Assembly: GCA_963737655.1 (NCBI GenBank)
Contig: CAVTTN010000002.1
Span: 3,520,001 to 3,584,000, forward strand
Reading direction: 5' to 3'
Source: an uncultured Planctomycetota bacterium
GTDB taxonomy: Bacteria > Planctomycetota > Planctomycetia > Isosphaerales > Isosphaeraceae
DNA: 64,000 bases
A model generated the notes under the pieces. That model was not told where the DNA came from. It saw nothing but the letters and a program-made list of their open reading frames with translations, and did no database searches. Made by a program: the position numbers and the translations under genes. Within the stretch, counting starts at the first letter, position 1. Every line of letters begins with the position of its first letter. This document shows, piece by piece, positions 1 to 64,000 of this stretch.

Positions 1-544
1 GGGCCACCGCCACCGCCGAGAGGATCGCGAACAGGCAGTGGCCGATGTTGTAATACGTCGTCGGCCCTCGCAACCCTTCCAGAAGGTTGAACGAGCGATC
101 GACGGTCAGCCAGGTCTCGGAGAACGAGGAGAACGTCGCCATCGGTGTGACCGGCGGAGGCAGAGGGACCGGCATCGGCCCGGCCCGGGGAGGGACCATC
201 GGGGCCACGGCCGGCGGCGCCTCGATCCCGAGCATGGGATAGATCGCGTCGAGGAGCGCGGTCGTCGCCAGCATCCCCCGCCGATCGTCGAACGAACCCG
301 GCGAGTAGAGGACGAACGCCAGGGCGAAGTACACCCATCCCCCGACCGCGAACGACGCCCAGAAGTCTCGCCGAGGGCCGGGGCGACTCATGGCCCGTGC
401 GGTGGCCAGCGTCAAGGTGGCCACGGTCGTCGAGAAGACCAGGGCCGATCCCAGCTTCGTCGGCCGGGCCAGGGCCGCCAGGCCCACGGCGAGGACGGCG
501 ATCAACGCCATCGACCGCCCGATGCTGATCCGGGGCCTCGTCAT
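1..544 (-). CDS. Hypothetical membrane protein, runs off window edge; apparent frameshift near 180
   Basis: ATG at 544 with GGAGG RBS upstream. Reads MTRPRISIGRSMALIAVLAVGLAAL... with several hydrophobic segments. The plausible continuation (...YYNIGHCLFAILSAVAV) lies in another frame after ~180. Confidence 0.55.
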   Translation of the reverse strand, partial: MTRPRISIGRSMALIAVLAVGLAALARPTKLGSALVFSTTVATLTLATARAMSRPGPRRDFWASFAVGGWVYFALAFVLYSPGSFDDRRGMLATTALLDAIYPMLGIEAPPAVAPMVPPRAGPMPVPLPPPVTPMATFSSFSETWLTVDRSFNLLEGLRGPTTYYNIGHCLFAILSAVAVA

Positions 545-569
545 GGCCGACCTCCTCGCGAGTCCGGCG

Positions 570-1430
570 TCACTCTCCGCGAACCAGGGCGTGGAACCTC
601 GTCAGGAGGTCCCTGGTGATCGGCCCCGGCTTGCCCGAGCCGATCGCCCGGCCGTCGCACTCGACCACCGGGATCACCTCGGCCGCCGTCCCGGTCAGGA
701 AGCATTCGTCGGCCGTGTAGACGTCGTGCCGGTCCATCACCCGTTCCACGACGGTCAGGCCGATCCCCCGGGCGATCTCGATCACGGCGTCGCGGGTGAT
801 CCCTTCGAGGATCCCGGCGTCGATCGACGGCGTATGGACCTCGCCTTTTCTCACCAGGAAGATGTTATCGCCCGTGCATTCGGCGACCTCGCCCTTGTGG
901 TTGAGCATCAGGGCTTCGAGGCAGCCGGCGTTGGTGCCCTCGATCTTGGCGAGGATGCTGTTCAGATAATTGAGCGACTTGATCCGGGGGTTCAGCGCGG
1001 CGGGGTGGTTCCTCATCGTCCCGGCCGTGACGATCTTCAGGCCGTGCTCGTAGAGCTCGGGCGGATAGAGGCTGATCGAGTCGGTGATGATGATCACCTG
1101 AGGATCGGTCGTCTTCCTGGGGTCGAGGCCCAGGCTGCCGGCCCCCCGCGTCACGATCAATCGGATGTAGGCGTCCCGGAGGGCGTTGACCTTCAACGTG
1201 TCCACGACGGCCTGGGCCATGTCGGCCGGGGCCATCGGGATCGTCAGGTGGATGGCCTTGGCCGAGTCGTAGAGCCGCTCGACGTGCTGTTCCAGGCGGA
1301 AGACTCGTCCCGAGTAGGAGCGGATGCCCTCGAACACGCCGTCGCCGTAGAGGAGGCCGTGGTCGAAGACGCTGATCTTCGCGTCCGCCTTCTCGTAGAG
1401 CTTCCCGGCGATGTAGACCTTGGGCGGCAT
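570..1430 (-). CDS. ilvE: Branched-chain amino acid aminotransferase (class IV PLP enzyme)
   Basis: DHGLLYGDGVFEGIR, IKSLNYL (PLP lysine), ILEGITR and FLTGTAAEV motifs. Confidence 0.95.
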   Translation of the reverse strand: MPPKVYIAGKLYEKADAKISVFDHGLLYGDGVFEGIRSYSGRVFRLEQHVERLYDSAKAIHLTIPMAPADMAQAVVDTLKVNALRDAYIRLIVTRGAGSLGLDPRKTTDPQVIIITDSISLYPPELYEHGLKIVTAGTMRNHPAALNPRIKSLNYLNSILAKIEGTNAGCLEALMLNHKGEVAECTGDNIFLVRKGEVHTPSIDAGILEGITRDAVIEIARGIGLTVVERVMDRHDVYTADECFLTGTAAEVIPVVECDGRAIGSGKPGPITRDLLTRFHALVRGE

Positions 1431-1506
1431 CCTCGGTGTCTCCGGTCCGGGGAAAGGGGAACCGCCAGGGCGCCCGGGGCGCCTGGCGGTTCCACTCGCC
1501 CCCGGT

Positions 1507-2217
1507 TCAGGCCAGCGCCGGAGACCAATCCTCGATCCGACCTTCGGCCAGGCGGACCGTGCGATCGGCTTGCGCGGCGATCAGGGGGTCGTGGGTGACC
1601 ATCATCATAGTGAGCCCCCGCTCCCGGTTCAAGTCGCGGAGGAGCTCCAGGACCGACTGGCCGGAGCCGGCGTCGAGGTTGCCCGTCGGCTCATCCGCCA
1701 GGACGACCTCCGGGCCTCCGATCAGGGCCCGGGCGATCGCCGTCCTCTGCATCTCGCCTCCGGAAAGCTCGGAAGGCCGATGGGTCATGCGATGGGACAG
1801 GCCGACCCGGTCCAGGAGCGCCTCGGCCTCCCTGCGGATCGCCTTCTTCTGCTTGAGGTACGCGACGACCCCGTGGCGGATCATCAGCGGCACCATCACG
1901 TTTTCCAGGGCGGAAAGCTCGGGCAACAGGTGGTAGAACTGGAAGATGAACCCGAACGTGCGGTTGCGGAGGGCGTCTCGGCGGCGGTCGCCGAGGTGGT
2001 CGATCCGCTCGCCGTTGAGGAGGACCTCGCCCGAGTCGGGCGAGTCGAGCAGGCCGAGGACGTGGAGCATCGTGCTCTTGCCCGACCCGCTGGCGCCGAC
2101 GATCGCCACGAGCTCGCCGTGGTCGGCCTCGACGTCCACGCCTCGGAGGACCGGGACGGCCAGCTTCCCCTTGCGATACCCCTTCTCCAGCCCCTTCGCC
2201 GACAAGTGGACCGCCAT
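1507..2217 (-). CDS. lolD: ABC transporter ATP-binding protein, LolD-like
   Basis: Walker A GASGSGKS, GFIFQFYHLLPE, LSGGEMQR signature, LADEPTGNLD. Adjacent to a LolC/E-type permease. Confidence 0.85.
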   Translation of the reverse strand: MAVHLSAKGLEKGYRKGKLAVPVLRGVDVEADHGELVAIVGASGSGKSTMLHVLGLLDSPDSGEVLLNGERIDHLGDRRRDALRNRTFGFIFQFYHLLPELSALENVMVPLMIRHGVVAYLKQKKAIRREAEALLDRVGLSHRMTHRPSELSGGEMQRTAIARALIGGPEVVLADEPTGNLDAGSGQSVLELLRDLNRERGLTMMMVTHDPLIAAQADRTVRLAEGRIEDWSPALA

Positions 2218-2316
2218 CGCCCCGCCTCCGTGTGAGCCATCCGTGAATTCTTGAGCGTAAAGGACGTCCTGGGAACGGATAGCCGGGCTATCCGTTCGGT
2301 TCCGCGGCCATCCGCC

Positions 2317-3714
2317 CTACTCGAAGCGGAGGGCCTTGACCGGATGGAGCCGCGACGCCCTCTGGGCGGGCCAGATGCTCGCCAGGACCGCGATCACCAG
2401 CGCGCCGCCGACGATCCAGGCGACGGTGAACGGCTCGACCTTGGTGGGGATCTCGGGGAAGTAGTAGATGGCGTCGTCGAAGACCTTGTGGCCGGTCGCC
2501 TTGCTCAGTCCCTTCTCGATCACGTTGATGTACGCCACGAACAGGAGGCCGCCGACCATCCCCACGCCGCTGCCGACCAGCCCGAGCGACAGGCCATAGC
2601 CGAGGAAGATCCCCCGGACGCCCGAGGTCGACGCGCCCAGGGCCTTCAGCACGCCGATGTCCCGCGTCTTCTCGACCACGATCATCGAGAAAATCGCCAG
2701 GATGCCGAACCCGGCGACCGCGATGATGAAGAACAGGAGGATGTTCAGGATGCTCTGCTCGATCGCCACGGCGGCGAGCAACGGCCCCTGCTTCTGCTCC
2801 CACGTCTGGACCCGGAACTTCAGCGGCCACTTGCGGGCCAGGGCCTCGTTGATCTCGGCCGAGACCCGATCGAGGTCCGTCCCGGCCCGGGTCTTGACCT
2901 GGATCTGGTTGACGGCCCCACGGCCCTCGCCGTTGCCCATCCCGCGGAGGTACTGGAGGCGGTTGAGCGGCAGGTAAACATGAGTCGAATCGTACTCGCT
3001 CATCCCGGTCTTCGAGAAGGCGACGACGGTGAAGCTGTCGTGGACCGGCTCGGGCTTCTCGCCCGCCGAGACGAACGAGAGGATGACCTTCGAGCCGGTC
3101 GGGGCGATGAAGAAGTCTTTCTCGACGCCCGGCCGGTGGACCGAGGCGAGCGACCAGCCGAGGATCGTGCCGTGGTCGGGCACCTGGTTGCCGACCTGTT
3201 CGAGGAGGAGCTTGCGGACCTCCGGGTCTTCCTCCTCGGCGGCGAGTCGCGAGGCCGGGGCCTTGAGCTTCAGGGCCTCGCTGACCTCCAGCGACGGCGG
3301 CATCTTCCTGCCGTCCTCATCGACGAGGAAATCGGCGAACTGGCCCGTCTTGGCCCGTTCGGCGGGCTCGATGCCCATGATCTGCACTTGTCGAGTGAAG
3401 TTGTTCCCCTGGAAGTCGATCGTCAGCAGGGCGAAGGTCTCGATGCAGGAGGCCATGGCCTCGATCCGGTCGCCGCCGACCTCGCGGATCACGGCCTTGA
3501 CCTCGTCGGGGTTGCGGAACCCTTCGAGGGAGTTCGCCTCCACGCTGATGTCGGCCAGGACGCCGTGGAGACGGTCGCGCATCTGGTCGGCGAACCCGGC
3601 CATGACCGAGTTCACCACGATCATCGTGGCCACGCCCAGCATCACGCTGATCACGCTCGCCAGCGCGATGTAGCGGGTCTTCAAATATCGCCAGCAGAGC
3701 AAGTATTTGTACAT
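2317..3714 (-). CDS. ABC transporter permease, LolC/LolE (MacB/FtsX) family
   Basis: ISVMLGVATMIVVNSVMAGF N-terminal TM segment, EKTRDIGVLKALGAS, C-terminal WPAQRASRLHPVKALRFE. Start placed at MYKYLL (3714) because the upstream extension is REP-derived. Confidence 0.9.
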   Translation of the reverse strand: MYKYLLCWRYLKTRYIALASVISVMLGVATMIVVNSVMAGFADQMRDRLHGVLADISVEANSLEGFRNPDEVKAVIREVGGDRIEAMASCIETFALLTIDFQGNNFTRQVQIMGIEPAERAKTGQFADFLVDEDGRKMPPSLEVSEALKLKAPASRLAAEEEDPEVRKLLLEQVGNQVPDHGTILGWSLASVHRPGVEKDFFIAPTGSKVILSFVSAGEKPEPVHDSFTVVAFSKTGMSEYDSTHVYLPLNRLQYLRGMGNGEGRGAVNQIQVKTRAGTDLDRVSAEINEALARKWPLKFRVQTWEQKQGPLLAAVAIEQSILNILLFFIIAVAGFGILAIFSMIVVEKTRDIGVLKALGASTSGVRGIFLGYGLSLGLVGSGVGMVGGLLFVAYINVIEKGLSKATGHKVFDDAIYYFPEIPTKVEPFTVAWIVGGALVIAVLASIWPAQRASRLHPVKALRFE

Positions 3715-3730
3715 CGGAGGGCTCCATCCC

Positions 3731-3751
3731 GTAGGGTGCATGAAATGCACC
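3731..3751 (+). repeat. GTAG-REP family A (GTAGGGTGCATGAAATGCACC)
   Basis: GTAG foot followed by a GGTGCAT-gaa-ATGCACC hairpin. About 11 arms of this family occur in the window. Confidence 0.85.
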
Positions 3752-3793
3752 ACTTGGCTTGTGATCTCGAGAAAACCCCGATCGAAGGGATCG

Positions 3794-3870
3794 ATCGAGT
3801 AGGTCCGACTTCAGTCGGGCCTACAAAATGTCTTGTGTTGCAGGCCCGACTGAAGTCGGACCTACTCGAT
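3794..3870. repeat. GTAG-REP family B inverted pair (REPIN-like long hairpin)
   Basis: ATCGAGTAGGTCCGACTTCAGTCGGGCCTACAA ... TTGCAGGCCCGACTGAAGTCGGACCTACTCGAT forms a near-perfect inverted repeat. Confidence 0.8.
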
Positions 3871-3944
3871 TCGTCATTCTCAACGGGGTTTTCTCCGGAG
3901 CAACCATCTTGTCATTGGGCGACGCATGAAGTCCGCCGACATCC

Positions 3945-5417
3945 TCACATCTCCGGACGCAGCAAGGGAAACAGGATCACGTCCCGGATGCTCGCCCGGT
4001 TCATCAGGAGCATGCAGAGCCGGTCGATCCCCACGCCCAGGCCGCCGGCCGGGGGCATGGCGTGCTTCAGGGCCCGGACGAAATCCTCGTCCATCGTCGC
4101 CATCGAGTCCTCGGCCTTCTGCCCGGAGAGCTGGTTGCGGAACAGCTCCTCCTGCAACATCGGGTCGTTCAATTCGGTGTAGGCGTTGGCCAACTCCATC
4201 CCGTGGACGAACAGCTCGAACCGCTCGGCGACGGCGGGGTCGTCGGCCTTCCTCTTGGTCAGGGGGCAGAGCGCGGCGGGGTAGTCAATCACGAAGACGG
4301 GGCCTTCGAGCGAATCCTCCACGAGGGCCTCGAACAGGTCGCCGACGAGGACGTCGTGGTCCTTGCCGGTCGGGTCGATCCCGTTCTCCTTCGCCTTCTC
4401 GGTCACGCCCTCGCGATCGTCGATCGCCACGCCGACCCGTTCGGCGAACAACTCAGCATACGTCCGTCGCGACCAGGGGGGCGTGAAATCGACGACCTTC
4501 TCGCCCCAGGGGCGGACGAAGCCTCCGCCGATGGCCTCGATCGCCCCGCAGATCAGGCCTTGCGTGAGGTCCATCATCGAGTGGTAATCGCCGTAGGCCT
4601 GATACGCCTCCAGCATGGTGAACTCGGGGTTGTGCTTGCGGCTGATCCCCTCGTTGCGGAACACCCGGCCGATCTCGAAGACGCGCTCCATCCCGCCGAC
4701 CAGGAGCCTCTTGAGGTGCAATTCGAGCGCGATCCGCAAATACAGCTGCAAATCGAGCGCATTGTGATGGGTCACGAACGGACGCGCGGCGGCGCCCCCG
4801 GCGATGCTCTGCATCGTCGGCCCTTCGACCTCCACGAAGCCGCGATCGCCCAGGACCTTGCGGAACGCGGCGACGATCCGGGTCCGGCCCAGGAACGTCT
4901 GCATCGACTCGGGGTTGCTGAACAGATCGACGTAGCGCTGACGGCTGCGCTGCTCGACGTCGGTCAGCCCGTGCCATTTCTCGGGGGGAGGTAGCAGGCT
5001 CTTTCCCAGGAAATGGAGGGAGTCGGCGAAGACGGTGAGCTCGCCGGTCCGGGTATACTTGAGGTGGCCGTCCACGCCCAGGAGGTCGCCCAGGTCGAGC
5101 AGCTTGGTCAGGGCCCAGCCGGTCTCGCCGACCTGCTTCTTGCCGATCATGACCTGGATGCGGTCGGTCCAGTCGCCCAGTTGGAGGAAGACGACGTTCC
5201 CCTGCTCCCGCCTCAGGAGGATCCGCCCGGCCACGCGGACGACGGAGCCGGCCTCGTCGCTCCCGGAGGGGGCGGCGTCGAGCGTGCGGACCTCGCCGAT
5301 CGGCCGATGGTCGTCGAACCGGCGGCCCCAGGGGTCGATCCCCAGAGCAGCGATCTTCTCGAGCTTGTCCCGACGGACGGATTCGAGGTCTTCCCGAGGC
5401 TTCTCTTCGGACATCAT
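3945..5417 (-). CDS. lysS: Lysine--tRNA ligase, class II
   Basis: OB-fold N-terminus, GGAAARPFVTHHN, FRNEGISRKHNPEF, ELANAYTELNDP, GLGVGIDRL. Confidence 0.97.
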   Translation of the reverse strand: MMSEEKPREDLESVRRDKLEKIAALGIDPWGRRFDDHRPIGEVRTLDAAPSGSDEAGSVVRVAGRILLRREQGNVVFLQLGDWTDRIQVMIGKKQVGETGWALTKLLDLGDLLGVDGHLKYTRTGELTVFADSLHFLGKSLLPPPEKWHGLTDVEQRSRQRYVDLFSNPESMQTFLGRTRIVAAFRKVLGDRGFVEVEGPTMQSIAGGAAARPFVTHHNALDLQLYLRIALELHLKRLLVGGMERVFEIGRVFRNEGISRKHNPEFTMLEAYQAYGDYHSMMDLTQGLICGAIEAIGGGFVRPWGEKVVDFTPPWSRRTYAELFAERVGVAIDDREGVTEKAKENGIDPTGKDHDVLVGDLFEALVEDSLEGPVFVIDYPAALCPLTKRKADDPAVAERFELFVHGMELANAYTELNDPMLQEELFRNQLSGQKAEDSMATMDEDFVRALKHAMPPAGGLGVGIDRLCMLLMNRASIRDVILFPLLRPEM

Positions 5418-5518
5418 CCCGCCTTACGATCGTGGGGGCGCCGGAGACTCACGCGGAATTCTAAAGGATTCCCCAACGCGGTCAACGCCAGCCGCCAGGT
5501 CGGAGGAGTCGCATCGCG

Positions 5519-5896
5519 ATGGAATGGTTCATGGTCGAGGTCGTCGTGAGCGACTGGGTGCGGAGCCTGGCGTGGTATCGCGACGTCCTCAAGGCCGACA
5601 CCGAGTTGATCGACGAGGCTCGGGGGTTCGTCTTGCTGAGGGTTGGCGGGGCGCGTCTGGCCCTGAAGCAAGGCCACCTCCCGGACGGTTCTCGCGGCGG
5701 ACTTCGGATCGTCGTCCGATCGGACGATCTCGAATCGGATCGCGAGGAGATGTCTCGGCGAGGTGTCGCGGTCGGTGTAATGATCGAGAATCGGGAGGAG
5801 AGCTTCCGCGAATTCCGAGTCGCGGACCCCGATGGCCTGGCGATCACGATCTTTGAATGGACCGTTTCGATCCGTCCCGATCCCGGGGACGAATGA
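5519..5896 (+). CDS. VOC/glyoxalase family protein
   Basis: VSDWVRSLAWYRDVL and FRVADPDG patterns, 125 aa, GGAGGAG RBS upstream. Confidence 0.8.
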   Translation: MEWFMVEVVVSDWVRSLAWYRDVLKADTELIDEARGFVLLRVGGARLALKQGHLPDGSRGGLRIVVRSDDLESDREEMSRRGVAVGVMIENREESFREFRVADPDGLAITIFEWTVSIRPDPGDE

Positions 5897-5917
5897 TTCC
5901 TGGGAGCCGCGAATCCC

Positions 5918-5966
5918 GTAGGGCATGGCCTGCCGAGAATCGCCGGCAGGCCAAGGCCTGCCCTAC
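5918..5966. repeat. GTAG-REP family C inverted pair
   Basis: GTAGGGCATGGCCTGCC ... GGCAGGCCAAGGCCTGCCCTAC, lying between convergent genes. Confidence 0.75.
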
Positions 5967-6031
5967 GGGTTGGGAAGCTGAATAAAGAACCATTGAAGTC
6001 GCGTGGCCTCAACCGTTGCCCCTCCTTCGGT

Positions 6032-7314
6032 TCATGCCGTGAGCAGGGGCAAAACGTAGGGGCCCTTCGGGATCACGGCGACCCTGGCGTCGGGGCCGTA
6101 CTCGGCCAGGGAGTCGGCGACGGCCTTTTCGACCGTCTCGGCCGGCTCAACGAAGAGGCGGGCGAGCACATCCGCGGGCAGGCCGTCGCTCACGAGCTTC
6201 ACCCTGGCCTTGCGGCGGACCTTGGCGAGCTCCTCGACCTGCCACTGGTCCATCACGAAGTAATCCTTGCCGAGGATTCGCTCCATGAACCCTTCGAGGG
6301 TGGCGTTCTCGTGGAAGAGGGACTGGAACTCGGGCGAGCCGATCCCCTCGGAGAGGCTCGCGGCGATGATGATCGTCCCGCCTTGCTTGACGATCGGCAG
6401 GCAGCCCGTCATGCCCTTCACGGCCTGGTAGAACGTGGTGTCCAGCGGGTAGCCGGCCGAACTGGTGACGACCACGTCCACCGGCTCGGGCAACGGGGCC
6501 TTCACCACGCTCTCGACGAACCGGACTCCTTCCAGGAACGCCTTTTCCATGTCGCCCGCGACCACGGACGTGACCCGCCGGTGGCTGTCCAGCGTCACGT
6601 TCACGATGAAGTCGCAACCGGCCATCCGGGCGATTCTCGTATTCTCCTCGTGGACCGGGTTGCCTTCGAGGAACCCGCAATCGGCCTTCGGGTGTTCGAG
6701 GAATTTCGGCCCGTGCCAGAGCTTGACCGTCTCCAGGGCGGCGATCCCGGGGCAGATCAGCTTGCGGCCCCCGGAGTAGCCGGCCATCAGGTGGGGCTCG
6801 ATCAGCCCGGTGGTGATCTTGAGGTCGGCGTTCACGTATCGGGAGTCGATCCAGGCGGGGACGTCGTTCTCGGTCGTCCCGAGATACGTATGCTCCTCGA
6901 TCCGGGTGCCGTGATGGTCCTCGACCCGGTAGCTGGCGGCGATCTCGGGCGAGAGCATCTCGTCCCGCTCGCTGGGGGTGCTCGGGCGGTGGAGCCCGGT
7001 CGCCACGAGGATCAGGACGTCCTCGCGGGCAATCCCGTTCTCATGCAGGGTCTTGAGCAAGGGACGGAGGATCGTGGCGTTCGGGACCGGCCGGGTGATG
7101 TCGCAGACGAGGATGCAGGCGTTCTTGCGGCCCTTCGCGATCTCGGCCAGGGGAGGACAGCCGGTCGGCGACCGCAGGGCCTGAGCGACGGCCCCTTCGG
7201 CGTCCTCCAGGGGGGGACGGCGCGGATCTCCAGGGGTCCGACGACTCGATCGGCGGGGAGGCGGACGGGCAGGCCGGTCCGTCCGTAGTCCAGGGTCACG
7301 TGGAGGGTCGTCAT
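6032..7314 (-). CDS. larA: Nickel-pincer-dependent lactate racemase family protein (LarA superfamily); apparent 1-nt frameshift in G run at 7210-7216
   Basis: [45 protein letters not shown] and DQWQ motifs. The N-terminus [11 protein letters not shown] joins the main frame if one base is added to the homopolymer. Confidence 0.85.
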
Positions 7315-7384
7315 GGGGGTCACGCCGGTATCCGAGGGAGACGGTCGGGAGGAACCGCCTTCCAGGATACCGGCGCGACGGAGA

Positions 7385-9181
7385 TCAGGCCAGCGCGGGG
7401 GAGAGCGAGGCGTCGGTCGGCCGGGGCAGCGCGGCCGAGAGGAGGCGGTCCTTCGCCTCGTTCAGGGAGAACGAGACGGTGGAGGCGCCGGCGGCCTTGA
7501 GCCTCTCGGAGGTCTCGTCGGTCGCGCCCCCTTCGCCCCAGCGGCCGAACTGGATCGGCACGTCCTTCAGCCCGGCCTTGAGCCGCCGGACGAGGTAGCG
7601 GGCATTCGTGAGCCCGGCCGGCGGCAGGTGGGAGACGAGCACCAGCTTCGGCGACGTCTCGAGGATCTTCTGGACGAGCTTGAGGGGCGAGTCCGACTCG
7701 CCGACGATCGTCAGGTGGATCAGCTTCGGGTCGAGGAGCTGCGAGAGCATCCTCAGCGCCAGGGTGTCGGACAGGTCGTTGGCCGGGACGCCCGAGACCT
7801 CGATCGGCCCGCCCTCGGGCGGCTCGACGGCTTCGGGGGCGAGGGTGATGTCGGACGAGGCTTCCAGGTCGTCGAGGGCCTCGCCGATGATCCTCCAGAG
7901 GAACGCCCGCTCGCGATCCTCGATCTCCCCCCGGCTGAAGTCCCGTTCGGCGTGCGAGAGCGTCGGCAGGAACAGGGCCTCGAAGAGCTGAGCCCGGGTC
8001 TGCGTCTTGGAGGCGGTCTCGATGATCTCGATCGCCCCATCCTCGTCGAACGCCAGGAGCCTTTGATAGAACTTCACGTCCTGAGGGAGCTCGGCCTCCT
8101 CGCCCAGGAGGATCGAGAAGAACCCGAGGCTGGGGACGTACTTGCCCAGGACCGCCAGGCAGACGGTCAAGGGCGTGGAGAGCAGGAGGCCGAGGAGGCC
8201 CCAGAGCCACGTCCAGAACATGGCCGCCACGAGCAGGCCGAGGGCCGTCACGCCGGTGGTCCGGCCGTAGATCACCGGCTCCAGGAAGCTGTTGAGGATC
8301 GTCTCGACGACGGCGAAGAGGGCGATCACGCCGATCACGTGCCACGGGTCGGGGAATTGCGCGAAGGCGAACACCGTCGGCAGGGAGAACGCCACGAACG
8401 GCCCGAGATACGGGATGAATCGGGTGAACGCCGCGATGAACCCCCAGAGGACGGCATACGGGATCCCGATCAGGCCCAGCCCGACGCCAATGACCAGCCC
8501 GTAGCAGGAATTCACGGCCGCGAACGTGGCGAGATAGCGGCTGATCCTCTGGCCGACCTCGTCCATCGTCCGGGTCGTCAGCGAGATCTGCCTCCGCCCG
8601 AAGAGCTGGATCACGCGGTCGCCCAGGTCTTCGCGATTCATCATGATGAACAGGACGAGGATCAGGACGAAGCTGCCCACGCCGAGGAATTCCAGGTAGG
8701 GGCCGACCGCGTTCTGAATCCTCTTGGTGAAGTCCGGCTCATCGACGATCCTCACCTGCTGGACGTCGGTCTTCTTCGCCGGCCGGTCGATCTCCTTGAC
8801 CACGTCGGCCGTCATCTGCTGGACCTTGGAGAAATTGCTCGTTCGCCCCTGGCGAAGATTCTCGATCTTGGTGACGATCTGGTCGCGGTGCTCCGGCAAT
8901 TCCCCGGCGAGTGAGTCCAGTTGCCTCATGACCACGAACCCGATCACCCCCAGGGCCCCGAGCGTCAGGACGACCGTCACGATCACCGCCGGGACTCGGG
9001 GCAGCCCCCTCCTCTCGAAGAATCGGCAGAGAGGCGACAGCGCGAACGCCAGGAGGATCGAGAGCGCCAACGGCTTCAGGACCTCGGCCGCCAGCCCCAT
9101 CGAGGCGACCACGGCCACGATCACCAGCAGGATCACGACCGGGTGATCCATCGAGAAACTCTTGCGATTCGTCGCCGCCAC
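7385..9181 (-). CDS. AI-2E family transporter with C-terminal soluble extension
   Basis: PLALSILLAFALSP, RFIPYLGP, LEPVIYG, FWTWLWG...STPLTVCL. Start uncertain (GTG 9181 or ATG 9151). Confidence 0.88.
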   Translation of the reverse strand: MAATNRKSFSMDHPVVILLVIVAVVASMGLAAEVLKPLALSILLAFALSPLCRFFERRGLPRVPAVIVTVVLTLGALGVIGFVVMRQLDSLAGELPEHRDQIVTKIENLRQGRTSNFSKVQQMTADVVKEIDRPAKKTDVQQVRIVDEPDFTKRIQNAVGPYLEFLGVGSFVLILVLFIMMNREDLGDRVIQLFGRRQISLTTRTMDEVGQRISRYLATFAAVNSCYGLVIGVGLGLIGIPYAVLWGFIAAFTRFIPYLGPFVAFSLPTVFAFAQFPDPWHVIGVIALFAVVETILNSFLEPVIYGRTTGVTALGLLVAAMFWTWLWGLLGLLLSTPLTVCLAVLGKYVPSLGFFSILLGEEAELPQDVKFYQRLLAFDEDGAIEIIETASKTQTRAQLFEALFLPTLSHAERDFSRGEIEDRERAFLWRIIGEALDDLEASSDITLAPEAVEPPEGGPIEVSGVPANDLSDTLALRMLSQLLDPKLIHLTIVGESDSPLKLVQKILETSPKLVLVSHLPPAGLTNARYLVRRLKAGLKDVPIQFGRWGEGGATDETSERLKAAGASTVSFSLNEAKDRLLSAALPRPTDASLSPALA

Positions 9182-9320
9182 GGCGGTGCCCCCTTCATCG
9201 GTTGGGATCAGGACCGTCCGAGGGCCATCGCGAATCTCGTGCCTCACGCCATCGGCGCGGGACTTGCCCGCCTCGTCGGTCTCCGCGGTTTCTTCCCCAT
9301 CGCCCCTCGAAAGGACATCC

Positions 9321-10346
9321 ATGACCGCACCGAACATCAATCGTCGCGAGGCGATCCAGGCCGGGGCCGCCGGGATCGCCGCGGCCTCGATCGGCTCCTC
9401 GGCCGTCGCGCAGGAACCCGCCAGGACCAACGACCGAGGCATCCCGCTCCGCCCCCTGGGCAAGACCGGCGACATGGTCACCATCCTCGGCCTCGGCGGC
9501 TTCCACAGCACGTCGAAGACCGAGGACGAGAGCCTCAAGCTGATCCAGAAGGCCGTGGACGAGGGCATCACCTTCCTCGACAACGCCTGGGATTATCACG
9601 ACGGACTCGCCGAGGAACGGATGGGCAAGGCCCTCGAGCAGGGCAAGCTCCGCGACAAGGTCTTCCTGATGACCAAATGTTGCGGGAGGACCGCCAAGGA
9701 CGCCCAGTCCAACCTGGACGACAGCCTCCGCCGGCTCCGGACCGACCACCTGGACCTCTGGCAATTCCACGAGATCTGCTACGACAACGATCCCGATTGG
9801 ATTTTCGACAAGGGAGGCGCCCTCGAGTTCGCCCTCAAGGCCAAGGAGCAGGGCAAGGTCCGCCACCTGGGCTTCACCGGCCACAAGGACCCGTCGATCC
9901 ACCTGAAGATGTTGACGAAGCCCTACGACTGGGCCACCGTGCAGATGCCCCTGAACGTGATGGACGCCCACTTCCGCAGCTTCCAGAAGCAGGTCTTGCC
10001 CGAGCTCGTCAAGAGAGGGATCGGACCCATCGCGATGAAGAGCCTCGGCGGCGCCGGCCACATCGTGGACGTCGCGGGCGTCCCGGTGGAGGACGCCCTC
10101 CGCTATGTCCTGTCCCTGCCGATCAGCACCCTGGTCTCCGGGATCGACTCGACCAAGGTCCTCGAACAGAATCTCAAGATCGTCCGCGACTTCAAGCCGC
10201 TCTCGGACGCCGAGCGGACCGCCATCGAGGAAAAGACCCGCTCGCTGGCCGGAGACGGCCGGTACGAGCTCTTCAAGTCGTCGAAGATCTATGACGGCAA
10301 GGTCCACCGCGTCCAGCACGGCTTCGCCACCGAGCCGGCGGCCTGA
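9321..10346 (+). CDS. Aldo/keto reductase with Tat-like signal
   Basis: NRREAIQ twin-arginine motif, GITFLDNAWDYH, SLRRLRTDHLDLWQFH, GFTGHKDP. Confidence 0.9.
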   Translation: MTAPNINRREAIQAGAAGIAAASIGSSAVAQEPARTNDRGIPLRPLGKTGDMVTILGLGGFHSTSKTEDESLKLIQKAVDEGITFLDNAWDYHDGLAEERMGKALEQGKLRDKVFLMTKCCGRTAKDAQSNLDDSLRRLRTDHLDLWQFHEICYDNDPDWIFDKGGALEFALKAKEQGKVRHLGFTGHKDPSIHLKMLTKPYDWATVQMPLNVMDAHFRSFQKQVLPELVKRGIGPIAMKSLGGAGHIVDVAGVPVEDALRYVLSLPISTLVSGIDSTKVLEQNLKIVRDFKPLSDAERTAIEEKTRSLAGDGRYELFKSSKIYDGKVHRVQHGFATEPAA

Positions 10347-10442
10347 GGCGATCGACGAGACCTTTCCGCAAAGAGGCGCCGGTTGAGAGATTTTGGTCTC
10401 AACCGGCGCCGTTTGCGGACCCATGGGCGTTCCGGCAAGGGT

Positions 10443-10933
10443 TCAGGCGGTCCGGCACCTTCTTCGAGGAGGATCTGGCGGGCGCGGGCCACGTCGTTGT
10501 CAGCGGCCTGGACCGAGACGAGGATGTGGCCTCGTTCGAGGCGGCTGGAATACTCGCTGGCCTCGTCCTCGGGGATTCCGGCGCCGACCAGGCCGCCGAT
10601 CAGGCCGCCCGAGGCGGCGCCGATGGCCGCGCCGGTCAGCCCGGCGGCGAGAGGGCCACCGATCAGGACCGTGCCGATGCCCGGCAGGAGGATCGTGCTT
10701 CCCACCAGGGCGATCCCCACGAGGGCGCCCGTGGCGGCGCCCGTCAGGCCGCCCGCGGTCGCCCCTTCGGCGGCCAGGTCGTTCGACCCGGTGGTCTCGG
10801 CCAGGTCGCCCGACTCGCGGTGATCGCGCATGGCCACGCCGATCGACTCCCGGCCGAACCCGGCCGCCTGGAGCCGGTGGATCGCGTCTTCGGCCTCGCT
10901 CCTCGTCTCGAACATGCCCACAACGGTCTTCAT
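10443..10933 (-). CDS. General stress protein (17M/YflT-like, glycine zipper)
   Basis: MKTVVGMFETRSEAEDAI, Gly-rich hydrophobic hairpin, GIPEDEA..Y...LERGHILVSV. As read, the ORF runs to 10289 and overlaps the AKR gene; the true stop is probably ~10443 after a 1-nt indel. Confidence 0.75.
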
Positions 10934-11225
10934 CGTTCGGTCCTCGCCTGGGGAGGGCCTCGCGCGGGCGAGGCCGATGTCTTGATCTCCATCAACGGTC
11001 CCGCGACCGACGATCGTGGAGGAACTCAGGGCAAACGTCGCGCCAAGCCTTTCGGATCGACGTCAGGAATCGGTGGCGAACGCGTCGAGAATGCGAGACG
11101 GCTCGCGGGACCGAGATTCGATCACCGATCGGTAGGGACTTGCATCAGGTTGGGAATGCAGTTGCTCATGAGAACCCGTCGGGCGACATGGTCGCTCCGG
11201 CACGAGAACTGCCGTGCCCTCGTCC

Positions 11226-12317
11226 ATGACGACTTCATCACCGACCACGTCGCGACGTCGTTCGAAAACCGCTCGCCAGGGCCTCTCCGCCCCGAATCTC
11301 GTGTACGTCCACGACGATCGGCCGGGCTTCGGCCGGGTCCGAAGGGCCGGAGGGTTCCGCTATGTCGATCCGGAGGGCAAGCCCCTGCGCGATCCGGGCC
11401 ACCTCGCCCGGATTCGCTCGCTGGCGATCCCGCCGGCCTGGGAGAACGTCTGGATCTGCCCCGACCCCGTCGGCCACATCCAGGCCACCGGGCGCGATCA
11501 GAAAGGGCGGAAGCAGTACCGCTATCACCCCCGATGGCGGCTCATGAAGGATGAGACCAAATACGCGAAGATGGTCCCGTTCGGCCGGGCCCTGCCGAGG
11601 ATTCGCGAGGCCGTCGAGGCCGATTTGAGCCGGCCGGGGATGCCGAGACGCAAGGTCCTGGCGACGGTCGTCCGTCTCCTCGAAGTCACCATGATCCGCG
11701 TGGGCAACGACGAATATGCCCGCGCGAACGGATCCTATGGGCTGACGACCTTGAAGGACAAGCACACGAGGATCGACGGCCCGAAGGTGCGCTTCCAGTT
11801 CCGGGGCAAGAGCGGCGTCCGCCACGTGATCGAGTTGACCGACCGCCGACTCGCCCGGGTGGTCCGCAACTGCCGGGACCTCCCCGGTCAGGAGCTGTTC
11901 CAGTACCTCGACGAGGACGGCAACGTCCGCGACGTGGGATCGGACGACGTGAACGCCTACCTCCGCGAGATCAGCGGCGAGGACTTCACCGCCAAGGACT
12001 TCCGGACCTGGGCCGGCACCGTCCTGGCCGCGATCGCGCTGCGGGAATTCGAGGCATTCGACAGCCAGGCCCAGGCGAGGAAGAACGTGGTCCGGGCGAT
12101 CGAGGCCGTGGCGAAGCGGCTGGGCAACACCCCGAGCGTCTGCCGGAAGTGCTACGTCCATCCCGAGGTCCTCGGCGCCTATCTCGACGGCTCCATGGTC
12201 GAGTCCCTCCGCCAACGGGCCGACGAGGCGATGGCCGGGCTCGCCCAGCTCAAGCCGGAAGAAGCCGCCGTGCTGGTCCTCCTCCAGAGGAGGCTCGCGA
12301 AGCTGTCGGGCTCCTGA
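11226..12317 (+). CDS. DNA topoisomerase IB (bacterial/poxvirus type)
   Basis: IPPAW, GRKQYRYH, IRVGN, FRGKSG, TAKDFRTW, LGNTPSVCRKCYVHP (catalytic Tyr). Confidence 0.93.
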   Translation: MTTSSPTTSRRRSKTARQGLSAPNLVYVHDDRPGFGRVRRAGGFRYVDPEGKPLRDPGHLARIRSLAIPPAWENVWICPDPVGHIQATGRDQKGRKQYRYHPRWRLMKDETKYAKMVPFGRALPRIREAVEADLSRPGMPRRKVLATVVRLLEVTMIRVGNDEYARANGSYGLTTLKDKHTRIDGPKVRFQFRGKSGVRHVIELTDRRLARVVRNCRDLPGQELFQYLDEDGNVRDVGSDDVNAYLREISGEDFTAKDFRTWAGTVLAAIALREFEAFDSQAQARKNVVRAIEAVAKRLGNTPSVCRKCYVHPEVLGAYLDGSMVESLRQRADEAMAGLAQLKPEEAAVLVLLQRRLAKLSGS

Positions 12318-12339
12318 GCGATCGAGGAGTTCGCAAGAC

Positions 12340-12411
12340 GTCGGGTGCATGAAATGCACCATCTTCCGTTCCCGAATCATGTTGAAGGGAAGATGGTGCA
12401 TTTCATGCACC
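12340..12411. repeat. REP family A inverted pair; right arm interrupted by the IS
   Basis: GTCGGGTGCATGAAATGCACC-ATCTTCC...GGAAGAT-GGTGCATTTCATGCACC. The rest of the right arm (CTAC) lies beyond the IS at 13900-13903. Confidence 0.85.
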
Positions 12412-13887
12412 CAGCCCTTTGGAGTCGTCGGCATGAGTTTGTTAAGCTGCCACCAGATACGGAGTTACCGATTCTCCGCGGAGGCGGCGGCGATGATCCT
12501 CAGCGATGTCTTCGAGCGGTTCTCCCGGGATTCTCCTCTGTCGGTCATGGCTCAGGGTGTCATGGCCAACGCCATGGACCCCCAGGCCCTCGACCAACTC
12601 TTCGAGGAGGTCGCCCGCAAGCAGTTCACCCACAAGCTCCTCTTCTCCACGGTCGTCGACCTCATGAGCGTCGTGGTCTGCCGCATCCGGCCCTCGATCC
12701 ACGCCGCCTTCCAGGCCCGAGCCGAGACCGTCGGGGCGACCATCGACGCCGTCTACGACAAGCTCGACGGCACCGAGACCGCCGTCTCCGCCGCGCTGGT
12801 CCACACGGTGGCCGCGCGGTTGGCCCCGGTCATCGAGGCGATGGGAGGCGCCCGGCCCGACTGGCTGCCCGGCTATCGCGCCCGGATCCTCGACGGCAAT
12901 CACCTCCCCGGCTCCGAGCACAGGATCAAGGAGCTGCGGGCCATGCGGGCCGCCGCCTTGCCCGGTCACTCGCTGGTCGTGCTCGACCCCCGCCTGATGT
13001 TGGCCACCGATGTCGTCCCCTGTGAAGACGGTCATGCGCAGGAGCGGTCGTTGCTCGATCAGGTCCTGGCGAAGGTCGCGGCGAAGGACCCCTGGATCGC
13101 CGACCGCAACTTCTGCACGACCGACTTCCTGTTCGGGATCGCGGGGCGCGGCGGCTCCTTCGCGATCCGACAGCACGCCTCGACCTTGCACTGGGCGTTC
13201 GTCGGCAAGCGGCGGGCCTGCGGCCGGATCGAGACCGGCCGGGTCTTCGAGCAGGCCATCCGGGCCACCGACGAGGCCGACGAGATCCTGATCCTGCGCC
13301 GGATCACCGTGCTGCTGGATCAGCCCACGCGGGACGGAGAGGCCGAGCTGCACATCCTGACCAACGTGCCGGCCCAGGACGCCCGGGCCAAGGTGATCGC
13401 CGATCTCTACCGTCGTCGCTGGACGATCGAGACCGCGTTCCAGGAGTTGGAAGCGTCGCTCGACAGCGAGGTCAACACCCTGGGCTATCCCAAGGCGGCG
13501 TTGTTCGCGTTCTGCGTGGCCCTGGTCGCGTACAACGTGCTGAGCACGGTCAAGGGGGCGTTGCGTTCGGTGCACGGCGAGGAGGTGGTGGCCGATGAGG
13601 TCTCGGGCTACTACGTGGCCGACGAGATCCGGATGACCCACCGGGGGATGATGATCGCGATTCCCGAAGACGAATGGGTGGTGTTTCACGACCTGCCCGC
13701 CGAGGAATTGGCCGAGGTCCTGGTGGGCCTGGCGCGATCGGTTTCCTTGCCGAAGCTGCGCAAGCACCGCGCGGCCCGAAGAAGCCGAAGCCCAAGAAAC
13801 AGAGCGGGGCGAAGATCAAACATGTCGCTACCGCGAAGATCCTAAAAGCTCGTCAAGCGTGTACAAAGTAATGCCTCCAAAGGGCTG
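12412..13887 (+). mobile_element. Insertion sequence, IS4-family-like, 1476 bp
   Basis: Perfect 13-bp terminal inverted repeats CAGCCCTTTGGAG (12412-12424) and CTCCAAAGGGCTG (13875-13887). Flanked by a 12-bp direct repeat ATTTCATGCACC (12400-12411 and 13888-13899). One DDE transposase inside. Confidence 0.92.
12493..13871 (+). CDS. IS4-family DDE transposase (apparent 1-nt frameshift near 13768)
   Basis: ILDG, IADRNF and YRRRWTIETAFQELE (YREK-like signature). The basic tail PRGPKKPKPK...CTK* is in another frame and ends at 13871, just inside the right IR. Confidence 0.9.
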
Positions 13888-13899
13888 ATTTCATGCACC

Positions 13900-15555
13900 C
13901 TACAGGGCGTTGCTGGCGGCCCACCATCGCCAGCGGAAGGCGAGGTAGGTGAACCCGAAGAGCACCAGGCAGATGGGCATCGCCAGGACGAGGTAGGCGA
14001 CCCACACCGGCTGATCGATCCAGGGCAGCAGGATCGGCTTGACCGCCGGCTCGCCCGATCCTCCGGTCCACGACGACGTGGAGGCCGGATCGACGCTGAA
14101 CGCCGCCGCGAACGGGCTGACGACCGTCAGCACCGAGAGCTTCCTCTCATCCACTTTCGAGAAATTCTGGAAGAATTTGAACGTCCCCACCGGCCCGACG
14201 AACAGGAGCAGGAGGCTCATGTACGTCAGGACCATCGCCACCGAAGTCCTCCTCGAGAGCGCCGAGCAGAGCAGGCCGATCGTCGTCGTCAGGACGCAGG
14301 TCATCAGGATGATCATGAGGAAGATCAGGAGCGTCCACCACTGGCCGCGAAGCTCGGGGATCAGGGCGTACGCAAGCAATAATTGTTCGGTCAGGAGGAA
14401 CGTGAGGACCGTGGAGACCCTCAGCGACGCCACCAGCTTCGCCAGGACGATCTGCCCGGGCCGGAGCAGGGTCGTCAACAGGAGGCCCAGCGTCTGCCTC
14501 TCGCGCTCCTGGGTGATGCTCCCGGAAGAGAACACCGGTCCCACCAGCATGTTAAAGGTGACGACATAAGCCACATAGTATCCGGCGAGCTGTGGCTTGA
14601 AGAACAGGAGGAACGCCATCAGCGGGATGGACAGCAGCATGCTGACCTGGATCACCAGGCGGAGCATCAGCGTCCCCTGGGAGAAGATCTCGCTGCGGAG
14701 CTCCTTGTCGAGCACGGGGTTGGTGCCGTCGGGCATCAGGTCCGTGCGTTTGGCCGGGGCGAACAGCTTGTCGGGGAAGAGGTCGCGGTCGATCACCACG
14801 CCGATGGCGTACTTCATTTCTTGCTCTTCATCGACGACGTCCTTGCCCTCGCTGCCGACGTCCGGCGGGCGGAGCAGGCGGCGGTTCACGATGATTGCCA
14901 CCACCGTCCAGATCGTCAGGCACCACGGCGGCAGGACGGCGATCGAGACGAAGTCCCGGGCCATCGTGTTGTCGGTCCGGGTCATGTACACGCAGACCAG
15001 GGAGAGGGGCAGGATGATCAGGTAGCTGACCACCAGCGCCGAGCTCGTCCTCTGGAAGTAGCTCGAACAGGCCACGCTGATCAGGCCGAACGTCCCGGCC
15101 GCGAGGATCAGGATCAGGTAGGCGCGGGCGATCTCCGAGAGCAAGATCCCGCCCAGGAGGAAACAGAGGATCATCAGGGGAAGGCTGGAAATGATCAGCA
15201 AGACGAGATAGGTCAACGAGCTGAGCAATTTCCCGACGAGGATGGTCATCGGTTCCAGAGGGCTGGCCAAAAGCATCTCGTAGGTCTTGCGTTCCTTCTC
15301 GCCGGTGATCGTCCCGGCGGCGAACGTGGGCGCGACCATCGCCACGAGGAAGAACTGGCCGAGGAAGAACAGGTCGAAGAGGCTCTGCGCGGCGCCGGAG
15401 CTGACCTGGGTGATCCCCCCTTCCCCGCTCGGCCACGCGAGGTAAACGACCAGCCCGAGGAATGCCACGTACGCGAACTGGAGGATGAACGACCGCGACG
15501 AGCGGAGGTTCACCAGCAATTCGCGGGACAGTACGGGATTATCTTTGAGGATCAT
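13900..15555 (-). CDS. ABC-2 type permease with two tandem membrane domains
   Basis: Repeated NPVL..EL and IT.E(K/R)ER.T...LL...L.P..I...KL motifs. The TAG stop is part of the REP GTAG. Confidence 0.88.
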   Translation of the reverse strand: MILKDNPVLSRELLVNLRSSRSFILQFAYVAFLGLVVYLAWPSGEGGITQVSSGAAQSLFDLFFLGQFFLVAMVAPTFAAGTITGEKERKTYEMLLASPLEPMTILVGKLLSSLTYLVLLIISSLPLMILCFLLGGILLSEIARAYLILILAAGTFGLISVACSSYFQRTSSALVVSYLIILPLSLVCVYMTRTDNTMARDFVSIAVLPPWCLTIWTVVAIIVNRRLLRPPDVGSEGKDVVDEEQEMKYAIGVVIDRDLFPDKLFAPAKRTDLMPDGTNPVLDKELRSEIFSQGTLMLRLVIQVSMLLSIPLMAFLLFFKPQLAGYYVAYVVTFNMLVGPVFSSGSITQERERQTLGLLLTTLLRPGQIVLAKLVASLRVSTVLTFLLTEQLLLAYALIPELRGQWWTLLIFLMIILMTCVLTTTIGLLCSALSRRTSVAMVLTYMSLLLLFVGPVGTFKFFQNFSKVDERKLSVLTVVSPFAAAFSVDPASTSSWTGGSGEPAVKPILLPWIDQPVWVAYLVLAMPICLVLFGFTYLAFRWRWWAASNAL

Positions 15556-15558
15556 GGG

Positions 15559-16146
15559 TCAGGTCATCCCGATCGAATGAGGCCGAGTCTTCGACGGTTT
15601 TCGACAGGCCGCGGCGACGAGGCCCAGGAGCTTCAAGAGGATCAGGACCCCCGCGCCGATCAGGATCGACCGGCCCAGGGCGATCAGGAAATAGTGGAAA
15701 GGCCGAACGGCCCGCGGGCTGAGCCGCCCCTCGGCGACGACCTTGCCGAACTTCGCCGCTTTCGACCTGGCGAGGCTTTTTGCCACCGCGTTGACGACCG
15801 CGACGTCCTCGTAGGGTCGCCCCGTCCAGCGGCGGACCATCACGATCGTCGATCCGTGCATCGGCAAGACCTCGAGCCCCCGGCCCAGTTTCAGGCCCGG
15901 AGGGAACGCCTTCAAGGCCGGGTCGAGCGCCGCCCGACCGAGGGTCTCCGAGCCGCTCGCCTCGATCCGCTCGATCGGGACCGCCCGACCCATGTTCACC
16001 CACGCCACGGGAGGGACCGGCCGCATCGAGTCCCACTCGAACGAGGCGAGGACCGCCGCCACGGCCGCCGTCGCGATCATCAGCGACCCGACCGAGATCG
16101 ACCCGGAGAGCCAGCCTGGGCGTTGTCGGTGAGTACTTCGAATCAT
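15559..16146 (-). CDS. Hypothetical membrane protein
   Basis: ORF fills the gap inside the ABC operon. Has an 'ISVGSLMIATAAVA' N-terminal TM segment and a C-terminal TM segment. Confidence 0.55.
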   Translation of the reverse strand: MIRSTHRQRPGWLSGSISVGSLMIATAAVAAVLASFEWDSMRPVPPVAWVNMGRAVPIERIEASGSETLGRAALDPALKAFPPGLKLGRGLEVLPMHGSTIVMVRRWTGRPYEDVAVVNAVAKSLARSKAAKFGKVVAEGRLSPRAVRPFHYFLIALGRSILIGAGVLILLKLLGLVAAACRKPSKTRPHSIGMT

Positions 16147-16280
16147 GCTCGATTCCCCGTCCGGCCGCGAATCCAGGGCGAAGCCCATCGTCCCATCAAC
16201 GATTTCCGGCTCGAAATCGAGGCTCAGGATCCCAGCAGCCTCATGAAGGACCGCGTTGGCCCCGACCCGCGGTCCTCGCG

Positions 16281-17210
16281 TCAGTTCACGATCCCCTTGG
16301 TGATCATCATGAACACTTCTTCCAGGCTCAATTCCTCTTCCGCGAACGAGTGGACGCCCACGCCGGAGCCGATCAGGCGGTTGAGCAACCGGGCCAGGTC
16401 GCCTTCCTCGCCCTCGTATTCGCAGGTCAGGGTGTGATCGAACGATTCGATCGACCGGCATTCCGGCTGCTCGCGGAGGATCGAGGCGGCGTGGTCGGTC
16501 GAGGGGTCCGTCACGCGCACCTTCAACACCCGGTGTTGCCGGAGCTTGCGGGTGATCTCGGTGATGCTGCCGGCGGCGAGCAGTTTCCCCCGTTCGATGA
16601 TGCCGATCATGGTGCAGAAGTCGGCGAGCTCGGAGAGGATGTGGCTGGAGACGAGGATCGTCTTGCCCATCCCCTTCAGCTCGTTCAAGAGGGCCTTCAT
16701 CTCGAGGCGGGCGCGGGGGTCCAGGCCGCTCGCCGGCTCGTCCAGGATCAGCACGGGCGGGTCGTGGACGAGGGTCTTGGCCAGGCAGAGCCTCTGCTTC
16801 ATGCCCTTGGACAGGCCGTTGACGTAGTCGTCCCGCTTGTGGGTCAAATCGAGCAATTCGAGGACCTGGGTGATGATCTGCTTGCGGTGCCCCCGGGGGA
16901 TCTGGTAGGCCACGGCGAAGAAGTCGAGGAATTCCCAGACCTTCATGCCGTCATACACGCCGAAGTCATCCGGCATGAAGCCGATGACCTTGCGGACGGC
17001 CATCGGGTCATCCACGACGGAATGGCCGCAGATGAACCCCTGGCCGGAGGTCGGCCGGAGTAAGGTCGCGAGGAAGCGGATGGTCGTGCTCTTGCCGGCG
17101 CCGTTGGGGCCGATGAAGCCGAAAATCTCTCCCTGGCCGATGGAGAAGCTCAGGTCGTCCACGGCCACGAAGTCGCCGTAGCGCTTGGTGAAGTTCCTCA
17201 CCTCGATCAT
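16281..17210 (-). CDS. ABC transporter ATP-binding protein
   Basis: GPNGAGKS, LSKGMKQR, ILDEPASGLDP, SSHILSE. Confidence 0.93.
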   Translation of the reverse strand: MIEVRNFTKRYGDFVAVDDLSFSIGQGEIFGFIGPNGAGKSTTIRFLATLLRPTSGQGFICGHSVVDDPMAVRKVIGFMPDDFGVYDGMKVWEFLDFFAVAYQIPRGHRKQIITQVLELLDLTHKRDDYVNGLSKGMKQRLCLAKTLVHDPPVLILDEPASGLDPRARLEMKALLNELKGMGKTILVSSHILSELADFCTMIGIIERGKLLAAGSITEITRKLRQHRVLKVRVTDPSTDHAASILREQPECRSIESFDHTLTCEYEGEEGDLARLLNRLIGSGVGVHSFAEEELSLEEVFMMITKGIVN

Positions 17211-17256
17211 GGCCGGGCGGCCTCCGGGCTCGTCGGATTCGGGGCGATGGGGCGGA

Positions 17257-19686
17257 TCATTGCGAGTTCGGCTTCTGGTCGGGCTGGTAGTACTCGGGCC
17301 CGGCGGGGTCGGGCGAGGCCGGATAGCGGACGTGGGCGACCACCAGGCGAATCCCTCGATGGCGATCGACCTTCGGCTTCATTTCCTGGCCCGGATGGGG
17401 GCCGTCGGCCCACGCCACCAGGCGAATTTCGCCGCGGTCCTCGGGCCCGAACGGCTGATACGAGGCCAGGCGTTCGAGGTACGGCTCCGGGTCGGTCCAG
17501 GAGGCCTTCCCGGGCAGGGGCGGGGACGTCGCCTGGCCGATCGCGACGGTCGAGGACGCCGGGATCGTCCCGAGAGCGATCCGGTCGCCGGTGGTGGTGT
17601 CGACGAGGACCGCGTCCCGAAGTTCCAGGTTCGTCCCGTTCTCGATCTTTCCCGTCTTCAGGTCGCCCGAGAGAGTGATTCCTCCGGGGAGGCTCACCAT
17701 CGCCTCGGCGCGGAACATGGCGAGGCTCCGCGGCTGGACCTGGAAGCCGTTGAGCGACGGGTCGGGCGTGCTGTCGAAGTTGGACATCGCCGACTCCTCG
17801 CCCCGGAGCGAGTGCCCCGTGTTCAGGGGGAGGGCGAGGGCGGACGGGTCGTTCGGATAGGTGATCGCGTACCGGTCGCGGCCGGTCGAGTAGACCGAGG
17901 CGAACCGGCTCAGGTAGCCGCGAGGGTGGCCTCCCTGGATCTCCAGGACGTCGATCTCGGAGACGTCGCTATCGAAGCCCATGTCGTAGGCCGCCGCCCT
18001 CTCGACCGAGATCGCGAACCCCAGGGCCAGGACCGGGACGGCGATCCAGGCCCACTCCCTCTTCCGAAGGATGAACTTGCAGATCGCCCAGTTCAGGGGC
18101 ACCAGCGCGATCAGATAGCCGAGGATGACCTTGAGGACGAACTTCGAGCCCGGGATCGTGATGCCGGAGGCCTTCTCCAGGCTCTCGCGGGCCAGGACCG
18201 GCAGGCTCTCGGGCGACGTGTCGAGCCAGGCTCCAACCGGGTCGAGCTTGTTCGGCGAGCTCGGGTCGGCCGAATCCCCCTCGGGCGGGGCCTTGGCGTT
18301 GAAGTCCCGGGCGAGGAGGCGGACCCAGGTCAGCCGGGGGCCGGGGAGGAAGTCGTAGACCCTCCGATCCTTCCCCGTTCCGTAATTCTCCTCGGGACGG
18401 CGGAGCAGGACGCGGCGGATCATGGTGTCCTGACCGGGCCAGTTCAGCAGGGCCTTGTCGTTGGGGTTGAGCGCGATCATGAGGACTCGGCCTCGGCCGA
18501 CCCGCCACTCGACGGCCAGCGTTCGCTTCTGGGCATCACCCAGGGGGATGACCGTCGCTCCCTCCTTGGGCTCCAGGCCGGCGAGGTAGACCGGCTCCCG
18601 GGCCGACGGCTTGATCGCCGCCGGGGGCTTGTTCCTCTGCGGGTTCGCGTTGGGGTCTCGGCGGATTCCCGGGGTGTCGATGAGCTCGTCGAACTCGTTG
18701 GGCCAGAGCGGAGGGCGATAGGCGGAGGACATCCCGGAGAGGTCCGCCTCGGTCAGCAGGGCGTTGGTCCCGGACGACGTGGCCGGCAAATACGGGCCCA
18801 GGACGCTGTCTTGCAGCCCCGCGAGGTTCGGACCCGAGGAAACCACGATCAACTGGCCGCCGAAATGGATCCAGTCGATCAGGGCCGAATACTGGGCGCT
18901 GCTGAGCTTCTCCGGGAGGAGGCCGTCCCACACGACGTGGCTGATCGTGGTCCACGTCAGAGGGTTCGTCGAGAGCCGGGGCCGTTCCCCGGGCTGTGGG
19001 AGGACCAGGCGATAATACCTCTGACGCTCGACCTCCATCGGGTTCTGCTCGCGGTCGCCGGAGGTGGGGAGCGTCGCCTGGATCCGGCTCCAGAACTGGC
19101 CGTAGATGCTGGGCTCGGGGCTGAGGATCGGGATCAGCATCTGGTGGGGTTCGAGCTTCTGCAGGACGGTGGACCAGCCGACCTCGCCCCGCAGGGCCTC
19201 CGGCCGGGTGAGCTCCAGGGAGAGTTCCTTGGGGATCTCGGGGAGCATGATCTGCATGGATTGCGGCTTGGGCTGGCCCTTCTGGAGCCTGACCTCGCGG
19301 CGATAGACCATCGCGTGGGGCATCCCCAGGAGGTTGATCTGCGGGCGGCCGGAGGGCAGGGTCTCCGACGTCTGCATCAGGCCGTCGAAGTCGGCGAGGT
19401 TCGCCTGCATGTCCACCGAGATCGTCGACCAGTGGTTGCGCTTCACATAAGGAAGGACGTCGAACGGCGCAATCCGGGTGATATAGATCTCGAACGGGGG
19501 GCGGGGCTTCTCCTTGGCCTTCAGCTTGGCGTCGAGCACCTCGTCCTCGCTCATCGCCTTGAACTTCTCAATCGCCGAGTCCTTCTCTTTCTCCTTCTCC
19601 TTCTCCTGGGCGAACGAGACGGCCGGAGCCATCGCCAGAACGGCGAAGGCCAGGGCGCAGGCGGGTCGGAGCAGGCGGAGACTCAT
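17257..19686 (-). CDS. Large exported/membrane hypothetical protein associated with the ABC system
   Basis: Signal peptide (ending SFA-QE), ALIDWIHFGGQLIV segment resembling a glutamine-amidotransferase-like fold, and two TM helices (YLIALVPLNW...AWIAVPVLALGF). Confidence 0.7.
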   Translation of the reverse strand: MSLRLLRPACALAFAVLAMAPAVSFAQEKEKEKEKDSAIEKFKAMSEDEVLDAKLKAKEKPRPPFEIYITRIAPFDVLPYVKRNHWSTISVDMQANLADFDGLMQTSETLPSGRPQINLLGMPHAMVYRREVRLQKGQPKPQSMQIMLPEIPKELSLELTRPEALRGEVGWSTVLQKLEPHQMLIPILSPEPSIYGQFWSRIQATLPTSGDREQNPMEVERQRYYRLVLPQPGERPRLSTNPLTWTTISHVVWDGLLPEKLSSAQYSALIDWIHFGGQLIVVSSGPNLAGLQDSVLGPYLPATSSGTNALLTEADLSGMSSAYRPPLWPNEFDELIDTPGIRRDPNANPQRNKPPAAIKPSAREPVYLAGLEPKEGATVIPLGDAQKRTLAVEWRVGRGRVLMIALNPNDKALLNWPGQDTMIRRVLLRRPEENYGTGKDRRVYDFLPGPRLTWVRLLARDFNAKAPPEGDSADPSSPNKLDPVGAWLDTSPESLPVLARESLEKASGITIPGSKFVLKVILGYLIALVPLNWAICKFILRKREWAWIAVPVLALGFAISVERAAAYDMGFDSDVSEIDVLEIQGGHPRGYLSRFASVYSTGRDRYAITYPNDPSALALPLNTGHSLRGEESAMSNFDSTPDPSLNGFQVQPRSLAMFRAEAMVSLPGGITLSGDLKTGKIENGTNLELRDAVLVDTTTGDRIALGTIPASSTVAIGQATSPPLPGKASWTDPEPYLERLASYQPFGPEDRGEIRLVAWADGPHPGQEMKPKVDRHRGIRLVVAHVRYPASPDPAGPEYYQPDQKPNSQ

Positions 19687-19828
19687 GGCGGGCCTCGGGA
19701 TCGTCGCGATCGGGCCGGTCGCGGGCGAGGAGAGTATCTCGGACCAGTGTAGCGGCCCGGCGAGACGCCAGGAAGGGGCCCGGGGCGTCAATCCGAAAGA
19801 ATTGGGAATCGGCACGGGCGATTTCGAG

Positions 19829-20419
19829 CTAGGGGGCCGTCCATCGCGAGTAATCTTCGGGGGTGTCGAGGTCCGCGGCGGCCGTCGGGTCGGCCCACGG
19901 CACCTCGACGACGGCGAGCGGGCGGTCGCGGACCAGGGCGTTGATGCCCACCTCCGCCGGAAGCCCCCGAATCTCCTCGGCGATCGCCCAGGGCAGGCCG
20001 AGGGGATGCCCTCGACGCTCGCCACATCGCGGGACCACGATCCGGTTCGGCTCGATCTTCATTCGTTCGACGACCGCCGCCACCAGCTCGCAAGTCATCC
20101 CCACGGAGTCGGCGGGGGCAAGCAAGATCCCCAGGGGACGGACGGGATCGAGCGCCAGGTGGGCGACGCCTTGCTCGACGGTGCTTCTCATGTCGGGGGA
20201 CGGGGCTTGGAGAGCCATGGTCTCGGCCCCGTGCTCGGTCGCGACGCGGGCAAGCTCCTCCGCGTTCGGCGGACAGACGACCAGGACGCGATCGGCCCCG
20301 CCCTCGCGAAGGGTTCGGATCACCCGGCCGATCAGGGGTTCGCCGCGAACGTCCAGGAGGAGCTTGGGACGGCCCATCCGCCGGCTCGATCCGGCCGCCG
20401 GGACGATCGCCGCGATCAC
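19829..20419 (-). CDS. Molybdenum cofactor cytidylyltransferase-like NTP transferase (MocA family)
   Basis: AAGSSRRMGRPK, RGHP, DLDTPEDY. Overlaps the upstream XdhC gene by 4 nt. Confidence 0.85.
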   Translation of the reverse strand: MIAAIVPAAGSSRRMGRPKLLLDVRGEPLIGRVIRTLREGGADRVLVVCPPNAEELARVATEHGAETMALQAPSPDMRSTVEQGVAHLALDPVRPLGILLAPADSVGMTCELVAAVVERMKIEPNRIVVPRCGERRGHPLGLPWAIAEEIRGLPAEVGINALVRDRPLAVVEVPWADPTAAADLDTPEDYSRWTAP

Positions 20420-21480
20420 CGGACGGCCGCCGCCAGGGGCAAGATCGCCTCCGACGCCCCCGGTCCGAGGTTCCTCCGGGCGATCAGCTCGGCCACGATG
20501 CTCACGGCGATCTCGAAGACCGAGACCGAGCCGATGTCCAGCCCGACCGGGGCCGAGACCCGCCGGAGGGCGGCCTCGGAAACGCCGAGCTCGCGGAGGT
20601 TTTCGACGATCATCCGCACCTTGCGGCGGCTGCCGATCATCCCGACGTAGGCCGCCGAGGTCGGGGCCAGGCAGGCCAGGGCGTCCTGGTCGTGGCCGTG
20701 GCCCCGGGTCACGATCAGGGCGAAGTCGCGGAACGAGAGGTCCAGGGTGCGGAGGGTCTCGTCCATCGGCCCGACGAGGATCTTTTCGGCGGAGGGAAAT
20801 CGTTCGGGACTGGCGAACTGGCGGCGGTCATCCACGACCCAGACCCCGAACTCGGCCCGAGCCGCCAGCTCGGCCACCGCCTGGCCCACATGTCCGGCCC
20901 CCACGATCACCAGGCGCACCCGGGGCGACCAGGGAAGGTACGCCACCCCGCCGCGAACCGCCGGCGTGGGTCGATTGCCGAGGAGCCCGGACGCGGTCCT
21001 CACCGACGACGCATCGGCCGGGAAGCTCGTTAGGGGCTCGCCCGAGACGTCCAGGATCGCCCGATCGCCGACCCGACCGGCCGCCGGATCGACCACGATG
21101 GCCTCGGTGAAGCCCCGGCCGGAGTCGTCCGCCGCCAGCATCGCCCGGAAATACTCGGCGGCACCGGCGCCCTTCAACGCTTCCACCAGGACCGCCAGCT
21201 TCCCTCCGCAGACCAGGCCGTCGGCCCAGGCGGCGTCATGATCGAGGAGGTAATTCTGGATCTCGGCGCCCTCGCGACCCAGGAGCCGCAAGGCCTTCTG
21301 CTTCACCTCGGCCTCGACGCATCCGCCGCCCAGGGTGCCGATCTGGCCGCCGTCGGGGTCAACCAGCATTCGTGCCCCGGCCTTTTGAGGGGTCGAGCCC
21401 CTGGTCTCCACGACCTGGCAATGCAGGACCTCCCGGCCCTGTTCGAGCGCCGAGACGAGGCGGGTCAGGACGTCGCGCAT
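20416..21480 (-). CDS. XdhC/CoxI family molybdoenzyme maturation protein
   Basis: GSTPQKAGARM, GTLGGGCVE, GAGHVG, TRGHGHD, YVGMIGSRRK, PVGLDIG. Confidence 0.9.
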   Translation of the reverse strand: MRDVLTRLVSALEQGREVLHCQVVETRGSTPQKAGARMLVDPDGGQIGTLGGGCVEAEVKQKALRLLGREGAEIQNYLLDHDAAWADGLVCGGKLAVLVEALKGAGAAEYFRAMLAADDSGRGFTEAIVVDPAAGRVGDRAILDVSGEPLTSFPADASSVRTASGLLGNRPTPAVRGGVAYLPWSPRVRLVIVGAGHVGQAVAELAARAEFGVWVVDDRRQFASPERFPSAEKILVGPMDETLRTLDLSFRDFALIVTRGHGHDQDALACLAPTSAAYVGMIGSRRKVRMIVENLRELGVSEAALRRVSAPVGLDIGSVSVFEIAVSIVAELIARRNLGPGASEAILPLAAAVR

Positions 21481-21673
21481 CGGGAAAAGCACCATCCGGG
21501 GACATTTGCGGGGAGATCGATCGAGCGTAGCCGGTCGCGAGGCCGGCGACAAGCCGTCGAAATCCATCCGCCGCGAGGCCCTGCCTTGCGGAGCCGGCCC
21601 TCGGCCGATACGCTCGATCGACCCGGCCCGTCCCCGCCCTCGGCGGGCCATTCTCGCGACCTGGCACCCTCTC

Positions 21674-22600
21674 GTGACCCGTCTCACTCCCCTCCGCCGC
21701 TCGGGGCGCGGCTTCACGTTGGTGGAGATCCTCGTCGTCCTGGCGATCCTGGGCGTCCTGATCGCCCTGCTGATGCCGGCCGTCCAGGCGGCCCGGGAGG
21801 CCGCCCGACGCGCCGGGTGCGGCGATCACCTCCGGCAGATGGGCATCGCCCTGCACGCGTACCACGACGCCGTCGGCGCGTTCCCGCCCGGCTACGTGGC
21901 GGTCCGCGAGACGAACCCCCTCCAATCCGCCCCGGGATGGGGCTGGGCCTCGCGAATCCTCCCGGAGCTGGAGGCCCGCCCGCTGTTCGACTCGATCAAC
22001 TTCGACTTGCCGGTGGCCGATCCGGCGAACGAGACCTCGCGGACCGCCCAGGTGGCGGCATTCGTCTGCCCGGCCGACGTGAAGACGGGCCCGTTCTACG
22101 TCCTGAGGACCGATCGGAGCCGCCTGACCGACGCGTCGTCGCCCAGTTACGCCGCCTGCTTCGGCCAGGCTGGCGACCCCACCGACGACCCCGAGGCCGG
22201 CGACGGCCTGTTCGTTCGCAACCTCGCCCGGAGGATCGCGGAGGTCACCGACGGCACCAGCGCGACGATCGCCCTCGGAGATCGCGGCTCGATCCTCTCA
22301 AGAGCCCCCTGGGCCGGGGTGATCAACGGCGCGGCCCTGTTCGTGACGCCCGGCATCGCCAGCCAGAGCCAGACGGTCCGCCGGGGGGCCTATCAGGTGC
22401 TCGCGCAGGTCGGGATTCACCCGTTGAACTCGACCGATTCCGACCCCGCCGACTTCTTCGGCCCCCATCCCGGAGGCGCCCAGTTCCTCCTGGCCGACGG
22501 CTCCTCCCGGTTTCTCAGGAGCACGATCGACCCGAACGTGTTCCGGGCCCTGGCCAGCCGATCGGGGGGCGAGGTGATCTCGGCCGAGGGGATCTGGTAA
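21674..22600 (+). CDS. DUF1559 prepilin-type protein
   Basis: GFTLVEILVVLAILG...PAVQAAREAARR and the C-terminal H-X9-DG motif (HPGGAQFLLADG). Confidence 0.9.
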   Translation: MTRLTPLRRSGRGFTLVEILVVLAILGVLIALLMPAVQAAREAARRAGCGDHLRQMGIALHAYHDAVGAFPPGYVAVRETNPLQSAPGWGWASRILPELEARPLFDSINFDLPVADPANETSRTAQVAAFVCPADVKTGPFYVLRTDRSRLTDASSPSYAACFGQAGDPTDDPEAGDGLFVRNLARRIAEVTDGTSATIALGDRGSILSRAPWAGVINGAALFVTPGIASQSQTVRRGAYQVLAQVGIHPLNSTDSDPADFFGPHPGGAQFLLADGSSRFLRSTIDPNVFRALASRSGGEVISAEGIW

Positions 22601-22658
22601 GATCCGGGCCTCGCGAACCTCGATCGAGACCTCCCGGAGCGGGCCCCGCTCGATCCTC

Positions 22659-23249
22659 ATGACGACTTCGCCCCATCTGATTCTCGCCAGCGCCTCCCCC
22701 CGGCGAAAGCAGCTCCTGAGGGACTCCGGCTATTCGATCGAGGTCGATCCCTCGGGCATCGACGAGCCCGAGCCGAGCGGGCCGACCGACGTCCGGCTCT
22801 ACGTGGCCGAGCTCGCCTGGCGGAAGGCGTTCACGGTGGCCTCGCGCCGCTCGGATGGGCTGATCCTCGCCGCCGATACCGCCTGCGCCGTCGCCGGGGA
22901 GATCCTCAACAAGCCGATCGACCGCGACGACGCCGATCGGATGATCCGGCTCCAGGAAGGGCGGGATACGGACGTGGTCACGGGATTGATCCTGTTCCGG
23001 GTCGAGACCGCGGACTGGGTCGGCGCGATCGAGACCAGCACCGTCCATTTCCGGAGGCTGACCGACGCCGAACGGCTCGACCATCTCGACTCCCGGCGAT
23101 GGGAAGGCAAGGCCGGGGCCTACGGGGTCCAGGACCAGGACGACTACATCCGGGTGGTCCGGGGGAGCTGGTCGAACGTGGTCGGCCTGCCGATGGAACG
23201 GCTCGCGAAACTCCTGGCGGATCACCCGTCGCTCCGCGATCCTCGTTGA
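22659..23249 (+). CDS. maf: Maf family nucleoside triphosphate pyrophosphatase
   Basis: LILASASPRR, AADT, KAGAYGVQ, NVVGLP. Confidence 0.92.
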   Translation: MTTSPHLILASASPRRKQLLRDSGYSIEVDPSGIDEPEPSGPTDVRLYVAELAWRKAFTVASRRSDGLILAADTACAVAGEILNKPIDRDDADRMIRLQEGRDTDVVTGLILFRVETADWVGAIETSTVHFRRLTDAERLDHLDSRRWEGKAGAYGVQDQDDYIRVVRGSWSNVVGLPMERLAKLLADHPSLRDPR

Positions 23250-23316
23250 TCAAAGGCGGCTGAAGTTGCTACGCTGAACGGCGGGGAGCCCGACCGCCGA
23301 CCCGAAGAGGACCGCG

Positions 23317-24372
23317 ATGACGACCATGGATACCGTCGAAACGTCCGCCGTCCCTCTCCCCAGGCGGCTAGTCCGGGTCTGGGCCTTGCCCCTGGTCCTG
23401 GGGACCGTCCTGGCCGGGGCCTTCCTGATCTTCCAGAGGGCCAAGGCGCCGATGAACCAGGCGATCGAGCCCCGGCCGGCCCGGATCGACGGCGACCGCG
23501 CGTATGACTACCTCAAGAAGCTCTGTGCCTTCGGGCCCCGCAAGGGCGGCTCGGCCGCCAACACGAAGCAGAGGGAGTACGTCGCGGCCCACTTCAAGGC
23601 GAACGGGGCGACGCTCAAGGAGCAAAAGTTCCGGGCCCCGGACTATGCGATCCCGAGGCGGCCGGTCGTGGCCGAGATGGTCAACCTGATCGGCTCGTGG
23701 CACCCGGAGAGGACCGAGCGCGTCGTGATCGCCGCGCATTACGACACCCGCCCCTATCCCGACATGGAACCGGACCCGGACCGCCGAAAAGGGCCGTTCC
23801 TCGGCGCCAACGACGGCGCATCGGGCGTGGCCGTGCTGATGGAGATCGCCAACAGCCTGAAGGACTTCGAGACGCCCTGGGGCGTGGACCTCGTCCTCCT
23901 CGACGGCGAGGAATTGCTCTACGAGTTGGACGACGGTTCGCGCCTCGGCGAATTCTTCCTCGGCTCCAAGGAGTTCGGCCGGAGGTACAAGGCCGAGAAA
24001 CGGACCGGCAAGACCCGATACGTCGCCGGGTTCGTCCTGGACATGGTCGGCGACCGCGAATTGACGATCCCGATGGAGCCGATGAGCCTGAAGCTGGCCG
24101 GGGGCCTGGTCCGCGAGGTCTGGACGGTCGCCGGGAAGGTGGACGCCCCGGCCTTCGTGGACAACGTGGGCCGGGAGGTCATGGACGATCACCTCCCGAT
24201 GAACGACGCCGGAATCCCCACCATCGACATCATCGATTTCGACTACCCGCAATGGCACACCGCCGACGACCTGCCCGAATTCTGCTCGGCCGACAGCCTG
24301 GCGCAGGTCGGGCGAGTGGTCACGGGCTGGCTGAGCCTGCCGCCGAAGCAGGCGGCGAAGAAGAAGCGCTAA
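23317..24372 (+). CDS. M28 family peptidase / glutaminyl cyclase-like, membrane anchored
   Basis: AHYDTRP, GANDGASGVAVL, DGEE, LDMVG, DDH, WHT..D. Confidence 0.88.
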   Translation: MTTMDTVETSAVPLPRRLVRVWALPLVLGTVLAGAFLIFQRAKAPMNQAIEPRPARIDGDRAYDYLKKLCAFGPRKGGSAANTKQREYVAAHFKANGATLKEQKFRAPDYAIPRRPVVAEMVNLIGSWHPERTERVVIAAHYDTRPYPDMEPDPDRRKGPFLGANDGASGVAVLMEIANSLKDFETPWGVDLVLLDGEELLYELDDGSRLGEFFLGSKEFGRRYKAEKRTGKTRYVAGFVLDMVGDRELTIPMEPMSLKLAGGLVREVWTVAGKVDAPAFVDNVGREVMDDHLPMNDAGIPTIDIIDFDYPQWHTADDLPEFCSADSLAQVGRVVTGWLSLPPKQAAKKKR

Positions 24373-24390
24373 TCGGCCGGGTCGCTCTTC

Positions 24391-24451
24391 GTAGGGCAGG
24401 CCTCGGCCTGCCGTCCCCCCGCCGAATGCGGCAGGCCGAGGCCTGCCCTAC
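24391..24451. repeat. GTAG-REP family C inverted pair
   Basis: GTAGGGCAGGCCTCGGCCTGCC ... GGCAGGCCGAGGCCTGCCCTAC. Confidence 0.85.
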
Positions 24452-24476
24452 CTAGAAACCGCGGATTCTTCCATCG

Positions 24477-24510
24477 AAAAGGCCCCGAGGATTCTTCCCC
24501 GGGGCCTTCT
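24477..24510. terminator. Putative (bidirectional) intrinsic terminator
   Basis: AAAAGGCCCCG...CGGGGCCTTCT hairpin between convergent genes. Confidence 0.55.
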
Positions 24511-24540
24511 CGGAATCGAACGAATGGCTTTGATGGGGCG

Positions 24541-26337
24541 TCACCGCCGCGGGTTGCCCTTGTGCTTGCCGATCGGCCCTTCGGGGGGCGGCAAGTAGCC
24601 CTTCTTCGTCCTGGCGTAGACGCCCGCGCCGAAGTCGCTGAGGACCGTCTGGTTGCCGGTGACGTACAACCGGCCGTTCTGGAGGACGCCCTTGATCTTG
24701 CCGGGACCGGCGGTGTCGTTGCCGTTGCCGTAGATCGAGTCGTTGGGCCGGTACGTCGAGGTGACGACCGAATCGACGAGGTCGCCCCTCTGCTTGTAGT
24801 GCTTGATCTGCGACTTCGCCCGGACCGGCTCCAGGCCGGCGGTGAACGACGAGTAGTCGTACCCCGTGTTGATCTCGCTGTTCTGGCTGGTCCCGACGAC
24901 GTGGACTTGCCCCTGCGACTTCGACGACACGATCGCGGCGTTGACCAGGGCCTGGCCGGGCCGAGCGTAATACTTCGTCGTCCCCTGGCGGTCGGCCTGG
25001 GCGGTGGTCGGGTCCTGTCCGGTCTGGAGGATCTGGTTGGACGGCCCGACGACCGTCTTCTTGATCTTCGTCGAGGTCACCAGGGTGCCGATCAGGCCGC
25101 GGCTCGGGTAGCCGGCCTGGGCCGCGTTGTAACCGTACTGCGTCGCGTTCAGGGGGCTTCCGACCGCGCTGCCGGCCCCCTTCAGGAGCCTCAGCCTCTT
25201 GATCGGCCCGTTGACGTCCAGGCCGAGGGCGTCGGCCGTCCCGCCGAAGTCGGCGGTGCCGAGGTGGTCCAGGCCGCTGGTCCCGTTGGCGAACGGCTGG
25301 GTGGTCTTGGCGATCGCCGGGGCCGCGTTCTGGCCGTCCTGGGCCTGGAACGGCGTGCCCGCCCGGCTGGCCGTGAGGTTCCGGGCCGACCCGGCCACGC
25401 GGAGGTGGTCGATCCCCGTCGCCCGGATGGCCGTCCGGCCGGTCACGTCGACCAGCGGGAAGTTGAACTCGAACCCGCCGGTGATCGTCTCGGCCGTGGC
25501 CGACGTGATGTTCAGCGCGTGGAGGTTGCCGTTGACCAGGATGTTCACGCTCGGGTTGGTCTGCGGCCCGAGGCCCTCCTGCGAGGTGGACGTCGAGTCG
25601 ATCACGGTGTTGAAGATGCTGTTGAGCGTGATCGTCGGCGACTGCTTGAGCGGCGTGTTCGGGTCGCCGATCTGGATCTCCAGGGGCTGGTCGGCCCCGC
25701 TGCCGTTGCCGGCCAGGTCGGTGGTGTTCTCGATGTTGTTGAAGGACAGCGTCTTGACGCCGCCCGGCAGGTAGATGGCCGGGCCCGTGTTGTTCGGCTG
25801 GCCGGGCGTCAGGTCGATCGTGTCGGTCAGGTTGAAGCCGTTCAGGATGATCGAGTGGACGCCCGTCTGGGCGATCAGGTGCTCGAACGTGATCGTCCCG
25901 GTCGTGGGGTTGATCACGTTCTGGGCGGTGGCGGTGACCTGGCCCGTCACATACGTCGTGTGGGGGTTGCTGCCGACGATCTGGATCGTGTCGAGCGAGT
26001 CGTCCAGCGCCCCGTCATTGGGCGTGGTGTCGGTCACGATCAGGTAGCCGGGGCCGTGGAGCGTCAGCGTCCATTGGTCGCCCTGCCGATCGGTCCCGTT
26101 CAGGAACCGGCCCTGGTTGTCCAGGTACGAGAGCTGCAAATCGCTCTCGCCCAGGGGGTGGGCCACTGAGATCTTGGGCAGGGACGGGTCCACGGTCCTC
26201 TGCGCCGGGGTCGCGAACGAGTAGTAATTGACCGCCCCGGGAGGCAGGGTCATGAGTTGACGGCTCTCGAGCGCCTCGAGCATCGCCGGCCGCGACGCGC
26301 CGGGTCGTCCGGCCCGGTTCCTCGTCCATCGTTTCAT
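24541..26337 (-). CDS. Secreted beta-rich protein with planctomycete N-terminal export motif
   Basis: Basic N-terminus followed by LEALESRQLMT; T/N/G-rich body. Confidence 0.75.
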   Translation of the reverse strand: MKRWTRNRAGRPGASRPAMLEALESRQLMTLPPGAVNYYSFATPAQRTVDPSLPKISVAHPLGESDLQLSYLDNQGRFLNGTDRQGDQWTLTLHGPGYLIVTDTTPNDGALDDSLDTIQIVGSNPHTTYVTGQVTATAQNVINPTTGTITFEHLIAQTGVHSIILNGFNLTDTIDLTPGQPNNTGPAIYLPGGVKTLSFNNIENTTDLAGNGSGADQPLEIQIGDPNTPLKQSPTITLNSIFNTVIDSTSTSQEGLGPQTNPSVNILVNGNLHALNITSATAETITGGFEFNFPLVDVTGRTAIRATGIDHLRVAGSARNLTASRAGTPFQAQDGQNAAPAIAKTTQPFANGTSGLDHLGTADFGGTADALGLDVNGPIKRLRLLKGAGSAVGSPLNATQYGYNAAQAGYPSRGLIGTLVTSTKIKKTVVGPSNQILQTGQDPTTAQADRQGTTKYYARPGQALVNAAIVSSKSQGQVHVVGTSQNSEINTGYDYSSFTAGLEPVRAKSQIKHYKQRGDLVDSVVTSTYRPNDSIYGNGNDTAGPGKIKGVLQNGRLYVTGNQTVLSDFGAGVYARTKKGYLPPPEGPIGKHKGNPRR

Positions 26338-26640
26338 CCGAAGACTCCCTTCGCGATGCGTACCGCGCCGTGCCCCATCGTGTCTTCGCATCCTTGCCCG
26401 TTCATCCTGGTCGGATCGTGCCGAAGGGGGCGACTCGGCCGGTCGTGACGACCTTCCTCGGCTCCAACCCATGACGGCGCAACGATCTCGGTTCACTCCA
26501 GGGATTCGGCACGGGCCGCGCGAGGGCTGAAGGGCCCTCCGTCAATTCGGCGGCCCGCGATGACGAGGACACGGCCAGGAACGGTTCGTCCGATCGGTCC
26601 GAGGACGACGGCCGGACGCGTCGCCACGACCGCAACGGCC

Positions 26641-27138
26641 TCAGCCCGCCTCGTTCGTCGCCTGACTCGCATGGAGGGCCGAATGCGCGGCCTCATCGGC
26701 CGGGCGAGTGTCGCGACCCTTCTTGACCGTCAGCTCGATCCGGTCCAGATACTTGACATTCGCGCAATCATCAAGCTCGCTCGTGTGACACGCCGACGGG
26801 TCGCGAATCAAGAACCGGACCGGCCCGCCTCGCTCGCGAGGCAGAGGGCCATCCCCGAGGCGATACACCAGGAACGCCTCCGACCGGATCGGCCCGAGCG
26901 GCACCGAGACGTGGAAATCGTCGCGAGACGCGTGGAGCGTCACGTAATTCGCCTCCGGCCTCGGCCGGGCCATCGTCAGCAACGCCTCGAACGAGACGGC
27001 GCCGCCCTCCTTCCTCGAAGGGAACCCCGACACGTCGCGGACCTGGTCCTCGTCCGGAATCGCCGAGAAATCCTCGAAGGCCAGCCGCAACGGGCGTTCC
27101 ACCGCGCCATCGACGATCAACGAAACGCTCGGTTCCAT
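26641..27138 (-). CDS. Molybdopterin-dependent oxidoreductase-like small protein
   Basis: LIVDGAVERPLRL, PLPRERGGPVRF, ANVKYLDRIEL. Own RBS (GGAGAAG) and a TGATG junction at 27136-27140. Confidence 0.7.
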   Translation of the reverse strand: MEPSVSLIVDGAVERPLRLAFEDFSAIPDEDQVRDVSGFPSRKEGGAVSFEALLTMARPRPEANYVTLHASRDDFHVSVPLGPIRSEAFLVYRLGDGPLPRERGGPVRFLIRDPSACHTSELDDCANVKYLDRIELTVKKGRDTRPADEAAHSALHASQATNEAG

Positions 27139-28125
27139 CACGCTTCTCCTTCCGAGGAGACGAACGGGTCGCCCGAATCCCTCGCGCCGGGCCAGGACGA
27201 TGGCGCCCGAGATCGGCTCTTCGACCCTCCGGGCCACCGTCGCGAACCCCGATCGCGCCAGCCCCTGCCGAAGGGCCCGGGACACCGGCTCGGACGACAG
27301 CACGAACCCTCCGGCGATCGCCAGGGGCAGCCCCTCGCGAGCCAGTCCCAGCCGCTCGGCCACGGCCCGGGCGGCGTCGGCCAGCCCCTCCCCGGCGGGT
27401 TCCAGGAGTTCACGGACGATCGCCGGATCGGATTTCGACGCCCTGACGACCGCCCCGGCCAGCGCCGCGATCCGGGAGCGATCGAACCCCGGGCCATAGA
27501 TCGTGCTGACCAGGCCCGACGGGTCCGCCACCCCGGCGGCCGAGCAAATCAAGGAGGTTAAGATGTCTCCATGAGTCCCGCCGGGAAGCCGCCCATCGAA
27601 CCGCCCGGCCACCCGCCGCAACGCGGCCACGGCCACGCCGTATCCGCTGCCTTCGTCCCCGAAAACGTGGCCCCAACCGCCCGCTCGGGCGGTCCGGCCG
27701 TCGGGCGATCGTCCGACCGCGATCGAGCCGGTCCCGGCGATCACCGCCACGCCCCAGCCCTCGGGCGTGCCGGCGGCGAGCACCAGCTCGCCATCGTTCA
27801 CCAGGATCAGCCGATCGAAGAGCCCCGCCGATTCGCCCCACTCGACGAAGACTTCCCGGTCCTCGGGCCGATCGATGCCCGCGAGGCCCAGGCACGCCAC
27901 CTCCGCCCCTCGGACCGGCCGACCGGTCGCCGCAAAGGCCTTCTGGATGGCCGATTCCAGCGCCATCAAGGCCGCCGAAAGCCCCACGGCCTTGATGTTC
28001 GACGCCCGATCCTCGACCCCGCGGCCGATCACGTTCCCCGCCTCGTCGGCGACCCACGCCACGGTCTTCGTCCCGCCGCCATCGACGCCCAGGAGGGGCG
28101 CGCGAACCCCGGGTGGAACCGTCAC
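27138..28125 (-). CDS. BadF/BadG/BcrA/BcrD ATPase family sugar kinase (N-acetylglucosamine kinase-like)
   Basis: GVDGGGTKT, LGLAGID, IAGTGSI, GGWGHVFGDEGSG. Reads in frame into the downstream gene as sequenced. Confidence 0.85.
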
Positions 28126-28309
28126 GACCGGGCCTCCTCGCCGATCGAGCAGGGTCGTGGCGGAGCCATGAGGCGGGGCGGCGGAACGATCATCGGCGTC
28201 TCTGGTCTTCGATCGGGATCAGTCACCGGCCCGTCGGTGACGGCGCCCCCAATCATCTCCGCGCGGGCGGGAGGTTTCAACGGGTCGAGGCGGCTCGGTC
28301 GTCGGAACC

Positions 28310-28927
28310 TCAATGGATGGCCCGTCCGAACATCGAGAAGAGAAGACCCAGGAGGAGCCACAGGGCCAGGAGCGCGGTCCCCGCCCACTCGATCCACCCG
28401 CGAGGGCGGAGGCGGCGGCGTCCCAGGGCGACGAGGCCCCAGGCCACGAGCCCCGCGACCGCCACATGCTGGGCGTCGCGGCTCAGGCTCCCCAGGCAGC
28501 GCACCGGCCAGGTGCTCGGCGGATAGTTATCGAGGAGCCTCGCCATCGATCCGCCATAATCCCGGAACAGCGAGACGACCAGCAAGAAGGCGAAATTCAC
28601 GGGGATCAGCAGCACCACGAACGATCCAGCCAGGCAAGCCGCGACGCCCGGCGACCGAACGGCCTTCCGCAACGGCGTTCGGAGCAGTCCCAGGACCGCC
28701 AGGCCGAGCGTCCACGCTGCGGGGATCGGCAGGAACGGCTCCAGCTCGATCGCGAGGACCGCGAAGAAGTCCCCCGGGCTGAGCGGCTCGATCGGCGACG
28801 ACAGGAACCAGCGATGGAACAACACCCGGGTGCCGCCGAGACCCAGGGCCGTGGCGGCGATCAGCACCAGGCCATCGAGCAGGGTGAACCGGTTGTTTCG
28901 GTCGCGCGTCCGGCCCCGAGCCGCCAT
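28310..28927 (-). CDS. Hypothetical membrane protein
   Basis: RFTLLDGLVLIAATALG, PG.AAC and WIEWAG motifs; several TM segments. Confidence 0.65.
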   Translation of the reverse strand: MAARGRTRDRNNRFTLLDGLVLIAATALGLGGTRVLFHRWFLSSPIEPLSPGDFFAVLAIELEPFLPIPAAWTLGLAVLGLLRTPLRKAVRSPGVAACLAGSFVVLLIPVNFAFLLVVSLFRDYGGSMARLLDNYPPSTWPVRCLGSLSRDAQHVAVAGLVAWGLVALGRRRLRPRGWIEWAGTALLALWLLLGLLFSMFGRAIH

Positions 28928-29011
28928 GAGAACGCCTCCCCCTGTCTTGATCCTGCGAATGGCCCGATTCTCGACCGTCGCGAAGGACCCAGCCGAGCCG
29001 AAGGATTCGGA

Positions 29012-29962
29012 TCATCGGCCCTTCGAGACGAATTTCAACCCGGCCATCCGGGCCTGGAGCCGGACCAGGGCGGAGTCCGAGATTCGGGTGTCTCCGCAGA
29101 AGAGGGTGCCCAGGTTCCGGCACGATTCGAGATGCGTCAGGCCCTCGTCCCCCACGGGATTGTTGGAGATGTCCAGGAACACCAGGCCATCCCGCCCTCT
29201 CAGGGAGCCGAGCATCTCGTCCGTCACGTCGGACTCGGTCACGGCGAGCCTCTTGAGCCGAGGCAGCGACGCGAGCGGCACCAGCCCGTTGTGCCCGAGT
29301 CGGGCCCGGCTCAGGCCGACGAACTCCAGGTTGCTCAGCTGGCCCAGGGCGAGGATGCCATCGTCGTCGAACGAACATGAATAAAAACTAATCACAGAAA
29401 GGCGTTTCATTCGTCCAATGGATTTCATCCCATTGCCGGAAAGATCCATCCGATGGAGTTCCAGCGCGGTCACTTCGGGGAATCCCGCCAGATCAGCCAG
29501 GCCGAGCTCCGTGACGGTCGGGTCGTGGAGGGTGACGAATCGCAGGCCGGGGAGGTCCCGGAGGGCCGCGATCCCGGCGTCGCCCAGGCGGACGTTGGCC
29601 GAGAGCTCGACGTGGGCCACTCTCCCAAGCCTCCCGATCGACCGGATCGTGTCCGTCGTGATCCTCGGGCCGATCAGGGCCACCGACGCCGGATACTGAG
29701 CCATCCGTCGGACCCAGGACGGGAGATAGCCCTGATGGTTGCGGACCCATTGCGGGTCGTCGTACCGGACCAGCCCGCCCGCGTCCTCGATCTCGGCCGC
29801 GGCCCTCTGCTGATCGATGGCCCGGTAGGCATAGACGGTGAAGAACGCCAGGAGGACGCCGCCGACGATCAGAAGACGCACGGCCATCCTCGACTTCGGC
29901 AGCCTGCGGAGGAAATCGGCTAGCTGCCGGAGCCTTCCCGGACGTTGTATTCCAGTTTCCAT
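29012..29962 (-). CDS. Leucine-rich repeat protein with N-terminal TM anchor
   Basis: Repeated ~24-aa LxxLxLxxxxV(T/G)DxGL units. Confidence 0.8.
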   Translation of the reverse strand: METGIQRPGRLRQLADFLRRLPKSRMAVRLLIVGGVLLAFFTVYAYRAIDQQRAAAEIEDAGGLVRYDDPQWVRNHQGYLPSWVRRMAQYPASVALIGPRITTDTIRSIGRLGRVAHVELSANVRLGDAGIAALRDLPGLRFVTLHDPTVTELGLADLAGFPEVTALELHRMDLSGNGMKSIGRMKRLSVISFYSCSFDDDGILALGQLSNLEFVGLSRARLGHNGLVPLASLPRLKRLAVTESDVTDEMLGSLRGRDGLVFLDISNNPVGDEGLTHLESCRNLGTLFCGDTRISDSALVRLQARMAGLKFVSKGR

Positions 29963-31730
29963 CGATGTTCATCCCGGGTGGACTGGCACCAGAGGTCGAG
30001 CGTCCCCACGGCCGTGACCTGCGAAAGGAGCTTCACCGGGACCACGTCCCCCTCCCGGCCGTCCTCGACGCCGAGTGATGTCTCCAGGGGGTCGAGCTCC
30101 TGGAGCTCCTCGGGCGCCCAGCGATCCAGGACGGTGCCGATCTTGTCGTCCCGGCGGACCGTCGAGCCGAGGAAGCGGAACTCGGCGGGCTCGCCGACGA
30201 CGAGGCCGAACTCCGGGCCGGGGACGGCCGCCTCGGTCCCTTCTTCCATGCCCATCGGCACCACGCAGAGGGCCTTGATCGGCGGCTTGACCCCCGGGAC
30301 GGCCGGCGCCGCGGTCTCGATCCCGATGTAATAGGCCCGGGGGACGCCCCCTCGGATGCGAATCCCCTTGCCCTGCCGGACCAGCCCGTAATACGCCGCG
30401 CCGTGGGCCACGGCCAGATCCAGGTCGGCCGCCTCAAGCTGGGGGATCGCCCGGCCCGACCATCCCGAGAGCACCTCGACGACTCGCTCTCGCAACGGAC
30501 CGGCCTGGAACACCCCGCCGTTGAACAGGACGGCCGACGGATGGATGGCCTCGCCCGACGAGTGCAACGAGCCGGCCTGACGGCTCAGGAACCGGGCGAG
30601 ATGCCGGGTGATCGCCGGATCGGCCGCGTAGGGCAGGCCGATCTCGGTCAGGCCGACCCGTCGGCCTCGCGCCGGGGCGTCGGTCGGGCGCATTTGGGGA
30701 AGAAGCCGTCGAGCAGGACCGCGTTCAGGGTCTCGCGGTCGAGCTCCGTCTTCACCGAACCGCCCACGACCTTCGAACCGCGTCCCAGGACGGCCACCGG
30801 CGCCGTGGCCTTCTGAGGGTGGCCGAAGAGCGTTTCCTTGGCCGACCGGCAGGAATACGTCAATGCGATCTTCTGCGAGGCGTCGAGCGCCTCCATCCCC
30901 CCGGGCAGGGTATTGGCGACGGCGTGGGCCAGGGCGAGGTCCATGTTGTCGCCGCCCAACAGAATGTGCTCCCCCACGGCCAGCCTGGTCAATTCGAGGT
31001 CGCCGTTCGTCTCGGTCACGCCGATCAGGGTGAAGTCGGTGGTCCCTCCGCCGACGTCGCAAACCAGCAAGATGTCGCCGACCTTGACTCGCTTCCGCCA
31101 GTCGTCCGACTTCGCCGCCAGCCACGCATAGAATGCCGCTTGCGGTTCTTCGAGGAGCGTCACGTTCACAAGACCGGCGGCCCGGGCGGCCTCGATGGTC
31201 AACTCGCGGGCCGAGGCGTCGAACGAGGCGGGGACGGTCAGCAAGATTTCCTGCTTGCCCAGGCGGTCTTCCGCGGCCTTGCCGATCGAGGCGTTCCACG
31301 AGTCTCGCAGGTGGGCGAGATAGGCCGAACTCGCCTCGACGGGCGAGACCCGATCGACGTCCGGCGGGGCGTTGAACGGCAGGATCTTGGTCTTGCGATC
31401 GACGCCCGAATGCGAGAGCCAGCTCTTGGCCGACGCGACGAGGCGGCCCGGCACCTTCGCGCCGTGATCTCGGGCGAAGGTGCCGACCACGCTCTCGGTC
31501 TTCTTCTTCCAGGGCAGGTCGAGCGAGCCCGAGGGGAATTCGCCGCTCGCCGGCAGATACAGGAACGACGGCAGGACGGCCCGATCGGCGACCTCGCCCG
31601 GCCCGATCACCTGGGGGATGGGCAGGGCCCGGATCGTGGCCGGGCGGTCTTCGGTGGCGTCGCGGAGGTCCGCATAGGCCAGGGCCGAGTTGGTGGTCCC
31701 CAGGTCGATGCCGACGACGAATCGGGCCAT
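29920..31730 (-). CDS. Hsp70/DnaK-like protein (short type); apparent frameshift near 30687
   Basis: GIDLGTTNS, TVPASFD, LLEEPQAA, DVGGGTTDF, LGGDNMD. Continues in a second frame with GLPYAADPAIT...VLFNGG...AVAHGAAYY. Confidence 0.88.
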
Positions 31731-31743
31731 GATCCACCCCGGG

Positions 31744-32220
31744 TTACGGGATCTCCACTTCCGCCGGGGCCAGGACCGACGATTCGTCGCGGGCCCCGGG
31801 CATCACGGGCAGATGGACCGCCTTGACCTTCCATCCGTGGTGCTTCAGCACGCCCTTGAACGGAGGCGATCCCGCGACGTTGCCCGAAAGCCGGATCGCC
31901 GCCGGGTCGAAGTCGGCCGGCACGTTCACCGAGGATTCCTCGGGCTGGTTCAGGACGGGTTCGACCGTCAGGTATTCGCGGAGGGCCTTGCGGCAACCCC
32001 GGTGAATGTCTCGCACGGCGGCGCCGACCTGGGCGTCGGAATAACCGTCAATGTCTTCCTGGAGGAAGTCCACCAGCCGGCCGTCCCGTTGCAAGACGGC
32101 CAGGACGCGGAGGTCCGGGCCGGTCGGCGCCTTCGAATACAGGGGCTCGACCCTCTGGGCGAACGAGGGGTCGGTCAGGATCGACCAGAAGGCCCGGAAG
32201 GCCAGGACGAGGCGATTCAC
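31744..32220 (-). CDS. DUF2760 domain protein
   Basis: LQRDGRLVDFLQEDI..YSDAQVGAAVR and GVLKHHGW. Sits in its usual Hsp70-linked context. Confidence 0.85.
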   Translation of the reverse strand: MNRLVLAFRAFWSILTDPSFAQRVEPLYSKAPTGPDLRVLAVLQRDGRLVDFLQEDIDGYSDAQVGAAVRDIHRGCRKALREYLTVEPVLNQPEESSVNVPADFDPAAIRLSGNVAGSPPFKGVLKHHGWKVKAVHLPVMPGARDESSVLAPAEVEIP

Positions 32221-32442
32221 CGGCGGAACGCTCCGGGACAGGGGCTTCGGGAGGGCCGGCGCGGGGAATCGGCGCCCTCCTCACCTCAGTTTACCCCGTC
32301 CCGCGTCGAGAGGAAACGACGCGAACGCCCGATGGCCGGAAAAAGCCCTTGCCCGATCGTCGGCCCTCCGCCGACAATCTTGGGGGGAAGAAGGGCCCGG
32401 GTCGCGACGATCGCGACGGGCCGGGTCCGGAGGTCCGCCGCG

Positions 32443-33348
32443 ATGCACATTCTCGACATTTTCGACAATCACCCGACCACCTTCAGCTTCGAGTTCTTCC
32501 CGCCCAAGACGAATGCCGCGTGGGAGGAGCTGTTCGTCAATATCGCCCGGCTCCAGCCGCTGCAACCCTCGTTCGTCTCGGTGACTTACGGCGCCGGCGG
32601 CTCGACCCGCGAGAAGACCCACGAGCTGATCGTCCGCATCCAGAAGGAGACGGACCTCACGGCCGTGAGCCACCTGACGTGCGTCTGCCACACCGAGGAC
32701 GACCTCGCCGCGATCCTCGACCGCTACGCCGAGAGCGGCGTCGAGAACATCCTGGCGCTCGGGGGCGACCCGCCGCGCGACCTCGTCGATTACGACCGCT
32801 CGAAGGATGCGTTCTGCCACGCCGAGGGGCTGGTCCGCTTCCTCAAGTCCCGCCCGATCGCCTCCGAGCCGAGGGGGTTCGGCGTGGGGGTCGCGGGGTT
32901 CCCGGAAGGGCATCCCGGCACGCCCAATCGGCTGAACGAGATGGACTTCCTCAAGAGGAAGGTGGACGCTGGGGCCGACTACATCGTCACCCAGCTCTTC
33001 TTCGACAATCGCGACTTCTACGACTTCCGCGACCGCTGTGACCTCGCCGGGATCAAGGTGCCGATCCTCGCCGGGATCATGCCCATCAGCACCAAGTCGG
33101 GGATGACCCGGATGGCCGAGCTCGCCCTCGGGGCCAGGTTCCCGGCCCCCCTGCTCAAGGCCCTCGGCCGATGCTGCGACGATACGGCGGTCGGCCGGGT
33201 CGGCCTCCACTGGGCGACCGAGCAATGCCGCGACTTGCTCCATAACAACGTCCGCGGCATCCACTTCTACACCCTGAACAAGTCCGACGCGACCCGCCAG
33301 ATTTACGAAAACCTCGGCGTGGCCGACTCGGTGGCCCTCCGGGCGTAG
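32443..33348 (+). CDS. metF: 5,10-methylenetetrahydrofolate reductase
   Basis: SFEFFPPK, SVTYGAGGS, HLTC, GDPP, TQLFFDN, IHFYTLN. Confidence 0.96.
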   Translation: MHILDIFDNHPTTFSFEFFPPKTNAAWEELFVNIARLQPLQPSFVSVTYGAGGSTREKTHELIVRIQKETDLTAVSHLTCVCHTEDDLAAILDRYAESGVENILALGGDPPRDLVDYDRSKDAFCHAEGLVRFLKSRPIASEPRGFGVGVAGFPEGHPGTPNRLNEMDFLKRKVDAGADYIVTQLFFDNRDFYDFRDRCDLAGIKVPILAGIMPISTKSGMTRMAELALGARFPAPLLKALGRCCDDTAVGRVGLHWATEQCRDLLHNNVRGIHFYTLNKSDATRQIYENLGVADSVALRA

Positions 33349-33482
33349 GGTGCATGAATTGCACCACCCCGCGGCGGCCGGAAGGCCGCCCACCGCATCC
33401 CCCTTCGCCTGCGAATCAAACCCTTCAACAAGGAAGGCGGCCATCCGGCCGCCGAATGGTTGGTGCATGGCATGCACCCGAC
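33345..33482. repeat. REP family A composite inverted pair (~140 bp)
   Basis: GTAGGGTGCATGAATTGCACC ... GGTGCATGGCATGCACCCGAC, with internal GGCGGCC..GGCCGCC hairpins shared with 43801-43953. Confidence 0.85.
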
Positions 33483-34497
33483 AGCACTGAAGGCCGAAGC
33501 GCTCCGCCTGGGCTTCGACATGATCGGAGTGGCCCCGGCGGTGCGTTCCCCGGGTTTTTCTCGGTATGAGGCGTGGATCGAGGACGGCTTCGCCGCCGGG
33601 ATGGAGTATCTCCGCAAGCAGTCCGAGGCCCGGGCCCATCCCCAGAGCATCCTGGACGGCGTGCGGTCGGTAATCGTTTGCGGATTCGTTTATGGCGACA
33701 AATCTTCGGCCGTCGCAAGCCGCACCACCGGCAAGATCGCCCGATATGCCCGAGGGGCCGACTACCACGAAGTCCTCTGGAGACGTCTTGAGGCCCTGCT
33801 CGACTGGCTGAAGGGCAAAATCCCCGGCCTTCAAGGCCGAGCCGTGGCCGACACCGCCCCCTTGCTCGAACGCGACTTCGCCCGGCTCGCCGGCCTGGGG
33901 TGGTTCGGCAAGAACACGATGCTGATCGACCGCAAGCTCGGCAGCTTCACGGTCCTCGGCGCCCTGCTCGTGGATGCCGAGCTCGAATACGACGCCCCCC
34001 ACGAATCCAGCCATTGCGGGACCTGCACCCGCTGCCTCGACGCCTGCCCGACCTCCGCGTTCGCCGGCCCGTATCGGCTCGACGCCTCGAAATGCCTGAG
34101 CTACTGGACCATCGAGCATCGCGGGACGATCCCCGACGCCATCGCCGAGAACCTCGACGGCTGGGCCTTCGGCTGCGACATCTGCCAGGACGTCTGCCCC
34201 TGGAACCGCAAGGCCCCGCCCGGCCGGGAACCCGAATTGCAGCCGCGACCCGAATGGACCGACCCCGACCTGATCGCCTGGCTCGAAGCCGACCCTCTGG
34301 AATTCCGCCGAAAGATCAAGAAAACGGCCCTCTCTCGAGCCAAACGCTCGGGACTGCTCCGAAACGCGGCGCTGATCCTCGGCCAGAGGCGATGCCGCGA
34401 TGCGATCCCCGCCCTGACGGCCCTCCTCTCCGACGAAGATCCGGTCCTCCGAGATGCGGTGGCCTGGGCCCTGGCTCGGATGGAAGAGGGGGATTGA
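33472..34497 (+). CDS. queG: Epoxyqueuosine reductase
   Basis: ARYARGADYH, DTAPLLER, GLGWFGKN, CGTCTRCLDACPT, GCDICQDVCPWN; C-terminal HEAT repeat. Confidence 0.95.
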   Translation: MHPTALKAEALRLGFDMIGVAPAVRSPGFSRYEAWIEDGFAAGMEYLRKQSEARAHPQSILDGVRSVIVCGFVYGDKSSAVASRTTGKIARYARGADYHEVLWRRLEALLDWLKGKIPGLQGRAVADTAPLLERDFARLAGLGWFGKNTMLIDRKLGSFTVLGALLVDAELEYDAPHESSHCGTCTRCLDACPTSAFAGPYRLDASKCLSYWTIEHRGTIPDAIAENLDGWAFGCDICQDVCPWNRKAPPGREPELQPRPEWTDPDLIAWLEADPLEFRRKIKKTALSRAKRSGLLRNAALILGQRRCRDAIPALTALLSDEDPVLRDAVAWALARMEEGD

Positions 34498-34730
34498 ACC
34501 GCCAAGACGCCAGGAACGCCAAGGCAAACACGGAGGAGGAGGAGAGAGGAGAGGAGAGAAAGGGAGAGGATGAGGAGGGTCCTTGGTTGTCCGTCGTCAC
34601 TTCCGAAGTGATCGGGCGACGATCACGGACGGGGCCGGATTTCTTCCATTCGGTGATCGGTCTCGCTGGCCTCGGGAGGATCGACTCGGTTATCTTGAGC
34701 GGAGACGCGCCCAGCCTCCGCGAGGCCGCC

Positions 34731-35423
34731 ATGCCGCTGCTCGATCATTTCCATCCCCCGTTGAGCGAGAGGCGGCACTGGCACGCGTTCCATAACTCGT
34801 GGGCCACCTACCTTTCGTCCCGGCTCAACGCGCTTCTCCCGGAGGGATACTTCGCCGAGGCGAACGTCCAGTACGGGATCGAGATCGACGTGGCCGCGTT
34901 CGAGGAGCCCGGGGCGAGCTTGCCCGGGGGAGGGTGGGTCTCGCCGGCCCCTCAGTCGAGCGTTCCCCTGGAACTCCTGGGGGCGGTCGTTGAAGTCGGG
35001 ATTTTTGACCGCTCGGAGGGTCCGATCCTCGCCGGGGCCGTGGAGTTGATCAGCCCGGCGAACAAGGACCGCCCGTCCCATCGCGAGGCCCTGGTCTCGA
35101 AGTGCGCATCGTACCTCCAGGCGGGGGTCGGGCTGGTCCTGGTGGACGTGGTGACCGGGCGGTCCGGGGACGTCCACCGGGAGTTGCTCGGGAGGCTCGG
35201 AGTCGCCGACCCGGGACCGGGACCGTCCCTGTACGGGTCGGCCTATCGCCCGGTCGAACGGGACGGGGCCGCCGTCCTCGACCTCTGGCGAGAGCCGATC
35301 GCCGTCGGTCGCCCCCTGCCCACCTTGCCTCTGTGGCTCCGGGGCGGCCTCTGCCTGCCGGTCGAACTGGAAGACACCTACATGCGAACCTGCTTGGAGC
35401 AAAAGGTGCAACCGGCCGCGTAG
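34731..35423 (+). CDS. DUF4058 family protein (restriction-endonuclease-like fold)
   Basis: MPLLDHFHPP...WHAFHNSW, VELISPANK, LPTLPLWL, VELEDTY. Confidence 0.8.
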   Translation: MPLLDHFHPPLSERRHWHAFHNSWATYLSSRLNALLPEGYFAEANVQYGIEIDVAAFEEPGASLPGGGWVSPAPQSSVPLELLGAVVEVGIFDRSEGPILAGAVELISPANKDRPSHREALVSKCASYLQAGVGLVLVDVVTGRSGDVHRELLGRLGVADPGPGPSLYGSAYRPVERDGAAVLDLWREPIAVGRPLPTLPLWLRGGLCLPVELEDTYMRTCLEQKVQPAA

Positions 35424-35442
35424 GGCGGGGCCCGGCGACGCC

Positions 35443-38292
35443 TCACCCCTCCGCGGAAGGCAGAAGCCTCAGCCCCACCGGCAACGAGTCGCCCAGGGCC
35501 TGGCCCTGGCCCGTGGTGCCGAGATCGACGTATTCGCGGACCCCGCGGATTTGCTCATCGTCGGCCCCGAGCGTTTTCAGGCGCTCGACCACCCGGTTTC
35601 GGAGCGATTCGTCGAGGTCTCTCGCCCGGTCGCCCGAGACCCTCGCCATCTGGGCCAGGGCGAACGCGGCGTCGGCCGAGTCGCGGCCCGGGGCGAATTC
35701 GCGATCGACCAGGGCGGTGGTCCATCGCGAGGCGGCGTCCCGGTGGACGGCCACGTTCGCCGGGCCGAACAGGAGGACCCGCGCACCGAGCCTCCCGAGG
35801 CACCACAGCGCGTAATTCGGCGGGTTCGGCCGGGAAAGATCGCGGACCAGGGCGTCTCCCAGGGGTTCCTTCGACGTCGGCGGGATGCGTTCGAGGCTGG
35901 CGGCGCACCGCCACATCTCGGCCATCTCGTGAGGCTCGGGCTTCGGCCTCGTCGGCTTCTTGCCCCCGCTCGAACCGCCCTTCGGAGGGGTCAAGAACGG
36001 CTGGACGCGGCGGAAGACTTCCTCGTGATGGGCCCGGTTCAGCCCGGCGGCGACCCTCCGCCACAAGATCCAGAACTCGGCCCAGCACTGGGCGTCTTTC
36101 AGGTGCTTCACGCCCGAGTGGAACACCGGCCAGAGGGCCTTGACCCGCGATTCGTCGAGAGGGAAGCCGGTGCCGGGCCGGAGGCAGTAGCCCGCCAGGT
36201 TCAGCCATCGCGATTCGTGGCGGGGCGAGAGCAGGCGGGACTCGCTCGCCTCCTTCAACGGCTCCCAGAGCGCCCTCAAGGCCGACGGTGGCCACTGGTC
36301 CCGAGGGACGTCCAGGATTTCCTCGAGCTTCTTGACCAGCCGGCTCGGGCCGATCTCCTCGGCCGGCGCAGGCCGAGCGAACGCGGTCCGGATCGCCTCG
36401 ATCGCCGCATCCAGCTCCGATTGTTCGATGATCACGGCATCGGTTTCGCCGCCGGAGACCCGAGGGCCGGCCTCGACTCTTCCTCCGGGGCCTCGCAACT
36501 GGACCTGCAATCGCCAGCGGCGGTCGTCGGTCCGGGACTGGCACCAGAGCTCGACCGTGCCGACCTCCGTGACCTTCGCCGCCAGGCGGACCGGCACCCG
36601 CTCGGCCTTCGCCTTCCGCCCGACCCTCATCAGCCCCACGAGCGGAGGCAGGGGCAGGATCGAATCGGGGTCGCCCGCCACGAGGTCTCCCGGGCGGTCG
36701 TCGGCGCGGACCGAGGAGCTCGCCAGGGGGAACGCGACCGGCTGGCCCATCAAGAGGTCGAAGTCGTGACGCTCGATGGCGATCTCGTCCCCTTCCTGGG
36801 CGTCGCGAGGGACCACGCAAAGCCAGGGTTTTTCGACCGTTTCGGCCTCGAACCCGACGTAGACGGACCTCGCCGTCCCCCCGCCGATGCGGATGCCTCC
36901 GCCTCGCCGGACGACTCCGTAATAGGCCGCGCCGATTGCCACGGCGAGATCGAGCGAGACATTGGTGAGCACCCGAGGCGAATAATCGCCCCCCGGGAAC
37001 CACGAGGCGACGACGTCCACGATCCTCTGCCGGACGAGGCTCGGCGTGAGGGCCCCGCCGTTGAACAGGACGGCGTCGGGCCGGGCCGGCCGATCGTCCG
37101 GCGGTCGAGGCCCCTGCCCGATCGGCTCGGCTTTGTGCCGTTTCAGGAACGCGGCGAGGTGCCTGGGGATCGCCGGATCGGCCACGAACGGGAGGCCGAA
37201 TTCCTGGAGGCCGAGCCGTCCTCCCTTGGTCGGCACTTCGGTCGGGCCGGTCTTCGGGAAGAATCCCTCGACGACCACGGAGAGGCACTCCTCGCGGGTC
37301 AGCTCCGACTGGAGGCTCCCGCCGATCAACCGCGAGCCCCGGCCGGCGATCGTCACGGGCCAGCGAGAGGCCGGGCTGTCGTCGGCCAGGAGCTTTTCCT
37401 TCGCGGTCCGGCAGGCGAACCGGAGGGCGCTCCATTGCTCGGCATCGAGGCGGGCCCCGCCGAGCTTCGCCTCGACGTGGTGGGCCAGTGCCAGGTCGAT
37501 GTTGTCGCCGCCGAGCATCAGGTGGTCGCCCACGGCCACCCGGCGGAACCCGGGGCCGGTGGGGGTCTCGATCACCGTGATCAGGCTGAAATCCGTGGTC
37601 CCGCCGCCGATGTCGCAGACCAGGATCAACTCGCCGCCCCGGACCTGCTGCTGCCAGCCATCCTGATGGGTCACGATCCAGCAATAGAACGCGGCTTGAG
37701 GCTCTTCGAGGAGCGTCAAGTGGACGAACCCGGCCCGCTTCGCGGCCTCGACCGTCAACTCGCGGGCGGCCTCGTCGAACGACGCCGGGACGGTCAACAC
37801 GACCTCCTGCGCCTCAAGCTTGGCGGTTTCGTCCTCCGAAGCGAACCGGGCGTTCCAGGAGTCGCGGATATGCCGGAGGTACTCGGCCGACGCCTCGACC
37901 GGAGAGACCCGGCGAGCCTCGCCCGGGGCACCCCAGGGCAGGATGTCGGCCTCGCGATCGACGCCCGGATGGCAGAGCCAGCTCTTGGCGCTGCTCACCA
38001 GGTGGGCCGGGACTCGCGCCCCCTGGACCCGGGCGAACTCGCCGACGATCCGGTCGGAATCGTCCTTCCAGGGCAGGACCGCCGCGCCCGGGGGCAATTC
38101 GTGGGGTCCGGGCAGGTAGAGGAATGAAGGAAGCATCGCCCGAGGGGCGGTCTCGCCCGCCGCGACAAGCTGGGGGATCTCGAACGTCTTGATGTCGGCC
38201 GCCGGTCGCTCGCGGCCCTTCGTGTCCACGTAAGCGGCGGCGCAATTGGTCGTGCCGAGGTCGATCCCGACAATATAACGAGGGCGTGCCAT
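35443..38292 (-). CDS. Hsp70/DnaK-like protein with C-terminal DUF3731-type helical domain
   Basis: GIDLGTTN, DIGGGTTDF, LGGDNID; C-terminal WLNLAGYCLRPGTG, WRRVAAGL, LGRLGAR, SGDRARDL. Confidence 0.9.
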   Translation of the reverse strand: MARPRYIVGIDLGTTNCAAAYVDTKGRERPAADIKTFEIPQLVAAGETAPRAMLPSFLYLPGPHELPPGAAVLPWKDDSDRIVGEFARVQGARVPAHLVSSAKSWLCHPGVDREADILPWGAPGEARRVSPVEASAEYLRHIRDSWNARFASEDETAKLEAQEVVLTVPASFDEAARELTVEAAKRAGFVHLTLLEEPQAAFYCWIVTHQDGWQQQVRGGELILVCDIGGGTTDFSLITVIETPTGPGFRRVAVGDHLMLGGDNIDLALAHHVEAKLGGARLDAEQWSALRFACRTAKEKLLADDSPASRWPVTIAGRGSRLIGGSLQSELTREECLSVVVEGFFPKTGPTEVPTKGGRLGLQEFGLPFVADPAIPRHLAAFLKRHKAEPIGQGPRPPDDRPARPDAVLFNGGALTPSLVRQRIVDVVASWFPGGDYSPRVLTNVSLDLAVAIGAAYYGVVRRGGGIRIGGGTARSVYVGFEAETVEKPWLCVVPRDAQEGDEIAIERHDFDLLMGQPVAFPLASSSVRADDRPGDLVAGDPDSILPLPPLVGLMRVGRKAKAERVPVRLAAKVTEVGTVELWCQSRTDDRRWRLQVQLRGPGGRVEAGPRVSGGETDAVIIEQSELDAAIEAIRTAFARPAPAEEIGPSRLVKKLEEILDVPRDQWPPSALRALWEPLKEASESRLLSPRHESRWLNLAGYCLRPGTGFPLDESRVKALWPVFHSGVKHLKDAQCWAEFWILWRRVAAGLNRAHHEEVFRRVQPFLTPPKGGSSGGKKPTRPKPEPHEMAEMWRCAASLERIPPTSKEPLGDALVRDLSRPNPPNYALWCLGRLGARVLLFGPANVAVHRDAASRWTTALVDREFAPGRDSADAAFALAQMARVSGDRARDLDESLRNRVVERLKTLGADDEQIRGVREYVDLGTTGQGQALGDSLPVGLRLLPSAEG

Positions 38293-38401
38293 GCCGGTCC
38301 CGAGGTCTCGCGGACAAAAACGAAGGGCCGGAGCGGTCGCGGCCCGCCCTCTATTATAGACGAATCGGAGCGGGCCGCTCGCACCGACCTTCCGGGTCCA
38401 T

Positions 38402-38863
38402 TCACCACCGCTCGGGAAGCCGGGCGAGAAAGAGGCTGAGCCGGCGCCGGGCCTCGTCGAACCCGACGGCCGGCGACGGGTCGTCCCGTTCGTGGATCAA
38501 GGAATTTCGGTATTTGCGGACTTCGTGGACGAGGTCCCGAACGCTGGCCCCGACCTTCCGGCCCCCCCGAATGCCCTGCGCCCAGTCGATCAGGTCCGAG
38601 GCCCGGAGATTCTCCGCAGGATTGCCCACCACGTGCCGACGAGACGAGCGGAGGGCCGTCTCGAACTCCGCCCAGAGCCGGACGAGGTAGGTGGGTTCGA
38701 GCCGGGCGATCGCCGAGTCGTAGTCGCGGAGCGACGTTTCGGGCGGAGAGGCCACCTCGTTCGCTCGGACCGCGGCGCGGAGCCGTTCGATCGCGTCGGC
38801 GACCACGTGATATTCCCTCCTCGTCGCCTTCAGGCGGTCGAAGACCTCGAGGAGATCAGGCAT
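38402..38863 (-). CDS. HEPN-like domain protein
   Basis: 153 aa, helical-looking sequence, RLWAEFE upstream of RNSLIH (RxxxxH motif). Confidence 0.6.
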   Translation of the reverse strand: MPDLLEVFDRLKATRREYHVVADAIERLRAAVRANEVASPPETSLRDYDSAIARLEPTYLVRLWAEFETALRSSRRHVVGNPAENLRASDLIDWAQGIRGGRKVGASVRDLVHEVRKYRNSLIHERDDPSPAVGFDEARRRLSLFLARLPERW

Positions 38864-39284
38864 GGGCGGAAAGCGCGTCGAGGATGCGAAGCATAATGGG
38901 TTCGTTGAGAAGGAGCCGGTCGGTCGCCAGGTCGAGGCGAGGCGACGTCGGGTCGGGGGGATTCATCGGCCGAATCCACCACTCGCCCTCCTCGAAAATG
39001 AGGCGGACCACGTCGTCATAGGCCGGCATCAGGTAGAGATCGACCGCGCCGCCGGTCCCCGAGACCGGGCCCAGGACGGCCTCGACTTCGTCCCGTTCCA
39101 GGATCAGGAGAGGGACTTCGGAACGCCCCAGGTCCGGCTCGGTCATCCGCCTGGTCGTCCGACGAGTCCGCCATCCCGCCCCCTCGGCCCACCGCGAGAC
39201 GATCTCCATGAGGAGATCGAGGCGACGCAGCCGCTCTGTGGGCTCCTGATGGATGGACCCAATTCGCGGTTCCGCGATCGACAT
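38856..39284 (-). CDS. Hypothetical protein translationally coupled to the HEPN-like gene
   Basis: GGAGG RBS, GAVDLYLMPAYDD motif, 8-nt overlap with the downstream ATG. Confidence 0.65.
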   Translation of the reverse strand: MSIAEPRIGSIHQEPTERLRRLDLLMEIVSRWAEGAGWRTRRTTRRMTEPDLGRSEVPLLILERDEVEAVLGPVSGTGGAVDLYLMPAYDDVVRLIFEEGEWWIRPMNPPDPTSPRLDLATDRLLLNEPIMLRILDALSAHA

Positions 39285-39587
39285 CGGCCTTTCCTCCCGG
39301 CGGTTCGCGGATCACTCCCAGCATCATTGTACCGGGTCTTGAGGTTCGATCGAAGGGGAAGACGCGACCCGCGAACACTCCTCTCACTCAAGAACCCGCT
39401 TGTGGGACTTCTCCGCACCGCAGGACCAGGGAGACCCAATCCGATGCCCCGGATGCAGGGGTTCCCGCAGCCGACGGCCGGTTACGATCGGATGTGGCGG
39501 TTGACCCTCGGGTCGTACTCGACCCGCGCGACCCGAGGGCCTTTCGCGATACGAAAACCGAGGTTGCTCTGAAGGGGCTACCCATGT

Positions 39588-42410
<2,823 letters not shown>

Positions 42411-42844
42411 CGCGGAGACCCCATCCGAACGACGGAACAACGAACGGCCGCCCCTCTCCCTCGGGAGGAGCCGGCCCCGGTCGAGACGCTCTCAGGATAC
42501 CGCCCCCCTCCCTCCCGATGCCAGCGACGGCGACGAGGTTCGCGGCCGACCTCGCCCCGCGATTGGGGTTGACGAAATCGACCATGCCGATTGCAACGCC
42601 CGATCCCCTTTCTACAAACCGCCGATCGGCCCGGGTCGGGGAAATCTTGAAGGAATTTCGACGATTTCCGCCCGGTTTTCGGCCCTTCGGCCAATCGGCG
42701 TGTAGACTTGAGACGAACCCGGGAATCCGGGCGAAGTCGTGGTCGGTCGTCGCGGGAAGCCTTGGCATCCGTCTTGCGTTAAGCCGGTCTGCACCCCTCG
42801 ACGCGACCCCCGCGACCTCGAACCTCTTGAATCGGAGGAGACCC

Positions 42845-43789
42845 ATGCAACCGCTCCAGCGGACCTCGATCGCGGTGCGCCCCTGGCTGATCGTCCCGGC
42901 GCTGATCCTGGCGGTCGCCGCCGCCGGGTGTCACCACAAGAGGCAGTCGCTCCGGCCCGTGTATGTCGGCCCGGCCGTCCCGGTCGTGGCGCCGAGCTCC
43001 GACCCCTGCCCCGGAGGCGAGCCGTGCGCCGGGACGGCCCCCTCCCCGGCCTTCGGCCAACCGGGCGACCTCGGGTCGCCCCCCCCCTCGTCGGTCGCGC
43101 CCGGCCCGGTGCCGAGATCCGGGATGCCGGGCCCGGCCGAGCAGGAGCCCAGGCTCCTGCCGAACACCCCGGGCGCCTCGGGTGAAGGGGCCCCGGTCCC
43201 CAACGGCCCCCTGGGCCAGAGGGGATCGACCAACCGCCGCCCGGCCGTCGGCACCAGCCGGCGGCTCGACGGCCGAGACAAGGTCTCGGCGTTCCTCGAC
43301 GACCCCAACGAGCTGTTCCTCCCGCCCAAGGCCGATCGCCCCTGGAAATACATCGTCGTCCACCACAGCGATGCCCCGACCGGCTCCTATGCCCAGATCG
43401 ACCGCGACCACCGCGAACGGCTCGGCACCCAGGGATGCGGCTATCACCTCGTCGTCGGCAACGGGTCCGAGAGCCCCGACGGCCGGATCGAGGTCGCCCG
43501 CCGCTGGTCCGACCAGAAGCCCGGGGCCCACTGCCGCGATGCCACCGTGCCCGACGCCAACGATTACGGCATCGGCATCTGCCTGATCGGCGATTTCGAC
43601 CAGAAAGCCCCGTCCGACAAGCAAATCCTCGCCACGAAGGCGCTGATCGACTACCTCCGAGACCGCTACAACATCCCCGCCGACCACGTCGTGACCCACG
43701 CCTCCATCGCCCCGACCGCCACCCGATGCCCCGGAAAGTTCTTCCCCGCCGAGATCCTGGTCGATTCCCGAGGATTCGCCTCTCGATAA
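42845..43789 (+). CDS. N-acetylmuramoyl-L-alanine amidase (Amidase_2/PGRP type), putative lipoprotein
   Basis: Lipobox AAAGC, Pro-rich linker, WKYIVVHHS, GYH, IGICLIGDF, TH...TRCPG. Confidence 0.85.
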   Translation: MQPLQRTSIAVRPWLIVPALILAVAAAGCHHKRQSLRPVYVGPAVPVVAPSSDPCPGGEPCAGTAPSPAFGQPGDLGSPPPSSVAPGPVPRSGMPGPAEQEPRLLPNTPGASGEGAPVPNGPLGQRGSTNRRPAVGTSRRLDGRDKVSAFLDDPNELFLPPKADRPWKYIVVHHSDAPTGSYAQIDRDHRERLGTQGCGYHLVVGNGSESPDGRIEVARRWSDQKPGAHCRDATVPDANDYGIGICLIGDFDQKAPSDKQILATKALIDYLRDRYNIPADHVVTHASIAPTATRCPGKFFPAEILVDSRGFASR

Positions 43790-43800
43790 ACCTTTCGCTT

Positions 43801-43953
43801 CTGGGTGTATCGCATGCACGACTCCCTGGAATGCGGCGGCCGACGGGCCGCCTCCCTCATTTCTGGCCCTCCCGTTTGCTCGATCGTTCAAGTCATTCTG
43901 AAATGAAGGCGGCCGATGGCCGCCGCGTGTTTGGTGCATTGCATGCACCCTAC
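43801..43953. repeat. REP family A composite inverted pair (left arm degenerate)
   Basis: CTGGGTGTATCGCATGCACG ... GGTGCATTGCATGCACCCTAC; interior similar to 33345-33482. Confidence 0.75.
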
Positions 43954-44336
43954 AGGATGGCATGTCCCTCGGCCTGAAGGGCGAGGGTGGCTTCGCCGAG
44001 GTTCTCCTCCTTCACGAGCAGGTAATCGGTGTCGAAGGTGGAGACGGCGAACAGGCTGATCCCGGCCCTGGCCAGGCCGCCGGAGAGCTTCGCGAGCACT
44101 CCGACCGTCGCCAGGTCCATCGGCCCGGCGACCTCGAACGCCCTCCAGCCGCGATCGGCCTCGATCCCCCCGGGGACGGCGACGGCTTCGCAGACGATGG
44201 ACGTCTCCGACCGGGTCCTGGTCACGCTGAAGAAGTCGCCCTGGACGGCCCAGCCCGGGATCGGCTCGCCCGGCCCGAGGCGGCAGATCGCCATCCGGCC
44301 CGGCATCAGGATCAACGTCATCGCTCGATCGAACAT
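43950..44336 (-). CDS. ACT domain protein (CASTOR/ACT_7-like)
   Basis: SVTRTRSETSIVC, GPMDL..VGVLA, AGISLFAVSTFDTDYLLV. Confidence 0.85.
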   Translation of the reverse strand: MFDRAMTLILMPGRMAICRLGPGEPIPGWAVQGDFFSVTRTRSETSIVCEAVAVPGGIEADRGWRAFEVAGPMDLATVGVLAKLSGGLARAGISLFAVSTFDTDYLLVKEENLGEATLALQAEGHAIL

Positions 44337-44359
44337 CGGGCCCTCTCCGAACGAGCGAG

Positions 44360-45394
44360 TCAGTACGAATCGGCCGAGAGGATCTCGCCGCCGGAGATCG
44401 AGCCCAGGGCCCGCCAGGTTTGCCAGGTGATCGAGTTGCGGAGGAACTTCACGCTGCCGTCGCCGAACAGGGCGTTGACCCCTCCGGGATGATAGCTCCG
44501 GGCCGTCACGGCCGAATAGGTCGGGCCGCCGTCGTCTTCGTCCTCGGACGTGAAGTCCGTGTCCTGGGCGTTCGGCCCGCCAGGCGACCGGGTGTTCGGC
44601 GGCAAGGCCGTCGTGAAGCCGTCGTAAAACGAGTTGCCGTTGACCCACCGGGTATGGCCGCTGGCCACCTTGCCGCAGGACGACCCCGCCGAGCCGATCA
44701 CGCTTAAAATCGACGCCGGATCGGGGCTGACTCCGGGAGAGGCCAGGCTCGCCGGGACGGCCGCCGGGCAGTCATGGTAGACCTGCCCGTACGTCCTGAC
44801 CTCGGCGGCCAGGAGAGACTGGCTCAGGCCGTCGGTGAACGCCGAGAACCTCCGGCTCGCGTTGGTCTGGAAGGCTCCCCGATTGTCCGGTGCCGATGCC
44901 CCCCCGAACGAGTACCAGTCCCCCACGTTCCACGCGTAATTCGAGACTCCGAAGGTCGTCTGGACGCCCGTCGTGGCGTTGGTGCTCACGAACGGGTTCG
45001 AATGGATCTCGCTCGGGCAGATCAGGACCGAGACCGTCGACGACGCGACCGTGACGTTCACCGGCGAGCTCGTCGGCATCGCGAAGTTGATCGCATCGAA
45101 CAGCGGCCCCTGCTCCGCGAACGGAAGGAGTCGCGAGGTCACGCCCCATTGCGACTTCCACGCCACCTTCCCCGCCACGATCTTGAGCACTTGCTGGGGA
45201 GGCAACGCGCCGTGGACGCCCTCATAATTCATCACCGCCAGGCCCAGTTGCTTCAAATTGTTCGTGCACCGCATCCGCCGGGCCGCCTCCCTCGCTCCCT
45301 GGACCGCCGGAAGGAGCAGCCCGATCAGCACGCCGATGATCGCGATCACCACCAGAAGCTCAATCAGGGTGAATCCCCGTCGTTCCGTCTTCAT
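44360..45394 (-). CDS. DUF1559 prepilin-type protein
   Basis: [15 protein letters not shown]...[14 protein letters not shown] and [17 protein letters not shown]. Confidence 0.92.
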
Positions 45395-45410
45395 CCCATC
45401 CTCCTGGTCT

Positions 45411-45448
45411 TGATACTGAGATTCAGTCTCATTGAGACAGGATCTCAA
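45411..45448. promoter_or_regulatory. Tandem palindromic operator, Fur-box-like
   Basis: TGAGA-N5-TCTCA occurs twice (45417-45431 and 45433-45447), just upstream of the DUF1559 RBS. Confidence 0.6.
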
Positions 45449-45630
45449 CACAAGTCGAGCTGCCTGTCAAGGCGCCGGCTGGTCATTTTTGGACGATTCC
45501 TCTCGGGTGTCTGGAAACCGAAGCGACCTGGCTGGCCCGGGTTCCGAAGCCGGAATCCGAACCAGCCAGGACGCTTTGGAAGACACCTCGGCCCCATGAG
45601 AAACCGCCCCGGCGCGTCCGGAGGGCGATT

Positions 45631-46194
45631 TCAGAGGCCGATGCGTGACCTGCGGAGGGACTCGTGAAGGAGGGCCACGACCGTCATCGAGTCGGTGACG
45701 TCGCCTCGATGGAGGAGGTCGAGGGCCTCGGCCCAGGAGACGCGGCGGACCCGGATTTTCTCGGTCCCCTCGGGCTCGCTCGGCCCTCGGTGGAGGCCGG
45801 TGGCGCGGAAGAGGACGGCGGCCTCGTCGGTCGCGGAGTTCGACAGGTGGACGGCCCCGCCGATCGGTTCGAGGCGATCGGCCACGAGGCCGGTCTCCTC
45901 GCGAAGCTCGCGGCGGGCGGCCTCATCGGGCGACTCTCCCTCGGGTGCCCCGCCCTCGGGGATCTCCCAGGAATACCGCTCGATGGCGTAACGATACTGG
46001 CCGACCAGCCAGATCGAGCCGTCGTCCTCGACCGGGAGGACCCCGACCGCCAGGTTCTTGAAGTGGACGACGCCATAGATCCCGGGCTGACCGTCGGGAC
46101 GGATCACCCGATCTTCGCGGACGGAGATCCAGGGGTTCTCATAGACGGGGCGACGGTCCAGGGTCGTCCACGGATTGGCCTCCGGCTCACTCAT
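45631..46194 (-). CDS. NUDIX hydrolase (ADP-ribose pyrophosphatase-like)
   Basis: QYRY, WEIPEGG.....[16 protein letters not shown]udix box. Confidence 0.9.
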
Positions 46195-46204
46195 CGGCAA
46201 CTCC

Positions 46205-46368
46205 GTAAGGTGCATGAAATGCACCGATGAATAAGATGCAAGAGATGAACCATCCACGCATCGGCCGATGGCTCGCCTCCGATTTCCGTCCCCCGTTCCG
46301 TCGCGAATCGGGGGAGGAAGCGGAGGACCTCGGCGGCCTCGCGGATGGTGCATCTTCCTGCAGCCTAC
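46205..46368. repeat. REP family A composite inverted pair
   Basis: GTAAGGTGCATGAAATGCACC ... GGTGCATCTTCCTGCAGCCTAC. Confidence 0.75.
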
Positions 46369-47246
46369 GCTCGGAGGACGGCCTGGAGGGTGATCCCCAT
46401 GTCGGCGGGGCTCTGGGCGACCTGGATCCCCGCGCCTTCGAGGGCCGCGATCTTGTCGCTGGCCTTGCCCGAGCCGCCGGAGATGATCGCGCCGGCGTGG
46501 CCCATCCTCTTGCCCGGGGGGGCGGTCTGGCCGGCGATGAACGCGGCCAGCGGCTTGGTGAACCGGCCGGACTTCTTCAGGGCCGCGGCCTGTTCCTCGG
46601 CGTCCCCGCCGATCTCGCCCATCATCAGGACGGCGTCGGTGTCCGGGTCGTCCTGGAACATCGCGAGGACATCGACGAAGCTCGTGCCGTTGACCGGGTC
46701 GCCGCCGATCCCCACGCAGGTGCTCTGGCCGATCCCCAGGTTCGTCAGTTGCCAGACGGCTTCGTAGGTGAGCGTCCCCGACCGGCTGACCACGCCGATC
46801 CGGCCCGGCTTGTGGATGTATCCCGGCATGATGCCGATCTTGCACGCGCCGGGGGTGATCACTCCGGGGCAATTCGGGCCGATCAGCCGGGCTTTCGGGT
46901 GGTGGATCTTGAGGTACTCGACGGCCCGGGCCATGTCGAGGACGGGGATGCCCTCGGTGATCGCCACGATCAGGGTGATCCCCGCGTCGGCCGCTTCGAG
47001 GATGGCGTCGGCCGCCCCGGGAGGCGGGACGAAGATCATGGTGGCGTTGGCGCCGACGGCCGAGACGGCCTCGTGGCAGGTGTCGAAGACGGGGACGCCC
47101 ACGGCGGTCTGGCCGCCTCGTCCGGGGGTGACCCCGCCGACGAGGTTGGTGCCATACGCCTTGCACTGCTCCGAATGGAACGCGCCCGCCTTGCCGGTGA
47201 TTCCCTGGCAGATCAGCCGCGTGTCCTTGCCGACGAGGATGCTCAT
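46365..47246 (-). CDS. sucD: Succinate--CoA ligase alpha subunit
   Basis: [31 protein letters not shown] (phospho-His). Confidence 0.97.
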
Positions 47247-47694
47247 GGGATGATCCCGAGGGTTGATGGAAGGCCCGCCATCTTACCGACCCTCGCGCGA
47301 GTTTCCCACCCTGGCGGCCCGCCCTCCGGGCGCTTTCTCGGGACGCGATCGGCGGTCCGGCCTGTGCGGATCGTGCGAGGCCTGATGCATTCCCGTAAGA
47401 TCGGTCCGGCTCGTCCTTTCGAAAAAGCGGAGGCGTCGCCATTTTTTGGGGACAACGCCCGGGGCCTCCGACGCATCTCTCCATCATGAGGCCACCAAAG
47501 GCCGGCCGAGCCAGGCTCTCCGAGAGGAGTCCTCCTCGGCCGTCGATGGAGCGGTGGACCTCGATCGGGCCCCCTCTGAGCGGGCGGCCCCTCGGTCAAC
47601 TCGCCCCCAGATTCGCCGGGCTTTCCAGTCCCCTGGCTGTCCTTCCGCGCCCCGACTGCCCCGGGGCCGACCGGACCGAAGAGGAGTTCCCCCC

Positions 47695-49209
47695 ATGACC
47701 GCCCTCGCCCGGACCCTCCGATCGGCCGCTCCTTCCGCCCCCGAGGACCAGTCCGAAGGGCGGCCCGAGGACGCCGAGCGACGGATCGAGGACTGGATCG
47801 TCAGCAACCTCGACGGCGACGCCTCCGACCGACCCGGGGCGTACCTCGACGGCCTCCTCCTGAAGTCCCCGGTCAAGAGGAAGGGGGCCGGGGCCTCGCC
47901 GTCTCCCTCGCCCGAACCGCCCGTCCGTCCCTGGAAGCATTTCGCCGTGGCCAAGCTCCGGGGGATCACCATCGTGAAGCTCGTGGACTCGAACCTGATC
48001 CGAGACACCGTCCTCCACGAGCTGGGGGACGAGCTCGCCGCCCTGATCGACTCCGGGGCCCGCCGCCTCGTGGTCGATTTCCAGAGGGTCGAGCGGCTCT
48101 CCAGCCACCTCGTGGCCTCCCTGGCCGAAGCCTACGCCCGCTGCACGGCCACCGTCGGCGGATTGCTCCGGGTCTGCCGCCTGAACCCGGAGATCGCCCC
48201 GGTCTTCTCGCTGGTCGGCCGGATGATCGGGATCGAGGCATTCGCCGACGAGAAAACGGCCGTCGAGGCCCCCTGGCCCGGCCCGACCCTGCTCCTCCCC
48301 CTGCCCGTGTCGATCCTCTCGGCCCTGGCGGCGGGGGAATCCGGCGTCGATCTGGACACCCGGGGGATCGCGTCCGATTCGGCCCCTGCGCTCGACGACG
48401 ACCAGGCCGAGGCCCTCGCCGCCGCCCCTCCGGTGGTCCTCGTCGGCGACGACGGCCGGATGGCCCCGGTCGGCCCCGGCGAATTCTCGATCGGCCGCGA
48501 GGAAGCCTGCGACCTCTGGCTCGACCTGCCCAGCGTCAGCCGTCGCCACGCGGCGATCGAGAACTTCGGCCGAGGGGTGACCCTCCGCGACCTGGGCAGC
48601 ACCAACGGCACGATCCTCAACGGCCGGACCCTCCGAAAGTCCTCCGAACTCCTCCGCAACGGCGACCGGATCGAGGTCGGGGGCCACCGCTTCGTCGTCT
48701 CGATCGGCGACGCCGCCCGGTTCGAGGAGGCCGTCGAGGACCACCTCCTGGACTGGCTCGGCACCCACTCATCCCCCATGCCCGAAGACCTCGACGACGA
48801 CGAGGACGCCGCCGAAACCCCGACCCTGACCGGCGCCGAGACGCTCGACCTGGGCATCGCCTCGGTCGCCATCAAGTGCGAGCGGATCGAGGACGTCCTG
48901 CTCGTCACGCCGATGCTGCCTCATCTCGACGAGGAATCGGCCGTCAACGCCCTCCGGGAAGCCCTCCTGGACCTCCTCGATCGCGGCCTGCCGACCCGCC
49001 TGGTGGTGAACCTCCCGATCGTCGAAAGGCTCTCCAGCGGGGCCATCGGGGTCCTCCTCGCCCACCAGCTCCGGCTCCACCGCCTGGGAGGAGCCATGAG
49101 GCTAGTCCAGGTCCAGCCCCTCGTGCGGACTTATCTGACCCACATCCGCCTGCCCATGCTCGTCGAGATCCACGAAACCCTCGACGATGCGGTGTTGACC
49201 TCCTGGTGA
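47695..49209 (+). CDS. STAS-FHA-STAS multidomain signalling protein
   Basis: VDFQRVERLSS (STAS 1); IGR...VSRRHA...DLGSTNGT..NG (FHA); VNLPIVERLSSGAIG (STAS 2). Confidence 0.8.
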   Translation: MTALARTLRSAAPSAPEDQSEGRPEDAERRIEDWIVSNLDGDASDRPGAYLDGLLLKSPVKRKGAGASPSPSPEPPVRPWKHFAVAKLRGITIVKLVDSNLIRDTVLHELGDELAALIDSGARRLVVDFQRVERLSSHLVASLAEAYARCTATVGGLLRVCRLNPEIAPVFSLVGRMIGIEAFADEKTAVEAPWPGPTLLLPLPVSILSALAAGESGVDLDTRGIASDSAPALDDDQAEALAAAPPVVLVGDDGRMAPVGPGEFSIGREEACDLWLDLPSVSRRHAAIENFGRGVTLRDLGSTNGTILNGRTLRKSSELLRNGDRIEVGGHRFVVSIGDAARFEEAVEDHLLDWLGTHSSPMPEDLDDDEDAAETPTLTGAETLDLGIASVAIKCERIEDVLLVTPMLPHLDEESAVNALREALLDLLDRGLPTRLVVNLPIVERLSSGAIGVLLAHQLRLHRLGGAMRLVQVQPLVRTYLTHIRLPMLVEIHETLDDAVLTSW

Positions 49210-49278
49210 GCGAGTCGGTTGAGAGCGGTTTTCGATCGGATGAAGCGGTGGACTTCCGAACGAACCTCTTTTCCCGTC

Positions 49279-49331
49279 GTAGGGCAGGCCTTCGGCTGCC
49301 GTCGGTCCCGGCAGGCCAAGGCCTGACCTAC
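49279..49331. repeat. GTAG-REP family C inverted pair
   Basis: GTAGGGCAGGCCTTCGGCTGCC ... GGCAGGCCAAGGCCTGACCTAC. Confidence 0.8.
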
Positions 49332-49528
49332 GAGTTCTCAACCGCCACGCTCAATCGAAAAAATGCACCAACCGTCCAGGTGGTCAAGGATCGACCCAGG
49401 CCGCTCGGCCAACGGCGGGAACAAAATACCTCAAGAAACGGCATCCAGCCAATCGATGCCGACCGGTCCGGAAACGAGGGTCCCGGTCGCGGTCGATTCA
49501 GCGAGTCATGGCCGCGCACCCACGCCGA

Positions 49529-50407
49529 TCAGAGCGAACCCCCACCATAATACGACGGATTCGTGAGGCGAATCCCGACGATTCCGGGAGTCGTGTCGGG
49601 GTTGATCAGGTTGCCCTGGAGGTCGGTCAGACCTGAACCGGTGTTCGACGGCGGCACCAGCCGGAGCAAAGACTTCGTGCGCCTCCCCTGAATCGGGTTC
49701 GCCGCCAGGGGATCGTTGCGAACGGGCTGCTTCGGGATCAGCGTCACCGATTGGGTCGACGGGTCGTACCGGGCGGATCGGAGCGGCACCGAATGCGCAG
49801 AAAGCGATTGACTCAGTCCCAGGAAGCCGGTGGATTGGCTGGTCGCCGCTTGAACAAAGTAATTCTTCACATTCGAGGCAGCGACGGGATTCATCGGTTT
49901 GTTGAATCTCACCACGATGCCGGAGGGCGCGTTCGACGCGGAGACGACCCTCGGGGGGAGCGTGGGTTCCGACGCCACGATCGTCAGATCCATCATGGCG
50001 AATGCGAGGTTGACGATCGGCGTGGAATTGATGGATTTGATGAAGAAGGGGACGTCCACGACGCCCGGGTTGGGTGCTCCGGCGAGAATCGGGACGGTCA
50101 GGGAGGCTTGACCCTGGCCGTCGGCAAACGTGAGGGTCTGATCCGTGGCGCCCACGTATGGCGTGTACCCATACGTCGCCACCTCAACCTGCAAAGGGCC
50201 GGCGGTGTCGGGGCGCGACAGGGTCACGGTGGCTTCGCCGGCTTGCTGCGTCACCACTTGCGTGGGAAATCGAGGGGTCCCGGATTGGTCCCCCACGAAA
50301 CGCACGATCGGGGGTTTCTCGGGAGTCGACGCGGGTCCGGCCGACAGGAGCAACCGCCCTTCGAGCTCGAAGGGCGCAGCCGCGAAGGCACGCGCAGGGC
50401 GGGGCAT
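49529..50407 (-). CDS. Secreted protein with planctomycete export motif and Calx-beta/Ig-like segment
   Basis: ELEGRLLLS, TLTFADGQ, VRFNKPMNP, LTDLQGN. Confidence 0.65.
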   Translation of the reverse strand: MPRPARAFAAAPFELEGRLLLSAGPASTPEKPPIVRFVGDQSGTPRFPTQVVTQQAGEATVTLSRPDTAGPLQVEVATYGYTPYVGATDQTLTFADGQGQASLTVPILAGAPNPGVVDVPFFIKSINSTPIVNLAFAMMDLTIVASEPTLPPRVVSASNAPSGIVVRFNKPMNPVAASNVKNYFVQAATSQSTGFLGLSQSLSAHSVPLRSARYDPSTQSVTLIPKQPVRNDPLAANPIQGRRTKSLLRLVPPSNTGSGLTDLQGNLINPDTTPGIVGIRLTNPSYYGGGSL

Positions 50408-50578
50408 GGGAGGAATCCATCCCAGAAAACCGAGGGGATCGCCCGCGACGGCTTCGACGCGGGCCGAGAACTTCGACCTGGATCGACCGGGGGCATGCCA
50501 GACTTGAGGATTCGTTGGATTTGATCATGCCCCCCGGCGCCGATCCGAGATCCCGGCCGGCGGTCCAGCGACCGAGCG

Positions 50579-51142
50579 TTATCCGCGCCCGCCTCCGTCT
50601 TCTTCCACCGCCTTCACCAGCCTGCGAAACGCAGCCCGAAGCTCCTTCGGCAGTTGAGAGGCAAACCCGGCGGAGAGCCCGCGATGGCGGATCAGGCCGA
50701 TCACGTCGGCCAGGTCGATGGCCCGGACCAGGTGCCTCGTCCCACTTCGGAGTTTCATCGCGACCAGGTCGGCCAGGGAGACGGTCGTGATACCCTGAAG
50801 TTCGACGACTTCCCTGGGCGCCTGAACGATCTGATCGATGGTGACCAGATGGATCGGAAGCCCATCCCTCCGAAATTCTCGTCGGCTGCGATCCGGGGCG
50901 AACCCCAGGGATTGGAGGAGATCGCCCATCGGCTCGTCGGGGCCGGGGACGAAGAGATTGACGTCCCGGGTCGTGCGGACGTAGCCGTGGAGGACCACGG
51001 CGACTCCCCCGATCACCGCCCCTTCGATGCCCGCCGAGGCCATCGCCCGCGAGAGCTCGACGGCCGCCTGGAGGAGCGCCCCCCGGTTCTCCAGCAAGAG
51101 GAGGGCCTCCTCGCGAAGGTCGATCGGGAGGTTCGCGGGCAT
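50579..51142 (-). CDS. Nucleotidyltransferase-superfamily protein
   Basis: IGGVAVVLHGYVRTTRDVN and LVAMKL...R..DLADV. Confidence 0.7.
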   Translation of the reverse strand: MPANLPIDLREEALLLLENRGALLQAAVELSRAMASAGIEGAVIGGVAVVLHGYVRTTRDVNLFVPGPDEPMGDLLQSLGFAPDRSRREFRRDGLPIHLVTIDQIVQAPREVVELQGITTVSLADLVAMKLRSGTRHLVRAIDLADVIGLIRHRGLSAGFASQLPKELRAAFRRLVKAVEEDGGGRG

Positions 51143-51155
51143 GCTGGCTCTCGGT

Positions 51156-52406
51156 TCAGGCGGCGCCTCGAACGGCGGCCACGATCTTTTGCGCGGCGTC
51201 GGTGAGGCCGTCGGCCGCGATGATCTTCCGGCCCGACTCGGCCAGGAGCTTCTTGCCCGCCTCCACGTTCGTCCCTTCGAGCCGGACGACCAGGGGCACC
51301 CGGAAGTCGATCTCGTCATACGCCGCCAGGAGGGCCGCCGCGATCGTGTCGCACTTCATGATCCCGCCAAAGATGTTCACGAGAACACCCTTGACGTTCG
51401 GCGTCGAGAGGAGGATCCGGAAGGCCTCGAGGACCTGGTCCTTGTTCGCGCCTCCGCCGACGTCCAGGAAGTTGGCCGGCTCGCCCCCGTGGTACTTGAT
51501 CAGGTCCATCGTGCTCATGGCCAGGCCGGCGCCATTGACCAGGCAGGCGATGTCGCCGTCGAGCTGGACGTAGCTCAGGCCGCTCCTGGCGGCGCGGAGC
51601 TCGTTGGGGTCTTCCTCGGCCGGATCGAGATATCCGGCGATGTCCTTGTGCTTGAACAGGGCGTTGTCGTCGAAGTTCAGCTTGCAGTCGAGCGCGAGAA
51701 CCTCGCCCTTGTCGGTGACGATCAAGGGGTTGATCTCGGCGAGCGAGGCGTCGGTGTCGAGGAACATCTTCACGAACTGCTTGAGGAAGACGGCCCCCTT
51801 CGCGGCGGATTCGCCCGAGAGGCCCAGGGCCTTGCAGACCTTCCTCGCCTGGAAATCCCCGAGGCCGAACAGGGTGTCGATCGGCTCTCGGTGGATCTTC
51901 TCCGGCGATTCCTCGGCCACCTTCTCGATCTCGACGCCGCCCTCGGTCGAGGCCATCAGCACCGGGCACTTCAGGCCGCGATCCAGGGCCAGGCCCAGGT
52001 ACAACTCCTTGGCGATGTCGTGGCCGACGGTCACGAGGACCTTGGCGATCTTCTGGCCCTCGGCGCCGGTCTGGTACGTCACCAGGGTCTTGCCCAGGAG
52101 GCTGGCGGCGGCGGCCTTCGCCTCGTCGCGGGTCTTGACGAGCTGGACCCCCCTGGCCATGCCCTGGGGGCGGGGCTTCTGGCCCGAGGCGATCGCCAGG
52201 GCCTCGGCCCGATCGACCTCGGGGCCGATCGCCACGCCCTTGCCCCGGCCTCCGGCGTGGACCTGCGCCTTGACGACCACGAGGGGGACGCCGAGCTTGT
52301 CGAACGCCTCGGCGGCCTCCTCGGGGGTCGTCGCCACGATCCCCGCCGGGACGGCCACTCCGGCCTTCTCCAGGATCTCCTTGGCCTGATACTCGTGGAC
52401 CTTCAT
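51156..52406 (-). CDS. sucC: Succinate--CoA ligase beta subunit
   Basis: [42 protein letters not shown]. Confidence 0.97.
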
Positions 52407-52505
52407 CGCCCGATGGCCCCCTCGTTGCTCGCCGGGATTCGAACGCCCCCGATCGCCGGGGACGCCCGGTTGTAGCACATCGGCCGGGCCCTTCGCCAGA
52501 CGGCC

Positions 52506-53141
52506 CTACGACCGCTTCTTCCGGCCGCCGCCCGGAGGTTCGCCCTCGACCTCCCGGACGATCCGGGCGATCTCGTCGTCGGTCGGCGCGAAGCCGTCGC
52601 CGGGGGCGTCTCGGAGGCCCGGTTCTTCATCGACGTGAGCAAACGTGTTCATCCAGAAGGCCGCCTCGGCCGCCGACGGCCCCTGCTGGCGGGCCGTCTC
52701 CTCGGGCGAGAGGGCCGGCGCCGGCGCCTCCTTCTTCTTCCGTCCGCGGTCGGCGACCTGGGACAGGAACTCGTCGCACGAGAGCGACCTCGCCCCCTTG
52801 CGGATCGCCGCGACCCTCACCCGATGGTCCGTCGAGACGACCGTCACCGCCTTCGGCGTCGGGTGGGAGGCCAGGATGGCCTCGATCCGGGCGTCGGCGT
52901 CCTCGTCGTCCACCGCGAACAGGATCGTCAGGCCCTTATGTTTTGCCCGATCCGGCCGGTCCGGCGGAGGATGGGCGGCGTCGAACACCACGACGGCCCC
53001 CGCGCTGTCAAGCGGCCCCAACGACGCCGCCAGGTCGTCGAGGAACCGAGTGCGGGCCCTTCGGAGCCCATCGGGCCCGAAGTCGCGTTCCATCAGCCCT
53101 CGGGCATGCATCAGGTTGTAGCCGTCGATGAGGGTCCTCAT
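52506..53141 (-). CDS. NYN domain protein (YacP/Rae1-like)
   Basis: LIDGYNL, VVFDA, DADARIE, VVSTD acidic motifs of the PIN/NYN fold. Confidence 0.82.
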   Translation of the reverse strand: MRTLIDGYNLMHARGLMERDFGPDGLRRARTRFLDDLAASLGPLDSAGAVVVFDAAHPPPDRPDRAKHKGLTILFAVDDEDADARIEAILASHPTPKAVTVVSTDHRVRVAAIRKGARSLSCDEFLSQVADRGRKKKEAPAPALSPEETARQQGPSAAEAAFWMNTFAHVDEEPGLRDAPGDGFAPTDDEIARIVREVEGEPPGGGRKKRS

Positions 53142-53819
53142 GTCCACGATTGTATCCCGACCCCAGGCCCGAGGGGAGGTCGGCGACCCGTCGCGGGTCG
53201 TGGCAATCGGTTCGAATGCCGATGTGAAATTTTCATGGAATCATGATTTGAGATCGGGGAACGCACGGTCTCGTGACCGCGGCCGGGATCGAACCCAGGT
53301 TAGAATCTCATGATTTCCAATATTGTTGATATTACTCAATTTTACGTTTCGCAAGATCGTCGATGTCAACAAAGTGGACAACACAATCATCAAACTGGAC
53401 TACACTCGAGGGGCCAAAAACGCATTCCATCCGAGAAAACAAGGCGAAACCGGGCGCGCACTCGGTAAGGCCAGGTTCCACTTGCCAGAATCTGCATACT
53501 TTTGATGAATGGACTCAAATTCGGTTCTCGCAATAACTTACGCCGCCAGGAGACAGGGTCGCCTCCTGCCGGAAAACGCCCGGATTACGCTTCGTTCCGG
53601 GCCCTGGCTCGGGGCCCGAATCCGAGGGCCGATGCCGCGGGCTCCCGGAGCTTGGCCGGGATCGGGTGATCGGCGGCGTCGGGCGTCTCGATACTCCTTC
53701 CAGAAACTCGATTCGAACGGCCGCGATAAGAAGCGTTTCCTTCTCGGCGGACGGTTCTTCGGGGGCGTCCCGGCCGAGCGACCCCCGGGAAGGAAACGGC
53801 CCTGTCCCGGGGAATCGTC

Positions 53820-53848
53820 TTGCGGAACGTGCGGAGACCGGCCAAGAT
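53820..53848 (+). promoter_or_regulatory. Possible sigma70 promoter of the tRNA
   Basis: TTGCGG-17 nt-CAAGAT, ending 13 nt before the tRNA 5' end. Confidence 0.35.
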
Positions 53849-53861
53849 GGATGCGTTCGAC

Positions 53862-54192
53862 GCGGCCCTAGCTCAACGGTTAGAGCAGGGGACTCATCAA
53901 TAAATGGTGGCGCCGGTGGGCAACCACCGGACGCGATCCGGGTGAATTGCGGGAAGCCTAAACCGACCCCCCCGGCACGGTAATCCGCAGCCAAGCCTGG
54001 CAGGGCTTCGTTCGCCAGGACGGTTCAGAGACTAGCGGGGTGAGCCCCAACGATAATCCCCGCCCCGAGCGCCCGGCCTCCCCGATCGGACCGCCTGCGA
54101 GTCCCGAAGGGAGGGTGAGATAGTCCGAGCCCCTCGGAAACGGGGGGATGCCTCGAATCCCTTGGTTGCAGGTTCGAATCCTGCGGGCCGCA
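53862..54192 (+). tRNA. tRNA-Ile2 (CAT), intron-containing; exons 53862-53897 and 54156-54192
   Basis: Spliced sequence GCGGCCC TA GCTC AACGGTTA GAGC A GGGGA CTCATAA TCCCT TGGTT GCAGG TTCGAAT CCTGC GGGCCGC A folds into a full cloverleaf. The G1-C72 pair excludes fMet, and the sequence resembles ileX-type tRNAs. CCA is not encoded. Confidence 0.9.
53898..54155 (+). ncRNA. Group I self-splicing intron (258 nt, no ORF)
   Basis: P1 with U.G wobble at the splice site (T53897.G53907); P2 with GCAA loop; P3 CCGGGTG/CGCCCGG; P element GAATTGCGGGAA; Q element AATCCGCAGC; R element GTTCAGAGACTA; S element GAGATAGTCC; P9 with GAAA loop; terminal omega-G at 54155. Confidence 0.92.
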
Positions 54193-54197
54193 CTCCC

Positions 54198-56149
54198 TTG
54201 ACCAAATCCCTAGCCTTCCCAGAATCCCCCAAAGCTCCCCGACGAACTCGGGGATGGGGATGGCTCGTCGTCTTCGCCCTGGCAACCCTCCACGAGGTCG
54301 GAAGCTGGGTGGGCCTGGGGGGTTGGAAAGACCTGTCCAGCCCGTCGCCCATCACCCTCCAGGACCACCCGGTCCACGAGCACAGCCTGGCCATCTCCCC
54401 CACCTTTCTCCGCCGGTCCGGGACCACCGCCGGCTACGACCCCAGCTTCATGGCCGGCTATCCCAAGAGCGTGATTTTCCCCCAGTCCTCGACCCTTTAC
54501 GACGCCACAAGCTTCCTGATCCCCGGGGTGCCCCGGCCGATCCTCCATAAGTGGATTGTTTTCTTCGCCCTGGGGAGCATCCCCTGGGTCGTCGCCCTCG
54601 CGGGAAGCCTCTGGGGGCTTCGAGACGACGCCGTCGCCTGGGCCGTCGCCCTGTTCCTGCTCTATGTCTGGACCAATGGGGGGGATGCCGGCTTCCCCCT
54701 CAATTTTGCCTATTTTGGCATGCTAACTTACCTCCTGGCGGTGCCCGTTTGTCTGGTCGCGACGGCGGCCTACTCCCGATACATGGCACGGGGCGGGATG
54801 GGCCGGTGGTTCGGGGCGATCTTGGCCTCGTTCCTGGCGTTCCTGGTCCACGTCACGGCGCCGATGATCGTGGTTCCGGGGGCGTTGTTGAGCTTCCTGA
54901 CCGCCCTGACCAATCGACAGAAGTTCCCCATCTCACGGTACATCGGCGCGTGGACCGTGCCGATCTTCGCGGTCGCCCTGAACGCGTTTTGGTGGCTTCC
55001 GGGCGTGTGGCTCTGGAAGGTCAAGGGAGACACCGGGTTCGCGTTCGACCACTCGAAGGAAAGCGTCTGGACCCGCCTGGCCCAGATCGTCACGACCGCC
55101 CCGCCGATCCAGGCCGTTCTGGTCGGTGCGGGTCTGGTGGGAATTGTGGTCCTTTGGGCCCGGGACCGGGTGTCTGCGGCCGGTCTGGGCGGGTTCGCTC
55201 TGGCCGGGCTTGCCTGGGGTTACCTCGCCGGCGCCGTCCCGAGCCTGGATGCCCTCCAGCCGGGCCGGCATACCTACGCGCTGTTCGCCGGATTGGCCTT
55301 GCTTGGCGGATTGGGGATTTCGGAGGCGTTGGATCGGCTCTCGACCGGCCGCCCGGCCCTTCGCCTGGTGGCCGCCTTTGGCCTGATCGTGTTCGCGGGC
55401 CGGGTGTTCGGTCCGGACCTGGCGGTTTCGGTCCGCTCTCGCCTGGGCTGGCATGCCGGGCCTGGGGCGAGGCCGTTCGTGGGGAGCGAGCCGACCGATC
55501 AGTTCACTCGGCTGATCGCCTGGATTCGCTCCAACGTCAAGCCGGGTGAGCGGTTGTATTACGAAGAGGCCGGCGGCGAGCCGCTACCGGGCGACCCCGA
55601 ACCGTTCGGCGGCCACCGCTATAGCGGCGTGTTGCCGGAGATGACCGGCGTGGAGGTCATCGGCGGCCCTTATTTGAAAGCCTCGGTCGTCCAGAACTTC
55701 ACCCAGATTGGCAGCGGCCTCCTCTTCGGCAAGCCCGAGTGGACCGTGGAACGGTTCGAGAAATACGCCCGCCTCTATCGGCCGTCGGCGATCGTCTGCT
55801 GGAGCCGTCCGGCCCGCGCCTTCTGCCGAAATCACCCAGATCTCGTATCCGTCAGCTTCGACGACGGCCGAATCCTGGCCGGCACGGTGATCGGGTTCGC
55901 GGGCTCGGCGATCCGGGGACGCTGCGAGGTCTTGGCAAGCCCCGGGCGGCTGGACGTCCGGGGGATGGTGCCCGACCTTGACGGCCTGGTCGTGCTCCGG
56001 TATCACCACGCGCCGGACTTCGGAGCCGTCCGACCGTGACGATCGAGCCGGTCCTCCTGGAAGACGACCCGGCACCGTTCATCGGCCTGAGGCCGACGGG
56101 CGGTTCGAGGGAGACGGTCCTGGACCTGGCGATCCCTCCGGCCCGATAA
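54198..56149 (+). CDS. Multi-pass membrane protein, possible GT-C fold glycosyltransferase; apparent frameshift near 56012
   Basis: DHPVH...YDPSFMAGYPK luminal motif followed by many TM segments. The ORF stops at 56039, but a plausible C-terminus continues in another frame to TAA at 56149. Start uncertain. Confidence 0.6.
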
Positions 56150-56272
56150 GATTAGAGTGATGGGACCACCCGCCGAACCCTCAGGAGGAGGCGCCTCGGC
56201 GAGGTGAGGATCGGAAAATGGGGGCGGGCCGTCCGGATCGGCCGCCCCTCGTCTCCAGGGAAGGAGAAGTCC

Positions 56273-57577
56273 GTGACCAGTCCCGAAGAGGCCCCGAACC
56301 CCGACCGCCACGGGCGGAGGGCGGTCTGGATCGCCTACCTCGTCACCATGATCGGCGCCGGACTGATCTACAAGGACAAGGCGGAGGAGGATCGCTCCGC
56401 GTTCGTCCGCTGGCGCCATCAGGTCCTGGAGATCCGCGAAGGGAAGAACATCTGGGATCGCTATTACTTCCCCAATCCGCCCATCCTCGCGCTGACGGTC
56501 TACCCCCTGATGACCCTTCCCCCGGTCGAGGGGGCGTTGTGCTGGTTCAGCCTCAAGGCGTCGATCGCCGCCCTCTGCATGATGGCGTGCATGAGGATGG
56601 CGAAGCCGCCGTGGCTGAAATTCCCGTCGTGGGCGCAGGCGGCCGTGGTCCTTTTATGCCTCCGGCCGATCATGGGAGACCTGCACCACGGCAACAACAA
56701 TTTGATCATCTTTGGCCTGATCGTGACGACGCTGTGGGCCTGGAGGCGGGGCCTGGACGTGATGGCGGGCCTGGCGCTGGCCCTGGCAATTTGCTACAAG
56801 GTCACTCCCGCCTTGTTTGTCCCTTATTTCATGTACAAACGCTCCTGGAGGACGGTCGGGGCGACGTTCCTGGGGATCGTCCTGTTCCTGCTGGTGGTGC
56901 CGAGCCTGATCCTGGGGCCGACGTTCAACGTCCAGTGCCTGGCGAGCTGGTATCGCCGGATCCTGAGTCCCTACATGGAGAACGGGAGCGGCAGCCCTCA
57001 GGAAGTGAACCAGTCGATGGTCGGCGTAATCTACCGCCTCCTCCTGGAGCCGAAGGCGGCCGGTGAGCACAGCTACGGGACGGCCAAGCTGGATCTGAAC
57101 ATCGCGAGCCTCCCTCAAGGGCTCGTCTCGGTCGTGGCCAAGGGGCTCTCGGTCGTCCTGGTCGGCCTCCTGGCGGTCCTCTGCCGGACGAAGACGACCG
57201 ATCGGAAGGACCCGAGGCTCCTGGGCGAATTCTCCCTGGTCGTCCTCACGATGCTGTTCGTGTCGGAGAGGAGCTGGAAGCACCATTACGTGACGATGGT
57301 GTTGCCGTATACCTACCTGGTCGCCCGGACGCTGGTCCTGCCGGCGGAGAAGCGAGTCCGCTGGATCCTTGCCGGGTCCCTGGCGCTGTCGGCGTTCCTC
57401 ATGGCGTGTACGTCGAGCGAGATCGGCTCGCTACTGGTGAAGCACGGGCACAAGATTGCCCAGTTTTACGGCCTCTTCTTCTGGGCGGGGGTGGTGGCGT
57501 ACGTCGCGACGGCCTGGAGGGTCGCGGCCGAGGCCCGAACCTCCCCCCTGGAGCCGGTTCCGGCCTTGACCTCCTGA
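56273..57577 (+). CDS. Glycosyltransferase family 87 (DUF2029) membrane protein
   Basis: FPNPP, DLHHGNNN, LAICYKVTP, NQS, SWKHHY. Confidence 0.82.
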   Translation: MTSPEEAPNPDRHGRRAVWIAYLVTMIGAGLIYKDKAEEDRSAFVRWRHQVLEIREGKNIWDRYYFPNPPILALTVYPLMTLPPVEGALCWFSLKASIAALCMMACMRMAKPPWLKFPSWAQAAVVLLCLRPIMGDLHHGNNNLIIFGLIVTTLWAWRRGLDVMAGLALALAICYKVTPALFVPYFMYKRSWRTVGATFLGIVLFLLVVPSLILGPTFNVQCLASWYRRILSPYMENGSGSPQEVNQSMVGVIYRLLLEPKAAGEHSYGTAKLDLNIASLPQGLVSVVAKGLSVVLVGLLAVLCRTKTTDRKDPRLLGEFSLVVLTMLFVSERSWKHHYVTMVLPYTYLVARTLVLPAEKRVRWILAGSLALSAFLMACTSSEIGSLLVKHGHKIAQFYGLFFWAGVVAYVATAWRVAAEARTSPLEPVPALTS

Positions 57578-57715
57578 TCCCGGCCGGCGCATTCGGAGGA
57601 ATCGTTCAACTTGGGGCCCTCCCGGCCCGATAATCGGAATAGTCGCGAAGGCAATGGGGTTCGGGCCCCGCCCTTCGCCTCGATCCGATGGTCAGGTCGG
57701 GCCAAGGAGGGCCTC

Positions 57716-58708
57716 ATGAACCCCAATCGCCAGAAGACGCGCCGGCGTCCCCTGTTCCGCATCCAGGCCGAGGCCCTCGAATCCCGGCAGCTGCTCACGG
57801 GAGGGGCCGGCAACACCTTCGCCCTCTCCAAGGCCACGATCCCGACCGCCGGGGGGACCGTCTCGGTCCCGTTCACCATCGAGACCGGCCACTTCACCCT
57901 GCCCCGGAGCGGCCGGCTGACCCTCGGCCTGGATGTGGTGGCCGACAACGGATCGACGGCCTCCCCGCTGATCACCTCGGTTTCGAGCGTCTCGAACCAC
58001 GAGACCGTCTTCTCCCATCCGATGCCGAAATCCCAGACCGCCCAGACTGCCCTGGCCAATGCCTCCCACGCGATCTACCCAACCATTACCCTGAAGGCCA
58101 GGAAGGGGCAGCCGGCGACGGCGACCTATCAGGTCACGGTGGCGGGCGCGAACAGCACCAGCGGGGATATCCTGGTCGGCTTCTTCCTGCCCGGCGACGC
58201 CAACGGCGATGGCAAGGTGGATAAGACGGACATCGCCGCCATCAAGGCCGACAAGGGCCAGAGCGTCTCCGGGACGACCTATACGTTCGACGCCGACACG
58301 AACCGAGACGGCAAGATCGACGCCGCGGACGTGGTCCTGGCCAAGAAGAACCTCGGGGCCGCCACGACGATCACCCCCGCCCTGACGGCCAACCTCGCCC
58401 CGGCCTCGGATACCGGCGCCGCGGACCGGATCACGAACGTCCAGACCGTCCAGTTCACGGGTCAGGCCGCTCCGGGGGCGTCGATCAACTACTCGGAGAT
58501 CAACGGGCTTTCCCCGGGAGGTTCCACAACCGCCGACTCCGGCGGTAATTACAGCGTGAGCCTCCCGCTGGGCCTCGGCACGAACACCTTCCAGGTGACC
58601 TCCAAGGACGCGTTTGGTCAGACCATCCAGGGCCAGATTCAGCCGGTCACCTTCACCACCGACGCCGTCCCCCAGGCGGCTGCGACCAGCACGACGACCA
58701 CGTCGTGA
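57716..58708 (+). CDS. Secreted protein with dockerin type I and Ig-like domains
   Basis: ALESRQLLT, GDANGDGKVDKTD...DTNRDGKIDAAD, SDTG..DRITN. Confidence 0.82.
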   Translation: MNPNRQKTRRRPLFRIQAEALESRQLLTGGAGNTFALSKATIPTAGGTVSVPFTIETGHFTLPRSGRLTLGLDVVADNGSTASPLITSVSSVSNHETVFSHPMPKSQTAQTALANASHAIYPTITLKARKGQPATATYQVTVAGANSTSGDILVGFFLPGDANGDGKVDKTDIAAIKADKGQSVSGTTYTFDADTNRDGKIDAADVVLAKKNLGAATTITPALTANLAPASDTGAADRITNVQTVQFTGQAAPGASINYSEINGLSPGGSTTADSGGNYSVSLPLGLGTNTFQVTSKDAFGQTIQGQIQPVTFTTDAVPQAAATSTTTTS

Positions 58709-58778
58709 GTGTTTGGAACAGGTGAGGGGTTTGAGTCAGCCAGGGAGAAGCGGTGTTTTCGGTCGTCCGCAATCAAGA

Positions 58779-58830
58779 CGATCCCCGGGTCTCCATCCCA
58801 CGAAGACGTGGGGCGGTGACCCGGGGATCG
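58779..58830. terminator. Inverted repeat between convergent genes
   Basis: Perfect 13-bp stem CGATCCCCGGGTC / GACCCGGGGATCG. Confidence 0.5.
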
Positions 58831-58854
58831 ACGTTCCTGGCGGTTCGATTTCGT

Positions 58855-60871
58855 TTACTTCGCGTCGTTCTTGAGCGAAACGGCCTTCTCGCCGTCGTCG
58901 GCGAATGAGATGGGCACGTTCCACACGACGTTATTGACGGTGCAGAACCCGGCCGAGCCCTTCTTGCAGACGAACATGGCCAGGGAGACGCGGAGCTTCA
59001 GGGATTCTCCGGCGGAGGCGGGTTTGGCGAGAGGGACCTCGATGGAGAGCTTCTCTTTGGGCGGGTCGAGCTTCGTCCCGGTCGGGGAGACGGCTTCGCC
59101 AAGCGCCTTGGGGGAGTCGGGGGCTTCGATCAGGTAGATCTCGGGGGCCTCGAGGTTGAGCTTGTACCCCTCGGGGACCGCCAGGGCCAGGTCGAGCGCC
59201 ACCGAGCCTCCCGGGGCGAGCTTCACGACCGGGAGATCGATCGTCTTGGCCCGCGGGAACTTCGGCGCGAGCCTGGGCGAAGGCGGAGGGGTCACCCCTT
59301 CGAGGGTCAGGGTCCGGACCTTCGAGGTCTTCAGGTCCACGGCGCGGATGGCGTGGTTGTTCGTGTCGGCGATGAACAGGGTGGCGGCCGAGGCGCTCAG
59401 GCCGCCGGGCTCGTAGAACTGGGCGGGCGAGTCGGCCGACCCCGAATCGCGGGTGCCCAGGAACGTCTGGACGACCCGGGTGTTCGGGTCGCAGACCTTG
59501 ATCTTGTTGTTGTAAGTATCGGCGATGTAAAGCTTTCCCTCGGCGAAGGCGACGCCCAGGCAGTGCTGGAACTTGGCCTCGGCGGCGCGGCCGTCCACGT
59601 CTCCGAAGTTGAACAGGACGCCTTCGAAGTCGTGGCCGCCGACGAGGGTCGTGACCTTGTGGCCCGGTCCCATCACGATCGACCTCACGCAGGAGCCCTC
59701 GCTATCGGCCACGAACAGGTGCTTGCCGTCGGTGGCCAGGCCGCTGGGCTGGGCGAAGCTGGCATCCGGCGCCGGGCCATCGCCGATGAACTCGCGGGCC
59801 GTCCCGGCGTAGACGCCGATGGTCATGGTCGGCAGGTCGAGTTTCCAGATCTGGTGATCGCCGGCCATGGCGATCGCCAGCGCCTCGTTGCCGGGGAACG
59901 GGGCGATGTCCCACGGGCTGCTCAGGCCGGTCGATTTGGCGGGGGCTTCCTTCGGCTTCTTGTACGACTGTTCGCCGGTCCCCGCGATCGTGGTGACGGT
60001 CCTGGCCTTGAGGTCCACCGATCGGATCGCGTGGCTTTCCGTATCGGCCACAAACAGCGTCTCTCCCTTGAGATACGTCCCCTGAGGGCGGTTGAACTGG
60101 GCCTTGTCGAACGTCCCGTCCACCATCCCGGGCTGACCGTTGCCGATGGTCTCGATGTGCTTGCCCTTGAGGTCGGTCACGACGATCCGGTTGTTGCCGG
60201 TGTCGGAGATGAACAGGCGACGGCCGGGGGCGTCGGCGGTGATCTTGCCGGGGAAGTCCAGGGGGGAGTCGTGCGGCTTCTCGCTCTCGGGCCGGACGAT
60301 GAACGGCCGGGTGTCCAGGTCGCCATCCTTCTTGTGCTTGGCCACGAGCTCGCCGATCACGCGGTCGAGCTGCTCGCGATGCCCTTCGCCCGAGGCCGAG
60401 CCGAGATAATTGCCGTTGGGGTCGATCAGGACGAGGGTCGGCCAGCTCTCGACCCCGTAGCGGCCCCAGAGGGCCTGATTGGCGTCATTGATCACCGGAT
60501 GCTTGATCTTGTATTCGGCGACCTTCTTCTTGAGGTTCTCGGTGTCGCGTTCGGCGGGGAACTTCGGGGTATGGACGCCGATGACGACCAGCTCGTTCTT
60601 GTACTTGTTTTCCAGGTAGGCCAGGTCGGGCAGGACGTGGTGGCAGTTGATGCAGCAGAAGGTCCAGAAGTCGAGCAGGACGATCTTGCCCTTGAGGTCT
60701 TCCAGGTGGATCGGCCCCGCGGCGTTGATCCAGTCGGTCCCGCCTTCGAGCCCCTCCCGGGATTCGCCGGACCTGGGCGAGGGCCGATCGGGAGACGGGA
60801 TTGGCGAGCGACGAGGCCAGGAGCAGGGCCACGCCCATCGAGCGGATCAGACGCGTCTTGGGACGACTCAT
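58855..60871 (-). CDS. Thioredoxin-like + NHL repeat protein (NHLRC2/SOQ1-like); apparent frameshift near 60750-60790
   Basis: LLDFWTFCCINCHHVLP upstream in the main frame; multiple NHL repeats (ISDTGNNRI, ADTYNNKIK); signal peptide in another frame from 60871. Confidence 0.85.
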
Positions 60872-61062
60872 GGAGGATTCCCCTGGATCGGTGGGTGCGA
60901 TCGGCGATCGCCGGGAGGGCCGCCTCTCGATGATTGTATGCAGAAGGCCCGCCTCGGTGCGACGGGCTTCCCCCGCTTGCCCCCGGCCTCCCCTCTTGCT
61001 ACGATCCGCCCGACGTCGGCCGCGGAACGCCGCCCGGATGTGCCCCCTCGCCGAGGACCCGA

Positions 61063-61614
61063 ATGGCCGCCACCGAGACCCGCCTCCGCGACGCCTCGGG
61101 CCTGGCCCTCCTGGTCGAGGACCTCGCCCGACAGATCGCCCAGGGGCGAGACCCGGCCGTCCCGCTCCGCCTGGTCGGGGTGAGGACCCGGGGGGTCCCG
61201 ATCGCCGAGAGGCTCGCCCAGGCGCTGAAGCTCCGTTTCGGAGTCGAGGATTGCCCCGTCGGCGCCGTGGACATCACCCTGTACCGCGACGACCTCGGCC
61301 GGGGGGACCGCTGGCCGGTCCTCCGGGGGACCGAGGTGCCGTTCGGGGTCGAGGGGGCCGAAGTGGTCCTGGTGGACGATGTCCTGTTCACCGGGAGGAC
61401 CGTCCGAGCGGCCCTGAACAGCATCTGCGACCTCGGGCGGCCGGCGAGGGTCCGCCTGGCGGTCCTGGTCGATCGCGGGGGACGCGAGCTGCCGATCTGC
61501 GCCGATTACGTCGGCCTGGAGGTCACGACCGGGCCGACCGACCGTGTCCAGGTGAAGATCGCCCCGATCGACCCGGAAGACGAGGTCCTGCGATCGGCGT
61601 CCGATCCCGAGTGA
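61063..61614 (+). CDS. pyrR: Pyrimidine regulatory protein / uracil phosphoribosyltransferase
   Basis: [35 protein letters not shown]. Confidence 0.93.
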
Positions 61615-61645
61615 ACCGACGAACCGACCCTCAAGGAGGCCCTCC

Positions 61646-62608
61646 GTGACCGGCTCCGCGCCCCCGACGGGCCCCTCCGCGTCCCCTCCCTGGACGAAGA
61701 AGCACTTGCTGGGCCTCGAAGACCTCTCGAAGGCCGAAATCCTCCATCTCCTGGACACGGCCGACGCCTTCTCCGAGGTCTCCCGGAGGGATCGCAAGAA
61801 AGTCCCCGCCCTGACCGGCCGGATCGTCTTCAACCTCTTCTTCGAGAACTCCACCCGGACCCGGACCAGCTTCAGCCTGGCCGCCAAGCGGCTCTCGGCC
61901 GACGTCCAGGACTTCTCCGCCGCCGTCTCCAGCCTCTCCAAGGGCGAGACGTTCATCGACACGGCCCGGAACCTCGAAGCGATGGGGGCCGACGTCCTGG
62001 TCGTCCGCCACCCCACGCCCGGCGCCCCCCACTTGCTCGCCAATCACGTCCGCTGCTCGATCCTCAATGCCGGCGACGGCGCCCACGAGCACCCCACCCA
62101 GGGTTTGCTCGATCTCATGACGATCCGCCGGGCCAAGGGCACCATCGAGGGCCTGACCGTCGGCCTGATCGGCGACATCAGCCATTCCCGGGTCGCCCGG
62201 TCCAACATCTGGGGCCTGACCAAGCTCGGGGCCAAGGTGATCCTCTGCGGGCCGCCCACGCTCCTGCCCCGGTCCATGGAACTGCTCGGCTGCGAGGTCG
62301 CCAACAAGCTCGACGACGTCTTGCCCAGGCTGGACGTGGTGAACGTCCTGCGAATCCAGTTCGAACGCGATCACAAGAGCGTTTTTCCATCCATCGCCGA
62401 ATATTTTCGGCTCTACGGGATGAATCGCGAACGGCTGGCCCGCGCCAAGGACGACCTCTTGCTGCTCGCCCCAGGGCCGATCAACCGAGGCGTCGAGCTC
62501 ACGGCCGAGGTCGCCGACGGCCGCCACTCGGCGATCCTCGATCAGGTCACCAACGGGCTGGCCGTGAGGATGGCGGCCCTGTTCCTCGTCAGCGGGGCCA
62601 AAGCGTAG
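61646..62608 (+). CDS. pyrB: Aspartate carbamoyltransferase catalytic subunit
   Basis: [33 protein letters not shown]. Confidence 0.96.
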
Positions 62609-62751
62609 GGTGCATGCAATGCACCAATCCCGCGCGGGCAAAACCCGCCTTCCGATTCAAAGCGTCTCCAACAGGTGGAGACAAGGGACCTGGGTAAGAA
62701 GAGCGGTTGCGGGCGTCGCCCGCGTGGGTTCGGTGCATGGCATGCACCTAC
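62605..62751. repeat. REP family A composite inverted pair inside the pyr operon
   Basis: GTAGGGTGCATGCAATGCACC ... GGTGCATGGCATGCACCTAC. Confidence 0.85.
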
Positions 62752-62764
62752 AGGAAATCCTCCG

Positions 62765-64000
62765 ATGCGAACGATCGTAATCACCGGGGGCCGGGTGATC
62801 GACCCGAGCCAGAACATCGACCGGATCGCCGACGTCTGGCTGAGCCGGGGGCGCGTCCTCGCCCTGGGCGGCGAGGGTCCGGTCGAGGCCGAGCTGGTGA
62901 TCGAGGCCCAGGGGATGATCGTCTGTCCCGGCCTGATCGATTGCCACGTCCACCTCCGCGAACCCGGCAACGAGGAAGATGAGACGATCGCCACCGGTGC
63001 GGCCTCGGCCCTGGCCGGAGGCGTGACGACCGTGGCGTGCATGCCGAACACCATCCCGGCCCTCGACACCAAGGGGGCGGCCGAATATGTCGTCCTCCAG
63101 GCCAAACGGGCGAGGCAGGCGAACGTCTATCCCGTGGGTGCCGTGTCCAAAGGTCGCAAGGGCGAAGAACTTGCGGAGCTGGGGCAGCTCGTCGAGGGAG
63201 GCGCCGTCGGATTCACGGACGATGGCGCCCCCGTCGCCTCCGCCTCGCTGATGAGGCAGGCCCTGCTCTATTCCAAGATGTTCGACCGGGTAGTCATGCA
63301 GCATTGCCAGGTGCCGGAGCTGACCGTCGGCGGGGTCATGAACGAGGGGTTCGAGTCGATGAGGCTCGGCCTGGGCGGGATGCCGGCGGCGGCCGAGGAC
63401 ATCATGGTGGCCCGGGACATCCGCCTGGCCGAGATCACCGGAGGCCGGCTCCACATCCAGCATATCTCCACGGCTCGATCCGTCGAGCTCGTCCGGGAGG
63501 GCAAGAGGCGAGGCGTCCGCGTGACGGCGGAGGCGTGCCCTCATCACTTCACCCTGACCGACGAATGCCTTCGGACATTCGACGCCAACTTCAAGATGAA
63601 TCCGCCCTTGCGGACCCACGCGGACATCGAGGCGGTGATCGGGGGCCTCCGCGACGGCACCATCGAGGTCCTGGCCACCGACCATGCCCCCCACGCCCGG
63701 GAGAAGAAGATGAGGGAGCTGGACCAGGCCCCGTTCGGGATCGTCGGCCTGGAGACCCTCGTGCCGATCACGATCCAGGCCCTGATCGAGCCCGGCCACC
63801 TGACCTGGCCCGAGGTCATCCGCAAGCTCACGGTGGCCCCGGCGGCCTTGTTGAATTTACAAAAGGGAACGTTGAAACCCGGGGCCGACGCCGACGTGAC
63901 CATCCTCGACCCCGAGGCCCGCTGGACGATCGACCCGGAAGCGTTCCTCTCCAAGAGCAAGAACACGCCGTATGGCGGGCGGGACGTCCGGGGCCGGGCC
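62765..64000 (+). CDS. pyrC: Dihydroorotase (partial, runs off window)
   Basis: Read from DNA: PGLIDCHVHLREPG, MPNT, KMNPPLR, ATDHAPH, APFGIVGLET. Confidence 0.93.
   Translation, partial: MRTIVITGGRVIDPSQNIDRIADVWLSRGRVLALGGEGPVEAELVIEAQGMIVCPGLIDCHVHLREPGNEEDETIATGAASALAGGVTTVACMPNTIPALDTKGAAEYVVLQAKRARQANVYPVGAVSKGRKGEELAELGQLVEGGAVGFTDDGAPVASASLMRQALLYSKMFDRVVMQHCQVPELTVGGVMNEGFESMRLGLGGMPAAAEDIMVARDIRLAEITGGRLHIQHISTARSVELVREGKRRGVRVTAEACPHHFTLTDECLRTFDANFKMNPPLRTHADIEAVIGGLRDGTIEVLATDHAPHAREKKMRELDQAPFGIVGLETLVPITIQALIEPGHLTWPEVIRKLTVAPAALLNLQKGTLKPGADADVTILDPEARWTIDPEAFLSKSKNTPYGGRDVRGRA

What the first reader, a model, noticed from the sequence alone, without database searches (positions are those of the whole stretch)
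53862..54192. tRNA-Ile2(CAT) split by a group I intron in a planctomycete-like genome
Seen: two tRNA halves (…GACTCAT | AATCCC…) separated by 258 nt that carry all group I core elements (P1 U.G wobble, P3, P4, P7 GACTA/TAGTC, omega-G). Established: the Azoarcus tRNA-Ile(CAU) intron sits at the same position, just 3' of the anticodon, and tRNA-Ile2 is needed to decode AUA after TilS lysidine modification. Inference: splicing is probably essential, standard tRNA finders may miss this gene, and I do not know of a described case in Planctomycetota.
Basis: partly seen in the sequence, partly recalled or inferred. Interest (0 to 1): 0.85.

Follow-up and report, generated by a model that had tools for sequence, protein, structure and literature searches.

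The report
Self-splicing intron in isoleucine tRNA gene
A planctomycete's gene for the tRNA that reads the rare isoleucine codon AUA is split by a 258-base self-splicing (group I) intron of a long-known bacterial type, and nearly every sampled genome of its family carries the same intron.

Summary
Exon 1 is 53862-53897, the group I intron is 53898-54155 (258 nt) and exon 2 is 54156-54192. Rfam Intron_gpI matches full length at 48.9 bits, E 1.8e-11, 1.1 bits under its gathering score. Orthologues reach 76 bits.

Joining the exons in a script gives a clean 73-nt tRNA(CAU). It is 79% identical to E. coli tRNA-Ile(CAU) and 68% to tRNA-Met. TilS is present.

The same interrupted gene is in 111 of 121 Isosphaeraceae species genomes. 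An uninterrupted copy is in 1 of 98. Across 29 genomes, 96.9% of cells pair in my P1-P9 model and 26 of 82 pairs show compensatory change.

This is class Ile2.5Ug, the Azoarcus type and one of four classical bacterial tRNA intron classes. A 2020 preprint mapped 5,292 such introns by phylum. So it is a new member of a known kind, not a new kind.

I found no text naming Planctomycetota, but that table and one supplement could not be read. Splicing is inferred, not shown. Essentiality is uncertain: the assembly lacks an initiator tRNA, and the genome has a tRNA(UAU) gene. This scan has noted tRNA group I introns before, on other DNA.

The parts
53862..53897 (+). tRNA-Ile2(CAU) exon 1: acceptor 5' strand, D arm, anticodon-stem 5' strand, and loop nucleotides 32-36 ending in anticodon CAT
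   Evidence: Sequence. The cloverleaf forms after in-silico splicing. The best E. coli matches are genes annotated tRNA-Ile, 88.9% over 34 of 36 nt, in 5,424 of 5,426 genomes.
53898..54155 (+). Group I intron, 258 nt, no ORF (class Ile2.5Ug in Williams 2020; IC3-like)
   Evidence: RF00028 scores 48.9 bits, E 1.8e-11, over model 1-253. Structure is conserved in 29 genomes. It is the only RF00028 hit in the genome.
54156..54192 (+). tRNA-Ile2(CAU) exon 2: A37, A38, anticodon-stem 3' strand, variable loop, T arm, acceptor 3' strand, discriminator A. CCA is not encoded.
53894..53910 (+). P1: exon TCAT (53894-53897) paired with internal guide GTGG (53907-53910), with a 9-nt loop. U36.G is the wobble pair at the 5' splice site.
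   Evidence: U.G, A-U and C-G are each invariant in 29 of 29 sequences. The fourth pair forms in 25 of 29 (helix 4).
53911..53933 (+). P2 hairpin with GCAA tetraloop (53920-53923)
   Evidence: 6 of 9 pairs show changes on both sides; 95% of cells pair (helix 5).
53938..53944 (+). P3 5' strand (CCGGGTG), pairs with 54070-54076
   Evidence: 98.3% of cells pair for the 6 pairs counted (helix 6).
53948..53989 (+). P4-P5 domain: P4 TGCGGG/TCCGCA, and P5 with a CCTAA...GG motif that resembles a GAAA-tetraloop receptor
   Evidence: (helix 7). The receptor reading is recalled from the Azoarcus literature and was not tested.
53990..54024 (+). P6/P6a hairpin
   Evidence: 4 of 6 P6a pairs show changes on both sides (helix 9).
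54030..54034 (+). P7 5' strand GACTA (guanosine-binding helix), pairs with TAGTC at 54121-54125 and forms a pseudoknot with P3
   Evidence: 98.6% of cells pair (helix 10).
54035..54067 (+). 33-nt insert between P7 and the P3 3' strand. It has no counterpart in the RF00028 model. It is nearly invariant in Isosphaeraceae and its fold is unresolved.
   Evidence: It appears as an insertion in the cmscan alignment. It is conserved in the alignment. Gammaproteobacterial same-site introns carry a different, covarying hairpin at the same place, and three other introns lack it.
54070..54076 (+). P3 3' strand (CGCCCGG)
54077..54114 (+). P8 hairpin (CCTCCC...GGGAGG)
   Evidence: 93.1% of cells pair and 2 of 6 pairs show changes on both sides (helix 12).
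54121..54125 (+). P7 3' strand TAGTC
54127..54154 (+). P9.0 (GAG 54127-54129 with CTC 54152-54154, next to omega-G), enclosing P9 (54130-54147) with a GAAA tetraloop (54137-54140)
   Evidence: The first P9.0 pair is A-U in 15 and G-C in 14 of 29 sequences and is never unpaired. 4 of 7 P9 pairs show changes on both sides (helices 13, 14).
54155..54155 (+). omega-G, last intron nucleotide
   Evidence: G ends the intron in all 29 aligned genes and in all 66 further interrupted genes.

Best explanation
The locus is the organism's gene for tRNA-Ile2(CAU), the tRNA whose C34 TilS converts to lysidine so that it reads AUA. A 258-nt ORF-less group I intron interrupts it between U36 and A37. This is the classical class typified by the Azoarcus pre-tRNA-Ile intron (Ile2.5Ug, subgroup IC3).

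Inferred mechanism, from established group I chemistry:
1. The precursor folds so that exon nucleotides UCAU pair with the internal guide GUGG (P1).
2. A free guanosine bound in P7 attacks after U36.
3. omega-G (54155), positioned by P9.0, replaces it in the pocket.
4. The 3'-OH of U36 attacks after omega-G. This joins the exons and restores the anticodon loop.
5. RNase P, CCA addition and TilS then complete the tRNA.

What is shown here: the sequence anatomy, a significant covariance-model match, structural conservation with compensatory changes across the family, the Ile2 identity of the exons, and near-fixation of the intron in Isosphaeraceae. That distribution fits one ancient insertion followed by vertical descent.

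What is not shown here: splicing itself, lysidine formation, and whether the cell depends on this gene.
For: Intron
- RF00028 matches full length at 48.9 bits, E 1.8e-11.
- In 61 genomes including this one, 36 have a hit and 23 score over the gathering score, up to 76 bits.
- 29 of the 30 loci fetched are the same interrupted tRNA(CAU) gene.

Structure (29 pre-tRNAs)
- 96.9% of 2,377 cells pair, against 37-48% when partners are slid.
- 26 of 82 pairs change on both sides, and 0 of 500 shuffles reach any of the five measures.
- The three splice-site P1 pairs are invariant. The P9.0 pair next to omega-G is A-U in 15 and G-C in 14.

Register
- Only one of the possible registers gives U(-1) and omega-G.

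Host gene
- The exons joined in a script give a 73-nt cloverleaf with anticodon CAU.
- It is 79% identical to an E. coli gene annotated tRNA-Ile that carries CAT, against 68% to metT/metU and 63% to a relative's initiator.
- Relatives hold three tRNA(CAU) classes: initiator, elongator and this one.
- TilS is present at 165.9 bits, above its cut-off of 93.6.
- Other Planctomycetia families carry the same anticodon arm uninterrupted, for example 28/44, 28/88, 8/8 and 17/21 genomes.

Distribution
- The interrupted signature is in 111 of 121 Isosphaeraceae species genomes, and in 45 of the 47 that are at least 90% complete.
- The uninterrupted junction is in 1 of 98.
- All 42 Isosphaeraceae introns fall on one side of a branch, SH-aLRT 85.

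Literature
- The class is described by Williams 2020, bioRxiv 10.1101/2020.01.27.920355 (whole text read).
- Passages of PMC8450103.
Against: - This copy scores 1.1 bits under Rfam's gathering score, so the default scan returns nothing.
- No RNA evidence of the spliced junction was obtained.
- No P10 pairing is evident from the sequence.
- The Ile2 assignment rests on sequence likeness and on elimination, not on an isotype-specific model; none was on hand.
- The alignment and structure were partly derived from this sequence. That favours the observed pairing percentage over the slid controls, though not the compensatory changes.
- The assembly is incomplete for tRNAs (no initiator). An uninterrupted second copy in this strain therefore cannot be strictly excluded.
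Confidence: 0.92

Rival explanations
1. The interrupted gene is real and splices, but splicing is not essential. Either AUA is also read by the tRNA(UAU) gene elsewhere in the genome, or an uninterrupted Ile2 copy lies in unassembled DNA.
For: - A tRNA with anticodon UAU lies at G000:C2:6624238-6624310 and scores 48 bits on RF00005.
- Its homologues keep the TAT anticodon in all seven loci examined, G000's own copy among them, while their stems differ.
- The arm occurs in 16 of 121 family genomes. That is 5 of the 10 genomes lacking the interrupted gene, against 11 of the 111 that have it.
- The assembly has no initiator tRNA, so some tRNA genes are missing from it.
- AUA is very rare, at 0.25 per 1,000 codons.
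Against: - This genome's tRNA(UAU) copy has G at position 8 and C at position 37, both unusual for a working tRNA.
- TilS is intact, which implies a CAU substrate.
- 97 of 98 family genomes lack an uninterrupted copy, among them several assembled into one to a few contigs.
- The intron's structure is under clear purifying selection.
Confidence: 0.25
2. The host tRNA is not Ile2. It is an elongator tRNA-Met(CAU), or, in ARAGORN's register, tRNA-Arg(CCG).
For: - ARAGORN labels the spliced product tRNA-Met(cat), because it cannot tell Ile2 from Met.
- Its intron mode calls tRNA-Arg(ccg), with the intron at 34/35.
- Only one other tRNA(CAU) is in the assembly.
Against: - The Arg register puts C before the 5' splice site and T at the intron's end. 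It also ignores the invariant CAU/GUG P1 and the covarying P9.0.
- An ordinary tRNA-Arg(CCG) exists at C2:2590491-2590565.
- The other tRNA(CAU), at C2:1417550-1417623, is 97% identical to the relatives' elongator class.
- The spliced tRNA is closest to E. coli tRNA-Ile(CAU), at 79% against 68% for tRNA-Met.
Confidence: 0.04
3. The intron is a decayed relic and the gene is a pseudogene that no longer splices.
For: - The score is just under Rfam's gathering score.
- There is no RNA proof of splicing.
- A 33-nt insert sits in the core between P7 and P3.
Against: - All core helices are intact.
- Compensatory changes maintain them across 29 genomes.
- The insert itself is nearly invariant in the family.
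- The exons are almost invariant.
- The gene is kept in 111 of 121 genomes, with no uninterrupted substitute in 97 of 98.
Confidence: 0.03

Closest known systems
[quoted passage not shown]
   Same: - Same host tRNA, same insertion site (after U36) and the same CAU/GUG P1.
- Both are ORF-less and compact.
- Both have P2 and P9 hairpins capped by tetraloops, P9.0 next to omega-G, and no P5abc extension.
- The class and its IC3 label are stated in the Williams preprint. Azoarcus as the solved example appears in PMC3984707 passages and in the PMC13168695 abstract (search listing).
   Different: - This intron is 258 nt. I recall the Azoarcus intron as about 205 nt; I did not check this.
- It has a 33-nt conserved insert between P7 and the P3 3' strand that, as I recall, Azoarcus lacks.
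- L2 is GCAA here.
- The host is a planctomycete, not a betaproteobacterium.
- I did not fetch the Azoarcus sequence, so no direct alignment was made.
tRNA-Ile2 group I introns noted in Acidovorax and Burkholderia (tRNAscan-SE 2.0 paper, PMC8450103)
   Same: The consequence is the same: the Ile2 gene goes missing from standard tRNA annotation because of a group I intron (passage read).
   Different: The phylum differs. The paper's text names no planctomycete. Its Supplementary File S5, which may list Isosphaera pallida or Singulisphaera acidiphila (both were in its data set), is not held.
Same-site introns in Gammaproteobacteria (Rhodanobacter, Dyella, Lysobacter, Steroidobacteraceae, Woeseiaceae and others), found here
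   Same: They have an identical anticodon arm, the same splice site, omega-G, and an extra element at the same place between P7 and P3.
   Different: - Their inserted hairpin has another sequence, CCTG...CAGG with a covarying inner stem.
- Their introns form a separate clade of 51 rows, SH-aLRT 96.
- Their acceptor stem is GGGCC..., not GCGGCC...
[quoted passage not shown]
   Same: It is an IC3 intron in an anticodon loop that is kept by vertical descent through a large clade. That is the pattern seen here in Isosphaeraceae. The vertical-descent history of the Leu intron is recalled from the papers cited in PMC3984707.
   Different: The host tRNA differs and the site is 34/35.

Membership tests
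Group I catalytic intron (Rfam RF00028) | Significant full-length match to the family covariance model | tested here: met
   48.9 bits, E 1.8e-11, model 1-253. This is 1.1 bits below the curated gathering score of 50, so there is no hit at the default threshold. 23 of 61 genomes searched (this one included) score over it, up to 76 bits.
Group I catalytic intron (Rfam RF00028) | U at -1 forming a U.G wobble in P1 with the internal guide sequence | tested here: met
   U 53897 pairs with G 53907. The pair is U.G in 29 of 29 aligned genes.
Group I catalytic intron (Rfam RF00028) | Guanosine (omega-G) as the last intron nucleotide | tested here: met
   G at 54155. G is at this place in 29 of 29 and 66 of 66 interrupted genes.
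Group I catalytic intron (Rfam RF00028) | Conserved core P3-P4-P6-P7-P8 with the P3/P7 pseudoknot, maintained by base pairing | tested here: met
   All helices are present. 96.9% of cells pair, 26 of 82 pairs change on both sides, and slid controls give 37-48%.
Group I catalytic intron (Rfam RF00028) | Guanosine-dependent self-splicing | not testable with these tools
   This needs an in vitro transcript with GTP and Mg2+, or RNA from cells.
Bacterial tRNA intron class Ile2.5Ug (Azoarcus type, IC3) | Host gene is tRNA-Ile2(CAU) | tested here: met
   - 79% identity to E. coli tRNA-Ile(CAU), against 68% to tRNA-Met.
- Exon 1's best E. coli hits are all annotated tRNA-Ile.
- Relatives have separate initiator and elongator classes.
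- TilS is present.
- No isotype-specific model was available.
Bacterial tRNA intron class Ile2.5Ug (Azoarcus type, IC3) | Intron after the fifth anticodon-loop nucleotide (between 36 and 37), with U at -1 and G at omega | tested here: met
   The loop reads CTCAT / intron / AA. The nomenclature comes from the preprint.
Bacterial tRNA intron class Ile2.5Ug (Azoarcus type, IC3) | IC3 architecture: no P5abc, P2 and P9 capped by tetraloops, P9.0 | tested here: inconclusive
   Present: P2 with GCAA, P9 with an invariant GAAA, a covarying P9.0 and a short P5. No subgroup-specific model was run. The extra 33-nt insert between P7 and P3 is not part of the RF00028 consensus.
Mobile group I intron with homing endonuclease | Endonuclease ORF inside or beside the intron | tested here: not met
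   The intron is 258 nt with no room for an endonuclease ORF. The 8 ORFs tested, six flanking and two overlapping it, give no Pfam endonuclease hit; only NYN_YacP and GT87 were found.

The most novel reading that the evidence does not exclude
The Isosphaeraceae intron is a distinct, ancient sublineage of the tRNA-Ile2 intron class. It would have been fixed by vertical descent for the whole history of a planctomycete family, as the tRNA-Leu intron was in cyanobacteria. It carries an extra conserved 33-nt element between P7 and P3 that is not part of the RF00028 consensus core. A patchily distributed tRNA-Ile(UAU) would act as an alternative AUA decoder, allowing occasional loss of the interrupted gene. 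If so, AUA decoding in this family depends on ribozyme activity, and the family offers a natural experiment on replacing the TilS/Ile2 system.
Probability: 0.3. Interest if true: 0.45.

Novelty: new member of a known kind. Interest (0 to 1): 0.3.

Why it matters
- Annotation. Standard pipelines leave these genomes without a tRNA-Ile2 gene. ARAGORN and the default Rfam scan both return nothing here. That can be misread as a missing AUA decoder or as an incomplete genome.
- Evolution. A ribozyme sits in what looks like the main AUA-decoding tRNA gene of nearly a whole bacterial family (111 of 121 species genomes), with clear selection on its fold. This is a second example, beside the cyanobacterial tRNA-Leu intron, of a tRNA intron retained throughout a clade.
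- RNA structure. The family supplies dozens of natural variants of an Azoarcus-type ribozyme, with a conserved extra element between P7 and P3.

None of this changes what is known about how such introns work.

Tried and rejected
RNA evidence
- A search for RNA runs found only small shares, 0.05-0.07 of the sampled words, in metatranscriptome contigs.
- I laid four of them. X2 gave nothing.
- X1, X3 and X6 gave contigs 85-99% alike over parts of the intron and exons. These probably come from relatives, and DNA carry-over is not excluded.
- One X3 contig joins 53898 to 54154, skipping 255 nt, and the tool cannot say whether other letters lie between. The mature junction would be 53897 to 54156. 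I read this as a relative's gene with a dissimilar intron interior, not as a spliced product. It is no evidence either way.

Other checks
- ARAGORN's tRNA-Arg(CCG) register was rejected (see the rival explanations).
- A second group I intron in the genome, which might have explained the missing tRNA-Lys(UUU), Ser(CGA), Val(GAC) and fMet: RF00028 found only this one at E <= 1.
- The initiator tRNA of relatives was sought in the genome by blastn and was not found.
- There is no sigma-70-like promoter upstream and no intrinsic terminator downstream in 53500-54500. The one promoter-like site lies downstream, at 54198-54225.
- I saw no P10 pairing by eye.

Literature searches that found no planctomycete case
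- 'group I intron' + tRNA + Planctomycetes: 9 papers, none on the topic.
- 'group I intron' with Isosphaera, Singulisphaera or Gemmata: none of the 15 papers listed, of 253 matching, holds the intron term.
- 'group I intron' with Xanthomonadales, Rhodanobacter, Lysobacter or Planctomycetota: none of the 15 listed, of 91 matching, holds it.
- 'Planctomy' is absent from PMC3984707 and PMC11835236.

Not seen
- Table 1 of the Williams preprint, which is an image.
- Supplementary File S5 of PMC8450103.
- bioRxiv supplements.

Full report
**1. What is there**

The window holds two tRNA halves on the + strand, at 53862-53897 and 54156-54192, separated by 258 nt. ARAGORN in default mode finds no tRNA anywhere in the window. 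The default Rfam scan lists nothing.

A permissive Rfam scan of 53750-54300 gives Intron_gpI (RF00028) at 53885-54147. The match covers model positions 1-253 at 48.9 bits and E 1.8e-11. The curated gathering score is 50. This is the only RF00028 hit in the 7.63-Mb genome at E <= 1.

Joining the exons by coordinates in a script gives a regular 73-nt cloverleaf with anticodon CAU. With its intron option, ARAGORN places the same 258-nt gap two bases to the left and calls tRNA-Arg(CCG). That register puts C before the 5' splice site and T at the intron's end.

**2. Anatomy**

All coordinates were verified.

| Element | Coordinates and sequence |
|---|---|
| P1 | exon TCAT 53894-53897 with GTGG 53907-53910 |
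| P2 | 53911-53933, GCAA loop |
| P3 | CCGGGTG 53938-53944 with CGCCCGG 54070-54076 |
| P4 | TGCGGG 53948-53953 with TCCGCA 53984-53989 |
| P5 | 53956-53981 |
| P6/P6a | 53990-54024 |
| P7 | GACTA 54030-54034 with TAGTC 54121-54125 |
| P8 | 54077-54114 |
| P9.0 | GAG 54127-54129 with CTC 54152-54154 |
| P9 | 54130-54147, GAAA loop |
| omega-G | 54155 |

Between P7 and the P3 3' strand lie 33 nt (54035-54067) that the Rfam model treats as an insertion.

The intron has no room for an endonuclease gene. The eight ORFs tested, six flanking it and two overlapping it, give only NYN_YacP (52506-53147, minus strand) and GT87 (56204-57577, plus strand) in Pfam.

**3. Relatives**

RF00028 was searched in 61 genomes including this one. 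It hit 32 of 36 genomes of the same family. It also hit 1 of 1 and 2 of 4 genomes in two other families of the class, and none in the remaining six families. There was mostly one hit per genome, and 23 of 61 scored over the gathering score.

Of the 30 loci fetched, 29 are the same gene. They share near-identical exons, an intron of 244-416 nt that starts right after CTCAT, and a 3' end of CG or TG before AATCCC. The thirtieth (L008) is a tRNA-Arg(CCU) gene with an intron after CCU.

Of the 80 fetched, 66 are interrupted tRNA(CAU) genes at the same site, and all of those introns end in G. Their record titles name:
- Isosphaeraceae, including Singulisphaera acidiphila DSM 18658 and Singulisphaera sp. 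Ch08
- many Gammaproteobacteria: Rhodanobacter, Dyella, Lysobacter, Luteimonas, Steroidobacteraceae, Woeseiaceae, Granulosicoccus

So the window's family is Isosphaeraceae, and the intron class is widespread.

Within the family, the interrupted signature is in 111 of 121 species genomes. That includes 45 of the 47 that are at least 90% complete, and 50 of 53 genera.

The uninterrupted junction motif is in 1 of 98 family genomes (G007, two copies). It is common in other Planctomycetia families: 28/44, 28/88, 8/8 and 17/21. Those uninterrupted genes have nearly the same body. The intron therefore entered the resident Ile2 gene.

A quick maximum-likelihood tree of 97 introns, on 241 columns, puts all 42 Isosphaeraceae rows on one side of a branch (SH-aLRT 85). 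The 51 gammaproteobacterial-type rows form another group (96). Relations between the groups are unresolved, with long branches.

**4. Is the fold under selection?**

I aligned 29 pre-tRNAs: 28 Isosphaeraceae and one from another family. I then counted my named structure of 82 pairs, which includes the four tRNA stems, P1-P9, P9.0 and the P3/P7 pseudoknot.

- 96.9% of cells pair, against 37-48% when partners are slid by 1-3 columns.
- 26 pairs have changes on both sides (102 cells).
- None of 500 shuffles reaches any of the five measures.
- P2 (6 of 9 pairs), P6a (4 of 6) and P9 (4 of 7) covary.
- The P9.0 pair next to omega-G is A-U in 15 sequences and G-C in 14, and is never unpaired.
- The three P1 pairs at the splice site are invariant.

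One caveat applies. The structure was drawn from this sequence, which favours the pairing percentage. It does not favour the compensatory changes.

**5. Which tRNA?**

Exon 1's best matches in 5,424 of 5,426 E. coli genomes are genes annotated tRNA-Ile, at 88.9% over 34 of 36 nt. One such gene carries CAT.

| Compared with | Identity of the spliced sequence |
|---|---|
| E. coli tRNA-Ile(CAT) | 79% |
| E. coli metT/metU | 68% |
| the genome's other tRNA(CAU) | 71% |
| a relative's initiator | 63% |

Relatives hold an initiator class (A11:U24) and an elongator class. The genome's uninterrupted tRNA(CAU), at C2:1417550-1417623, is 97% identical to the elongator class. TilS is present and intact: TIGR02432 scores 165.9 bits against a cut-off of 93.6, in a 577-aa open frame. 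The interrupted gene is therefore tRNA-Ile2.

**6. Essentiality**

ATA makes up 395 of about 1.56 million codons in 2,944 long high-GC3 ORFs, and 304 of those ORFs have at least one. No uninterrupted Ile2 is in the assembly.

Two things weaken the case.
- The assembly (3 contigs, 87.7% complete) has no initiator tRNA. ARAGORN also finds no Lys(UUU), Ser(CGA) or Val(GAC). Some tRNA genes are therefore missing from the assembly.
- The genome has a tRNA(UAU) gene at C2:6624238-6624310. Its homologues keep the TAT anticodon in all seven loci examined, G000's own copy among them, while their stems differ. The arm is in 16 of 121 family genomes. That is 5 of the 10 genomes lacking the interrupted gene, against 11 of the 111 that have it. 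The numbers are small, kin are not independent, and several of those genomes are incomplete. The copy in this genome has G8 and C37, both unusual.

**7. RNA data**

Only low-share metatranscriptome contigs were found. Laying four runs gave no contig with the mature junction. This is uninformative.

**8. What is known**

The Azoarcus pre-tRNA-Ile intron is the textbook case (passages of PMC3984707; abstract of PMC13168695 in the search listing).

Williams (bioRxiv 10.1101/2020.01.27.920355; whole text read) mapped 5,292 intron-split bacterial tRNA genes in 80,413 genomes. He lists Ile2.5Ug as one of four classical classes, all IC3. His by-phylum table is an image that I could not read. A lead to this preprint came from earlier notes of this scan.

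The tRNAscan-SE 2.0 paper (passage read) says 36 genomes lack an fMet or Ile2 call because of group I introns. It names Acidovorax and Burkholderia for Ile2. Isosphaera pallida and Singulisphaera acidiphila were in its data set, but Supplementary File S5 is not held.

I found no text that names a planctomycete case.

**9. Verdict**

The observation and its core interpretation are right. This is an ordinary member of a classical intron class in a phylum where it has not, to my knowledge, been discussed in print.

Two modest additions come from this work:
- near-fixation, with structural selection, across a whole planctomycete family
- a conserved 33-nt element between P7 and P3

Interest is 0.3.

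Noticed in passing
L190:101-173 (G000:C2:6624238-6624310, outside the window): A tRNA gene with anticodon UAU, a possible second AUA decoder, with unusual G8 and C37. Homologues with conserved TAT and differing stems are in 16 of 121 Isosphaeraceae genomes. That is 5 of the 10 genomes that lack the interrupted Ile2 gene, against 11 of the 111 that have it.
   Followed up: partly
G000 whole assembly; relatives' initiator e.g. L167:1485-1558 (-): No initiator tRNA is in the window's genome assembly. ARAGORN also finds no Lys(UUU), Ser(CGA) or Val(GAC). The relatives' initiator starts with U1 paired to A72 and has the A11:U24 hallmark. One relative (G024) has at least five near-tandem copies.
   Followed up: partly
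L191 (G007:C45:19229-19881, minus strand) and L192:76-147: The one family genome with an uninterrupted Ile2 gene (G007, two matches to the uninterrupted junction motif) instead has a group I intron in a tRNA that looks like Lys(UUU). By my reading of the U(-1)/omega-G rule, the intron lies after U34. RF00028 scores 35.2 bits there.
   Followed up: partly
L008:1477-1827 (G037, another Planctomycetia family): A tRNA-Arg(CCU) gene with a group I intron right after the anticodon (68.7 bits). This is the classical Arg.5Ug setting. The same genome has an uninterrupted Ile2 arm.
   Followed up: no
L028:1477-1835 (G051) and L060: A second planctomycete lineage of tRNA-Ile2 introns at the same site. 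It is shorter (197-286 nt), lacks the 33-nt insert between P7 and P3, and groups apart from the Isosphaeraceae introns (SH-aLRT 99).
   Followed up: partly
G000:C2:7132320-7132357 (outside the window): A 38-nt fragment 89% identical to the 3' part of the elongator tRNA-Met. It could be the duplicated end left by an element that integrated into a tRNA gene.
   Followed up: no
window 52506-53147 (-) and 56204-57577 (+): The flanking ORFs with Pfam matches are a YacP-like NYN domain protein and a GT87 glycosyltransferase. The other six ORFs tested had no match.
   Followed up: no
window 53973-54152: Metatranscriptome contigs from three studies (freshwater, activated sludge, soil) cover the intron core at 85-99% likeness. 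This may be intron RNA, or DNA, of related organisms. No conclusion was drawn.
   Followed up: no

Follow-up and report, generated by a model that had tools for sequence, protein, structure and literature searches.

A group I intron in a split tRNA-Ile2 gene

The window analysed here is a 64,000-nt stretch of a genome from the Isosphaeraceae, a planctomycete family of soil type, and all coordinates given without a genome handle refer to it. Inspection of the sequence revealed a split tRNA gene at 53862-54192 on the plus strand, in which a 258-nt group I intron (53898-54155, +) lies between two exons. The 5′ exon (53862-53897, +) ends in the anticodon CAT (53895-53897), whose last base, U53897, is the -1 uridine, and the 3′ exon (54156-54192, +) begins after the last intron base, the omega-G at 54155. 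Joining the exons in silico yields a 73-nt tRNA with the anticodon cat. The intron itself was recognised by its match to Rfam family RF00028 and by comparison with its relatives. As an earlier note on this DNA had stated, it has no homing endonuclease ORF; no endonuclease gene fits within 258 nt. The RF00028 match (53885-54147, 48.9 bits, E = 1.3e-10) falls just below the cut-off of 50 bits and leaves ~33 nt after P7 as an insertion, and ARAGORN run without intron search called no tRNA at the split gene. Free-energy folding of the whole intron gave a z of -1.14 and was uninformative.

Because relatives possess both an initiator-type CAU tRNA, uninterrupted in 4/4, and one of elongator type, we assigned the split gene by elimination to tRNA-Ile2. 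TilS is encoded in the source genome. The interrupting sequence has a group I core (P3-P9 with P7, a U-G pair at the 5′ site and an omega-G), and its insertion after the anticodon CAU of tRNA-Ile2, with U(-1) and omega-G, places it in the class Ile2.5Ug. Support for the 3′ splice site comes from P9.0: among 78 family introns, 55 have AAG/CTT, 22 have GAG/CTC and one has GAG/CTT. Comparison across relatives shows the predicted boundaries and P9.0 as well as the affinity of the core and the family-wide presence described below.

The surroundings hold several further features. The upstream spacer (53150-53860) lacks the desaturase gene found ahead of the tRNA in most relatives and contains a GC-rich inverted repeat at ~53737-53800. 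Downstream, a membrane-protein ORF (54162-56039, +) without a Pfam match has a called start that overlaps the tRNA 3′ exon and is probably too early; a GT87 glycosyltransferase ORF (56204-57577, +) comes after it. A second tRNA intron of the source genome (G000:C2:3626923-3627298, +) interrupts tRNA-Lys(UUU) at 34/35. It is of another type, lacks P7.1, was missed by the RF00028 search of that genome and also occurs in six other Isosphaeraceae (loci L528-L533). A tRNA-Ile-like gene with anticodon TAT and C at position 37 (G000:C2:6624238-6624310, L286) lies near a Thr/Tyr/Gly/Thr/Trp cluster; it occurs despite TilS and tRNA-Ile2 in the same genome and could be either a second AUA decoder or a pseudogene. 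The source genome assembly (G000) yielded no initiator tRNA, and genome G685 has six closely spaced initiator-like tRNA matches (G685:C1:7311693-7313985).

Predicted structure of the intron

The elements of the fold, all on the plus strand, were placed by combining folding, the RF00028 alignment and family comparison. P1 (53894-53910) has its U53897-G53907 wobble pair at the 5′ splice site and a guide sequence conserved in the family, and P2 (53910-53934; fold, family comparison) is capped by a GNRA tetraloop. The two strands of P3 (53938-53944 and 54070-54076) covary across relatives, the 3′ strand being marked by RF00028 as well. P4 (53947-53952/53985-53990) surrounds a short P5 without P5abc (together 53947-53990; RF00028 match, core alignment), and P6 with P6a (53996-54001/54014-54019) spans 53991-54023, with compensatory changes in 6/6 P6a pairs. 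The guanosine-binding helix P7 has the 5′ strand GACTA (54030-54034; sequence, RF00028) and its 3′ strand at 54121-54125 (RF00028). P8 (54077-54115; fold, family comparison) varies in length in the family. P9.0 (54127-54129/54152-54154) and P9 with its GAAA loop fill 54127-54154 (family variants, fold); in the fold they alone precede the omega-G, and P9.1 is absent.

Between P7 and P3 lies an extra hairpin, P7.1 (54035-54063), a P7 extension whose stem pairs GCGGGG (54035-54040) with CCCCGC (54058-54063) beneath a conserved 17-nt loop, exactly where the earlier note had placed it. Its motif occurs once in the window and in 0 of 100 shuffles of the window. Among 80 distinct introns collected at this tRNA-Ile2 site, 78 have the motif; the remaining two are IC3-type introns from another family. 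In an alignment of 87 sequences chosen for similar lengths, the stem is 99.7% paired and four of its five pairs change on both sides; its covariation score was reached by 0/500 shuffles, and slid controls collapsed. The stem is nearly invariant inside Isosphaeraceae, so this covariation derives from phage and other bacterial relatives. Among 193 distinct introns, 43 versions of the 5′ arm occur, and in 188 of the introns it is paired throughout. Of the 76 family introns with a measured linker, 5 have another hairpin-sized insert between P7.1 and P3. Assignment of the segment to P8, which the earlier note had named as a possible objection, was rejected: because the segment precedes the covarying P3 3′ strand and P8 folds separately after it, it is an extension of P7.

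A pairing absent from the earlier note's description joins this hairpin to P6a. In comparative analysis, CCC in the P7.1 loop (54046-54048) pairs with GGG in the P6a loop (54003-54005), forming the pseudoknot P11. Of 172 distinct introns with a long enough loop (21 short-loop introns excluded), 163 show Watson-Crick complementarity between the three bases that precede AAC in the P7.1 loop and three in the P6a loop, versus 95 ± 4 (maximum 110) in shuffles. Introns with a non-CCC loop have the matching partner in 42/49 cases, and 4/68 family members have switched to GAG/CTC. In the 87-row alignment P11 is 98.9% paired with compensatory changes in 3/3 pairs. A phage set gathered separately gave a P11 helix of at least 3 pairs in 57/60 introns, with a mean of 4.07 versus 3.07 ± 0.11 when shuffled and up to 7 bp. 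Divergent Isosphaeraceae introns were also noted (L030, L193, L195, L238 and L504), four with GAG/CTC as P11 and five distinct sequences with a second insert.

P11 reportedly goes back to work by Jaeger, Westhof and Michel in 1991. The accessible text of PMC13580324 gives the P7ext-P6b pseudoknot P11 as characteristic of group IA1, and in the C. albicans IA1 intron structure solved by cryoEM, according to the accessible part of PMC12088405, P11 staples the domains together and braces the core. Comparison with relatives shows P7.1 and P11 as predicted elements of the present intron, and we infer a stabilising role for P11. P7.1 would then be a structural brace, with P11 stapling the catalytic P3-P7 domain and the P4-P6 domain together.

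Subgroup affinity of the core

The junction between P7 and P3 is 36 nt long in this intron and 3 nt in IC3-type tRNA introns. Over 72 core positions, which exclude P7.1, the window intron agreed with Patescibacteria tRNA-Asn introns at a mean of 65.6 (n=14), with phage introns at 60.4 (n=28) and with one SIOphi intron at 55; six loci yielded no core and three more were left out. Agreement was 50 with planctomycete IC3-type Ile2 introns (n=2) and 43.7 with other IC3-type Ile introns (n=3), these IC3 references being Azoarcus-like introns from viral contigs plus the two planctomycetes rather than the Azoarcus sequence itself. It was lowest, at 36.9, with LSU-2593 introns (n=10). With the R segment and J7/3 set aside, the remaining 54 columns gave profile scores of 86.7, 28.7 and 2.7 bits. 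Core identity, profile scores and the junction bear out the claim of the earlier note that the intron is IA-like and not IC3.

Trees were built with FastTree and, from 29 rows, with IQ-TREE. As the core phylogeny suggested by that note was to check, the intron grouped with phage and Patescibacteria tRNA-Asn introns and not with the Azoarcus type. That all CAU^AA introns fall together was rejected by an AU test on 29 rows and 54 columns (p=0.003), and again with the planctomycete IC3 intron alone (p=0.018); the core alignments are short (54-72 columns) and the reference sets biased by pattern-based gathering.

The structured insertion between the P7 5′ and P3 3′ strands is a subgroup IA feature, and P11 linking the P7 and P6 extensions is one of IA1; P9.1 and its P7-extension contact, also IA1 features, are absent. 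So are the two hairpins (P7.1 + P7.2) of IA2, one hairpin only being found, and the two hairpins and IA3-type P6/J6-7 of the LSU-2593 introns. The IC3 features of an insertion-free junction and a core clustering with Azoarcus-type tRNA introns are likewise missing. The earlier note had inferred subgroup IA from P7.1/P7.2 insertions; the IA architecture stood and can be narrowed to a single-hairpin, P11-forming kind, as distinct from the two-hairpin kind of T4 or the LSU-2593 introns. Judged from its sequence, the intron appears to have a subgroup-IA architecture, and because P9.1 is absent we file it as IA1-like rather than as a member of IA1.

Relation to known introns

The C. albicans mtLSU IA1 introns, as described in the accessible parts of PMC12088405 and PMC13580324 and likened here by description, also have one P7-P3 extension whose loop is pseudoknotted to a P6 extension. 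The host here is a bacterial tRNA, however, P9.1 and hence the P7ext-P9.1 contact are missing, and P11 of the window family is about 3-5 bp. Closer in core are the Patescibacteria tRNA-Asn(GUU) introns at GU^U, which have the P7.1 motif, P11 and a near-identical core and are mostly ORF-less. They differ in tRNA, phylum and position (35/36 vs 36/37) and in a 5-bp instead of a 6-bp stem, and some carry an HNH gene. Introns of Patescibacteria tRNA-Asn(GUU) were reportedly assigned to IA by Nakagawa and colleagues in 2025, and Patescibacteria tRNA introns of the same architecture appear to have been catalogued already. Because this architecture fills their tRNA-Asn genes, the surprise is smaller than first judged.

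The Azoarcus pre-tRNA-Ile(CAU) intron, of class Ile2.5Ug and IC3 according to GISSD (Williams 2020, bioRxiv 10.1101/2020.01.27.920355), interrupts the same tRNA at the same nucleotide and is likewise small and ORF-less, but its IC3-type class joins P7 to P3 through 3 nt, lacks P7.1 and P11 and differs in P3, P4 and J6/7. Among phage introns, td of T4 is IA2 (PMC4498298), and T4 td, nrdB and nrdD are annotated as group 1A. These and the SIOphi/Grass terminase introns share the P7-P3 insertion, and the latter, from Bacillus phages, are also similar in P4 and J6/7 (55/72); all differ in a longer insertion, with two hairpins by eye, and in lacking the conserved loop motif. BLASTN of the core against annotated phages gave short, weak matches only. 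LSU-2593 rRNA introns, which are IA3 in the accessible text of PMC6125680 and PMC1995217, resemble the window intron in having an insertion between P7 and P3, but have two hairpins, another P6 and J6/7, a distant core (36.9/72) and no loop motif. The IB3, ID and IB4 examples in the accessible portion of the PMC6125680 supplement are without a structured P7-P3 insertion, and PMC11878797 counts some phage introns as members of IA1 while regarding the classification as outdated.

Neither the site nor the ribozyme class nor P11 is new. The literature consulted, including the accessible portions of PMC3984707, PMC11835236, PMC2238919 and PMC7902536, contains no IA1-like intron at CAU^AA and no Isosphaeraceae tRNA intron; subscription journals, Table 1 and the seed alignment of Williams 2020, or supplements may list one.

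Distribution and history

A pattern built from P7 and the loop start matched at least 123 viral and at least 118 genome loci. The 118 genome matches listed divide into 53 to this tRNA-Ile2 intron, 33 to tRNA-Asn introns at GU^U (in Patescibacteria where named), 17 within ribonucleotide-reductase genes of Bacillaceae and 2 others; the motif is lacking in the remaining 13. Ribonucleotide-reductase genes of Bacillaceae with the same P7.1/P11 introns include L156, L187, L209 and L221, some apparently with more than one intron.

The named genomes that share both exons and intron are Isosphaeraceae. Of the 73 other Isosphaeraceae genomes, 70 gave a match covering the intron, and the patchy presence for which the earlier note had proposed a survey was accordingly not borne out; the exceptions are G007, whose tRNA is uninterrupted, and two genomes in which the locus was not found. 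With this spread the invasion is old and largely fixed. The P7.1 motif was found in 0 of 400 other Planctomycetota genomes sampled, and RF00028 matched in 35/36 family genomes versus 15/115 other genomes of the class. Among the genomes inspected, two of another family in the same class (G051 and G056) have IC3-type introns at the same CAU^AA, and three more (G542, G458 and G523) have IC3-type introns at CU^CAU (33/34) of the same tRNA; the latter introns (L517, L518 and L527) belong to two other planctomycete families. The AU test, together with the presence of these IC3-type introns in another family at the very same nucleotide, upholds an independent invasion of CAU^AA, as the earlier note had inferred. 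Even with the hairpin left out, the core clusters with phage and Patescibacteria tRNA-Asn introns, and one common origin with the IC3-type introns at this site is rejected; the sequences therefore support CAU^AA having been invaded at least twice, independently of IC3 introns.

Of 28 family loci, 21 have a desaturase gene beside the tRNA, among them that of the G018 lineage, which branches at the base of the RpoC tree and bears the most divergent intron. The intron and RpoC trees gave a Mantel r of 0.25, with 106/2000 permutations as high; without G018 the value was 0.07, and 2/12 supported host splits are shared with the intron tree. The simplest reading is one old acquisition followed by inheritance and rare loss, which would give the intron a single vertical origin in Isosphaeraceae. 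The intron may instead have spread within the family, a reading for which the weak congruence below G018 leaves room.

In the intron-less tRNA-Ile2 genes of G007 (L281, L282) and G055 (L277), part of the gene recurs in the vicinity, ~15 kb away in G007, in a layout resembling an integration site, and an integrase adjoins the tRNA at one intron-bearing locus (L027).

Splicing

By its predicted structure the intron would leave pre-tRNA-Ile2 through two guanosine-initiated transesterifications, with the 5′ site at the P1 U-G pair and the 3′ site at the omega-G held by P9.0. Excised group I introns circularise. Four RNA runs were searched with contigs matched at 80% likeness. RNA contigs of relatives from two studies (X6, X9) contained four joints leading from the intron 3′ end to its 5′ end, of which one resembles a full-length circle and three look shortened; runs X1 and X2 contained no joints. 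No exon-exon joint was listed in the RNA contigs, where absence is no evidence. These joints hint at excision and circularisation in relatives.

Origin of the intron

The earlier note had proposed an rRNA- or phage-type donor. The phage half of this looks right and the rRNA half does not: the motif occurs in 0/34 LSU-2593 introns, 0 of the 118 genome matches listed lie in rRNA, and an rRNA signature flanks none of the 343 motif-pattern loci listed, 118 of them genomic (control 30/45). An rRNA donor was accordingly rejected for LSU-2593. The 78 family introns are 252-416 nt long, with a longest open frame of 102 codons, too short for a typical nuclease. Within a related tRNA-Asn intron, by comparison, lies an HNH nuclease gene (L161, E = 1.9e-28), and phage relatives have ORFs within the intron. 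No nuclease family was present among 53 flanking ORFs scanned next to the tRNA, and no viral tRNA-Ile2 copy of the intron among 68 pattern matches. In the homing-cycle model, loss of the ORF is expected after fixation. Because such relatives carry these genes, homing followed by nuclease loss would be a likelier entry than reverse splicing.

Several other accounts of the ribozyme and its arrival were weighed. An Azoarcus-type IC3 intron that merely acquired a hairpin would share its tRNA and site with Azoarcus (IC3 in GISSD), and the short P5, the GNRA loops at P2 and P9 and the missing ORF would fit; this account is largely refuted and hardly credible given the core identity, profile scores and AU test, and given that the hairpin is accompanied by a P11 partner and a loop motif common to phage introns. 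A more elaborate version, in which a class ancestor's IC3 intron at CAU^AA kept its P1-P2 and P9 while recombination swapped its core for a phage IA1-like one, draws on the G051 and G056 introns, which sit at that very nucleotide and whose first 20 nt and P9 resemble those of the window intron, and on the mixing of modules: many phage introns and the tRNA-Arg intron of G037 combine P7.1 with an IC3-like P4 and J6/7. We nevertheless consider such a replacement unlikely, as the shared exon dictates the guide part of P1, the entire core beyond P7.1 is non-IC3, and genomes sister to G051 and G056 (G046 and, by match pattern, G041) have an uninterrupted tRNA, as do the other families inspected. The G037 intron (L276, G037:C273:20700-21800), at CCU^AA of tRNA-Arg(CCU), has a profile score that falls between the two classes, and the same mix occurs in 69/83 distinct viral pattern matches.

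As to the route, reverse splicing of an rRNA-derived IA intron into CAU^AA, which the earlier note had raised, agrees with the lack of a nuclease-length ORF in any of the 78 family introns and with the intron circles of relatives. That ORF absence is also expected after fixation, though, and relatives carry nuclease ORFs; LSU-2593 introns moreover have two hairpins, another P6 and J6/7 and no copy of the motif, and no rRNA site appears in the 118 genome matches listed. We regard this origin as very unlikely. Reverse splicing from a phage transcript is a further conceivable entry route.

Our preferred reading, which we hold to be probable, is that of a compact, P11-braced IA1-like ribozyme that entered once, from a phage source, near the base of Isosphaeraceae, by homing with subsequent nuclease loss, and was then inherited. 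It would belong to a large family that occupies protein genes of phages, ribonucleotide-reductase genes of Bacillaceae and tRNA-Asn genes of Patescibacteria, and its entry into CAU^AA would be independent of the IC3 introns there. Nuclease-driven homing from a phage-borne copy would be the most likely start of this history.

Implications

At CAU^AA, an IC3 site, two unrelated ribozymes occur in one class, and the insertion site would thus be no predictor of ribozyme class. Isosphaeraceae tRNA-Ile2 is easily mis-annotated, because standard tRNA calling misses the gene and the Rfam score lies under the cut-off. A small, GC-rich, P11-braced natural ribozyme acting on the substrate of the Azoarcus model would also make two ways of stabilising a core directly comparable.

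A wider reading is possible, although we lean against it in its full extent. It would make the intron one member of a large lineage, as yet unnamed, of minimal ribozymes in bacteria and phages that are braced by P11 and have no P9.1; this lineage would have repeatedly invaded the anticodon loops of tRNAs (Ile2, Asn, Arg) and would grade into IC3, whose tRNA introns might then be IA1-like ones that have shed P7.1 and P11. On this view tRNA-Ile2 of Planctomycetia would have undergone three or more invasions (at 36/37 by IA1-like and IC3 introns, at 33/34 by IC3 introns), and all lysidine-dependent AUA decoding in Isosphaeraceae would depend on this ribozyme. If so, the 258-nt intron would be a natural IA1-like counterpart to the Azoarcus ribozyme, with a substrate in common.
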